A stretch of 64,000 nucleotides of DNA, from positions 1-64,000 of the forward strand of contig DF236977.1 in assembly GCA_000708835.1 (NCBI GenBank). Reading direction: 5' to 3'. This DNA comes from Klebsormidium nitens (lineage: Eukaryota > Plantae > Klebsormidiophyceae). Under the pieces are notes generated by a model. It saw only the letters and a program-made list of their open reading frames with translations, ran no database searches and was not told the DNA's origin. Numbering within the stretch: the stretch's first letter is position 1; each line of letters opens with the position of its first letter. Positions 1 to 64,000 of this stretch are shown piece after piece. A program made the position numbers and the translations under genes.

Positions 1-450
1 ACAGTCTGCCACAGCACCACCCACCTCCCACTGAGAGCTCGAACTCACGTGCGAAAACTTTCACCCCGGTGGGCCGGACCCTTCACTGTTGTGCAGGTTG
101 TGTCCTCCGTGGCATACAAACTCGACCTGCCAGCACACATGCAAACCCACCCAGTTCTCCATGTCTCGCAGCTCAAACCTTACCATCCAAACGACCCCGA
201 GCGATTCCCCGACCGTGCACTGCCACCCCCCGATCCCATTCCACCGGACATAGCTGATGACCCTGTCGCGCAGATCGACGAGATCCTTGAAACCCGGGTT
301 ATCCGCCGGGGCCGCTCGAAAAAGACCCAACACCTGGTCCTTTTCCGAGGGCAACCCCGGCACGACGCTCACTGGGTCGACGCTTCTCGGTTTGGTATTT
401 TAATAGCACGAGGCAACGGGGACGTTGCCAATGTTTCGGGGGGGGGCTAG
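1..450 (+). mobile_element. 3' end of Ty3/gypsy (chromovirus) pol: integrase C-terminal GPY/F region plus chromodomain, 5'-partial
   Basis: The frame is open from base 1. It contains KLSPRWAGPFTVVQVVSSVAYKLDLPAHMQTHPVLHVSQLKPY (GPY/F motif), then QIDEILETR...HLVLFRGQPRHDAHW (chromodomain-like), with the stop at 448-450 just before the LTR. Confidence 0.93.
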
Positions 451-826
451 CTGTGACACACGTGTAGTCTTGTCGGCTCATATATTACCGTAGATTTGTG
501 CACTCGGTTAGCTTCACACCGTTAGATTAAGAGGACAACGGCCGTCACCCCTGCTTCGAATAACGGATACTGCATACTGCACGCTGATTGGCTGGCGCTG
601 ATTGGCCTTAGCTCCCAGTCTAAGCACTGTAACTTAGACTGACTCTCAGCCTAGACTTGAGCTGAGGAGAGTACAAAGGGTGGATTTCTCCACCTCTGCC
701 TCATTCTCAGACTTCTCGGATTCTTGAGATTGAAGGCGCCCCTTTTCCTAAGAGTTTATCACCCCCGGACCCCTCTTGCCTTGGATAAGCGGAGGATTTT
801 CCTTGTGAAAATCGCTTCCGTTCACA
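438..826 (+). mobile_element. Polypurine tract (G9, 438-446) and 3' LTR (452-826, TG...CA) of the chromovirus
   Basis: A G-run precedes TGTGAC at 452 and the repeat ends in TTCACA at 826. A near-identical second copy at 1629-1993 defines the boundaries. Confidence 0.9.
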
Positions 827-957
827 GCCTGTGACTCGTCGTATTTAACCCTTTAACAGCGGGGTAAAACCCGTCAAGGTCGCCGTACTTGATTATTATC
901 GATAATCGCAAAATTCAAAATTACCGTTCGATCGGCGAGACTCTTTCGATCGGACAG

Positions 958-977
958 NNNNNNNNNNNNNNNNNNNN
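958..977. other. Assembly gap (20 N)
   Basis: Run of N characters. Confidence 1.
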
Positions 978-1208
978 GGTGATCCGGTGGCATTTCTAGT
1001 TCAATACAGCTGGCGAAAGTAAGCACGGCCGCGCGGCCGCGCATAGGCGCGCTGGCGTAAAACGCCGACGTTTCAATGACAATCTGGGCTCAGGTGGCAC
1101 TAATACATTAACGGTTAACCTTTTTTGAGCCGTCTGCCGTCGAGGCGGCTGATATTTGGGTTAGCGTCAGACCATCACCTATTCTTGCACCAAGTCATAG
1201 GCTGGGGC

Positions 1209-1383
1209 ACTCGTGTGACCTAAGAGCCGTGTGACCTAAGATAGGCACCCGGGGGACGGGTGGGGTTGGTATGGTGGTTAGGGTGGGTTGGGATGCGGAG
1301 CGGGTGTTTATTTGGGTTAGGTTTTTAGTTAGAAGTGCCCAGTTAGCTCGTATTGTAGGTCACACGCCCGTTAGTCACACGAG
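1209..1383. repeat. Degenerate inverted-repeat element (MITE-like) with a G/T-rich core
   Basis: The left arm CTCGTGTGACCTAAGAGCCGTGTGACCTA is mirrored by TAGGTCACACG...TAGTCACACGAG (1356-1383). The core contains GGTTAGGGT and GGGTTAGGTTTTTAGTTAG. Confidence 0.4.
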
Positions 1384-1628
1384 AGTTACCGGTATGGCTG
1401 GGGCGCCTGAAATCGCATAAGCATACAGATAGTTTCGCCAATTTCGCCAATTAGGGTGAATTTGCGCTTCAGCTATTAGTGTTTGCGCATTTCAGAAAAC
1501 AATTTCGCCACGATCACTGGATCATAATCATCCGATACGACCAAGGCCGAGGTCGCCACGACTTCCCATGACAGTCCCATTTGATTGCCGGCTTTTGGGC
1601 GATAGAACCACAGGATGTATTTGCCGAT

Positions 1629-1993
1629 TGTGACACGTAGTCTTGTCCGCTCATATATTACCGTAGATTTGTGCACTCGGTTAGCTTCACACCGTTAGAG
1701 TACAACGGCCGTCACCCCTGCTTCGAATAACGGATACTGCATACTGCACGCTGATTGGCTGGCGCTTATTGGCCTTAGCTCCCAGTCTAATCACTGTAGC
1801 TTAGACTGACTCTCAGCCTAGACTTGAGCTGAGGAGAGTACAAAGGGTGGATTTCTCCACCTCTGCCTCATTCTCAGACTTCTCGGATTCTTGAGATTGA
1901 AGGCGCCCCTTTTCCTAAGAGTTTATCACCCCCGGACCCCTCTTGCCTTGGATAAGCGGAGGATTCTCCTTGTGAAAATCGCTTCCGTTCACA
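1629..1993 (+). mobile_element. Solo LTR of the same family as 452-826
   Basis: It has TG...CA ends and is near-identical to the 3' LTR apart from a few substitutions and short indels. It is flanked by CGAT at 1625-1628 and 1994-1997, with no internal domain. Confidence 0.9.
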
Positions 1994-2089
1994 CGATTGT
2001 AGTGAAACGCTTTTCTCGACTCGAGCGGTTCTCTTGACGAACTGGCACTGCCGGCTGCTGAATTGCTGGCGACCGACATAGACCTCAGA

Positions 2090-2793
2090 CAACCCAGACT
2101 CACGGCCGTATCGAGAAAACCTCTCGTAAAGCCATCGGAAGCATATTGAACAAATTGCTCGATACGGCCGGCCGGGTATCGATCAAATTGCTCGTTTTCT
2201 GGTAGCGCCTATTGGGAAAAAGTCTCGATTTTTGTGAAGCCCCGGGCACACACTAGAACAAAAAGTACTTGCCCGGTTGTCACTCGCAGTGGTGTAACCC
2301 TAAGGCGGGAAGGCCCGGTTGCTCCAGGGAGCTGCCCGGTTGTTCGCCGCTTGCCCGCGAGACCGTAATGTCACAGGGAGGGCCCGGTTGCCACGGTCCC
2401 TAAACTACTAGTCTAGAGGGGAATTGTCCGGTGTCCCCGGGGAGTTGCAGCCGCCCGCCGCCCCGACCAACCACCCATAGGGGTACCGTCCTTTATGTAC
2501 CGCGATCCTGGCGGTCGTGTGGACCGATGTTGTGGGTCGCAGCGGTCACCTGGATCGACGGCGGAGATCGTCCGGACCGACCCCTGAAAGAACCGGAGAT
2601 CTAGGCGCCTCGGTCCCAAAATCGAGCAAATTGCTCGATAGGGCATTCTCCGTATCGAGCAAATCCTCCAATACGGTCCTCGCGAATACGATAAATTTGT
2701 CCAATACGGATCTACGGACATCGAACGATTTGCTCATAAAACCAAAATGGCTTTACGAGGGGTTTTCTCGATACGGACCGTGAGTCTGGGTTG
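2090..2793. mobile_element. Non-autonomous TIR DNA transposon (704 bp, 46/47-bp TIRs, 7-bp TSD)
   Basis: CAACCCAGACTCACGG(T)CCGTATCGAGAAAACC(T/C)CTCGTAAAGCCAT lies at 2090-2135 and inverted at 2747-2793. CCTCAGA is duplicated at 2083-2089 and 2794-2800. No transposase ORF is present. Confidence 0.88.
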
Positions 2794-3947
2794 CCTCAGA
2801 AAAGCCCTGGAACTTGGAAGACTCGCGTTCGAAGATAGTGGACAACTTTTTGATTGGTCCGATTACGATACCTCGAATCGGACGGTTGCGAACTACCGAA
2901 CTTTCGGCACAAAAATGCATGAGACCCCGCAGTGGTCCTGTGCATTTTCGGAAGAGCTTTCGAAGGGCGCCATGGCGCCCGCTTAGGAAGAATTTTGCGC
3001 TTCCCACCCTGGCCCACCCTTGTATAGGCTTCAAAATTCTTTCAACTTACCTGCTCGCCTCAGCCCAGTCGCCTTCGGCTTCCCATGCTCCCTGCTCTAT
3101 CGGACTCGCGTCGTAGCCCTCCATCCAGCTCTTCTTGGGCCTGCACTAGCGTTACGGTCGTTCGTCTTGCCCCCAGCTGCCTTCTGTTTTTTCCTCGCAC
3201 GGCTAGTTGTTCGCCGCCGACGCGGCCGCGCGCGACATTCGATCTTGAATTAAATTCGCGCGACACCGGCCGACGCCGGCGCCTTTACTGCTAGCCTCAC
3301 TGCGGGTGATGACAAAAGACAGCTTCGGGGTGACCGGCGCCAAGCATTTAGTACCGAATGCTGGTGCAGCCCAAATGGCTGGAACCCTGTTCGACGAATT
3401 TTTCAACCGGTTTGTTGTCCCTAGTTCTCAGACTTGGAACTTGGAAGTGAAGATACGCAGCAGCGCAGGCTGAGGTACCGGCTGAGGCAGGAGCAGGGCG
3501 GCTGCTGATGCCAATGCCATTGCACGGGTGTGATGCATTGCCTGAGGCTTGCAAATGCTGATTTTGGCATATTTGCGGACCTTAAAAGCCACTGTCGTCA
3601 TTGACAATGCCATTGGCATCATTCAGCTGAGGAATTAAGTGGTTTTCACCTGTGTACCTGATCAGGATGAGTCCGTTTCCTTGAAGGCACGTTTGGCTTC
3701 AAGAGTCATTGATGCTGCCCAGCTCAAAGTTGAAGCTCCTGTTGCCGCTGTATAGGAATTCTGGACCAAAAAGTATCAGTATCTGACACCACTAATGAGT
3801 GGGGCTTCGCGCTTAAAGTGTGCTCGTCATGTTTCATTCCTCAGAAGATGTACAGTACGGGGATGGGTTGGTAAAAAGGCGGCACATATCCGTTCTTTTG
3901 AATCAGCTTAGCAGATACCTCTGAGGTCTAATCCACATCCAGGCACA

Positions 3948-6900
3948 ATGGCGGTCATATTGGATGCTACTCAAGCAGCTCCTAGTAAAGAGCAGGAGGC
4001 CAAGGAGCTTTTTGAGAAGGACGATTATCAGAGATGTCTGCAAGTGCTGGATCAAGTGACATTGAGCCCCAACAAAGATGTAAAGGTAAGTCAGGGTTTC
4101 CTTTGGGCCTTGCTTTTCTTCCCTAGTGTTTCAAGGCATCCGTTTCTGGCTTCATTGGTTCTTGTCCTAGCTCAGTCACAACCGCTTCAGATAGTGCAAG
4201 GATTTGAGTCTGCTGAAACGCCAGATGTGCTGACGAGTTTCTTCACTGCTCGAGAAATGGAGAGAGGGATGGAAAAGCTGGGGGTTTCATTCGCTTCCAT
4301 TCTTTGAAGAGAGCCCCTGTTCATAATGCTCAGATTGGGCAAAGGCGCATCTACAGACCCAGTGACTACTCCTTGTTGACAATTGACTCATTGTTGCAGG
4401 TGCTTCATAACAGAGCCCTTGCGGATTTCTATCAAGCTGGGGGCAAGGAGGCACAACTGCTGCAAGAAAGATTGCAGGCGTGCCAGGTGAGGACGAGTGA
4501 GCAAGAGTGCATCATGCTCAGGGCGTTCGGGGCATTCTCTTCTGCAGGCCCTCTTATGCAGGCCGTGCTCAAGAACTGGAATCAAGTCGCACTGTCACCA
4601 TTCGCTGTCACCATTCACCGAAATACTCCAAATGCCAGAACTCCAGAGAGGGCTAGAGATTGTGGCTCCACAACCATGACCACCCTTCGCCCCAGATTGA
4701 CCACTTCAAAGAACGCAGAGTCTGCCCTTCTGTTCGCTCCTTCAAAAAGCTGTTGACTATTCCCTGTTTTGTTGGCTTTGCGGTGATTCTGAGCTACTGG
4801 CGCTTCAATGAACCTTGTTGCATCGTCCAGCAAGGCTTGGGAAATGGCATCGATGAGATTCAGTGTCACTGTCCAATCCCATGTTACTTTTGGAACTATG
4901 ATGCTGTTGAATTTCGAGTATGTCAGCAGAGTCCTTCCAGGTGGCCGGAAGAGTTGCTTCTCTTCTTCAGGGGGGTGTGGGTTTCCCTGTAAAAGCTGCA
5001 TCGAAGACATCCGTCAAAGGGGTTCCATCATAGGTGTTCCAAGATCAAAAAGTATTCCGCACCCTTGGTGCCAAGCCAACTGGGCCTGCTGTCATCTTGC
5101 TGCAGGCCCGCAACGATGAGCTGCGGCAGGCTGCTGAGGCCGAATTGGATGGTGCCGTCTCACCTTCTGGTGCTACTTCATTCCGGGAGTCTTTCTCAGC
5201 TGACGGGGCTGCAAAGGCTGCGGAGCCCCTCTCCTGGGACTACCAGACAGCAACGTTGACATACAACCTGGTGAGGACTGCACTTTCTGTCTGTATCTTG
5301 TGTCAAAAGACCCCCTTCGCTGGTTGCACTTACTATCCTTTCACCTTGTTGTTTTGTTTTTTCAATTCGGTTGGTCGCGTCCGGTGCCCTGTATCATCTG
5401 AGAGAATCATTGGAATGCTTTGGCAGCGCGACGCTTGTATTGTCTCAAGTTTGGTTGTCATAACTTGCTGAGCAGATTGTTGCTGCCAAAGCAGAGGCAC
5501 ATCTGATTGAGGGCCCGTCGGGCATCCCGAATTGGGCAAACACGCCGTCCTTTGTCATTGATGCAGAGGGCTTCAGAGATCAGCTTTTTGCAAAGCGTAT
5601 GTTTCACTTCACGCCCTCCCTACAGGCCCTCGTCCACTACCAGCAGCACCGCTACTCTCAGGCGGCCACTCTCCTGGAACCGCTCTATACAAACCTGGAG
5701 CCTCTCGACGAGGTATGCTTGCCGCAGCGCCTCCTTTCACAAGACTCACAACGCCAACTGTGCATCTTCTAGGCTGATGTAAAGATGTTTGTCTTGCTTT
5801 TGAGCATGTTCGGTTATTGTCAAGACGTTACTGGAGCGAGGGTCGTCACAGAATCGATCGGGTCTGTCAAGAACTGCCCATGAGGTTGCATAGTCTCAGC
5901 ACCCTCCCCTGTGCTATCCATTGCAGGACGTTGCCCTCCGGGTGTGCTTACTCCTCCTGGACGTTCATCTCGCCAACCGCCAGCCAGCGAAAGCCGCTGT
6001 GAGCTTTGCCTTGAAATGGAGAACACAACATATTCCAGTCTTGCTTTTTAAAAAGGGTTGTCTGTCCCGACTCACCCATCCTAAACATGAGTGCCAGCGA
6101 GAGTTGTTGGGTTTCTCGAGCCGAAAACCTTTTGTCGACACTGAGACTGTTTCTTCATTTTTTGCTTGAGAATTTTGTAGGGAGACTCGGCAAAGCACAA
6201 AGTCGAACCTGCTACTTTGACCTCTTCTTCCATGTGCTCTGCATTTCTCGCCCTGCTCATTTGAAGAAAGGGGTGGTTTTGTATGGGAAGCACCGTGCCG
6301 AGTATTTTCTGCTGATGCAGAGCTTGTGTACCGGCTGACTGCTGACCTGCTTCCTTCTGTGGTGTGCAGAACGTGCTGAGCTTCTTGGAGAAGCTGTTCT
6401 CGGTCTACTTCCCCACCACCTGGCTAAGTTCCAACAACCGAGATGAGAGGCCCCGTGGTCGCAGCGGAGGCCGGGAGCGGGGAGACTCTGCAGAACGGGG
6501 AGAAGACGCAGAGCCCAGCACGAGGCCCGGCACGCCCGCCGAGTCGTCCAGCGTCGAGGGCGGCCACTCGCGCAACACGTCCGAGGACAACTTCGACGAG
6601 GACGCAGGGACAGCACCCGCACAGAGCCGGGGCCGGAACGGCAAGGGGTTTGAGGGCTTCGCTGGCTTTTCGAAGCCCTTGCCGATCGAAGCGGAGGATC
6701 TGAAGCTGCGGTTGCATCTGGGGCGTGCTCGGCTGCTGATGCTGACGCAGAACTTGAAGAGCATGAAGCGCGAGGTCAAGGCCGCTCTGGCGCTGTCCAA
6801 GGAGCACACGCACGCGCTGACCCTGAAGGCGCAGCTCGAGTGCAGCCGGGCCAACTACCGGAAAGCCATCAAGCTCCTCGTGAGCGCGCACACGCCCGAC

Positions 6901-8346
6901 GCCCAAGTCTCCCAAACCTCCCGTGCCGCGTTCCTGGGCAACCTGGGAAACGTCCATCATTACCTGGGCAAGCGCAGCCTGGCCAGCCTCTACTTTTCCA
7001 AAGCCCTGGTGGAGGTCCCGCGCTCGCTGGCGGAGGGCGCGCAGACGGACGGCCAGGCGGTGCTGTACAGCGCGGCCCTGGAGCAGCTAGTCGCGGGTAA
7101 CGCTGTGGCCGCAGCGCAGTGCTTTCAGCAGGTCGGGGGGCAGAGCGCCTTGCGGCTGCTGCGGCTGGGGGAGGCGTGCATCGCGGCACACAGCAAGGGC
7201 CTACTGGGGTCGGCGCACGGCGGGGAGAGCTCGGAAGCCGTCAGCTCTTATGGCGATAAGCAGGTGCGGGTGACAGTGGGCGGAGAGGGACCCTGGAAGA
7301 CGGTCGTCCACAGAAAGCAAGACGGTGGAAGCGTGACTGTGGTTGGCGCTGAAAGCAGTCGGTCTTTGGAAGCGGATGAGCAGGAAGGAGGGGCGGCCCT
7401 CGGTGGTTTGAGCCTCGGTTATGCGAAGCAGTGTTTGGAAAAGGTGTTGGCAGTGTCGGAGGGCGCGAAGCACACAGAGGGATTGCAAACGGAGAGGGGC
7501 GGCGGCGGCCGTCGGATGGCTAACGGCACAGTGGAGGCGAGGAAAAGCAACGGGGAGAGTGCACATAAGAGAAACGGTAACGGGAAGGCCGGGGGGAGTG
7601 CGTCAGCAGAAGACGGGGTCGGGTCTAGTGAAGGGGTCCGGCCGTCAGGATCAGCGCCCATCACTCTCGGACAGGGGACGCAAGAGCCCGGGTTGAGACA
7701 GGTGGTTCTGAGCTCGTCTTTGAAAGCCGGCCTGGCAGCGTACGAAGCAGAGCAGAAGCGCAAGAACGAACTCATCCAGCAGAGCGCGAGAGTCGGGCTC
7801 GCCTACGTGGACCTCTGCCTTGGAAACCCGGCCCGTGCGCTCGCTCACGTAGAAGCGTCGCTTAGAATTGCGGGGATTGGGCGCGTGAACAGCTTACTGG
7901 CTCGCACATACGCTGCTGAGGCGCTGTGCTTGCTTGGGCGGCCCGGAGAAGCCATCAACCACTTGTCAGTCGCCCTCACGGAGTTGACAAGCTCAAGTAG
8001 CGATCCCCTGCCCCCCGTGCCTGAGCAAGGCCCTGTGCCAGACAAGGAGCAAGTAGCAGCGGTTCCTGTTGGCAAGCCGAGAGACTGGCAGGCGGATCTG
8101 ACAGGGCCTGGTGCTCGTGCAGCCCTGTATGCGAATCTAGCCGCTCTCTATGCTAAGAAGGGCGAACTAGCTGAGGCGCAGCGGTGCATTGCCCGAGCTT
8201 GTCAAATTTGTCGAGAGAGCCCCTCGGTATTGCTAGCTGGAATCTTGGTACAACTCAAGGCGAATGGCGAGGAGGCAGCTCTGTCTAAGCTCAGGGAAGC
8301 TCGCATGCAGTGGGTAGAATCTTCACTGCCAGGTCAACGGACCTAA
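3948..8346 (+). CDS. CNOT10: CCR4-NOT transcription complex subunit 10 (TPR protein), 6 exons, about 841 aa
   Basis: Exons 3948-4085, 4400-4486, 5106-5270, 5626-5712, 5927-5998 and 6370-8346 all have GT-AG boundaries in phase. Motifs match CNOT10: VLHNRALADF, LTLKAQLECSRANYRKAIKLL, FLGNLGNVHHYLGKRSLASLYFSKAL, LRLGEACIAA, LAYVDLCLGNPARAL, YAAEALCLLGRPGEA. Confidence 0.9.
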
Positions 8347-11300
8347 TTTCGGACCTTAGTGTGCCTTTTCAAGGCAAAGTTTGTCGTTCGCTGAGTAAAT
8401 GGACTACATTTATCCGTGGAATTTACTCTCAAGAGGTGGCCCGAGTGTTGACTGTTATAAAGGGATTATGCATGGGAGTCGCTCGTCAATAAGTTGCGTT
8501 CATTATATCAGTAGCCTAGTGATTACCTTTCTCGTTCTCGAGCTTCCAGGTGACACCATGGTGTTCTGCACGGGCCGGCCCTAGCTACACACATGCCTTG
8601 TGCAAGGGCATCATAGTAAGAAGTAGCCATTGAACCTTGAAGTTTGCACTCTTTTAGCTTGTAACCGTATTATACATTGCATGTAACGGTGACGTGTTTA
8701 CAATTCTGCCAGTCTGCCAATTCTATCGGACATACCACAGTCAGATAGATGATCCGACTGTTATTATCAGTAGAGTCACATTGCTCGGTGCATGTGATTC
8801 TGACTTGTGCTACTTCATAGTCTAGTCCTACTTGCAGAAGTCGAAGCGCGCGTTGCAACGTGCATGAGCAAGGAGAATCATCACTTCTGCTCACTTCACT
8901 TGCGTTCACAACTTCACCCATGGTTGAACGTTGAAGATATCCAGTGCAGTGCCTCCGGGCATATGGTTAACTTTCAATAATCATCAGCAATGATGATTCA
9001 CGACGAATCTGATGCTGCTTTTTCGGGGTTTAATCAGCAAGGTTTGAGGTCAAAGAATTATGATACGTCCGGAAATCCATTATTTCGAAATCTGGAGGTC
9101 CAACTATAGGGTATGTACCCAGGTAGTTGGACGCCGACCTCATGCGGCATTGCCGCTACAGACTACAGTAGGAGTTTCGGAAGTTAGGTTGATAACCCCA
9201 ATTTTAAAATTTCCCAATCGAATGAGCGGAGTTGAAGCTGCTATATCAAATAGGTAGTTCAAATTTAATAAGGTATCAGATGAACGAAGACAACTTGGAA
9301 GTACATCATTTTGCAACATAGCTTTCGACATTCCCACGACTGGCACCCAAACCGTATTAGCTAGCCCCCTAACCGTTTCTAGCCCCCCGGCGATTGATAC
9401 AACCGGCTTGTCATTCGATCACTTGCCCTCTTAGTCGAGACTCAAGACTCAACATGAAATCGAGACAAGTTAGTAAGTTACCTACCATGCCCGGTCAATT
9501 GCTCCGCAAAATTCTCCCTTGAAAGCGGTGACGTCATTTGATGATCCCCCAGCATTTATTGCGTCGAACTATCAACGTCGGCCTCCATTATGCACTGCAA
9601 TGCAGTCCTGACTTTCAAAGAAGGTAGTACCGTAGTTAATGTAACGGCAGTGGCACGCGCTGAAGGTCCAGGACGAAGCACAAGCTGAACGGTTGTCTGC
9701 GATGCAAGTTCATTGGACATCATAGAGTTCGCTACACATTGAAGCAAGTCAGCTTACAAGTCATATATGAAGGAAGCCAAAGCTTGTCTCTATTCATTCT
9801 TGTACGTAGGAGGTGCCTTTTGCCGCAGCACGTTTTTGAGGCCGGCATCAATCAACTCCAACCCATTTTGCGTGACGGGCGCCAGATCACTTGAAAGTTT
9901 CAGCTGCAAAAGCTGCTCTGCCTTCGTCTACTCATTGCTTCTTGCGAGATGGCGAGGATTTCCACAATGCAACAGCCCATCTTGGCAGCACCTAAGGTAC
10001 GTGCTTTGTGTTTGACCTTGTCCTCTTGAAGGCGCTCTGTATTTCTATGTGAGTTGAGCGTCGCCCTTGCTTGAAAGCGTCCAAAGAATTCTAATCTTGG
10101 TACTATGCACACTGCTGGCCATCATCAAGAAACAAAATTGTAAGCATCTTGTACGACGTGATAGTCTCCTGTAAAATAATATTATGGATCTAGAATGACT
10201 GGGCCAGGCAATGCTCGACAATGTATGGAGAGCAAGAATCTGATAGTCGTGTCCATAGAAAGGCTGGCATCATTGGATTCTTGCAGGCCTGATTCTGCTC
10301 TTTCTGAATCACCACAGATCCAAAAACATCAATGAACGAGCTCAGATGTTGAGGTCAATGTGATTGTAGTCAAAATTGAAACACATCTTTCCATGAGATA
10401 TTGAATGCAGCATACCTGTCCCAGTAACATAAAGATTGATCAGCATTGGTGCATTCACAATCTTGTTGCAATCAGGCCTTGGCATTAAAGAGCGGAACTG
10501 AGCCCAATTGGTGCGCTCCCACACCCTTGCATCCATTGCATTTCCAAATCTGGATCTCAAGCACGTCCTTCAAGGGTTCAGATTTTGCAAGAGTCTTCAT
10601 GAAGGATGGGCGCCGATTGCAGGAGTTATTCTGCACCTAGGATGTTTGGCAATGTCCGTGGCTGTTGCATTTGTCCCTAAACTGATTAGCAAAGCAGTCT
10701 CTGATGCAGTATGTTGTCATTCTTTTCCAAGGCTTCATACTCACGCACTGCAACAAGCAACATGGTCTTGACCTTACATTCCAACTCGTTGGATTGCAGG
10801 TTGGCCGCCTGTCACCTCCTGAGGCCTGGAGCTCATCCCGCAGTCTCACGTGCCCTCTGACTTTGCATAAACTGTTGCAAGGCGCCTCCAGCATTCCTTT
10901 GCCAGCTGGCAACACAAAGTACGCTTTTCAGGCCAGCCAGGGAAAGGCCAATGGAAGCAGCTTCAATGGAGGGAAGGTCAAGCAAACCCGCAAGCATGTG
11001 AGAGCCCAGTCTTAATGACAAGACACTTCAACATAAGAAAAGCTGAGCCTTGCCTCACATTCGTGCACCTTTCCGTAAAGGATAACAAGCTGTTATTGGA
11101 GCACCCCTTTTTCCTTCCTAGAGCTTGGTGGTGCTGGTCAATCTTACAACCGGAAGCTCTACAGCTTTCAATTCAAGATGTGCACCAAGTTGATTCTTAT
11201 AGACGCAACCTTCCACCAAGGGAAAGCAGCAGCATTATTGGGCTTGGCAATCTGGCCCTAGGAATGAGCTTGACATAGTTACTTGGCAGCTGTCCATCTA

Positions 11301-11475
11301 AAGGGCAGGCATGGTCCTTGAGGCACTCGGTAAACCAGGGTTGTTTTCCTGTCCAACTGCATAATGTGGCAGCTCAATCTCTTTGTGAGCAATCACAAAC
11401 TGAGATCCATGGGTGTCGACACTCGTCACAAGCAACCAATTGAAAAGGCTTGGTGACGTTTTGCAGAAAGGATAG

Positions 11476-14400
11476 ATGCTGACTAGACACACTTTGTGCC
11501 AACCCCAGGTGGCCCATCCCGCGCTTGCTCCCACCAGAAAAGCAGGCAGGTGTACAGTAATTGCTGCGCCTGCTCCAACAATCACAGCTGCACGCACCGC
11601 TTCCAGGCCTGTGGAGACAGTGATGCTTTCTATCATCACAGGGACAGAGGGGGATGCGGGCATGTTTGGCTCCGCGAAGGTGAACGCTTTTCCACTCCAA
11701 GGCAGGGCAATGCGATTATAGAGCATGGTATGCACCTTTCATAAGGAATGGAAAATTCCTGTTTCACAGAAATATGCTTGCAGCAAGCATAAACTTACAT
11801 ATCCCGTTCCACGCGAATCCATCTGGATCAAGAACCTTCTGGGGCGAAGAGTGATGATGACCAGCTTCCAAACACACCTTGCTTGAATAGGGCCCCCAAG
11901 CTTGGACCGTCTGTTGTTATGCTACAAAAGCCAAACTGCAGATCTGGAAATTCAGGTCACTCCCTTTGAGGGCTCTGAAAGACCCTGGATCTGTTTGTAT
12001 GCTCAAGATTAGTAAATCCGTTCATTGCTGATCTCCCATTGCTCTTGCAGGTGACATTTGTGTCCAAGCAAGGGGAGCGCTACCCGCCAAATGGGCTGGA
12101 GATCAGCGGCCCCTTTGCGCACAGCACCCGCAAGGACCCCAAACAGTGCAAGCTGCCTGTCGGCTTTGAGGTGGCTGGCATCATTGTGGAAAACCCCAAG
12201 GACATGCGCATCGACATCCGCGTATTGGCCTGGCTGGCGCACCGCCTTGACGTCAAGATCCCGGTGGTCAACCAGAACCTGCTCAACCTGCTGACCAGCC
12301 TGCCCTTCTTCAAGCGGCTTACTGACGGCGATGTGAGCTCTTCTCTGCTTTTGTACATCAGAAATACATCATGCTAGCTGATATCTAGGAAACTCTTTTA
12401 CAGCAAATGTGGCTCCAAAGCCCTTGAAACCTGAGCAGAGTCAGGATACATAAGCTGCGGGGATGCGTCCAGATCCTTAAGCCAGGATCAAACTACATGC
12501 CACATTCTCAGTCCTGCGCTGTGGCTCGTGCGCTATACTTGTCAATGCTTTTGGACACGCATTCATAAGCATGCCACTTCCTGTTCCCACTTACTGTGTT
12601 TGGAGGGCTATCAAACTCTCTGGAGTTTGTCAAGCAGATTAAAGCAGGCATTGACCAAGCACTTACGTTGATGAAAGAAGAAGGGAGTATCCAATGAAGA
12701 AAATCTGACTGAAGGTCAAATTTCTACGTCAGATATGCCCATTAAGATACACAGCAGCAACTAGAGCAGAGAGTCAAAATATCTGTTGTGCCTGTTCACC
12801 TAGAAAGCCTGCTGCGAGTCCCTGACCTTCGACTTGTTGCTCTGCCAACAAACAAAACGACCTTTCAAATCAACGCTCAATTGCCAGCCCTTCACCACCC
12901 TTTTGGAAGAAAGTCTAGTGGTTCCTTTGCTTCTTACGTCCCTTCCCTTTTCTGAGTCTCTTTGTCTCCGTCCCCTGCAGTGGTACATCTACCAGCTGGA
13001 GCTGGCCGGCGGGACAGGTGCCGGCGAGAAGCAGGTGTTCCCGCTGTTCGGCTGGGTGGAGGAGGCCTCGGTGCGCCTCGCCTTCGACGGCACGGCCTAC
13101 CTGCCGCAGGACACGCCCCCGGGGCTGACGTCATGGAGGAGGAAGGCGCTCATCGTCAACCAGAACGCCTACAACTACCAGCCGGTATGGGCCTGCGTGC
13201 AGTTGTGTGACTATTCCCTACCATCGGATATTTCTGCAACCTGGCTGGGGGCCACCTTGATGTCATATTTAGTTCTGACGATTGACTCACCCGCCTATAG
13301 GTAGGGGCCTCCAGTTGCTGGGAATCCGTATTGACTCTGATCGCTAACTCTGTGCGAGGCAAATCAGTGGTAGCTTGTTGCAGCTTTCCTCCGTGTCAAC
13401 TTTTTGCCTGCTTTGCAGAGTCCTTCCTTTGCACGTACGTTTCTCCAAGACCACCGCACTTGGTCAACCACGTGAGCGGTGGCGTGCACCCAGGTCTAGA
13501 TGCACGCAGTTACAACTGTTTCTGGTTGTCACTTTGTGCGCGCTCATGCAGAACCTCATTGACTCCCTGTGCTGCAGTATAACGATCTGAGCAAGCCGCC
13601 CAACAACGACAACTACCTGTCTCCGGACTTCCGGCCAACGCTGGACCCCTATCCACAGTAGGTACTTCACAACTGTGCTGTCGGATCTGCCGCAATATCT
13701 CTAGGTGGAGTGTTTATATCATATTCTATTCTAACAGCAGGCTGGTGAAACGAAACAGAATTAAGAATGATAAGTGTCGTTGCAGTTGATCGCAGATTGT
13801 GAAATGGAAGTCTCGGACCTAAGTGCAATGGCGTATAGGCCTGTCAGCTTGAAGAAATGAGGACGCTATACAGCATCTTGCCCGACCTTTTTGGCAACTG
13901 CCAGCAGTCACGTCCCCTCCACGCTCAACCCTTTCCCGTCTTGGGTTTCCCGCAACTCTGACCTTGGTGTGGATTCCCGCAGGCACGTGCAGGCCCCCCG
14001 CACGGGCCCCGACGCGGGCACCATCCCGCGCGACGAGACGTTCGGCCTGAGCAAGAGCAAGAGCTTCACCCAGGGCACCCTGCGCGGCGCCGTCAACCTG
14101 CTGTGGGCGCTGCTCAACAACGGCGGGACGGGCCCCATTTTGGTGCGCGACGTCGCGGCCGGCGTGGCGGTGGGCTATTTCGTGGGGACCGTCGCGGAGC
14201 AGTTCCTGACGCCAGATGTTCTTGCGGCGGCGGGACAGCTGTTGGACGGCCTCCTGCCTGGCGCGGTGCAGAGCGTGGTGTGGTTCGTGTTTGGGAAGCT
14301 CCCGGTGAAGACCGCCGCGGGGGGCCTCGCGGGGCTGGCGACCGGGCTCGCCCTTCTGCTGTGAGTGGCCGGGACGAAGTCGAGTTGGAACTTAAGTAGA

Positions 14401-17400
14401 GTCTGCGCTAACACGGGTGGGCCGATGAAGCTTGGAATGCAGTCTGACCAAGGGTCTGTCGAAGCTCTTTAACAACGTCGATTGCAAGAAATTTTTCTCC
14501 TTACGCGCTGCATCGGACTCGATCAAACGTCTTGCCGAGCCTCGCCATTGCCTTACTGGTGCGTGCGCGAAACCAAGCAAGCTCTCCGTTCTTTGCCACC
14601 GCAGGAATGACGTCAAGAAGCTGTCGTATACGAGCGTGGAGGCGTATGCGAAGTCGTGCTTCAAGCACGACTTCCGCCTGGGCCCGTTGCTGATTGGGTA
14701 CCAGGAGCCGTGGGTGTACACGCTGGGGGAGCAGCAGCCGGACAAGGCGTGGAACACGGACTTCATGTTCGGCTGGCAGACCGTGGCCGGGATCAACCCG
14801 GAGAGCATCACGCTCGTCACTTCTGAGAAACAGATCATTGGCGGCGGGACCATCACGGTGCGACAAGCGGTGGCAGAGGGCTGCTTGTGCTGCGGCACTT
14901 TGCTTCCTGCGTACTGCCGGAAAGCAACTGAATAGGATTTTACTGCATCCCCTGATTAGTTGCACGAATGGCCTTCGTTTAAAAAGAATGAGGTAGTGCT
15001 CGGAGGCCGTTTCGTTGCCGTTTTCTGTTGGAGCCTTGAGAGCTGTAGAGGCACGTTTCGTTTGCCGATGTGCCTGCGCCTGACATTTTTTGTTTGCCGA
15101 TGTTCAGGAGGAAGACCTGCAGAAGGTCAAGAAGGAGCTGCCGACATTTGACAAGGATCTTAAGAACAAGCAGATCTTCATCCTGGACTTCAGCGTTCTG
15201 TACGAGTTCATGAACACGTTCAACAATGAAGTGAGCTTTCCTCGGCATTTGAGCTACTTTCCGGGTGACATGTGTCATGTAACCAGCCAGATTGCCCAGC
15301 AAGAGACAGAGCCGTGAGCACAAGGTATCAACGAGTGAAGCTGCTGTCAAGGAAGATCATTAAAAAACGTTATCTCCAAAGAGATTGCTACAATTCTTTT
15401 GAAGGGCACTTGTGAAAGGATCGGGGCCTCCAGATCTCCAGCCGGCTCCTACCCCGGATATCTAGCCGATACGATCCTTTCTTGTGCTTGAGACCGTCTG
15501 TGACGCTTGCTGGCGCAACAAGCATTTTCTCTAAGAAGACGCGGCAACTGGCGGCAGCGCTAGGTCTCACTGCCCACGTGCAGAGTGCATTGGTGTGGCT
15601 CCGCTCGCGGTAGATCCCCTTGCGTTGCCCTGCCACCCAGCGGAGCTCCGTTTCCGTTCCGCGCAGGCCGGCAAGAAGGCGGGCAAGCACTTGTACGCCC
15701 CGGTGGTGCTCCTGCGCCAGGCGGACAATGAGCACCTGGGCGTCCCCGTGCCCATCGCCGTCAAGCTGGCCAAGGGCGAGGACGAGATCGTCACCCCCGG
15801 CAGCGACTCCAGCCAGGGCAAGTGGGGCTGGACCCTCGCCAAGGTCAGAGGAACCCCTTGAAGCACTAGACCCCGCCTTTGGCTAATTAAGAAAGTGCGT
15901 TGCTTCTTCGGAGAAAGCGACATCATGTATCGTGTGTCGCGGGCAGCACATCTCTGCGAGCTAGAACTGGTGCGTGTCTGCTTCTTGTGTTTATCCCTAA
16001 TGCCACCTTCAGAAAGAGAAAGCACTTGACTGCAGATGGACTTGAGACTGCAAATCTTGATTTCTCCATGTCTGGGGCGGTCTCGACTCTTATTGAGGGG
16101 CAGCATGCGCAAGCCTTCATAGCACGCAAGTATCTGGCCGGTAGCTGACATGTACTGTTCCAAAAAGAAGCATATCTTCCCAGTTAGAAGCGTTCAGAAT
16201 TCCAAAACTACAGACTTCACCGAGTTGAGGCGGTTTGGTTCCGAACTTGTGCAGGCAATCGCGGCGTCCGGCAACTCCGGGGTCCACCAGCTGGGTCAGC
16301 ACTGGCTGCGCACCCATGCCGTGTGCGAGGTGAGAGCGAAACCCTATCACCAAAAAAGCTAAGGCAGACAGTCTATGTAGAGTACAGACGATCCACCGTT
16401 CCACCCTTGAATCAACTTTGGAAAAGTTTCTGCCTTTCCAACACAGTCATGTTGTCAACGGTAACACCATAATCGATGCTGGTGACCGCACTTGAAAAGC
16501 AGACAGTCCTGCTCTTGTCTCCCATCCAGGATCGTTATAAAGCTGCGCTGAAGACATAAGCATCTGTGAGAAACACGTGACGTTTCGCCTGTGTTTCAGA
16601 CGTACGCGCTGGCGATGCGGCGGCAGCTGTCGGAGGTGCACCCTCTGTTCAAGCTGCTCATCCCGCACACGCGCTACACGATGGACATCAACAACAAGGC
16701 GCGCGTCTCGCTCATCAACACCAACGGCGTCATCGAATCCAACTTCTCGCCGGGGCCGGAGGCCATGCAGGTGGGCGAGTGCTCAAGAAGCGACCGGTCC
16801 TTGTTGGAAAACAAGAAACAGGAAAAAGGAAACACCTCGGCCGGTGGTGCTGACCGAACGCAGATTCTGAAATTCCTGCTCCGGAAGGGCAGCTGCATCA
16901 ATCACTTCCCAATTGACTTCAGAAAAGAAAGACGTATTCGTCTTGACAAGAAGAGGGACACCAAGGCAGTCAAGTTTCTTGTCAGTTAGAAGAACGAGAA
17001 AGACTCCTCAAACTGGTCGAAGACCAGGCTGTTGTGATGAAGCTTTTCCGGCGTTCAGCAAAATTGAGGGAATTGCCGGCTGGTTCACCGGCATCAGGGC
17101 AACTTTTTACCGGAGAATCGACCAATCAACTCCACCTTCGCCGCCTGACTGCATCCTCGTTGCGCGTCGCAGGTGTCCGCGGCCGCATACCGCGGGTGGC
17201 GCTTCGAGAACGAGAACCCGGAGCAGGACCTGAAAGCGCGCGGGGTGCTCGACAAGAGCGCGCTGCCCAACTACCCGTACCGCGAGCACGCGCTCGAGGT
17301 GTGGGGCGCGCTGCGCGAGTACGTGCGCGAGTACGTGGACCTGTACTACACGGGGTCGCAGGACATCGCGGACGACTACGAGCTGCAGGCCTTCTGGGCG

Positions 17401-19860
17401 GACGTCAAGCAGGCGCACTCCAGTGAGCGCGCGCGCACAATTGCTGACTGTCAGCCGGTGGATGGATTGCGGCTGCTTGTGGACCAGAAGATGTTGCGCA
17501 ATGCGAGCTTTTAATCTCGTTTCGAGGACCGGCAAGCCTCTATCCATGAGATAGCGTTGACTACGTGTATGCACCCGATGATTGAATATCTTCAGGTTAT
17601 GATGAATGTTCTTGCGGATGCAAGTATTGAAAGGGCCAACGGTTATCAAGCTCTTCTTTGGAGGCAGACCGAGACTTGAAAGCGGGAACATGACCACGCG
17701 GTACAAGCCGTTCAGAGTGGACTTGATACGGTCACGATTGTCCACAAAATTGAAGTTCACCGTGCAGAATTCGACACTCGTGCTTGCAGGTCTTGACACG
17801 TGGCTGAAGATTCCAGCGAACCTCCCGAAAGGTGAGTAGCGCGCACACAAGCCATGCTTCTAGGAAGTGCAGGCGTGCAGTAAGCCATATCTGCGACCGA
17901 TGACTAGACTGGTTACACTCCGGGAACAGCTTTAAGTTTTTGATTCAACGGAGAGTTGGCCGACTTGAGGGCGCGGAGAGTTTTCCAGAGCAGGGACAAG
18001 ACGAGATTCGAAGCCAACCTCGAGCCTTAGAATCGAGTGATGCTGGAACCACTTGAGGGTGAAACGAATGCACTGTTCCCCCTCCCTTCCGTGTTTCTCA
18101 TCTTCAGAGGAGACAGCTCCTTCATCTCGATCATTCTTGAATCATTGAAGGCCCCTTAAATGTGCAAAACCTGATTGTATAGCCGGTTATTGTTCGACGA
18201 ATCGTAAAGCCAACGTTCAGACTGCATGAGGCTGGCCTTGAGAACAACTTTTTCTTCAAGCTGAGACGCCTTATGCAGCTTCTCAAGGAGGGTGCAGCAG
18301 CTGCAACTGAACCGATCGCTTACTCCGCAGGTGCGGAGCCGGGCCTGGTGTGGCCGGACCTGAAAACAAAGGACGACCTGGTCATGATTCTGGGCACCAT
18401 CATGTGGGCCGGCAGCGCCATGCACTCCGTCGTCAACTTCGGCCAGTACGACTACGCGGTGAGGCGCGCGTTGTGGAGTGACGGACTGCATTTCATCTGG
18501 TTTATTGTCGTTGCGATCAAAACACGGACTGATTGCCCGGCTCTAGAGCGCTTCAAGCAGCATGACATGGCGGCTATACAGCCTTGCTGATAGGGTAGAT
18601 TGCCCTACTTTGAATCAGCAGCCATAAAGAACCAATGCCCGTAAGCGAAACTGGCGCCCTCGAAATCGAGAACCCACTTGCCTAGCTATTAGATCAGAAC
18701 CAGCAACAAGTGAACGTGTTCAGCAGGCAGCCCGTGAGGAGCTAACAACCTCAACCGACTCTCACAAACTACGCTAGCGAACTCGATTAAAAGTGAGCCA
18801 GATCAGCGCCTTGTGAATCTCTACGAAGATTGACCTTCTCCGTCATTGGACCGTGGCTGAAAGGCCCCACTTTCGTGCTTGTACTGAGTGGGCCTGCTTT
18901 CTCGTGCAGGCCTTCGTGCCCAACTCGCCTGCGTCCATCCGCGGGGAGTTCGACTACGCCAAGCTGCGCGCGGGCGAGTACACGGAGCGCGACTTCATGG
19001 CCGCCATGCCCACCGCCTTCGAGATGACCACCGTCATGACCGTCGTCGAGGTGCGCGCGCGCCGCTCTGCTCAGCCTGCTCGCGCATTGCCCCGGTTCAT
19101 CTCATTCGAACCTTCCATCGTGTTGGCTGCCTCAGCGAAATTCATGCAAGAGCTCTGCTGCCACCGATGTTGTAATTTCGCAACGCTGCAGGCGGTGAAC
19201 CGAAGTTTGCGACTTACCTTCGTTCTGCAGTTTAGCTGGATCCTTTCTGAGGCTAGGTTTTGTGACATCAGCGGCAAGTATGCACAGCGTGTGGATCCGT
19301 ATCATGGATCCTTGCCAATGTCCAGTCTCTGATACCGAGGCACAATCTCGGCACTTCCAGCGGTCAGATTTTGTTCGGTACCTTCCAGGAGCATGCTTTG
19401 GTAAACCTAGTCAGTTGCCCAACGCAAATCTTGTCGTTCGGGAAGGAGGATCAGGTACCTGAGTACGATAGATTAAGCCCTTGAGTAGCTCCTGAAGGAC
19501 TGGGATGCAGACGGCCTCGGCCCACTGATGACCCCCCCGGCCCGTTCGCTTCGCTTGCAGGCCCTGGTGGTCCACGCCGGCGACGAGCAGTACCTGGGGC
19601 AGCAGTCGGAGGCGGCCCCGCCGGGCGTGTACCCGCCGGAGCTGACCGCCGACCCCTGGCTGGTGGACGACAAGGCGAGCCAGGTGTACGACAGGTTCGT
19701 GGCGCGGGTTAACAAGGCACAGGAGAAGCTGGAAGGCCTGAACAAGGCGGCGGAGAAGGCCGGGAGCCCCCCGTACTACTACCTGCTGCCGCGCAAGGAC
19801 ATGGCCGACTGGGACCGCAACGTCCCCGCGCAGGGGGTGCCCAACAGCGTCACCATCTGA
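11476..19860 (+). CDS. LOX: Lipoxygenase (PLAT + LOX catalytic domain) with a likely plastid transit peptide, 15 exons, about 935 aa
   Basis: Exons 11476-11679, 12051-12332, 12981-13184, 13578-13657, 13983-14360, 14605-14857, 15108-15230, 15667-15843, 16255-16329, 16600-16770, 17173-17422, 17790-17831, 18331-18458, 18910-19050 and 19561-19860 splice in frame. Motifs: ITGTEGDAG (PLAT start), YNDL, IPRDETF, WNTDFMFGWQTVAGINP, HQLGQHWLRTH, HSVVNFGQY and C-terminal PNSVTI. All five iron ligands are present. The first exon and start codon are less certain. Confidence 0.95.
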
Positions 19861-21581
19861 GGACGCTCTGCCGTGCGGGACGGGCGGCGACTAACAGGAT
19901 GAGAATGGACGGCAGACCCTTGGCAAGGAGCGGCCAGAGTCTGACGACTTGCTGAGTTGCTTGCTGGCGTCGACAGGGATTTCTTTCTGACCAGATTAGC
20001 GCGGGCGCTTAGGTTCAAAGTTGCAAGTGCTGCGCAAGAGAATTGATTATAACTTAACTTAGTCATGGTCCGATCAATCGACTGAGATTCTGTGTGTGGT
20101 GTGGAGTGGTCAATCTGGACAGCTGCCTGACTGCATAATTGGACATTGAGACACCGTGAACGCTAGTAGAAACGTACTAAGTTAACGGCCGTCGACTTTT
20201 GTGTTTGAGTGGAGTGAGGGAAGGCCGACAATAGACACAATCCCCAGTGGTTACATGTTAGTGTGTACAAACGGAGTGTTTGTGTTTGATTGATCCGTAA
20301 CTGCAACTGTCATGTAGATCTCTGCCAGAGTCTAATCTAACCGCAGTAACCTAGGCTAACCGCAGCTAGTAACCTAACCGCAGAAACGCACGACGTTCGC
20401 CTAGAAGTTGACCCGTTGATGGCACAAACCTGCTGGTGTTTGGTTCCCTGTTTCCTGTTTTGCTATCGGAGACCCTCTCATGAGTTGGCCTCGAACAACT
20501 CAGGCTGACGCTCAACCGTAATCGTAGAGGAATCAGGTCGGACGTTGGACATAACCGTTGCACCTTCGAGTCCGACTATTTAAGTCCGCCCAGGTATGAG
20601 TTAGCAGCGTTTTTTATTTGCCGAGCTCACCGATTGCCTGCAAGCTACAAGTCTCTGCTACCGATTGCTTGGCGGCAAGCTAGCTACAACTCTGCAACTC
20701 TCTGAGAGAGCTGCAGATTTACCAAGCTAGCTGTTCGGCGCCAGTCACTCAGCCTGCACGTATACATGTCCCACGAACGGCGGCGCACATGTATGGTCAA
20801 TACAGAGATATTGAGTACCCACTGATGCGTTAAGACTGCAATAAGACTGTACGCGGGCCCCGTGCATAAGGCGTGATCCGAGTCGCGCACCGTATGTGTA
20901 CCGTGTACACATTCGAGGGCGTCCAATATTCAGTGACAGCGCAAGCTCATGGGCGCAAGCTCCGCGATCTGTGATGCTGTGTCCCGCATGCCAAGTCGGA
21001 GCTTTCATTCGTTGATCGCGATGATTGTCATAGGTTGCCCGGATCCGACGAGGCCGTTCCATGTATATCGTTTCCGGCGTTCCCGCAACTGGGTGCAAAT
21101 CGTGGCATGATAAGCTCTGTGCTCCAAAAGTTCGCATGCTTATCGAAGTGGGTAAGTTCACATGTTTTGCACCTCGACTCGCGCAGCTGACCTATTCTGT
21201 TATGCAATGAGTACGCATTAGCGAGGCACCTCATGCACCGCACTCATCAGCTAGACAGCACGCTATGGAGAAGTCTAAACGATCGACGTGTAGGACACGC
21301 ACAGCTGGAAGAAGGCACCGTGACATAGGGTCCACGCATATTCACACACTTGCTGCAGCTGAGCAGGTATGTCCGACTGGCCCAGGTCCCAGACGGGCTG
21401 TACATGGTTGGTGGGGTCTTGCGGAGCAGATTCGTTTGGAAAATTAAGAGACAAACCTGGTTGCCAAACCCGCTCTTCCGAATCAAGTGGGCAAGATACC
21501 AACGCAACTTTCAAATTGGTCAACCCCATGAGGCTTTAAGCAGCGCCTGACGCACAACGCTTCTTTTATGGACAAGCATCG

Positions 21582-24500
21582 CTATGAGGGCCCTGAAGCA
21601 GGGTGGTAACTCATGAACCGGTTAATCAATGTTCTTGGTGAGCCTTGCGGCAGGATGGACGTGAACTTGGCCCCAAAATCTTGCGCCAGGTCCTTGCTCG
21701 CCTGTTCGGTGCGCCTGCACAGGTCGCTTACTCCCGACACCAGCTGGCACAGGGCCTCAGCCTGCACAGCGGCACGCTCATCAATCATTACACAACTTCG
21801 ACCAGGGTCCAAGAAGTTAGTTGACAATCAGCGAGTCACACGGTCCGACCTTAGCACTCCGTCCAAACCCCAATCTGGATCCAAGTAAAGCACAGAGGCC
21901 TAGATTCTCTCCATGGAACAGTCTACAACGATCAATCAGCAAGTTCAACAATCAGGTTCGCCAAGAGCAGCAACAGTTGCACCCCCGAAGTTTGAAGGCT
22001 GCACCTGAAACGCCAACTTCCTTCTTGTTTCTTCCAACGTCGTGTCCAGCCCCACGCTTTCAACCGCCGGCGGGTCCGCTTTGGGGGCCTGCGCCCGTGC
22101 TTCAGCGTCGCGCTCCAAGATCGCCTCCTGGGACGCAATCAGCCGCTGCCAGGCCTTCTCCTGACTCCGCAAACTGCAAACACCAGCGAAATGAGGGGTC
22201 TCGATTCTTGTTGTCTTTGTTTCGGCGAACCAGTTCTTGGCCACCTTTTTGGATCGTTAACTGATGCCAGGAACGCACCGTGGTGAACGACTATCCGATT
22301 TACAAAGGAGTAGACCGACCTGCTCGACCTGCTTGACCGAATCTGAGCGAGCACAACTCGAGGAGAAGCTTGCACTCCCTGTCAAAACGCTGATGACGTC
22401 TTCACGCCTACCGGAACAAGCAACATGAATGAACCTCGAAGAAACAGACTCTCAAGTCGATGGCAATGGGCTTCAATGCAAGGATCTATGCTAACCGTCA
22501 GACCACGTTGAGAAGCGACGGGTAGCCTCTACACATGAGGCGTGCATGAGGGAACACCCTGCCCAACAGAGGCCTTTTCCCAGAGGGACAGGCGGAATCC
22601 CACCTAGCTGCAACAGATTCAAAACGAGAGGAGATGCCGCAGACATCTGCAAGCTGAACATCCGACTCAACCAGCCAGGCGGGACCACGAACTCCCTATG
22701 GTGCTTTTGCTGTACAGGCACTTCTTAGCCTGCTTACTTGCTGCGAAGGGTGAGGAGCGCTTCCCTCCTGTCATCTTCCTCGTCCGCTGCTTCTGCCGCG
22801 CCCGGCCCCAGGCTGCTGCCCGCAAGTATAGACTGCATCCAAACGGCACAGATTGGACTTAAATGCAGTAACCTTAGAAGCCCACCTCCGCACGAACGTT
22901 CTAAACGGCCAATCCGAACAAGATACCTGTTCGGTCTTTGGAGATGGTCGTTGACATGCTTTACATGCTCTGCTTGCAGACAAAGAGCGGTATGACTCGA
23001 AATGACACCGACATGGAAGGCCAGCCTCCATATTGCAGACTGTCACCCCAAAACTTTTGTGAGAGCCTATGCTGGCATAGCTAGAGCGAACCAGTGAACC
23101 AGTCACCAGTACAGTCCAGTTTACAGAAGCTGGCAACCGCGAGTCTGAAGTTGACCGACTCCTCCCGACCATGCCAGCTAAACTTATGTCTTAGTTGGCT
23201 CCATGAGATGGCAGGCAGATACTTGACATGTGTGGATGCTGACCTGAGACATGCCCACCATGGACGGGTCCTCCTTCAACCGTGTCTGAACAGCGCGCAC
23301 CCAATTTCGCATCACGGTGTCCGCTGCAGTGAACCACCCCGTTCCGTCAGTCAAGGATGTAGAAATGAAGCCGGTAGTGCGAATCGGTGTAAAGCCGCAA
23401 GCTCTCAGCAGCGCTTCGCAGCCTCAGCAGTCTCATCAACTGCAAAACGGGCTTAACTTCTCCTGATCTACTCAAATCAAGCTGTCTACTTCGTTCTTTC
23501 AATCCTTCAACCAACTTCAAAGTCTTCTGCGCTGCCTTCTCACCCGCTGTGGCGACATGTTGATGGTCCCCGAAGGCCGCATCAACCGCCTCCTGCTCAT
23601 GGCGGCAAATGCGTCGCAACAGCTGGACAAGCCGCTGGTCCTCCCTCTCTTTGGTCAGCCCCTCGTGGAACGGCACAGCAGGCTCCGCCGCCCCCGAAAA
23701 ATGGGGCAGATCCTGTACCACCGCCGCACCCTCCGCATGGGCGACCGTAGCCCTCAGGGAAGCTGCAATCGAGGCAAGAACATTTCAAGACTTTGCCTGG
23801 GTTGATGAGGAGTTGAGGATCATCGAGGCCCCCAAGGGATGGCGCTTTACGACTTCCGACGGTCAAGGAGGTCCAGCTTTGACTGGCCCCTTTTCTGATG
23901 CCTTCAGGATGCAGGGTAACATTTTCTTGGATCGCTTTATTCCTGACTATATGGGCTTGACTGCTGTGCTGTTGACCACTTTGACCAGAAGAAATACGCT
24001 CTTTGCAATGGGCATATCAATAGTCCCAACACCTCAGCGGTCACAAAATCGACTGGCGTGCATTCTGTTGGCTATTGGCAGCCTGCGGTGCCAACAACGC
24101 TGTCCTCTGAAAACATTGTCACACCCTCATTTGACACACCAGGTGAAGAACAGTAGATGAGTTCCATACCAAATCTAAGCGTCTCACCTCTGGTTTTCCT
24201 TTTGCCACCTTGAGACGGCAATTCCGCCTCTGGGGCTGAGTTCCCCTCCTGCAAAGCACACAGCTGTTGAACAAAGGACGATGGAGGTCACACAGCCAAT
24301 TTGACACTGTTGTCTGGTTGAGAACCACACTGCCCAGCCTGTTCTGCAGTCTGAAGGCCAGGGCAGTAGCGTGCCAGACGTCCGCAGGCACCTTCAATGC
24401 GTCAACTGTTTGCTTTGATCTGGCAGCCCCCATGGGGCCCAGTAAACAGAGACCGTCTGAAACTGCAGATCGCAACAGGGCATAAATCTGGCATCTTATC

Positions 24501-25554
24501 TGCCAACTAACCTGCTGTCGCGCCTCACCCAGGCCTGCCTCCGGTGCAGGCTCTTCCAGCCTCTGCTTCTTTCTAGAATTGCCAGCAACTGCTGCCGCTG
24601 CACAGCAATCTAAAGTATCAGACCACACTTGCATCATCCACCAAAGCATGCTCTGTATGAACACATAGTAAATGATCATGGTCACTCTTCTGCCAGATTG
24701 TTGCATTTTTCAACAAACACACACCAAGCATGCACTGTTAAGATAGGTTCCAGGTGGTCACGATCAACTGCTGACTTACCTTTGGCCAGATAGTCGCCAT
24801 GGATCTCCAAGTACCAAACAATCGAGGCAAAATGCGGCACGTCCCATTTCGCAAATCGAACGCACGCAGTAGGCAATGCTTCAAGCTTGACACTGCAGCT
24901 TTACTGAATGCCAGAAAGCCAGGATCATCAATGCTCTGCTCACCTTCAGCCTCAGGACGCTCTGCAACCTGCACTTTTTTATCCTCATTCTTCTGGGCCG
25001 GCAGCTGCAGAGCAGGAGTATGCACCTTCTGCTTGAAGTAGTGAAGACAACTTATATTGTGTTGGTAAGATTTCGCGTCCATCCGCCTGGAATTTTGAGC
25101 CTGTTATGTTGAGGCCTCTTTCCGGCCATTGAAAAACCTAAGTCATTCGTCAGAAGTTTGTCAATCAGATCCCAGCTTGCGTCTTTCAGGCACTGGCAAC
25201 TTTCTTTTGCCCGCAATTAGAAAGTACAAATCAGTGCTTCATAGAAGCAATATAACGAAATGCTTACTTTGGCGGCAGATGCAGCAGGCTTTGATGCTAC
25301 ACCTTTCTTCCCAAGAATCGGCGCAGCCGCACTCAGCGCACTGCAGTCAGAAAACTTCAACGTGTCAGACCAATGTCAAAGCGAAGTCAATTACATGCAT
25401 TGGCACAGGTAATGTAAGATCAACTGAAATGTTAACCTTCAAAACGGCAATCTTTTCTCAATAGTTCAGATCAAGAAAGTTACCTGGAAGGACGGGCTCC
25501 TTTTGCCTTTTTGTTATCCTTTTCCCTTGGAAACCTTATATTTCCCCTCCTCAT
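21582..25554 (-). CDS. DSN1: Probable kinetochore MIS12-complex subunit DSN1/Mis13-like protein, 10 exons, about 364 aa
   Basis: Exons 25554-25484, 25340-25268, 25004-24944, 24597-24512, 24248-24188, 23762-23544, 23323-23244, 22832-22738, 22173-22005 and 21761-21582 are phase-consistent. The protein has a basic disordered N-terminus with KRKTRASL, then PFHEGLTKEREDQRLVQLLRRIC, LRSNLRSQEKAWQRL, LEETRRKLAFQAEALCQLVSGVSDL and SPRTLINRF. These resemble the DSN1 motif order as recalled; no profile search was run. N-terminal exons are uncertain. Confidence 0.65.
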
Positions 25555-26455
25555 TCTTGCGCGCTTCTGCAAAGTCCGATTGGTAATGTGCGGAAGCAGT
25601 TCTCAAGAAAGCACCAACTCGAGCATTCAGCACGCAAAACCAGGAATGGCAGCAGCACACACTGGCGTTCCTCGTCCTCTAACTATGGCGCCGCCTTCTA
25701 CCGGTAAGTTCTACCTATCATATAGGTAAGAGGCCTTCTTTCTTGTCGCCTTGAAATTGATTCTGAACTGCACATGGTCTTCTCTTCTGTGCAGACAGTT
25801 TGAAAGTTTTAGCGCCACCCTCAAACAACAGGCGCCGTTCTTCCGGAAACGAGCGGCTCACGATCGGGGCTTTTGCGAGCGACGTCTCCGTACGAGGCCG
25901 CCTTCCAGAAGTCGCTCAGAAGCAAATCCCTGTTCATAATCAACACTCTCAAGCCGTCCGATTGGCATCTTTAGAGCATCGACCGAGCGGCCAAGTTTAG
26001 GGTTTCACTGACGTTAGACTTCCAGTCTAGCAAAAGCATCCTTGCTTTGAAACTTGAAAGATGAAAGAAAGAGGTGTGCTACAAAGGCGTGTTGCTCCTA
26101 TCACCTAGCACGGCAGTGCCAGCTCCATTTCAAAGATGTCATGGAGGATTGCACAGACAGGCTGCATGTACATATCTTTGAAGGCGTCGAGAGGTCTTGA
26201 CATTGTTCCCCTTTGTCGATGGCTTCAAACATTTCGAAGCTGGTCAGGATAAGCAAGGGTTGCTAGAGAGTTCCCCACCGCTTCACAAGAAGAGTTTAGG
26301 TGCTCACCCCAGCTCAAATGGTAGAGGCCAGGCTAGAAGAGTTCTTTTCAACGTCCTGCGTAGCCGGCTGCGAAGCCTGTTAACCAAAGTACTTTGCAAG
26401 TTGCTGACCACTTTCAAAATTGTGCGACTGGCTTTGATTGAGACACGCTTCAGTG

Positions 26456-29400
26456 ATGAAAGCTGCAAGAAAAATATTGAGAGTCCTTGTGGGGTGCTTC
26501 CTGGGGTGCACTGTCATCAGCGCCCAAGCAAACCCAAGCAATGGGACTGCAACCGGCCTTCCAACAGCGGACCCCAATTCTGTGCGAGGGCGTGGGACCG
26601 CACCATACCTTATCACCAACAACACAGGCAATGTGAAAGTTTGGCCGGTGAGCTTCAGTGCCAAGTTTCGAGAAACTGGCCATTCTTCATAAGACCTTGA
26701 GCTGGAAGCTTCAATGAAAGCAAAGTTCTCTATTTCCAATCTTGAGGTTTGCAGGCCGGACCTTGTGAGAAGAGCTTCTAGATTTGCCATGTGAGGAGAG
26801 TCTTCTTTCGTTCAGCGGTGGGCAGCCCCACAAGAATATGTGCCAGAACTTCTGTTGCAACCCAGCTTGTCTCCATTCCTCATGTGAATTGCCAACATAC
26901 CAAGCAAAGAAGTCAGACTCTTCACTGAGGCTAGAGTATTGAAATACAACAAATCAGGGGGTTGCCCATTTTTTATATTTGAACCACCCCCACAGGCCTT
27001 GGCATTGAATGGCCGCAACATTGCTGCCACGACAGTCTCGCTCGTTGGAGGGGCCCTGGCCAATGCAGCTGGTGTGGGCGGCGGGGGCCTGTTTGTGCCC
27101 ATGTTCAACCTGCTGCTGGGCTTTGACGCCAAGTCAGCCACGTCCCTGTCGCAAGGTCAGGGGGCAAACCACAAGCCTCTTACTAATAGTAAAAGACGGC
27201 CATGATTGACTGGACATGCGGCTTCGACGAGCTCGCACAACCTTTGTACTGATAGCTGGCCGGATAGGTGGTCCGATACTTGCTCAAACTGTGGAATTGA
27301 CTTCTTTCCAGCTCTTGCTGAGACAAGGGGGCCCTTTCTTTGGGCAGCTTTCTGATCCTCGCCATTCTTCGTGCAGCCATGATCACAGGGGGCGCCATTA
27401 CGTCCTTCTTCTACAACCTCATGCTACAGCACCCCACACAGAAGAAACCTCTCATTGACTATGGTGAGCCGATTAGAAGTCGCTCCGTGGGGTGTGCATG
27501 TTCCTTCGTACTCCCCAAGCTTAGCTTGCTACCGTGGATCACAACCTGCAGCAGTCGATCGGCTTTTTTCTGCTTAATCCTGGGATGATGTTTGTGAGAA
27601 TTCAAACACTGAATCGATTCAGACAATGTCATCCCGTTTCTCAAACAGCTCGACGGACAGCGGACCTAAGTTTCATTCCAGGGCTGCTCGCTCAGCCCAC
27701 TTTTCTCAAGGGACTTTGACATGAAGAAACATCTTGACGTGTGTTGGTCTCATGGATCGTCTCCCAAGTCCACTGCATCCTGGGCTAACTTTCCTTTTTG
27801 ATTCCCCAGACATTTGCCTGCTACTGGAGCCGGCCCTCCTTCTGGGCATTGGGGCAGGGGTGGTGCTCAACGTCATCTTCCCGTCCTGGATCATCGTGAT
27901 ACTGCTGACGCTTCTTCTCACTTGTGAGACGCCCATTTTTGCTTCTCATTGTCGAGAGTCAGATTTTCATCATGTTTTTTGAAACAACTTCCTTCGCTCC
28001 TTGGCTACCTGTACCTCTGCTATTATGCTCGTGCCCTGGCTTCGTTGAGAGCTCAAGTTTCAAAGTTCCGTGGCTTTCTCTCGCCCTTCGAAGCGCAATC
28101 TGACTGCTTGCGTGGCAGCTTTAGGCGGGGCAGAGGTGGGCTGATCAAGTTCAAAGTCCCTGCTCACACCGCTGCTGCCGTCCTCTTCCGACGTCCTCGA
28201 ACACTGTCTTCAACTTTTCAGAACTTCATCGTCCAAGCTGCAGAGACGTTGAGTTGCACCAGCTTACGCTCTGTGGGTGGCGCCTTGGCTTTGTTATGTG
28301 CGTTTTTAGATTTCACTCCAGCCGCCTCGTTCTTGTGTGTCCTCAGACATGTCGTACCGAACCACGAGCAAGGGCATCAGCACGTGGAAAGCGGAGACCA
28401 AGAAGGCGCAAGCGGTAAGACACGGGAACCAAAGACATTCCAATCTCTAGGTCACTACCAGTGGTCCATCCAACACAGCAAGCTACTGCTATAGACTCAA
28501 CTCTTGTCGATCAGCAGTTCTATTCTTTCTTTGTCGTTGAGATCGTTGTCGATCACAACTGGTTTCTGATTGACCGCCAGCATTCTCTGTGGCTACCCTG
28601 TTGATGCAACAGCGAAACTGTCAAACCCGTCAGCGATTGTTACTCAGGTCACACTCAGCCTCGTTTCATGCGTGTGGTTGCACAGCCCCAGAGTCAAAAC
28701 GTATGCGCTCCGCTGCAGGCGCCTCCTCCGGGCTCTCTCTCCTCCATGATGGACCACTCGCTCTCAGACCACGAGATGCAAGTCATTTCCAACGAGCACA
28801 GTAAGCAACGCATCCGACTTTGGCCTACAGCTGAAGTATTCGCTTTTTTGGCACGAAAAGAGACCCACTTTGGACATCTCTCTGCCTTGCCGGCTCGGGC
28901 GTCAGTCCTCAAGCGTCCTCGCTTGGCACGGGCGCATTGCTAAGCATTTCCCCAGTCGCTCTGTGAATCCATGACCAGCGGGTGCCATTTTTCGAAACTG
29001 ACTGTTCCTTATTTCGCACTTCAAAGCCCGGAGGTGGCAGGCTCCAGTTTCCCCTACGTCCTCTTGCGACCTTGGCGTCGGTGCAGGAATCAACGATATT
29101 GTGATCTTTGAAACATGGATCTATTATTTCCGCCTTACACTGTAGTTGAAAGTGGGCGCTACTCTACTTGCAAACCTCCTCTATATCCGTCGTGCTCCTG
29201 CATGCTTGATATCTCTGATCTGAATGTCTGAGGATACCTTACACTGCGAGATCGATACCGAGGAAGCTCGGCATTACTATGTCATTTTGACTTGCTCCGC
29301 TTTCCACCCAAAAACGGGCGAAAGCGCCTTCTCTCCTCGCGCCCTCTTCCTCTGGTGTGACAGTCCCTTGTCGAGGCTCACTTTGTCATATACCGCTCTG

Positions 29401-32400
29401 AGTGCACCCTCTCGATAGGAGCGAGCGCCAGAAGCATGCGCAGAGTTGAGGCTCGACTGCACTGTTTGGAGCGCACTCTCATCCACAACTTGCAGGGCAG
29501 TCCCCCCCCGACAACGTCGTCCTTGCCGCGGCTGCGCGCGCGTCCATCAGCGCGAACCTGGAGGTGGCGGGTGAGAACGAGGTCGCGCTCTCGATGCCGC
29601 ACAGCCCCGTCTCGGCGGGCGGCCAGGAAGTCGGCGAGGCGCCCTTCCGAAGGCGGTGGAGGAGAACTAGCAAGGTGGGCTTTCCCGAATGAAGCCTTCT
29701 CGTTCGTTTCAATCGCGACGGGTGATTCTTCTCCCTTCAGTGCCACTGTTGCCTCAATCTCAGCCTTCGTGTCAGCCTTCGTGTCGTCTTCCGTAGACAG
29801 CCGTTGCTTTTGTTGGCTGGCTTTACTTCTTGGCTGACAATGCAGCTTCCTCGGCATCTTACGAAGCCTGCATCCACCTTTACACAAAAGCTGACTTCTG
29901 CAAGTGAGGCGTCTGCTTGTCTACGTCTCCCATTGCGCTCCTCGCTCCTTCCCTGGTCTGCGGGTCGGTCCGCTGTTCGTCAGTCGTAGAATAGAGGAAT
30001 AGAAGTCAAAAAATTTAAAGATCCAAGCCTTCGGGATCCACCGGGCGACATTCTATCGGACGCGATCTTTCTATTAGTTGGTGCTCATGTTCTTTAGCAA
30101 GCAAAGACATTGTGTCTTGTACCGCTCTCCCTGCAGGCCAAGCTGATGTTTGACACGTCGCTCATCCCTCGGCGACGACTGTTTGAGGTGCTCCTAGTGT
30201 GGCTGGCCTTCCTCGTCGTATCGGTGCTCAAGGTAAGGCACCCACCGACCAGTGATGTGCAGGTTTCACCTGATGAAGGCAGCGACTCAGTTCGGCGGTG
30301 CCGTGTTTGAAAAACATCGTTCCTGGAAATTTGCCGACATTGATCAGAGTGGCACAAGTTCGCATTCGATGCTGACTCGAAAGACGTATGATATTTCGTT
30401 CGCTGAAGTTTAAGTTTGTAATTAGACATGTCCAGCCGAACGCGCTTCGCTTGCTTCTGCTCGGACCTCTTTGCCTTTTTCAACCAGATTTTCATTCGCG
30501 CCGATTCTCCCACCCATCCCATCATCCTGACCCACAAATCATCCCAATTCGAAGTGCCGAACCCCCAGCGCTCCAAAGCGACGAGAGCTTCGCACTTCGC
30601 AACCTCGGAAGCTTTTGACCTCTTACCCCCGTGCCCATTTTCCCAGGGCGGCAGCAAGACCCCGAGCGTGGTGGGCGTGCGCAGCTGCCAGCCGTGGTAC
30701 TGGTCGCTGTCCGCGCTCCAGGTTCCGCTGGCCATTTTCTGCACGGCCCTCGTGGCGCGCCGCCTGGGGCAGCAGCACCACAAGCGGCTCTCCGACGGCG
30801 ACGACTACCACCCGGACGAGCTGCACTTCGGGCCCAGGCAGCTCGTGACGTACCCGCTCATCGCTCTAGTTGCAGGGGTGATCGCGGGGCTGCTCGGGAT
30901 AGGTGAGCGCGGTTCTTCTTTGATGAGTATGCCGAAGGGGCAGCACAGAAGTGGAAGAAGCTCATCCCCTGTAAATACTCTTGCAACAGTACATAGCATG
31001 AAGCGAATATTCAATAGTCTGGGAGTCTTTCTGCCAGCGAGAGGGAAGGAGTGCACAAGTTGACGGTGGGCGGGCACTTGTTTGAGGGTGCTTCGGACAA
31101 GCGGAGCGTATCGTAGTTGGTTCTGAGTCCGGCCTGCGGATGCTTAATTGATGAGAGTGGAGAGCCCCATTCCGTGACCGGGAAAAGGTCTGCAACAAAT
31201 CACTTTTGAAGAGCGGTCTTTCGCGAGTTGACGGCCTTCTGGCTTGATAAGCGGGTATTGATTTGCGGTACAGGCGGCGGTATGATCGTGGGTCCGCTGT
31301 TGCTGGAGCTGGGCATGCTGCCGCAGGTGACGGCCGCCACGGGCGCCTTCATGGTGCTCTTCTCCTCCTCGCTCGCGGTCGCGCAGTTTGCGCTGCTACA
31401 CATGATCCCACTCTACACCGGTGAGTTGAAGTATTTAGGCAGTTTTCTAAGTGGCCCACTTCCTTCGGTCACTGAGAAGCAGACACTCTCCAATTTTCGT
31501 GGTGCCTGGAATGTTATGCCATAAGCGATGACAAGCACATGGGGGATGCTCGCACGCTCTGGGGTTTGCTCCTCGCGGGTGTAATATTTTTGCGGAGGGC
31601 CTGCGTTTGATTTGAGAAAGCGAATAGTAAATCGACCGAGGGTAGCATACCTCGGGTGGGCTTCTGACCTCTGGATGCCCAGTCCGTCCAGCAGGCCCGC
31701 ATCTCAACCTCTGATGGAACTTTAACTTGCTTTGGGACCCTAGAATGCGACTCAGACGTCAGCAGTGTCTTCCGTGTCTCCCGGCTGCCGAAGCTGACGT
31801 CAGCAGCCCGTCACGTGCAGCGCTGTACTACGGCGCGGTGTGCGCGCTGTCGGGGTACATCGGGCTGAGCGTGGTGCGGTACCTGGTGAAGAAGTCGGGC
31901 AAGAGCAGCCTCATCATCTTCTCGCTCGCCATCATCATCGCCCTCAGCGCCGTCGTCATCGGTGAGCCGCAGCGGATTCGGGCTCAGGAAATCGATCGGT
32001 CAATTACTACTCACTCTTCTCTAGGCAGGGTGACTGGCTTTTGCAGTGGATCGATTTCCCTCTTCTCCATTTCTTGACTGCTCTCTTTGTTAGCTCGCAT
32101 CAGAAGGAAAAAGGCGCACCTTCTTGGAGTCATACTTCATTTTTCGTCGAGCGAGTCTGGCTTCGTTCACGCTATTATGAGTCGGGTTGGTCACCCTGAT
32201 CACCTTTAACCAGATTTAGACCAAAGCTTTTGCTTGCGTCCGTGAACTCCTCTTTCCTACATATCGAAGGTCTCCGAGGCTTTGCTGTCATCAAGGCGAT
32301 ACGCTTTCTGATGAAGCCATGCTTTCGGTTTTGCGAAGTGGCTGGTTTTTGCCGTGCTCATGCCGATACGCTGTAGGAGAATGATGCACTTTGCTCGCTC

Positions 32401-32505
32401 ATCGACCCGGCCCCTCCGTTTGAATCCGCAGGCATCTTGGGAGGCATCAAAATCGCCCACGACTTCCGGACTGGAGCATACATGGGTTTGCAGAAACTCT
32501 GCTAG
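26456..32505 (+). CDS. Sulfite exporter TauE/SafE family membrane protein (plant type), 12 exons, about 531 aa
   Basis: Exons 26456-26647, 26996-27155, 27377-27463, 27810-27923, 28347-28414, 28719-28800, 29496-29674, 30137-30232, 30647-30902, 31274-31420, 31821-31961 and 32432-32505. There is a signal-like N-terminus, then KVWP, AAGVGGGGLFVPM, KPLIDYD, GLLGIGGGMIVGPLLLELG, QVTAATGAFMVLFSSS and C-terminal YMGLQKLC. Confidence 0.92.
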
Positions 32506-33956
32506 TCAAAACCTCTGCACCAGAATGAGGCGCCTAGAGCTTTTGTTCAGACAGCTACTCTTGCAATTAGATGCTCGCTGGCTTTTGAGTTGTTGCATGC
32601 GTCTGGCCTTGACTTTGATAAGATCTGACTAACAGGAGATAAAGACAGTGCATTGCTGTAGGAACCGGCCGGCCCAAGATAATAGTAACGGCCCGAGCTT
32701 CAATCTGGATGGAACACCCTGAGTGTTATGGTAGGCTCCATTATGATCATACGTGAATATCTAGAAATTTGAGCGAAACCAGCGTAAATGACAATCTGAT
32801 CCGCATAACAGTTACTTAAATGAAAGTTGGACACATGTTCCCAGTCAAATGTGGAGGCGCAGCTCAGGCTGGTACTGAGTTTGCGGCCCGGCCGTGTCAG
32901 GTAACAACAGAATACTCTTAAGCTCAGGAGCTCAAAGAAAGTAGGCAATCTTATGTTGTAAAGCGTAATCAGCTCAATGCCACTTTAATAAGCTCGTAGT
33001 ACATGCATGTGCCGCCGGCATGCGCGCACAGCTAGGCTAGCGCCCGGCATGCATGCTGAAAATTGGCGGCATATACACGTTTGCAGCCAGGTGCGATCGC
33101 CTAGATCTTGTTTATACCATGCGTAAGGCTAACTTATACCGTTCACCTATAACGCATTCAATTTGATTAGAACCTAATTGCAGCCCGCGGTATAGCACGG
33201 ACTCTTTGAATCAGTCGATCATGGCCCCGGGCGGAACGCGCGTGGAGCCGCGAGCTCACGAGATCAGCCTCAGTGCGCGCGCGCATGGCGTGCCGAGACA
33301 ACGTATATACTTTATTGCATTGCAATGCACGCGCCGTATGTTCCAGATTGAAAGTGCAGCTAGCAATACCACGCGCGCGTCCAGGTATGACCATCATTAT
33401 ATTGCGCGTGCTGCATGCACAATTGCTATATAAGAATCAACATGCTGAGGCCATTGCGACTCGGATGCATTATAGTGCGGATGCACTGCCGAATTATTGG
33501 ACTCATAATGATCATTACACTCTAGTATGAAACTTACAACGAGCTAGCTTGATTGTTTATGTGGTTTGCATCGTCCGCAGCACTCGAATTTAGATCCTCG
33601 CTGTGTCTATGGTCCAATTGCGACTGGACATGCAAGGGAGGAGGACTGGCTGCCTGTGATCGACTTCGAGTCTACCATACAGTCTTCAAAGCTTGCAAAT
33701 CACCGACGAAATTAGGTGGGAATGCACAAAGGGAGCCGAAAATGGATGTTGACTGCCATTTCCAGATGCCAGCTCACTTAGCTTTCCTATGATGTGACAC
33801 GCATGTCTTCGCTGACGATTCATTGCCGACTTGATCTCTGAACGCTATGCTCAATTGGCGTGCACTATGGGGGGAACAAACTTGTGTGCGTGCTCTGTGC
33901 ATCATTCAAGGAAGGTTTTCGAGTAGAACCAAGCGGAGTAAACAACTGTGTTCTTG

Positions 33957-36854
33957 CTAGTGCTCTGGTCGTTCGTTCCTCGAATGCAAGTACCTGAAAG
34001 GGAGAACTTTTCTGGTTTGCGCGAGATCGTGAGCCTGCGATAAGGCGCAGCAAAAGTGCGCCTGGCTCATGCCGCGAGTTGGCGCCTTGACAAAATACTC
34101 ATGTGCCAATCTGTGTTCGACCGCAGCATTCAGGTCAACGTTCCGCAAAAGGCATCTAGCAGTTTCACAATATACCGTCCTTGAACAGCCGCTAAGGTTC
34201 GACAAAGCCTCGGCCCTACAGCCTTACTTTCAAGAAATGTGGCAAAGTCGTAAGTAAGAAGGCGTACCTGGCGGTCTGGTAGCCCATCCAGTAGTAGGCT
34301 GAGAGCAGGTCCTGAAGGACAGGGTCGATCTGCGGGAGGGCCCCATCGGCCTGTGCGCCGGCGACTGCCCCTGCTAAGACGCTGCTGGGCCGAGGCGCAT
34401 CACCTGCGAAACAAGGCCCCAGTTCAAAAGCTGACTCGAAAGACTTAGCTGGGGTCGGAAAAAAGGAGCAAATATGATCTTGGGCTGCTGAGCAGGAGGC
34501 AGGGTCGGAGCACTCTCATCGCGGTGCCAGACAGAACAGAGCCAAGCCAGCGTGAAAGCGGCCATCCTCCTGGGGCAGTCAGCGTAACGATAGGCGGGTC
34601 AGCAGTCAGCTCACTGCTCGAATGTAAGTGGTAGTCACCGTAAGTCACCCGCACAATCTTGGTCTGTGCGTCAAAGTGGGGACTCACAAAAGCTTGATAC
34701 AAACCGAGCCAAGCAATCTCAATAATCAGAACACGGTTTGGACTGCTTCACGCTCATACAAGAGTCGAGCTTATCCGAAACCAAGGACAGGGATGCACGA
34801 CCCACCTCCTACAGTAGCAGCCTCTTGCCAATTAGAAACCCCTGCCGGTTGCTCTGCTCTCGCCTTCCATTCCGTTCCACTAGCCGTCCCCTCCCCTTCG
34901 TATTCAGAAACCAGTCGCCCGCACACTGCCCCATCTTCCTGCGTCCCAACCGTTCTCCCCTCACACACTGACGGCTCTCCTTCCCCAGCAGACGGAAACA
35001 CAAACCCCTGCACCCCCGCTTGCGGTGATGTATCTCCATCTCGTCTCACCCAGCTGCCCGGAAGGTCCCCCAGAAAGGCGTGATCCTCCCAACGGAGCTC
35101 CTCCAGGCTCTTGTTGCGGTACGCCTCCATGGCCGTCAGGCACTGGTACATTTCGGGGGGGAAGCCCCAGTCTTCTATAGAGGTCGGGTGGTATTTGACC
35201 CCCCTGGTGCCGCGAGGGTAACCCTGAAGGCGCAGCTCTTCTAGGCTTTTGCTCTCGTATTCTGGCATAGCCGTGACTGTCATCAACTTCTCGCCGGAAT
35301 CCCCCCCATCTGGACTAAGGGTTGGCTCAAAGTTTGTGCGGCGAACAGCGGCAGAAGACTGCTCTTGGGCAACGTTCAGAATACCTACATGGGTGCTACT
35401 TGCACATGGGGCGGGGCCGGCTGGGACAGAGTGCTGCTCTAAGGGGGGGTTCTGCGGCAACTGGAAAGTCGGCCAAGCGGGATAATCTTGAGGGGAGGCC
35501 GCCGAGACAGAGGTTTTGAACTTATCGTTCGCAACTGCTGGCGCAGGAGCAGAGGGCGAGGTCTTTACTGCACCCCCCTGTTCAGCAGTAGCCGTTGGAA
35601 CAGACTCAGGGGAGGCGTCAGGGGGGCCTGCGACAGGGTAGTAGTAGTGGTGGTGGTGAATGATGGTGGTGGGAGGGGGGTGGGTTTCGGCTGCGTCGGT
35701 AGCCCCTTGCTGCGACGCCTGCCATTGCAGCCACTCATAGTACTGCTCAACCGTGTACTCTGACTCCTGCTGTGCTGGGACCCCTTTGATTTCGGGCCCC
35801 TCTAGATTCTTCGCCTCAATCTCTGACCCCTCATCATGCTTTCTAGAATCAGCCCCGCTTAATTGAGGTTCAGGATCTCCGACACTGGCCTCAAAAGTTT
35901 CCCCGCTTTCGACTTCCTCAGCGTTTCCTTCGTCTATATGAGCTGCTAAAATCAAACTCTCTAGCTCGCTTTCGTTGACGTCGGACTCCGCTTCTTCCTC
36001 TACTTCTTCCACAGAAGCGGCACTTTCTCCCCGCCGTTTCTGCAGGTCGTTCTCTCGCAAGTGGTCCAGGCTGCCTTCCGTGTCCTCTTGCTTGAAAGGA
36101 CTCGAGTACGGATCTTTGGGCAGCGGCTCGACAGGATGACCGTGCATTTCCTGCCACGAGCGGGGACACAAACCCTTAGAAAGGCCTTCAACTTATCGTA
36201 CAGATTGTCTTCTTGACCATTGTGATGCTTATAGCCACTCCTGTTGACCATTGTGAGCCAGCATCACATGCCAAACGTCAGCTTCGACCAATCCAATGAA
36301 GTACCTCGCTAAAGGCTGAGATCAGAAATAAAGGTTGAGACTGATCAGGAGCACAAAGGACACTGATGATGTGCCAGCATGCAACAGCAGGCTTGCAGGG
36401 AGTGGATATAAAATGGGACAAAATTGCAATAGAAGCAACAGCACGCATTGTCGGAAAGCACCATCATCGCTCAATTGACACTGGGATCTTGTAGTCTAAC
36501 TGACTGCCACACCACCACCACCACCACCTGAGCTCTTGCTTCGCCAATTGTGATGGAGATACATCAATTTTAGAAATTAACATCCTTATATGCCACCACA
36601 ACAAGGTACTTGTGGCTAAGAGATGATTTGAACTAGATATCTTCTGATGCAACTTTTCAAAGGGCCTGCTTGAACCACAACGCTTCCTCCAGGGAACCTG
36701 ATAACTACAACTAGTAAAAGATTGTCAGACGAGAAGGTGTCGACCAATGACAACAACTTACCTGGTACTTCTGCAGTGCTGAGTCGAAGGCTCGCACCAG
36801 CATTGGGTCATCCCACCGCATGTTTTCAGATCGCGGCATGTCCCTATTGGCCAT
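33957..36854 (-). CDS. SMN: SMN (survival motor neuron)-family protein carrying two tandem Nup98-type GLEBS motifs, 4 exons, about 536 aa
   Basis: Exons 36854-36762, 36150-34806, 34403-34268 and 33993-33957 are GT-AG with phases 0/1/2 matching. The N-terminus RWDDPMLVRAFDSALQKYQEMH is a Gemin2-binding motif and the C-terminus DPVLQDLLSAYYWMGYQTARYL is a YG-box. Internal motifs are TAMPEYESKSLEELRLQGY and YQCLTAMEAYRNKSLEELRWEDH. No Tudor domain is visible. Confidence 0.85.
36511..36528. repeat. (ACC)6 microsatellite in SMN intron 1
   Basis: accaccaccaccaccacc read directly. Confidence 0.9.
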
Positions 36855-37379
36855 CTTGTCCACTGCTTCGGGTTCTGACATCATCAAATGTCACTAACAA
36901 ATTGCCCAGACAAAAGGTGGTACAATGTGTGTTATGTAGCAGTATCTCCAATGGGATACATTTCGTTCTCAATGCTGCACCCTCGAAAGCACCTAAAATT
37001 TTTGCATAAGTACGCCAATGGCACAACTGAAGGAAGGAGGGTAACACGAATTGTGTGGCCTTACGGATAAACAGCACGATGTTTTGTTGCGGTGGTGTCC
37101 TGATAAACGTCACGCAAAGAAGAGGCGGAGAGGCAGCATAGGTCGCAACCTCATGCGTCTTGTAGCCGCACCATTTGAAAGAAGTAGGACGCGCGCAATC
37201 GCCTGGGCTCACTCTTCACTCTTCGAAGTTCACCCTTCACTCTTCAGAATCACACTTCATTCAGGCTCAGAGACTTCAAAGTGCGAGTGAGTCAGGCCCG
37301 GCCGGGGGCAAAGAGAGACCGCGGACGTCCATAAATTTAATGTCGAGCATCTCGAGTCACTGAGTTGGCACTCAGTGGC

Positions 37380-37927
37380 GCAAAACTATCAAAGTAGACT
37401 CCTTTTGTTAGTGTCTCCGCCACTCTGATTGGTGTGAATCACTCTCAACCCACCTGGAATCTCCTGAAGTGTTGACAATTGTTGCAATCTGTCAGTGGTT
37501 ACGAGAGTGGTTACGACCTTGACAATGAGACTGACATCGACATCGACATCGACATTGACCCGGGGCACTTTCTGTGCCATTAGGGTTACGTTGCAAACCT
37601 GTGACGGTTCACGCCAATCGACGAGCGCTTTGTTAGGGTTACGCCATTTCCAAGTGACATTAGGGTTACTCACTGACAGTGACAACCGGGCAAAATTCTT
37701 TTGGTTTTAGTTTTGTAAGCCACTTATCCCATGACCCGGTTCCATCCGTACTAGAAACCGTACCGCAAGTGTACGGTAAAACCTGACACAGTTTTGTTCA
37801 AAGGACCTGATCTGCCAGTACGGTCCACGCGGATAGCCTGTGAACCAATGATCCCGCGTGTAAGATGTACTCACACTTTTTTGGAGTCTGAGACACTAAC
37901 AAAAGGAGTCTACTTCGTCGTACTAGC
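37380..37927. mobile_element. Mutator-like non-autonomous element (548 bp, 9-bp TSD)
   Basis: CTCAGTGGC is duplicated at 37371-37379 and 37928-37936. A perfect 26-bp inverted repeat AAGTAGACTCCTTTTGTTAGTGTCTC lies at 37392-37417 and 37890-37915, each 12 bp inside the TSD. The element starts GC and ends GC. Confidence 0.8.
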
Positions 37928-38395
37928 CTCAGTGGCAGTACTGGGATTGTCCGAACCGTCCAAAATCTGTGCCCGGCACAATCTGAACGGCCCAGATCCT
38001 GAGGGCCTTGGTTGCAGACCAACACGTAGTCGTCTGTCGAGAGGCCACGTCGTCTGAGCCCTGTGAATACGCAGGTTCCGACTGCAGTGCACACTGTGCA
38101 CAGCACCCTTCAATCAGTCCAATGCCTGAACATGGGCGGCACGATCGACGACTCGATCTGGAAGACCGTGACAGTCTTCAGACTTCTGTGATCTGGACAG
38201 CTTCAGATCAGCATTGCTTTCTAGCTCGACTGATCAAACTTGCAGAATTCTTCACCTCAGCGCTTGTTATTCGAAAGCGCCATTTTAGCTTCACACAGAG
38301 ATCCAACTTCTTACGGCTCGTACGTTGGTCATTCGTCACGCCATATCAAGTGAGAAAGCTGAGGATCGACTAACAGCCAGTTTTAAAAAGGGACC

Positions 38396-41300
38396 ATGGC
38401 TTCCATCGCTTCTGCGGCTCGAGTGGCCGGGGCGCAGTCCCTTGCTTCCTGTGTGGCCAGTGCAAGCTATGGGACGCAACCGCAGGCAAATGCACTCTTT
38501 GTGCCGGCTCTGCCTGCAAAGCAACAAGCTGCTCTTGGGCCCCAATCTCAGGTACTATACGCTCGCTTTCTTCTTTATCAAAGTGCCCTTCTCAACCTGC
38601 ATTTAGGTGATCTGTCTGCAAATGCGCATGTTTTTGTTGTGAGAATCTGGGCAGGCAGCAGTCTCATGCAGATCTCTCTGCGAGCTTTGAAAGCAGTTTC
38701 ATAATGCAGATCTCAACCTTGTTTTGCCGTTGCCTCCAACCCTGCATTTTGCTGGCCATTTTTACCATAGTGGATCTTTGGTTAGCATAGATGGAAGGCA
38801 TGTGGTAATGTAATACCTTGAAAGCTTAGCACCAATTTGAAGTTTCCACTTTCGCAGTAGTACTCCAAGCTTCCCTTTCTCACTTTATATGTTACGCTTT
38901 CTCTCACGGTTTTTGTGTCCATTGGGGGCTTGTTGAAGTGGTTGTGTTCAGCATCCAGGCGCAATGCAAGCTGTAAAAGTATTAAAGCAAAGACAGAGAA
39001 TGAGAGGCACGGAGTGCTGCTCTTTGATTCTGGCACTGCATTGTACCATCGGTATGCCTTCTGACCAGATTTATTAAAATTCCCGCAGGTCGACCTTACC
39101 TCTTCTTTCATTGGCACTGGTCTGCCTAGCCTCAGCAGGCCCGCGAAGAGGATCAAAGCCCAGGCTTCCTCATCGAATAGATCTGCGGTGGTAAGCAGCC
39201 GTCTCTCATTCATAGATGATTGCAGCTGATCAAGGAAATGTTTTACCTGAGCATGAACGCTAGAGACGATGCAAAGTCGCTAGAGTCGCATGACATCGAA
39301 ATCATTAAGTCTCTTGCAACAAGACAAGATGGGCATGTAAAGTAAAACACTCTGCTTCTGGTGGAGTACAGATTCCGCCAAGAATTTTAGGATCCAACTG
39401 TTCTGATAAATGGAAACTGGCCCAGACTCCCTGATTATGCTGTCAGAAGTTGTTAGAGGAAATGTATGAATCCATTGAATTCGGGGATGTCAACAGTATG
39501 CGCCCACTTGTGGCTGCTTTTGCCTATTTGATTGTATTGGGATAGTATTTTACACTAGAGGCGCCCAGTTTCGAAAGTCAGCTGAACTCAGAGACCGATC
39601 AATGCACTGAGTATTGAGTAGTAGTAAGGGGCTTGGCTTATGTACTCGACCCTCGCTGAACCAATTATTAATCTATTTTGGCGTTCCTAGAAAGAAGGCT
39701 GCCAGAATCTCATCCCCCTCTTGTGTCCTTCCGGTGCCGCTGTGCTTTAGATGCCGCTGTGCATTTGCAGTTCATCTGATGCCCGGTTACTGTTACAGGT
39801 TGCCAGGACTGCAGCTGCAGGCAAGCAAATTGAGGTCGACGTAGAAAAGCCCCTTGGTCTCACCCTGGGTCAAAAGTCAAATGGTGGGTCTCTTTCCTCC
39901 GCCTGTTTTCTTGTCTTAGTTTTTACCTGTGAATTCAGCGCTCTCTTGACGCTCAAGTTCAATCTAGAGCTTCCGTTGGAATGAAGCAGTCGGCTGTTTT
40001 CTTAGAGATTGTCTGACGTTGCATAACTCGTGACATACAGGTGTCATCACGATCACACAAGTCTCCGGTAATGCCGCGAAGGCCGGGCTCAAAACCGGTG
40101 ACCAAGTTGTGTATACGTCCTCCTTCTTTGGAGATGAGCTGTGGCCGGCAGACAAGCTCGGTTTCACGCAGACTGCCATCAAGGCCAAGTCCGACTCCGT
40201 GTACTTCGTGGTGCAAAGGTGAGAATCATTGGGCTACCAAACAAAAAGACATGGACATAGTGATTGAGGTCACTGGCGCTTCAGAAGGACAGCGTTACTT
40301 TGCCGACTTGCAAGCGGCCCATGCTGATATTGTAAACGGTGGTGTCGAGTCGATGACATTATACCGAGAGCTGACCTTTGAAGAACGCCTTGATCATAGG
40401 AGAGTATGTTCACTCGTACCATGTTGTGGATGTTGATTCGATCTAGAGCACTGCATTAAGGAATAGCACCAGAGTTTCAGAGTCGACACACGTTTGTTTT
40501 GATGTTAAGACGATCAGGCTGCTGAAGAAGCTGATCTTGCAGGGGTGGAGAACCGGTGAACACCAAGCGGCTGTCCACACGCAAGGCCCCCTCCCGGTTT
40601 GGAAAGCAGCTGACTGCCGCACAGAAGGTGAGCATCGACGAGGACTTGCCGGCGTTTGAAGAGACCGGTCGAGTTGCGAAGTTGCTCGGAAGGAAGGTGC
40701 TTCCGAATCACATTCTTTGGAAATTTGTTCATTGATTTACGAAAGGCTCGGAAGAGGTGGACGGCTGGGAACGAGTTTCTGCAAAAAGACTCTTGACTCT
40801 CATCATATGAAGGCTCTTGCGTATTGGTCGGTAGAGAGTTATGATCTCGGGATTTTAGGCGGTTGGTTGACCAGAAAATTTACCCCGATGGGAGGCAGTC
40901 TCCACTTATATTCGATTATTGGCGGTCTGGGCCTGCTTACATCCGGTAACATCGTGGCGCCTCTCCTTCTGCTATACTCAATGAAAGTGTCATTATTCGG
41001 TCCGACATGCTGACCCGCCGTCATTTTCGCAGGAGCGGGCCACGCACATCTGCTTAGACTGTGGATACATCTACACCCTTGGGAAATCCTTCGAAGATCA
41101 GGTAAGCACGCCAGTCCGCACTCCTGCATTGTCTTAAACGGCGTCCCTCACGCTTCGAGACCACCCTACTGCTTGTTTATTAATTACAGTTTGGGAGCCT
41201 CGCGTTCAGGCCAGATTAATTGCTTCTGCCAGCTAGATTGATTGTTGAATCCAATCGTAGGTCGGAAAAGCATGCTCAAGCACGCGCAGCTAGCATTCCT

Positions 41301-41564
41301 GCCTTTTAGCATTTCTGTTTCTAGCTTCCATTCGACTAAGCTGGACTCTCTAGTTTGTTATCAGTAGTCCTGATATATGGATTCTGCGACTTGCAGCCCG
41401 ACGACTTCCTGTGCCCTCAGTGCCGGGCACCAAAGACGCGCTTTGCTGGATACGACCCCGAGACTGGCAGGGTTTCGGGTGGAGGCACTCCGTTGAGCGT
41501 GTTGATTAGCATCCTTGTCTCAATCAGTGCAATTGGTGGCCTGTTCTATTACCTATCCTTGTAG
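38396..41564 (+). CDS. ENH1: Plastid PDZ + rubredoxin protein (ENH1-like), 6 exons, about 246 aa
   Basis: Exons 38396-38551, 39799-39883, 40041-40218, 40543-40627, 41033-41101 and 41397-41564. It has a transit-peptide-like start, IEVDVEKPLGLTLGQK, GNAAKAGLKTGDQVVYTSSFFGDELWPADKLGF, HICLDCGYIY, FLCPQCRAPK and a C-terminal TM helix. Confidence 0.93.
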
Positions 41565-42776
41565 ATTTTTATAACCAACTAATTGCCAGGTGACAATCTT
41601 AGGCGACAGAATATTTGAAGCGTTGGGGTGAAGTCACACATATACACTTACCGCGGCGCAATTGATCGGACTGAAGCAAAGCATACTTGTACATTCCTTG
41701 CTGCTTTTCAAGGGCTTCCGCAATCTGTTAGTGCATTGCGCTTAGTTCGATTTCGATTCATAAAAAACTAGCCGCCTCCATATATACTTGCCGTCTTTAC
41801 CTCAGCCATGACTCAACATGGTTGCCCTCAGCACATTGGATCGTTCGATCGAATACCATGCATGGATTGTAAGAGTGGGCGGCACATTTGGAGCTGTCGA
41901 GCCGATCAGACTGCAGGACTTCGGGACCCAGCTGGGCGGCCGGGCACGTTTATTGCATGCTAGCAACATGCACAATAAGATCGTCGACCGGCCGCGCGAA
42001 AAAGCACATGCATGCAATTATAAGCTGCTTGCAAGAGTCCTGGCAATGGAGCCCATCCGGAGAACCGATTGGCTCATCTTTTGCCTTTTAAATTTTCCAC
42101 TCTGGAGCTTGAAATGCAATGCTATATAAGCATTGCGTGTATACTATAGTATGTAACTCCGGACAAACTCATCGTCTGTTCTACTATAATTTTCCAGCTT
42201 GAGTCCGCCAGTGCTTGAAGCAATCCGACCATCTACAGCCTTTGCCGCACCGGCCGGCCGCGCCATGCATGCCGCCATCTTTGCATGCCAGATTACAGCT
42301 ATACTAAGCACCCGGCGTGCCAGTAAAGAGTGCCAGCCATGCAACCTATATGCATGAGCCAGACGTACCACGGTGATCAATGATGGTGAGGCTATATGTC
42401 CATAAGAGGACGCGGGCTTCAGGGACGGGTTAAGCCAGATCACCATTAACAAGGGTTTTAGCTAAGCACCTTACGTCTTCGACGCGCACAGTGTTAGCCT
42501 TGGGCCACTTCGCTTCTTGTACTCGTTATGCAGTCTTTACATTAAGCTGTACTAGGATCACTCCAATCTGTGTTCGATGGGACAAATGCAAAGAAAGGCA
42601 GATCATTAAACGGGCTGTTCGTGTGCACATGAGTCAACCACCCTACCTAAGAACGGACCTGTAATAAAACTCTAACATTTAATCACAGCGCAACAATCCT
42701 GTGGCAGAGCTTTTTCGTCTGCATTAGCCACCTTCGTATATCCACTTCCGCTAAGACACAAAACGCAACCTGAGTC

Positions 42777-45700
42777 TTATTCATCCTCCTCTCGGTGGTC
42801 GTAATATGACGGCGACCGCGAGTAGACGGGCATTGACGGCGACCGGAGCGGCGACGCCATCGAGTTCTGACTTCCGGCCCGGCGCATGCTGCGCGCGTTG
42901 AAACCCGCGAACGGCACCAGGTGCGTCTGCAGCTGCTCGACGACTTCCGACATGGTCGGCCGGAATTCCGCTTCCGGCTGCACGCACTCGCTCACAATCT
43001 CGGCGAACTTGAGGAGCGATTTGGCGGGGTAGATGCCCTCCAGCTCCGGGTCCACCATCTCCTGCAGCCGCTCCAAGCTGTGCAGCATCGGCGTGGCCTG
43101 CGTCCAGACCATGGGGCAGCGGTCAGGGGCTGAGGAGCCGTAAGCGACGCAGCGATTTGGACATCTCTCACCCGGAAGGCAAGCAACGGTTATAGAAAGG
43201 AGGTTTCGCGCTGAAGGCAAGGAGAAGTCAAGGGGACGAGGGAGCGGAAGGAGACTGACGTGCAAGAGAAGATAGGACGAGCCCGCCACGAGCCAGGCGG
43301 AGTATAGCCGCCTTCACTCGCTGCAGTCCGGGGGACTGTCAGAAGCACCTGAGTACAGTGCTCCATCGACGAAAATGGGGGGGGGGGGAGAAATCCTGCA
43401 CCCCGAACGAAGCACGGTCAGCCTGTGGGGCAATATGCACTCACCCATCGCACGAGGCTCTGTTCGTAGCGCGGGCGGCTGCTGTCGAGCGGTCGCCTGC
43501 CGGTCATGAGCTCCAGCAGGACCACCCCGAAGCTGTACACGTCAGCCTTCACCGTGTGCTCCCCCGTCATCGAGTACTCGGGGGCCGCATATGCAAACGT
43601 GCCCAGCATCTGCGTCGACAGCTGGGGGGAAGGAGAGAGAAAGGGATGGTGAGTTCCGGCAAAATAGACGGGAGAGTGCGAACGATTACACTGAGAGCTC
43701 TACGCAAGACTGTTCAAATCACTTCGTGGTTAACCGCCCCGACGGATTGAAAAGGGCGTCACAGTTCAAGGCACACTCGTGCATCTGAGTCATCTGACGG
43801 CCCACATCCCATTTGCCTACGGCGACCTAGCTAGCCCATGGAGCAGAAACTGGTCGCCTGAGGGGGGACCGTACCAGGACGCCCTGTTCAAAATGCTTAG
43901 CCTCTCCAGAATTGCTTCCTCTCAGAAGGAGCCGGCGCTGTCACTTTTCAATATTGAAGGCGTCTGCGCTGCCAGACCCGGGGCAGCCCACCTGCTTATC
44001 AGCCCCCTGCGGGAAGAAGCGCGCGACGCCCGAGTCCGCGATCTTGGGCACGAGGTCGTGGTCCAGCAGAATGTTGGACGTCTTGAAGCAGCTGTGCACC
44101 ACGGGGGGCGCCTGGCTGTGCAGGTACTCCAGCCCGCGCGCCATGCCCAGCGCAATCTTCATGCGCGCGTTCCATGTGATTGGCGTCCCAGGCTTGCGGC
44201 CTGAGCGGAAGGCAGAGAGAAACAGAGTGTTAGCATAAGCGTGTAGGGGATGTTCCACGACCATCTTTCCACGTCTAATCAGTCTCAAAACCCACACGTC
44301 AAGGAAGAGGTTAGACGCTGGCGAGGCCTGTTAGCTCACTGCAGCAACCGGCCTTTCAAGAATGGCTCTCCGCTGACTACGAATCCTGCCACGGTGGAAC
44401 CTTGCGTTCAACTAAACAGGACCCGCAAAATGCGTCGTTCATAATGCAAATCTCAAAGAGCCCCGCCGCCTTACCGGTGTCTTTGTCCCCGTGCAGGTGG
44501 TCCTGCAGCGTGCGGTTGGGCACGAACTCGTGGACGAGGATGCGGTTGGTGCCCTCGCAGCAGTAGCCCACCAGGTCGACCACGTGGCCGTGGTGCAGCC
44601 CCGCCAGCACCGCCACCTCGCGCAGAAACTGCTCCTCGCTCTCGCCCACCTTCTGGTCCAGCCGCTTCACCGCAAACTCCTGAGAAGAGAGAAGTTACTC
44701 GTATCATCGATCAACAAGGACAAACCCTTAGCACTACTACCACTATCGAGGTATTGAGAGGAGCCATGCGCGAATTGAGGACACTTGAATTGTCCGAAAG
44801 ACAGCAAGGTAGATACGCGAAGCACAACAGAAAAGCACTGGGAAAACGACTAGCCTCCTGAAAATGAGGTTCGAACATCTCAATTTCTTAAGCACTCAGC
44901 GTTCCATGTAGCTGACAGGAATCGCATGCCCACCTTGTCCTCCATTCCCGCCCTGTAGACTCTCCCGAGCCCCCCCTCGCCGAGCAGGTTGCCCCTCGCA
45001 AAGCTGTTCGTGGCCGTCTGCAGCTCCCGCAGGCTGAAGTTGCGCGCGGGGATGTCTACCACCAGCTTCGACCGGGCCGCAGCCGCCAGGGCATCCGCTC
45101 CTAGATCCAGCGCCGGCGGAGTGCTCTCTCTTTTCTTCCGCGAGAAGAACGACGGGCTCTTCTTAGGGGGGGGGCGAAATCAATGGAGGAGGGGACGGGG
45201 GCAGCGTGGGGGACTTGGCCGAGGGGCTCCTTCCCGGAGGGAGGGGGAGATTGAGATTTGGAGAAGGAGGGGGGATAGCCAGTTCGGCGGGGGGGTTGGA
45301 GGATTGGGCCCATTTTGTGGAGGGAGAACGCGCTGAGACGGCAGCGGCGCGGGGGGTGAAGTTCTCCTGGGGGGGCATGAAGGGCTGCGGCATGGCGACG
45401 GGAGTTGGAGACGAGTAGGCCGGGGCAGGAGCGGGGGCGGGCTTTGACTCAACAGGCATCGGTTCGCCTGCAACAAAGAACAGAAGTCAATGTCAGTTCT
45501 GGGTCCGTGGAGGCACGCTGGATAATCTCCCAGGACAGGGTCAGTTAGACAGCAGCCCAAGCAGCCCCAACGAGTTCACAATGAATTCTTGGAGCCCAAT
45601 CGGTCCTCCAAACTCCAGTTTTGACCACGTTCCAAACGATTTCAAGAGACACAATGCTCTTTTCAGGTTGCAATGGCACAAATTGCGCCAGAGAGTCAAC

Positions 45701-48700
45701 CCAGTGCAGTCCATCTCTAAGTCCGTCTCAAAGTCTATTTCTTAATCAACCAACAAGTCGAGCGAGGTCGGTCTGCATATGGCTCGTAGACGCTGCTTGG
45801 GTGTTCATAACTGAGCAGCACCAATGACAGAAACACGAGAGACATCAAGAATTATCCTACTAGGCACTCTTTAGAGATCTACCGTCTGCGAGGACTTTCA
45901 GATCAGAATTGTTTCGGAAAGTCGGATAAGGGGCTGCCATCATGTTCCAGAAGACGACAGAGACTGATCAACGGCAGGAGAATCTGCGCTTACCTGCTGG
46001 AGCAGGTGCATCGTACACCTGGAGCTCCGTGTGGGGCTTCGCCCCGTAGTCAGCCGCCGGGCTGAACGTCTCGTTTGTATCGCCGTGATTCGAGCGCCGA
46101 GTGACGAGCAGATACGCGCCGATGCACAGCGCGATCAAGAACACAACCACAGCCGCGACGATCCCGCCGATGACCCCGCCAGAGAGACCGCCAGACCCGC
46201 CCGAGCTGGCTGGGACGGGCGTGGGAGCCAATGTCGCGATGCCACCTGGCACAAAAGGATTGGATTGGTTGAGAGGCGAGGTAAGGACCAGCTGGGGATG
46301 TCTTGTTGGGGAAACGCTGACTCTTGAGGAGCACCAGCTAGAATGGCTTTATTTTAGGGGCATGGTAGCAACATGAACAAGCTTGTGCTGTGAGTGAGTC
46401 GTCGCTTCGTGGACTTCTACCTTGACATCCAACACCCAAGCTTGCTGACCCCTGTCAATTGGATATATCTCTTGCAGTGTCCAGAAGACCAACAGATTGC
46501 TAATGAGCAGAGCTTGTGATGTGCTCCAAAAGGTGTGGAATACCTTAAGTTCGACTCCGGTCTTCAACCAGTGCAAGGAAGTAGCAATCATAAAGCCAGT
46601 CGCGCGTCTCATTACTAAAAACAAACGATACCAAAGAAGCCGACTGCTTTTCCAGTTTACACCGCGAACGGCCTGTGGCTCTCACCTGTTGCCGGCGACA
46701 CAAGATCGGTCACAAAGACGTTGCCATAGCGAGCGGCGTCCAGCGCAAGCGGGGTGTTGTTGCCCCCGAGCTTCGACCGGATGTCGGCGACCGTCTGGTT
46801 GTCGAACGAGGTTCCCGTGATGGGGAACAAGTCGGTGTTCACCAGGATGCTGCCCTGCGCGACTCGCGTGATGTTGATCTGGTTGGTGCTGAGCCCGATG
46901 TTTGAGGCCAGGTCGGAGATGAAGGACTGCAAGAAAGAAGGGGAGATACTTAGAATGATCCCTTACGTCAAGTTGTAGCGAAGCTTGAGGGGCGATCCCG
47001 CTTCACGTGCTCTCCTGAACATCGAAAGCGCACCGGCGGTTTTCTGTACTGGGCTACTGTTCTAGAATAACGGAGAAAATTCTGGGGCCGAAAAGTTGGG
47101 CAAAATTGAACCGGCCCGTTCACACGGTTCGGCATGAATCGACACAAAACTTGCCCGGTCCACAAGCATGCAGCTTCAGAAGGGCATCTCTGCTGCGCTT
47201 ACACTCCGTGCCTTACATCGAACGAGCCTACTACAACAGCACCTGCCAATGCTATATCACTTACGAAGCAGATGCACATACTGAATAGCACAAGTTGGCA
47301 CGGGAGGACGTACAAAGCATAAGTAGATGGCGACGTAAATGACACGACCTGCTGTCCCCTCTGCCACGGTTAAAAGGCGGACAAGAGAGCGAGAGGAACA
47401 AGAAATTGGGTCGACTTTTGCTCGAAGATTGGCTGACGTGAAGAAGTGCTTCTCGGCTGATATCAAAAGCCTGCAAGGTCCCACCGTGACAACAACTAAA
47501 GGAGCGTATTCTCACCGTCTGCAGGTCGGGCGTCCAGTCGGGCAGGTTCTTGTCGGCCAGTCGGAAGTTAGCCTGCATGGGGCTCACGCACAGGGGGCTC
47601 CCCGAGAGGCTGCTCACAACGTACCCCGCGGCGCAGGTTAGCGGCGCCGCTGTCGGGGCGGGCGTGGGGGGGGCAAGCGAAGGGGTGGGCAACACAACGA
47701 CGGGGGCGGCGGTGGATGCAATGGGCCCAGGCGTGATGAGAGGGGCGGCGATGGGAGCAGGCGCGGGGCTGGGGGCAAACGCAACTGCAACAGAAGGAGA
47801 AATCCAGATGTCTGTCCAGTCTTCCGTCAAGATTGACGGTTTCTCAAGGACGATCGCTTTCAGTAGGACCGTAGAGAAACGATGCCTCTACACACCATTG
47901 AAACCACCTCGTAGCAACGATCTGACTCCTCCTCTACAAAGAAGAACCTCATTTTAATGGCAAATCTAAATACCGACGTGGGTAATAGCAGGCAAATGCT
48001 TCGATCTTCTTTACTGTCGCGACCTGCCTCTTTCCTGATCAAAGAAGGCCTGCTTGGCGACCCCTCCAACATAAGCGAGCGTTTGTGTCTCCAAGTTGGT
48101 CTTGCTTTCCCTCCCACATTCGGCGCTGAGATGAAACCCTCTAGTGCATGAGCCTACACGGCCTTCTCAGTAGTTATTACCACCCTCAGAAACACCTCTT
48201 GTGATTTACCAAGACAAATTGTCCTTTTAGAAGGCTGTGGGGCAAGAAGGAGTGCACCGATTCAACACGGAAGCTTTTACCCTGGGTGTCGTCAAGTCCG
48301 CTCAAGAGCGCTCTCATGCACGATTAAGCGTATGAACATACGCTTACGAGCCTCCAGCGACGTCCATGATCATATGTTTGTGCTCAGGGCACGTAAACAC
48401 CGTCCCCAGCTGCTCCAACGTCACACCCGGGTTGATCCGCCAAAAGTTGGTCCAGCCGCCAAATGAAATCTTGCTGTTCAGATGATCTTAAACAAGTCTA
48501 GGGAGTCGCCTTACCTGCAGCGGGGGCCGGGGCGGGCGCCTGGCCAATGCACAGGGGGCCGGGGGTCCTCAAGCAGCCACCGCCCTGGCACACGAACCCG
48601 ATCTGGTAGCTGCAGAAGTCGTTCGGGGTGTACCTGCAATCAAAGAAATGTACAACAATTGACGATATGAAGCCTGACACATTAGAATCTGCAGCAGAAC

Positions 48701-51700
48701 ACAATAGGAGCTGTAGAGGTCGTAAGGCGTTGCAGGTCGAAGGTGCAACATAGCTGAAGTGAACCGCGCCCCTTATCCGACTTTCCGAAACAAGCCTGAT
48801 CTGAAAGTCCTCGCAGACGGTAGGTCTCTAAAGAGTGCATAGTAGTTCCGCCATTCCTGGTCTTACAAGCACTCAGTCGGTGACAGAGCTTTGTCAGAGA
48901 CCAATGGGTTTTTCCGTCACTTTTACCCATTGCTTGTCTGGCACTTATGGAGCGGATGCTTCCCCCCTGTGGAAAGTCTTGTGCCCTTACCTGAACGTTG
49001 GGATTGAGGCGTAGCTCTGCGGGATGTTGCCGGTCAGAGTGTTGTTGTCTATCAGCCTGCAGACGTTCAGAGGTGCCCAACAAAAGTTAGAGGCTAGGCT
49101 GTGTAAGGAAGCCTGCAGCCAAAAGACAATCGCTTAAGCAGAGCGCAGGGTCTTAGCCTGACAAGTGATCGCTTGCCAGGAACTCAATCGATTATACGCA
49201 AGACCGTAGCTGAATCAAACTACTACAGGAATCTCTTGGCATAATCTACGACATAGAGCAAAGGGCGAGCCATCCTTAGTGGTAAGACTTACAGTGCTTT
49301 CAGAAGAGGATTCGGTGTAGGTGCGAGTGTACCAGTGAACTGGTTGTTGCTCAGCACTCTGAAGAAAGAAAAATATGACGTCAGAAGAACGCCTCTGTCT
49401 GGCAAGAGGCAACGATGGTTAACAGAAGGTGAACCAAAGCTTTGATAGTGCCATGTTGAACGAAGCCATCAAACATGATTAATGACTTTCTTGTCGAGCA
49501 TCGACGACGGCCTCTTGCCACAAGCAGCGACGACGGCCGCAATTTTGCCAAGAATATCTTAACCGTAGCGAATCGATGGCCACTTACAGGCTGGTGAGAC
49601 CAGGAAGGGCGAAAATGGCCGGGGGAATGGGCCCAGTCATCTGATTGTTGTTCAAAAACCTGCAAATACGACCGTAGCAATCAATGAAAAGCGATTTGAG
49701 AGACATCGGCTGCGGTGCTGACACAATGATTTCGAATCAGACGAACACGTACAATCCGTCGGACATACGGGCAATCACCTATTTATCACACGGAGACATC
49801 TGACAACGGGTCCAGAAACGCATGGCCCTGACGGAAGGTGTTGTAAGCGGGCACTTACAGCTCAACCAGCGAGGCACCGTTTGCGAGAGTCGCCGGGATT
49901 GGCCCTGTCAGCAGGTTCTGGTGCAAGTACCTGCAACATCCGGCGAAACCGGTTTCACTTTCACACAATCGTCCACGAGGCACGGCCCTCCATCCTGCTC
50001 ATGCTCACACAACAGCCAGACCGCTTTCTCAGATTACCACAAAGGCAAGCTTAATCCTACATCATGGTTGTAATGCGCAGAGATGGTACGACCAGTGTCC
50101 TAATGCAGAAAGGGTTGTGAAAGCGAGATGGCAACTTCTATGACTACCCAAAACCCCCCACCATTCAGGTCTCAAAAGGACCAAAACAATTGGAAAGGGT
50201 GTCCTCCAATTTGGCTTCTCTGTCAGGTTTAAAATGTCACCAATCCTTCAGGGTTTCAACTTGGATTCTAGTTCCTTGTATCAAAATCGAGAGGAGTTCT
50301 CATTTTGACTGAGCTTGAGAATACTCACAGGCCCCTCAATTGCCTTAGGTTGCCAAACTCCTGCGGAAGATTCCCCTGGAGGGAGTTGTTGAAGAGAGCC
50401 CTGCAACACGGGGCCGATACGCAATCTATCACCACGCGAGGGGACTGAACCGCAAAAGGGGCTCGACTATCTTAACAAGCCCTCTGAACTGAGCAGACAG
50501 ACACTTCTGATCAATGCTAGACGGAAGAGCCATTGGGCGAAGCTATGCGGAGCGGGCTCACCAGACCTGGATAACTCACGAATCAGTAGCTCAGGCAGTC
50601 ACTTGTGTGCCTTAGCTGAGTACCGGTGTCACCTGATGAGCAGACAAAACACAGATGGGCAAACCTGGGTCTACTTACAGGGGACCCATTGAGGAGCACT
50701 AGACTTACAGGATATCCAGGTTCAGCGACAGCGCAAGGGAGTTGGGGATCTGTCCCGAGAAGTTGTTGTTCTGCATATACCTGAACAATGAGAGGGGCTC
50801 GGTCAGGTGGAAAGGGTGCCCTTTCATTCATGAAAGGAGCATCGCAGCGAGCCATGGCCTCAATCTGGACACGAGCGGCATGGACACGGCGCCTTACATC
50901 GAAAGTGGGGCCATCACCCGATAGAGCAAGAAGACAACATCCCAATGTGTCTTGTGGTGCAACTTACAGGCCAACAAGTGATGGCAATCCGCCAAACTGG
51001 TAGGGAATGCTCCCATTGAATGCGTTGTTCTGGAATTGCCTGCAATCAGAATGCCATAATTGATGTTTAACAGATGGTGCATGAGGTCCGAATGAAAGCA
51101 GGACCCTCTATTTGTATTGGTCAGGCTTCAAAGAAAGCCCATAACAACCTTACTTGCATAAACCACGCAGGCCGAGATCAGAGTGTCAGGACGGAACCAG
51201 CGATTGCTGGATTACGAAACTCTTCCTGCGCCGTCACGAGTCAAATGTTGGGCAACCAGCAGAAACATAGACAAGCAATTGTACCCTGGTTTGCCACCTT
51301 CTGACTCCGCCAAAGGCTTTGGCCACAACTCACATGGTCTGTATGCTGGTCAAGTTCGTCAAGTCATATGGCAAGCCACCACTCAGCAGGTTGTTGTCAA
51401 AGCGCCTGCATCACAATTGAGAGGGTTTTACGAACGCAGCAAAATAGGCTCCACCGCCGATCTTGTGAACTTCATCATCATGGAAAAGGCCCTCTGCGAC
51501 AAACAAGGGCATGAGTCTGTCAAGTGTAATAGGCCCTATTGTGTAAAAGTGGCTGAAAGTGTGCGCGCCTGCTTGCCCTGGCCCTGAAGGGTTCCAAGTG
51601 CTAGCGCGTTTAAAGATGACCAAAGCACTGACGTGTGGCATTCACTATCAGGGCAGGCCTAACACACGTCAATAGAAGGTGACTCCGACACCCCCCCAAA

Positions 51701-53619
51701 AGAACACTTCTCGTCGTACCACCACTTGGTGTCCCTCACAAGCCCGTAAGGAACCAGGTGGCCCCTTTGAGAGTGACCCGATGAGCGCTCTTTGCTCGAG
51801 CGAATGAAAATAAGCAGTAAATAAGATTACGAGCAAGCGACCACTTACAATTCGAGCAACTGTCCCAGGCCGCCGAGACCTTGGGGGATCTGGCCACTCA
51901 CTTGAGTGCTGTTGATGTACCTGAAATTCAGAAGCAGCAACGGGGGCATTTGTAACCGGGTGGACATGAGAAAGCGCACATCATCAGGAAGGGGCGTACG
52001 CCGCAGTTAAGCCAAGCCTTGAGGAACTGCAACAGTGCCCTGCGTACCGCCAAGCTTATGACACTTGCTGCAAATGATTACGACCTAAGATGGGTACAGC
52101 CGCAAAGAGGCTCGGTGTGATGCACAGCCTGAGTTCGGGTATGCACACTCACAAGTATCGGAGCTGCGTAAGGCTGCCCAACTCCTTTGGGATCTGCCCT
52201 GTGATTGGGTTGCCCCCAAGGTTCCTGCAGTGGGGGCACATTCACTAAGATCGAGAGCGCTGACCAGCGGAATTGAGTGCATCGTGGGGCCCATAGGCGC
52301 TTTCCACCGGTATGATTGCAGTAAAAACCAATTGCTGGGCTCGCCCTCTTTTAGACTCAATACAGCAGAGCGTCTGGTTACTCTGAATAGCTGGGACGTG
52401 CAGCGTGTCACCACTTACAACTGTTGCAGGTTCGTAAGGTTCCCAATCTCGCTTGCAATCGGGCCTGCAAGGTTGAGGCCAGGCAGACTCCTGCGGGGCA
52501 CACGCAATTGCATCTCGTGAGGGCATGTCATGAGCCATGCAATGCTGTGAACCCCTTCTACGAACCTGGCATCCAAAAAACATGCCGGATGATTGGGTTG
52601 CAGACTACCTCTAGTATGCAATCACTGAATAGGGGAACACCCTGACCAACTCTTTCCAGGCTTTTCCGTTCCACTGTATCGAACGACTCAGTTGATGAAT
52701 GCAAGAGGCGTCATCATGCTGTTGCAATCGACAAAAAACGATCCCCTTCATGAGAACGATTTTTAGCCAATGTCTCTCCAACTCACAATGCCGTCACAGT
52801 CACGTCAACGCCCAACGGAGCGCACGTGACGCCCACCCAGGCATTCGTGCACGGATCTGCGTTTCACAAGAACCAATCAGCAAAAGCTCACTCTCAGGAT
52901 GCCAAAAGGCCCGGCTATAACAAAAGCCACCGCTCAAAGAAGAGGCTATTGTCAATCCTGTGGACTACATCAGTCAGATACTTCCGCATTTTGCTCTGCA
53001 AAGCCTGCGACATGAATTTGGACGCATTGAACGAGACTTCTAAGCCTCAGCCCGCGGATCAGCAGCCTTCCGGATCACCTCTACTTGTGCCAGAGTCTCT
53101 GAACGTTCGCACAAGGCTGCAAATCGCTCTGCTCCACCAAAGACATTTGCGTATGTCCGTGCAGACAGCCTTACCATTCACCCAGCTAGCCAGCGACACC
53201 GGGTTGCCCCACAAAGTCTTGAGGGCCAACAGCGCACTCACTGCAACAGTGGAACACATCACAGAAAATTCACTCTCAACAGGACGGCATCAATGCTCCA
53301 AACTCACACCAGCTCGAGTAATGCTGAGCCCTTGCATCAGCTTGGAAGTAAGGGCATCGCTGCAGGGCATTATGCCGCACTTTCCGAAGCCCGTGAGGGG
53401 ACAAGATGTGCAGCAATTTGGTATGGCAATCATGGTTTTTTGATCTCGCTTCGACCAGAATCATCGATCAAGATGGACCGGGGGAACTTCCTTTGATCAT
53501 CCGACCGTGGATTTGTCTCACTGCGTCTTACCATCAGCCAGTCTCGTGGCCACTGCCGAATGGAACCCGACCAATGCCAGCAGGAGAAGCAGCTGTGGCG
53601 CTGCCTGCTTGCCCATCAT
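42777..53619 (-). CDS. LRR receptor-like kinase with an SRF/LRR-V-type atypical kinase domain, about 10 LRRs, Pro-rich linker and SEA-like juxtamembrane domain; apparent +1 frameshift at 45166-45174
   Basis: Signal exon 53619-53532 is followed by the LRRNT ([17 protein letters not shown]...[12 protein letters not shown]) and a series of 72-nt LRR exons at about 52500-49000. Further exons: Cys-rich 48633-48515, Pro-rich 47784-47516, SEA-like 46926-46686, TM 46245-45994. Kinase exons 45467-44934, 44679-44475, 44200-43992, 43621-43445 and 43097-42777 carry [52 protein letters not shown] and WATPMLH...FRPTMSEVV. Confidence 0.88.
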
Positions 53620-54705
53620 GTCCCGCCCAAAGCTTCCCCGCTTTACTTTCTTTTGACAGCACCAGATCTCATCCTCTGAGCGCTCAACTTGCTCTTCCAC
53701 CCCAGGAGGTTGTGTCCAAGTGGACAAGAGCACCGCCCCTTCCGTCGTGAACACCGGCAACGAAGGAATCTACTCTCAGGTGGGAAAAGGCCAACTCGTA
53801 CCAGGTGTAATCAGAAGCCCCAGACCCAAGTCACAGACTACTACAAAAGATAGCAACACACAGATCAGGATAAAATAACTGTTGTATAAATACTGCAAGC
53901 GGCTGCTTGCGGAGCTCTCCTTGGAAGTGCCTCCTAGTGCAGCTCTAAAATCCAGCGACTGGCTAGCTCAAGGTCCACCAAAAATAGCAGATTGGGCGCC
54001 CTACCGTTGAATCCCAGAATTCCTGCTCCCTTGTCCAGAGCTTCTGGACATTGCAAGCCGAGGGACGATCTGACATTGACAAGGTGAGTCAGTCTTGAGT
54101 GGGAGGAGTGACTCTGACCTGGACTCGCTGGAGCAAGGGCGCACAACTTCCAGGCAAGTCTTGAGTCTTGAATGTGAAGATCGAAGCATGAGCTTGGAAG
54201 ATCACGCGGATTCAGGCCCTTATTCGCATCGTGATCGTCAATTACCGCTGTTGCCCGTGCACGAGCGAGGGCCAATGACCGTTGATTTCGCGGTAGCTTT
54301 GCACGTGTGGCATTTGTTACGCTCAGCTTTTGGCTGCAGCTATCGACGGCTTCTGTAGATCGGATGACCACAAAGAGACCAATCTACCGCCACATTCCAT
54401 AGCCTGTTTTGTGAGCAATGATGTCATTACCTAGTCACGCAACGCGGCGCAATTTTCGGTAGAGGTACATATCATGTACCGTATGCTAAAACGGGCGATC
54501 GGACGGTTCAAAGCGACTCGCGATCGACGAGAACTCAACTCGCAGATCCCAGATCGCGTTGCGCCAGACTAGTTGTTGCCCTGGCAGCTTGCGCTGTCCA
54601 CGTCCCACTTGCGCGTTCCATCTGCTTTTTCCTCGCGAGGCAAGTTGGGGGCACCAAAGTTGTCAATTGAGCAGCTGGAGCTGTGAGAGCTGGGAGTCGG
54701 GCGCC

Positions 54706-55936
54706 ATGGCAGCCTGTCAAGCACCTTCTCTGTCCACTTCCTTTTCTTCTCTTTCCACAGCGGTCGCTGAGAATTCACTGACAGGCAGAGCGACTGCACA
54801 TCGCGAGCTTTGGGCGCTGCCGCTCTTCACCAGCGGCCAGCACTCCCCTTTCTTTCCATACGGTTCCACAAAGCTAGCAAGTATCCAAAGATGTTCTGCA
54901 AGAGGTGCTACTCGCAGGACAATATCTATTTCCTGCCGTAGTGGAGGCCAGGTCAAGGAGTCAGACAACTTTGATGAAAAAGCCGGGCCCCTGCCGGAAG
55001 TGAGAGATGCACAGGTTCAGAAAAGGTCCAAGTCTGCGGTGCACGCAGCGCCAGCAGTGGCTGTGCTTGTTGCGGCAGCAATGCTGTTGGGGAACCCGAG
55101 CGAGGGGCTGGCGGCCAGCAGCGCGGGGAGAGTGGGGGGCAGTAAGTTCAAGAGCTCCGCTCCATCAAGGTCATACTCACCACCAAGGAACAGTGGCGGG
55201 GGTGGTTCCAGGTTGGTAATTTCAACTGCTTGAGTATATGGGTGATATGATGTTTTCAGATCATCTACTTGCTAAAGTTGGTAACATAAAGAAGGGTATC
55301 TGCTTCTGCGGGCTCAGCCCGTCAAAACCTGCTCGTTCAAGGCTTTGCTGTTCAGCTTTGATTGACCTCAGCAACACTACGCCGCGCTCGGCTAACAAGT
55401 TTCGGTGTTCCAAGGTTTTAGCTTCTGGTCATTAAGTCCCCCCGTATAACTTTGGGGGGACAATGATCCGACGTAGAATCAGGAGCCAATCCACTTCAAT
55501 CTTATGTTAAGAGCTTCCATAGATTTTCCCAGTAGTGTTTAATCGAAGTTCTTGTGGAAGTCAGACAGTGTGCGCCATCAATATACACATCACGCGCCCG
55601 TACACCTGGGCTTCGTCCTTTTTTTATAGAGAGGGGCTTTGCGGACCGTGTTTGTTGTTGCAAATTGATTGGTTTTGTAAAGAAGTGCTGCCTCTGCTTC
55701 GCAGGTCTTACAATAACTATAACTTGAATATCAACCCACCAACTTATGCGCCACCAATCTACGGAGGCGGTTACGGAGGTTACTCTTATGGGGTCCCCTT
55801 CTTTGGCGGCGGAGTCCCCTTCTTTGGTCCATCTGTCTATGTAGGTGGAGGCGGCCTATTGCAATTCCTACTGGTTCCCGTCATCCTGTACGTAGTGTTG
55901 AATGTAGTTGGGAGCTTTTTCAGGAATAGAGATTAG
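54706..55936 (+). CDS. Small Gly/Tyr-rich single-pass membrane protein resembling the N-terminal part of FLAP1/DUF1517 proteins and the short At5g57345-type proteins, 2 exons, about 245 aa
   Basis: Exons 54706-55211 and 55705-55936. It has a Ser/Thr/Arg-rich transit-like N-terminus, a hydrophobic ...EGLAASSAGRVGGSKFKSSAPSR segment, NINPPTYAPPIYGGGYGGY...PFFGPSVYVGGGG, a TM helix and a C-terminal FFRNRD. Confidence 0.7.
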
Positions 55937-56679
55937 TCAGCTTGCTCAACCCCAGCATACACCCTGTGACTGCACAGCAGCGTGAGTGTTGCTTGTAGGC
56001 GCCCCAGAAACGTGTATAGTAATTTTGAAGCTTGTCCAGCCAGCTGGCTAGGGATAGCACGGGCTGGCTCATCGTAGTGCTCGCAACTGTACCATCGGTT
56101 TCGAACTGACTTTGTTGTAACAAAGAACTTCATGAGTTCGGCTTGGTCTGTAACCTCTGCGGTCTTCAAATGAACCTTGTACGCTGTTATTCTGCAATGG
56201 ATGATCGTGATTCTTTTTCAGCTTCTGATTTCACATGTTGATATAAATGAGTGCCAGGAGCTACTCATGCATGATTTGCGAGCTAGCGCAGGCGCGCCTA
56301 AGTGATTGCGCATGGAGATGATCCTCATTGATGTGTGGCACTTGCATGAGTCCAGTGACTGCGCCGCGGAGTGTCGCGCAACTGCGCGCGTCATGCAAAC
56401 ACTTCGTTGCACTGGCATGTCCCTCGATCCTCGGACATGTTTTTCATTCGACATACGGGTGGCTGCAGAGACACTGATGCAGTACAGAGAGTTGGCGGTC
56501 CCTCTCATTGAAATTGTTGTTAAGTAGCCTACATGACTCATTGACGCTTGTTCGTACTGCTATATATCACAAAATTGTCCACAGATTTATGGCCTCGCGT
56601 TTGAGCGTTTTCATCAAGTGCCCCGCACATATTCGAAGATGTGAAATGAAGATTGGTTAGGGAGCACCCCGACGTGACT

Positions 56680-59600
56680 CTAAGCTCGTCCACGAGGGTC
56701 GCTTTCCTCCAGAACGACACCGCAAGAATCTTCCGTTGCACACAACGGGAGCGTCCCTCTCTTGCTCCACTCAGCGTCGACCACATTGCGCGCCCCTTGG
56801 CCCAGCACCACCGCAAACACAGCATCGAAACCGCCAGCTGCGGAAAACGTTCTGGATCATGTGAAAATGAGTGTTCACTCCTAACCCATAGACATTGGAA
56901 TAATTATTTCCGCTCAGACTTGCCCGGAGGCTGGACGAACGGAAAGCCGCCGGCAAAGATAGCAACAACATAAGTACCAGATTGAGAAGAGAAGCAAGAA
57001 AGACGCCACTGCCAGAGATGGAACCGTCACAGCACAACGCGATGTGCAAGAACTAGAGAGGGACTGGTTGCTTACCCCCCGGTACGCCGGCAAAGAGGAC
57101 CCCTGGCAAACCCTCCGTGGCGTCCAGCAACGCGGTCTGCGAGGGCGGTTCAATCTGGACGAAACAAAGTCAGAATGAAACCACTCATTTACAGACTGAT
57201 GCTTGGGGCGCATTGAAAGTCCTCGAGCCGAGATTCTGATGATCCTTCCCTCCACTTTCCAAACATAGCAGCGCCGATACTGACCGCTTCTGTCGTCCGG
57301 ACTGCTGCGGGAATGTCAAGAGGGCATGGCAAGTGCGCTTAGTATCGGGAATTTGTTGGCTTTACTTCTTCAAGCACACAGTAGCAGCATCGGAGAAGGG
57401 AGTCACATTCGCCAGGTTGACTGGAAACGAAGGCCCGCTCTTAGTCACCGACGAACAAGTCGGCCCTAACACTTTTAAACAGTTGAAGTACGATCCGGTT
57501 CAAGGGCGACAGCGCAAGAAGGTTGACATCATCAAAGGGCCTTCGCAAAAGTACAGCGTTCATCAAGGTCTGCTTTCCCAAACTCGAAGTCCAGATCGTT
57601 CGCGCAACTTTCGAGGTATGCGGATTCTCCTGTGCTATTCGACTCAGGAGCTGATTAGAGTATCCTCGTGATACAACTTTGATACCTTCAAGGATTCCTC
57701 GCACGGGATGCTCACCGGTACGTTCGCCTCTTCTCCTATTCGTCTCAGCAGTTCCCGAACTGACCGAAAGGCGGCTCGAGTGGCTAACAGAGCGGCCAAT
57801 GGGCTGCCCTGCGAAGGAGGCCCCGCCCACGCCGTCTCTTCCCACTGCATTCAGACAACGACGAACTCAGCTTCCGCAAGGCAAGGCCTGACACCAATCT
57901 AGCAAAGACGGAAGCACTTGAAGCGAGGAGCGGACGCTTGGTTCTGGAGACTATACATGTCGGCGAGTATTCCCGTCAAACTCTAAACGTAGTATTGCGA
58001 TTGCTTGAACCAAAATCTCTCTGCTGCGATCTCCACCGCTCAAAAATCTGCAACACGTGCCGGCACGAGCAGCTCTCACTAAATCAGCGAGATGAAGTCG
58101 CAAGGCTGTTACAAGTGAGAGCTTTCCAGTACATGCTTTATGGCAGAACGGTCAGCCTTGAAAACTATTTAGACAAGACAGAAGCAGAAGAATCATCTGA
58201 ATATGCTCGAGCCGTCAATTGACATCGGTACCAAATGTTTCCACGAAGTCTGTGGCAGACATCAACGCGGACTGACGACGCTGATCAAATTGACATAAGC
58301 GACTTTTCTCAGAATCAAGGAGCAACCGGCTCAACGGCCCATTTCAGCACCGAAACAATTTGATAAACGCAACGCGTTCCCGCACCTCGTGGCTCGGACG
58401 TCCGATGCACTCTTCCAGCGTCCGTTCATACGCCTCCCTGTCCGACACCGCACACTCTGCCAGCTGGCACAGGCCTTGCTCCACTTGAGAATTGGCCTCC
58501 GCCAGCGCCTCCCACACCGGCTGTGCGGCAGCCGCCTTCTCTCTTCGCCACCGCTGCACGGCGCCGACCATGGACGGAGTGGAGGAACCCCCTGCCCCGG
58601 GCTCACCGATCACCTATGTCAATAGCAAAACGATGACGTCAGCTTCGATTGACATTGCGGATTCTTTATTTCTAAGGGGGTCAGGTCCGCTTGTCTCTCT
58701 CACAGAGATGGTGCAAACAGCGAGGATGGACCGGAAGTCACAAAGTGAGCTTGTTCATCAACCAGCCCAGGCATGGATAGAAGAGATTCGCTTGATAGAC
58801 TTTGTCGCGCCTCTGTTGCTTCTTGCGAGTCGCGCACTTAGACTGGCCCCAGGACACGGGAACTGCTCGAAAGAGTCGAGCAACGAGGGGCTGCTGCAAA
58901 GGAAGGAACGGCAACCACAAGTGCCTTGCCAGTCTATCATTCACTCTCCTACCCGCCAAATGCGTTCTCTCGGCTCAAAAAGTGAGGAGACGACATCAAC
59001 AATCGACCGACTCGGTTTTATGCGGACGAAATACCACTGGTCAACGCAGAAGCGCCGCCCGAAGGGAGCCCACCCAATTGGGTTGCACGGTGCAAACCTC
59101 AAAAACGTTCGAACGCAGTCAAGAAGAGTATGATTGAGCAGCAGAGGGTGAGAGTTCTTCCGTAATCCAGATGAAGAACGGAATGAAGCCTCGAAAGACT
59201 TACCAGCACCAGTCCTGGCGGCAGCACAAACCCCCGTCGCTCCTCGTCCCACGCTGACGCCAGCAATCGCCTCACGCTTTCCAGCACCGGCTCGCTTTCT
59301 CCACTCTGTTGCAGGACGCTCGGCGAGAAGCGCACATACCGCTGGCTGCCAAACACGGCGGCGCTGACGTCAAAGCCACTGCCCACCTTGCCCTGCGCCG
59401 CGCAGTGTGCGGCTTGAGCCAAACGGTGAACTGTGTCGAGGTCGCGGGAATGGGACTCGCGACCTTCCCCTGGCCTGCATAACCGGAGCGCGTGACATTC
59501 AGAGTGCGATTAGGGCCTCGCCGAATCACCACCCGTTTGTGCATGAACGGGGGATTGGCATCGGATACGAGTGCACTGCGGAAGCTAGAAGGGGAAGTCG

Positions 59601-61143
59601 GATACAGTCCAGTGATTCCCTGGGCCCAGAATTCTACGATGTCACCAAACAGATCCAAAGCAGACTCGAGCTTTCTGATATCTTCTCTTACACTTTCCAG
59701 TTTTCGCCTGTCCAGCGAGAATCTGAATGTTAGCAGCTAGTTCTCACAAGTAGGCATCACTATTCCACTGACCTTGGCAGACTGACCATGCCGAGATGCT
59801 GGAGTAGTCCTGCGACGACAGCTGTCACCATCGCAGCGGAGGAGCCGAGCCCAGTCTTGGCAATTTCGGGGATAGCACTATTGGCAGGTGTTTCGGGAGG
59901 GGTGTTCATGGTGGCAGGGGAGAAAGGGGGCAGGCCAGAGAGGGTGGAGGAACACAACGGAAGGCCGGAATCTGCAATCTGGACAGGGGGCTCTGTTGAG
60001 ATCTCGTCTGTTTTGAGACTTTGCCTTTAAGAGGTGCTGAAGACAAGGTATGCAACAAGTAGTTGAAGGGCTGATCCCTGGTGCATATGGGATTGCATAA
60101 CAAATGCATAAGAAATGAAAGAGTAGTGAACCCCTTTCTTCTTTCCTCACCCCGTTTCTCCATTTCATGCGATTTGCATGGCATCAGTTTAAAGGAGAAA
60201 TGATGGACGCATAGCGCTGTTTCTACTTTTCTAGACCGCGGAAGCACTTTCAACGACCAGAAAGACCAACTTCTAGGACCCATTTTTCAAATGTTGTGTT
60301 GCCGGTGCCGCTGAAGTCTTATTGAATATAACTTTTCTGCTGAGGATTGAGGAGCATCGAAGTAAGCTACCTGTCTCCGGTGGGAGTAGAAGTCGTTGTC
60401 TCCCAGGATGGTTACTTCAAGCCCTGGCTTCAGCACATCTCCCACAGATACGTCGAGCAACTTGGCGGCAGCCACCGTATACTGGATGGCGGCCTCCATA
60501 AACGGATTGCCCCTGCCATTGCTTGGTGCCACGTCCAGGCTGCCAAGATCTAGGGTGAAGATGTCTGCTCTGTCCAGCTGAGGGGAACGGATGAGAATTG
60601 GCCTCGATGCAGGCTGCAAAAACGTAGAGATGCAGTCAGGAAAGGCACATGGAATGGACAGTTCATTTCTGACTTGCTTCCTTGTAGTCAAGCCCTTGGT
60701 CGTTTGTACCCTGTCTCCCCCAAAAAGTAAGGTTGATAGCATTGCACATGAAGGAGCTGTCCAATCAATACTCACATTTGGACTGAGAGGCTTTCTAAAA
60801 ATGGGGGCAGAAAGAGGCTGGCTTACATCAACAGTGGGAGAGTCGTTAAGGAGTGGAGCAACAGTTGCGTAGAAGCGGGCTGAGGTCGACAGAACGAGCC
60901 CCGGATTGGGGCGCTCGAGGATCAAGTAGGCGCCAGTGAGCAAGACTTTGCCAGGGGCTGAGACCACGCTGCAAAGAGGACCACACACTGCGATGAGCTG
61001 GTGGTGCTTTTGAGTCAGGGGAAATTGAGTCGCACAAAAGCTTACAAAGATAGAAGGGAGCTATGCCAAACTTTTGTGCTGCAATAGCTGGCTCTCTAAT
61101 GTGTCACTCACTCTGTCAGATCGACTTCCGTCCCTCCTACCAT
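56680..61143 (-). CDS. PMK: Phosphomevalonate kinase (ERG8/plant type, GHMP family)
   Basis: First exon 61143-61112 joins 60968-60827 ([34 protein letters not shown]). Later exons carry [87 protein letters not shown] and [12 protein letters not shown]. The stop is at 56682-56680. The start exon is less certain. Confidence 0.93.
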
Positions 61144-62065
61144 GACAGCCACAATGGGGCCACAGTGCACGTCCTTTTGCCCCATTGCCCGTTTCAATGC
61201 CCCCCTCGTGGTGTGCAGATTGAGCCGTCCCCTTGTGGAACAGATAAATGTGGCGCCTTACAGATGCAACCCAAGCTGTTCACGCCCATGAAAAGGTGGC
61301 ACATTGGATCATTTCGCAATGCTGGTGGTGGCATTGAAGAGTGGAGATGCTTACATGCTTTTCTTGTCCGCCATGGCACAGACCACTTGCTGGCAAATCA
61401 CTGCGTACCAAGTCCGTTTACTGATGCATGAAGAATGATGATCATCAATCAAAATACCAGAGTTCCTTCAAAGATCCAAGTTGGAGACGATGTGGTCGAC
61501 GCCTGCAAACCTCCAGTTTTTATGCTTGTTTCTGAATTTCTTCAAAAGTTGCTTGAAGTTGAACTTTCTCCAACCTTAAAAGCAGCTGTTGCACTGTTTT
61601 GTCCCTTCGCCTTCTGGAATCTGTCCGGAATCTAGGATCTGGAAATGAGATTCAGTCGGCTTGTGCAATGGTTCTTGTGCTCAAGCAAGGCAAGACGGAG
61701 GCCGGCCCCGGCCCGAGGGGCACTGCCAAAATTTGCAGGCTTCCAGATTGGCGCCAATAGTAACGGTCTTTGAAGCGGTAACGGACGTGCCAGCAAGGGT
61801 GCCACTTGTCGCCTGCCAATGCAACGTTGCCAGCTGGCGTTGGCCGCTCCGATTGTGTGTTTGTTGCCCGTCGCATTGCATTTTGCAATTGATTCTGAAG
61901 AATGAAGTGCTTCTGCAAGCAGGAATGTTTCTTCAGTGCTGGGGCTGGCATCGGAAGGTTTGCTGTGCACGGCCTTGCCTGATATCCTTTCTGGTTCAAA
62001 ACTTGTGACAGCTCGTGGTGCCTTTGGTTGTGATCACCACTAGGTCCTTGCTTTATTCTCCTGTA

Positions 62066-64000
62066 ATGGCAAAGCGTGAAGCGCCTGCCGAAGCACCGCC
62101 CGAGATTGTGGTGAGTTTCTTCTCGCAATTTAGCAGGACCAAGAGCTGGCCACAAATGCATGCACTCCCATGTGCCTTGACTGCTTCCTTTCAATCTGAA
62201 ATTTTCTGCAAGACAACAGGTCTCTTGTCATCGATGCCTTAATATAAGTCTCATAGACACCCACGGATGCGCTGACCGTCTACAAAGACCTTGACATCCT
62301 TGTTTCAACACTTTCTCACTTCTTCATGAAGGTATTAAGCCATAATTGGGAATGTTAGTAAGGCAGTCAGGCATCGCTCAAAAGTTAAAAGAGAATGCTA
62401 CCTGTTTGACACTGCAGCAAAAACATGAAATGTACTTGTGTTTGGCATCTTTAGCTTGCTTATGTTGGGAGCTTTTGCATATTCCCATTACTCTGCTTGG
62501 TAGAATGATAAGTAGATTGGTGCGCACAGGGCTGTTAACTGGGAATTTTCTAGCTAGAGAACTTGAAGTCATTGAAGTCGAAACTTGGTAGTCATATCCA
62601 TTGAAAAATGGCTTCAGAAAATCAATGTGTTCCCTCCCTTCTGGATACTAGGAAAAGGATCCAACCCGTCGACAGTTCTACCCTCTTCTACCACTTTCCA
62701 GTTCAATTCACAATCTTATAAGCTGCACCTGGTCAAACTCTGTCCAACACAATGCCACGCATAGTTTTCGCTTCACAGACACCCGTGACAATGACATCCT
62801 TTACGTCTATATTTGACTGTGTTTGTGTCAATACCTTCAGCAGCAAAGATGATAGATTCTCGCTCCTCATCTACTCATGTTTTCTGTGCAGGCCTCTACA
62901 AGCAGAGATGTGGAGGCTGCGGGACCAGCCCCGCTCCCTGATGACGCGATTCGCCTCCCGGAGAGTTTGCCTGGTTGGAAGTATGATGGAATCCTCTACT
63001 TCTCACGGCTACTCAGCTTTGTCACGGCCACAGCGGCTGTCATTTGCGCCGTGATCCACGGGCTGGCAGCATACCGCAGTTTCAAGTACCATGGAGATGT
63101 GAGCACATGTCTGGGAAACTGTTGCTGGGGCCGACCTGATTGATGACTGAGGGGATGCCCAACGGTCTGCTGGGGAGTCTCGATGCCTTTCAGAACTCCT
63201 TTTCTCAGGTTTCTTCTTCTGAAACAATCAGTTCCTGTGCTTTCCGGTGGCTTCAGAAATAGCACCCGAACTGAGTTGAGGTTTATCTTTAAGATCGAGC
63301 GAGTACTGTAGCATTGCTTCGAGAATCCAGGAGTAAAGAGTGAGTTGAGGTGTCTTCAGAAGGGTCTGGAATCCACTCGAGCTTGATCGGAGTTGACCGC
63401 TGGTCCCAAAAGCATTCGGTTGACTTTAATTGGTTCTGCTTGTGAAGCTGCATCACTCAAGTCTTCTCTTGCATAGGTTGTTCAGATCTTGTTCAATCAA
63501 TTCCCATTCCTCTTCTTCCACATTTAAGTCATGCAGAACCTGAGTGCGATCAACGATATGTTGAACCAAGCTCATGATCCGCAAAGCTTCTGCTTGCACT
63601 GGAGAAAAGTCTCTATCCCTGCAGGTGTTTCTTGGTATACTGCGGATATATGCTGTCCTGATATCGGTCTGGACGGCATTAGCAGAGACGGAGTGGGAGT
63701 TTGTCTTCAGGTCGTTCTCAGTCCTCCAATACTGGATCGCCCGCGGTGTGCTCCAGATCTTGTAAGGCGCCTTTCCTTCTTCTCGAGGTCTGTTATGCTT
63801 GTTGAGTTTTGGACAAAGCTGGGCAGATATACAGAATTCTCTGGTGTCCCAGTCCGTTCCCATTCGATAGAGTTCTCTCGGAACAAAGTCGGAACCAGGC
63901 CTGATAGCAAATATTGCTTTGCGAATATCGGGACCGGCCTGAATTCACCGCTCACCGTGCCTGCCTGTCATTCCCCAATTGCCCGCGGACGTCCATGTAC
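62066..64000 (+). CDS. Golgi membrane protein TVP15 / COPI-associated family, 3'-partial
   Basis: Exons 62066-62110, 62891-63099 and 63625-63761 splice in frame. They encode YFSRLLSFVTATAAVICAVIHGL and VFLGILRIYAVLISVWTALAETEWEFVFRSFSVLQYWIARGVLQI. No stop is reached in the window. Confidence 0.75.

What the first reader, a model, noticed from the sequence alone, without database searches (positions are those of the whole stretch)
33957..36854. SMN fused to two Nup98-type GLEBS motifs: candidate link between snRNP assembly and Rae1-dependent nuclear transport
Seen: one reading frame joins an SMN Gemin2-binding helix (WDDPMLVRAFDSALQKY), a long acidic/Pro-rich linker, GLEBS-1 (35289-35218, KLMTVTAMPEYESKSLEELRLQGY), GLEBS-2 (35148-35080, YQCLTAMEAYRNKSLEELRWEDH) and a YG-box. 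There are no FG repeats, Nup98 autoprotease domain or Tudor domain. Known: human NUP98 GLEBS is HQCITAMKEYESKSLEELRLEDY and binds the WD40 protein Rae1/Gle2. SMN oligomerises through the YG-box and assembles Sm cores with Gemin2, and fungal SMN lacks Tudor. I know of no described SMN-GLEBS fusion. Inference: oligomeric SMN would display many Rae1 (or Bub3) docking sites, coupling snRNP biogenesis to export, nuclear pores or nuclear bodies.
Basis: partly seen in the sequence, partly recalled or inferred. Interest (0 to 1): 0.9.

Follow-up and report, generated by a model that had tools for sequence, protein, structure and literature searches.

The report
Algal SMN-like protein carrying two GLEBS motifs
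A green alga (Klebsormidium nitens) makes one spliced mRNA for a disordered protein with the two ends typical of the snRNP-assembly factor SMN and, between them, two copies of the short nucleoporin motif that binds the RNA-export protein Rae1, a combination I found described nowhere and whose partners are still untested.

Summary
The minus strand carries a 4-exon gene, with CDS 36854-36762, 36150-34806, 34403-34268 and 33993-33957. It encodes the 536-aa Klebsormidium nitens 'hypothetical protein' KFL_000280060. Spliced RNA contigs from four studies join all four exons with GT-AG introns.

Pfam finds two Nup98-type GLEBS motifs (E=1e-16). No FG repeat, autopeptidase or Tudor domain is present. 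The N-terminal helix matches the SMN Gemin2-binding domain just below Pfam's threshold (20.5 against 22.2 bits). Its only PDB hits are the SMN peptides solved with Gemin2. The C-terminal helix is a plant-type YG box: Pfam misses it, but my own YG profile, a shuffle test and Atlas features support it.

Three further loci from related algae keep all three parts while the linkers drop to about 36% identity. An exhaustive HMMER search found GLEBS fused to RING, Deltex and AAA+ domains elsewhere, but no other SMN-GLEBS protein. Land-plant SMN-like clusters list no GLEBS.

Best reading: a Tudor-less SMN-like scaffold of the Klebsormidium lineage that recruits Rae1. Partner binding and function are inferred, not shown. 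I rate it a new variant of a known kind, of moderate to high interest.

The parts
33646..37235 (-). Approximate extent of the mature transcript (about 2.3 kb after splicing). The 5' UTR is about 380 nt and the 3' UTR about 310 nt.
   Evidence: RNA contigs of 2153-2342 nt run 15-35 nt beyond 37200 and about 54 nt beyond 33700. The ends are approximate.
36762..36854 (-). CDS part of exon 1 (M1-Q31). In-frame ATGs at 36884 and 36881 could add 10 residues; an in-frame stop lies at 36893-36891.
   Evidence: Sequence, ORF list, P0001, RNA joint.
36762..36818 (-). SMN-type Gemin2-binding helix, RWDDPMLVRAFDSALQKYQ (R13-Q31).
   Evidence: PF20636 at E=3.4e-4, 20.5 bits against cut-off 22.2. The only PDB hits are SMN peptides 2LEH and 5XJL. 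RWDDPMLVRA is invariant in the orthologues. AF2 helix 17-33 with pLDDT about 85.
36151..36761 (-). Intron 1 (611 nt, GT-AG). It contains a (GGT)n microsatellite at about 36508-36527.
   Evidence: Joint present in four RNA runs; sequence.
34806..36150 (-). Exon 2 (E32 to the first base of G480): acidic linker, conserved motifs and both GLEBS.
35938..35985 (-). Conserved block S.V.ESELE.LILAAH (residues 87-102), function unknown.
   Evidence: Invariant in four orthologues. AF2 helix 92-100.
35701..35760 (-). Conserved helix EYT..QYYEWL.WQA.QQGA (residues 162-181), function unknown.
   Evidence: Invariant block. AF2 helix 165-178 with pLDDT about 75. Only a weak DUF4587 similarity, E about 0.1.
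35632..35658 (-). Invariant HHHHYYYPV (residues 196-204), function unknown.
35218..35337 (-). GLEBS-1, the full unit (T303-Y342): N-arm TNFEPT and C-arm LMTVTAMPEYESKSLEELRLQGY.
   Evidence: PF21240. Aligns to Nup98 in the Rae1 complexes 3MMY, 4OWR, 7BYF and 7VPG. The EE pair is kept. Conserved in L002 and L003, degenerate in L001.
35080..35208 (-). GLEBS-2, the full unit (T346-H388): N-arm GVKYHPT and C-arm YQCLTAMEAYRNKSLEELRWEDH.
   Evidence: PF21240 best stretch 367-387. KSLEELRW is invariant in all four orthologues.
34404..34805 (-). Intron 2 (402 nt, GT-AG), with low-depth unspliced contigs.
   Evidence: Joint in four runs. Minor contigs at 34401-34705 have depth about 2.6-2.8 against 23-33 for the spliced contig.
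34268..34403 (-). Exon 3 (rest of G480 to the first two bases of R525).
34268..34329 (-). Core of the YG-box-like helix, IDPVLQDLLSAYYWMGYQTA(R) (I505-R525). It continues as YLHSRNERPEH in exon 4.
   Evidence: 100% identical in every orthologous copy recovered. Custom YG profile and shuffle test. Atlas top clusters are SMN_YG-box. AF2 helix 507-531 with pLDDT 87-90. Matches the plant YG boxes in Gupta 2021 Fig. S1A. Pfam PF20635 gives no hit.
33994..34267 (-). Intron 3 (274 nt, GT-AG).
   Evidence: Joint in four runs.
33957..33993 (-). CDS part of exon 4 (last base of R525 to H536, plus stop TAG at 33959-33957).

Best explanation
The locus is a real, expressed, single-copy-looking gene of Klebsormidium nitens. 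It encodes an acidic (pI 4.5), almost wholly disordered 536-aa scaffold. I read it as the Klebsormidium-lineage version of the Tudor-less 'SMN-like' protein of streptophytes.

Shown here: the N-terminal helix is of the SMN Gemin2-binding type, and the C-terminal helix is of the plant YG-box type. Two tandem, full-length Nup98-type GLEBS hairpin motifs sit in the linker. Each keeps the Glu-Glu pair that salt-bridges to Rae1 in the solved complex.

Inferred mechanism:
- The YG helix makes dimers or oligomers.
- Each N-terminus holds Gemin2, and through it the Sm proteins.
- Each subunit can dock up to two WD40 propellers of the Rae1/Gle2 type on its GLEBS motifs.
- GLEBS-loaded Rae1 exposes a basic patch, and the complex binds single-stranded RNA in vitro. 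Recruited Rae1 would therefore give this minimal SMN complex, which has no Tudor domain, an RNA- or RNP-binding WD40 subunit, or link it to the Rae1 export pathway.
- Rae1 has a single GLEBS-binding face, so Rae1 bound here is not at the same time bound to Nup98. The link is to an off-pore pool of Rae1, or competes with Nup98. It is not a direct tether to the pore.
For: Gene and mRNA: three GT-AG joints in single contigs from four studies. The product is identical to deposited KFL_000280060.

GLEBS: PF21240 at E=1e-16 in two stretches. Residue-level alignment to Nup98 chains solved with Rae1. E201/E202 of Nup98 form the key salt bridges to Rae1 R172/R216 (PMC3783196), and both copies keep the matching EE. 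Each unit also has the upstream '[IV]K[FY]xP'-like arm, and the spacing 'Y-PRGTRGVKYHPT' resembles the tandem GLEBS of P0029.

SMN ends: PF20636 at 20.5 bits. Only SMN-Gemin2 complex peptides are hit in the PDB. The custom YG profile gives the YG exon and its orthologues three of the top five places in a 184-kaa database, and 2 of 20,000 shuffles score as high. Atlas whole-protein top hits are streptophyte SMN_G2-BD clusters (0.89, 200 shared features). The C-terminal part hits SMN_YG-box clusters (0.86). AF2 gives confident helices exactly at these two ends.

Constraint: L001 (syntenic), L002 and L003 keep all three modules. The linker falls to about 35-39% identity, while the YG core stays 100% identical and KSLEELRW stays invariant.
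Against: - The G2BD score is below Pfam's gathering threshold. Pfam's YG-box model and a PDB search with the YG profile find nothing.
- The second and third YxxG glycines are replaced (YQTA, then RYLH).
- No interaction was tested. AlphaFold-Multimer was not available.
- I could not check that K. nitens has Rae1, Bub3 or Gemin2, or whether it has a second SMN-type gene.
- GLEBS-1 is degenerate in one close relative (L001), so two functional copies are not universal.
- The fusion was seen only in this small clade. Land-plant SMN_G2-BD clusters list no GLEBS.
Confidence: 0.6

Rival explanations
1. The protein is not an SMN relative. It is a lineage-specific disordered Rae1/Bub3-binding protein whose terminal helices resemble SMN's by chance or convergence, and it has nothing to do with snRNP assembly.
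For: The G2BD is below the Pfam cut-off. The YG box is not found by Pfam or in the PDB. Custom-profile E-values are only 0.05-0.6. Atlas scores under 0.9 are 'leads only'.
Against: Two independent SMN-type motifs sit at exactly the SMN positions, the extreme N- and C-termini. Both are the most conserved parts of the protein. SMN peptides are the only PDB hits for the N-terminus. The C-terminus matches the published plant YG boxes residue by residue: LL.A.Y..G[YF].T.[KR]YL.
Confidence: 0.15
2. The GLEBS motifs recruit Bub3 rather than Rae1, linking the protein to the spindle checkpoint or kinetochore instead of RNA export.
For: GLEBS motifs of Bub1/BubR1 bind the Rae1 paralogue Bub3. Cross-binding between the two systems has been reported (my own knowledge, not checked here).
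Against: The motifs match the Nup98-type model PF21240 at 61 bits. The Bub1/Mad3 GLEBS family gave no hit even at E<=10. The best residue-level matches are Nup98 chains from Rae1 complexes.
Confidence: 0.12
3. The GLEBS copies are a neutral relic of a duplication or exon capture from Nup98 into a tolerant disordered linker, and have no present function.
For: GLEBS-1 has decayed in L001: it has an insertion, has lost 'SKS', and Pfam sees only one copy. GLEBS motifs are shuffled into many unrelated proteins. Land-plant SMN-like clusters lack them.
Against: GLEBS-2 'KSLEELRW' and the N-arm residues are invariant across orthologues whose surrounding linker has diverged to about 36% identity. The fraction of invariant residues is 0.4-0.6 in the GLEBS windows and about 0.07-0.2 in the linkers. 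Both copies are intact in L002 and L003.
Confidence: 0.1
4. The fusion is an assembly or annotation artefact that joins separate genes.
For: None beyond the general risk with automatic gene models.
Against: Single spliced RNA contigs from four studies span all four exons with no mismatches. Three independent loci show the same order of exons.
Confidence: 0.02

Closest known systems
Tudor-less SMN of fission yeast (Smn1/Yab8) and the plant 'SMN-like' proteins of Gupta et al. 2021 (PMC8287954); database clusters named 'Survival Motor Neuron Gemin2-binding domain-containing protein' in Streptophyta
   Same: All have an N-terminal Gemin2-binding helix, a disordered middle, a C-terminal YG-type helix and no Tudor domain. 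The C-terminus matches the plant YG boxes: LLNAWYSAGFYTGKYL against LLSAYYWMGYQTARYL. The Atlas nearest clusters are these streptophyte families.
   Different: This protein carries two Nup98-type GLEBS motifs and extra conserved blocks (ESELE.LILAAH, YYEWL.WQ, HHHHYYYP) in the linker. The streptophyte clusters list no PF21240. At 536 aa it is longer than the clusters (303-423 aa). The second glycine of the zipper is Ala.
Nup98/Nup116 GLEBS (Gle2/Rae1-binding sequence, PF21240; structures 3MMY, 4OWR, 7BYF, 7VPG)
   Same: Both arms of the hairpin motif are present and the Glu-Glu pair is kept. The C-arm is near-identical to human Nup98: ITAMKEYESKSLEELRLEDY against VTAMPEYESKSLEELRLQGY.
   Different: There are no FG/GLFG repeats, no autoproteolytic domain and no Nup96 part. 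There are two copies in tandem. The loop between the arms is shorter.
Other non-nucleoporin GLEBS fusions found here: RING (Macleaya cordata OVA04479.1), RING plus Deltex C-terminal domain (P0019), AAA+ ATPase (Myrmecia bisecta KAK9829337.1), multi-GLEBS proteins (Microplitis mediator XP_057337105.1, MMETSP P0004)
   Same: GLEBS is used as a repeated, portable docking motif outside Nup98.
   Different: None of them has SMN-type ends. All are uncharacterised, so they give no functional precedent.
WD40 subunits of the metazoan SMN complex (Gemin5, unrip/STRAP)
   Same: The concept only: an SMN scaffold that carries a WD40 propeller, which in the case of Gemin5 binds snRNA (my own knowledge).
   Different: There is no homology. 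Here the propeller would be Rae1, recruited through a linear motif in SMN itself. This is entirely inferred.

Membership tests
SMN (survival motor neuron) family | N-terminal Gemin2-binding helix (PF20636) | tested here: inconclusive
   E=3.4e-4 at 20.5 bits, below the gathering score of 22.2. A profile of three orthologues hits only SMN peptides 2LEH (E=0.045) and 5XJL (E=0.12) in the whole PDB. WDD..L..A.D.A is conserved, including the position of human D44 by my numbering. AF2 helix 17-33. The evidence leans towards met.
SMN (survival motor neuron) family | C-terminal YG-box glycine-zipper helix (PF20635) | tested here: inconclusive
   Pfam gives no hit and the PDB profile search gives no hit. 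A custom profile from Gupta 2021 Fig. S1A gives the YG exon and its orthologues three of the top five places, E 0.05-0.6, with 2 of 20,000 shuffles scoring as high. Atlas top clusters are SMN_YG-box at 0.86. AF2 helix 507-531 has pLDDT about 88. Only the first YxxG is intact (YWMG); the next is YQTA. Land-plant SMN_G2-BD clusters also list no PF20635, which may mean Pfam's model also misses the plant-type YG box.
SMN (survival motor neuron) family | Tudor domain binding methylated Sm tails (metazoan SMN only; absent in fungal SMN) | tested here: not met
   No PF06003 or PF00567 hit at E<=10. The AF2 model has no beta strands. The feature does not define the Tudor-less subgroup.
SMN (survival motor neuron) family | Binds Gemin2, self-oligomerises and assists Sm-core assembly | not testable with these tools
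   This needs biochemistry or a multimer prediction.
GLEBS motif (Nup98 type, PF21240) | Sequence match to the Gle2/Rae1-binding sequence | tested here: met
   E=1e-16 at 61 bits against cut-off 27, in two stretches. Alignment to Nup98 in 3MMY, 4OWR, 7BYF and 7VPG.
GLEBS motif (Nup98 type, PF21240) | Glu-Glu pair that salt-bridges to Rae1 R172/R216 | tested here: met
   SLEELR is present in both copies and in the orthologues. The role of E201/E202 is taken from PMC3783196.
GLEBS motif (Nup98 type, PF21240) | Both arms of the ~57-residue hairpin | tested here: inconclusive
   Pfam aligns only model positions 18-38. The upstream arms TNFEPT and VKYHPT resemble IKFNPP/IKFVPP by eye and are conserved (T.FEPT is invariant). 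The loop between the arms is shorter than in Nup98.
GLEBS motif (Nup98 type, PF21240) | Physical binding to Rae1/Gle2 | not testable with these tools
   No multimer prediction or assay was available. The presence of Rae1 in K. nitens was not checked.
Nup98/Nup116 nucleoporins | FG/GLFG repeat domain | tested here: not met
   The 536 aa contain no FG dipeptide and there is no Nucleoporin_FG hit.
Nup98/Nup116 nucleoporins | C-terminal autoproteolytic domain (PF04096) | tested here: not met
   No hit. Compare P0013, a true Nup98, at E=1.7e-38.
Bub1/Mad3 GLEBS (Bub3-binding) | Match to the Mad3/BUB1 GLEBS family | tested here: not met
   No such family was listed at E<=10. HMMER's speed filters may drop very weak matches.

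The most novel reading that the evidence does not exclude
In the Klebsormidium lineage, the minimal SMN complex (SMN-like plus Gemin2, with no Tudor domain) has recruited the RNA-export propeller Rae1 as a built-in subunit, through two GLEBS motifs in SMN itself. GLEBS-loaded Rae1, with its basic ssRNA-binding patch, would then serve as the complex's RNA- or RNP-binding WD40 module, a functional analogue of Gemin5 or unrip. This would give a direct physical link between RNA export and Sm-core assembly. The YG-mediated oligomer would display many Rae1 molecules off the pore.
Probability: 0.25. Interest if true: 0.75.

Novelty: new variant of a known kind. Interest (0 to 1): 0.6.

Why it matters
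Whether plants have an SMN at all is an open question. A 2026 Arabidopsis study concludes that the existence of an SMN orthologue is uncertain and that GEMIN2 may be the only conserved subunit (PMC13596061).

This early-diverging streptophyte alga has a clearly expressed protein with both SMN hallmarks. It gives a concrete candidate for testing Gemin2 binding and snRNP assembly in the green lineage.

The embedded GLEBS pair proposes a specific, mutable interaction (the Glu-Glu pair) between snRNP biogenesis and Rae1, which no model organism shows.

The search also shows that GLEBS is a widely shuffled docking motif, found with RING, Deltex and AAA+ domains. That suggests Rae1 or Bub3 propellers are recruited to many more processes than the pore and the kinetochore.

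Tried and rejected
- Word-based homologue search with the N-terminal 45 residues found only the protein itself.
- Metagenome scans found nothing. The mixed alignment had no usable conserved stretch. The YG-exon alignment and the exon-2 alignment matched patterns, but no relative was confirmed. The two JGI orthologues came through the protein collection instead.
- Pfam's YG-box model gave no hit on the whole protein or on residues 470-536. A PDB search with a YG profile gave no hit.
- A YG profile built from the four plant sequences alone was uninformative, because they are nearly identical and over-specific.
- I could not obtain a land-plant SMN-like sequence for direct alignment. I relied on Atlas cluster-level Pfam lists and on the YG boxes printed in Gupta 2021.
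- AF2 of the whole protein is mostly disordered (mean pLDDT 46), so I made no fold search.
- Earlier findings of this scan held nothing on this place or on these words.
- No paper mentions the gene.
- A gene-fusion artefact was considered and rejected on the RNA evidence.
- A Nup98 paralogue was considered and rejected because there are no FG repeats and no autopeptidase.
- I left the third protein-homologue search unused, because no query available here could have reached the land-plant proteins by shared words.
Full report
**The observation.** The large ORF 34771-36171 holds both GLEBS motifs. A short upstream ORF holds RWDDPMLVRAFDSALQKYQ and ends at a GTAAGT donor. A downstream frame holds IDPVLQDLLSAYYWMGYQTAR, which ends at a GTACGC donor.

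Pfam scores the large ORF against Nup98_GLEBS (PF21240) at E=8e-17 in two stretches. It scores the upstream ORF against SMN_G2-BD (PF20636) at E=0.002.

A protein search identifies the organism and the gene model. The exon-2 ORF is 98% identical to the 536-aa 'hypothetical protein KFL_000280060' of Klebsormidium nitens (P0001).
- Start ATG at 36854-36852, stop TAG at 33959-33957.
- GLEBS-1, K319-Y342, at 35289-35218.
- GLEBS-2, Y366-H388, at 35148-35080.

Twenty RNA runs hold the stretch. I laid four of them, from four different studies. Each gave a single contig of 2153-2342 nt with no mismatches, joining four exons through three joints. With GT-AG placement the introns are 36761-36151, 34805-34404 and 34267-33994.

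The CDS is therefore 36854-36762, 36150-34806, 34403-34268 and 33993-33957. That is 1611 nt, or 536 codons plus the stop, and it equals P0001. Low-depth contigs inside intron 2 (about 2.6-2.8 against 23-33) suggest a little unspliced RNA. In-frame ATGs at 36884 and 36881, with an in-frame stop at 36893-36891, could add ten residues to the N-terminus.

**What the parts are: GLEBS.** On the full protein, PF21240 scores 61 bits (cut-off 27, E=1e-16) in two stretches. No Tudor, FG, autopeptidase or Bub1/Mad3 family appears even at E<=10. The protein contains no FG dipeptide and has a pI of 4.5.

Against the PDB, the protein's matches are Nup98 chains, and the best four are the GLEBS peptides crystallised with Rae1 (3MMY, 4OWR, 7BYF, 7VPG). 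The alignment is klmtvTAMpEYESKSLEELRLqgY against KHQCITAMKEYESKSLEELRLEDY.

According to PMC3783196, the GLEBS is a hairpin of about 57 residues lying on top of the Rae1 propeller. Nup98 E201/E202 form the crucial salt bridges to Rae1 R172/R216. Both K. nitens copies keep that Glu-Glu pair. Each copy also has an upstream arm (TNFEPT, VKYHPT) resembling Nup98's IKFNPP. The junction between the copies, 'Y-PRGTRGVKYHPT', looks like the tandem GLEBS of an unrelated protein, P0029: 'DYLANRRGTRTTIKFVPP'. The upstream-arm match is by eye only.

**What the parts are: the SMN ends.** The evidence here is weaker but consistent.
- N-terminus: PF20636 gives 20.5 bits against a gathering score of 22.2 (E=3.4e-4).
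- A profile of the N-termini of three orthologues finds exactly two sequences among 177,635 in the PDB. Both are the SMN peptide solved with Gemin2: 2LEH at E=0.045 and 5XJL at E=0.12. The alignment is WDDPMLVRAfDsAv against WDDTALIKAYDKAV.
- C-terminus: Pfam's YG-box model and a PDB profile search find nothing.
- Gupta et al. 2021 print YG boxes from many eukaryotes, including four plants. The plant ones are LLNAWYSAGFYTGKYL in cotton and LLNSWYAAGFYTCRYL in corn. They align without gaps to LLSAYYWMGYQTARYL here.
- A small profile built only from their non-plant sequences gives the K. nitens YG exon and its orthologues three of the top five places in a database of 2182 sequences (184 kaa), with E 0.05-0.6. 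Only 2 of 20,000 composition-preserving shuffles reach the real score.
- Atlas language-model features put the whole protein nearest to streptophyte 'SMN Gemin2-binding domain-containing' clusters (0.89, 200 of 256 features). They put residues 480-536 nearest to SMN_YG-box clusters (0.86).
- The land-plant clusters themselves carry PF20636 but not PF20635. This may mean the Pfam model also misses the plant-type YG box.
- AlphaFold2 predicts a mostly disordered chain (mean pLDDT 46). Confident helices lie exactly at the G2BD (17-33, about 85) and the YG box (507-531, about 88), with two more at conserved linker motifs.

**Conservation.** The central exon has relatives in one Logan assembly (P0002, 61% identity) and two JGI metagenomes (P0003 and P0005, 36-39%). 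I fetched their contigs.

All three show the same three-part gene. An upstream exon encodes RWDDPMLVRA[FL]D.A..KY. A central exon carries the two GLEBS. A downstream exon encodes IDPVLQDLLSAYYWMGYQTAR, which is identical in every copy.

L001 is syntenic with the window from about 30.1 to 41.6 kb, so it is the orthologous locus of a close relative. L002 shares only the gene.

Along exon 2 the fraction of invariant residues is 0.4-0.9 in five blocks and about 0.07-0.2 in the linkers. The five blocks are:
- ESELE.LILAAH
- EYT..QYYEWL.WQA.QQGA
- HHHHYYYPV
- GLEBS-1
- GLEBS-2, where KSLEELRW is invariant

One exception stands out. In L001, GLEBS-1 has an insertion and has lost 'SKS', and Pfam sees only one copy there.

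**How far does the fusion reach?** An exhaustive HMMER profile search of 1.84 billion representatives returned 140 proteins at E<=0.001. Re-scoring them domain by domain shows that everything outside the Klebsormidium group matches only the GLEBS part of the profile. None has a G2BD-like or YG-like pattern. This covers only the 140 best GLEBS matches.

The hits show that GLEBS is a shuffled, often multiplied module:
- Nup98A-like paralogues with 5-6 copies in Salvia and Impatiens
- an uncharacterised wasp protein with about 8-12 copies
- a RING protein of Macleaya
- a RING plus Deltex C-terminal protein
- an AAA+ protein of the green alga Myrmecia bisecta

The land-plant SMN_G2-BD clusters list no PF21240. 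The SMN-GLEBS combination therefore appears restricted to the Klebsormidium lineage. Whether it was gained there or lost elsewhere cannot be decided here.

**Literature.** Three papers contain both 'GLEBS' and 'SMN', and none connects them. No paper names the gene. A 2026 Plant Physiology paper states that the existence of a plant SMN orthologue is uncertain. It cites Gupta et al. for YG-box-bearing SMN-like proteins in some plants but not in Arabidopsis.

**Mechanism.** Shown: the gene, the mRNA, the motif content and the conservation.

Inferred from the families:
- The YG helix oligomerises.
- The N-terminal helix binds Gemin2.
- Each GLEBS binds one Rae1-type propeller.

I favour Rae1 over Bub3 because the motifs match the Nup98-type model and not the Bub1/Mad3 one.

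The Rae1:GLEBS complex carries a conserved basic patch and binds ssRNA in vitro (PMC3783196). The most interesting reading is therefore that Rae1 supplies an RNA- or RNP-binding WD40 subunit to a minimal, Tudor-less SMN complex.

The GLEBS hairpin occupies Rae1's single GLEBS-binding face, so Rae1 bound here cannot be bound to Nup98 at the same time. The protein would hold or compete for an off-pore pool of Rae1.

**Verdict.** This is a new variant of a known kind: an SMN-like scaffold with an inserted pair of nucleoporin docking motifs. It is lineage-restricted and functionally untested.

My rough confidences for the separate claims are:
- gene model and motif content: about 0.95
- SMN-family relationship: about 0.75
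- Rae1 binding: about 0.7
- the proposed functional coupling: about 0.25-0.3

Noticed in passing
P0010, P0015, P0019, P0008, P0006, P0007 (hits): Nup98-type GLEBS motifs occur, often multiplied, in proteins that are not nucleoporins. Examples are a RING protein (Macleaya cordata OVA04479.1, 4 copies), a RING plus Deltex C-terminal domain protein (P0019, 3 copies), an AAA+ ATPase (Myrmecia bisecta KAK9829337.1, 3 copies) and a wasp protein with about 8-12 copies (Microplitis mediator XP_057337105.1). Nup98A-like paralogues in Salvia and Impatiens have 5-6 copies. All appear uncharacterised.
   Followed up: partly
window 35938-35985, 35701-35760, 35632-35658 (minus strand): Three blocks in the linker are invariant across orthologues and match no known family: S.V.ESELE.LILAAH, EYT..QYYEWL.WQA.QQGA (predicted helix, pLDDT about 75) and HHHHYYYPV. 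There is only a weak DUF4587 similarity (E about 0.1). They may be further docking motifs.
   Followed up: partly
L001:5900-6000 (orthologue from SRR23617307): In the closest relative, GLEBS-1 is degenerate. It reads APEYEKRLEELRLKELRLKEY, with an internal 4-residue duplication and loss of 'SKS'. GLEBS-2 is intact.
   Followed up: partly
window 34401-34705: Low-depth RNA contigs (about 2.6-2.8 against 23-33 for the spliced contig) lie inside intron 2 in two runs. This could be a little intron retention or pre-mRNA.
   Followed up: no
window 36881-36893 (minus strand): Two in-frame ATGs (36884, 36881) lie upstream of the annotated start, and an in-frame stop sits at 36893-36891. The protein may begin MMSEPEAVDKMANRD..., ten residues longer than the deposited model.
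   Followed up: no
window about 36508-36527: There is a (GGT)n microsatellite inside intron 1.
   Followed up: no
window 30100-32700 and 38000-41570; L001: The neighbouring genes on both sides are collinear with the Logan contig L001 (tblastx identities of roughly 60-95%). The whole ~11-kb neighbourhood is therefore conserved in a second Klebsormidium-like genome. I did not identify these genes.
   Followed up: no
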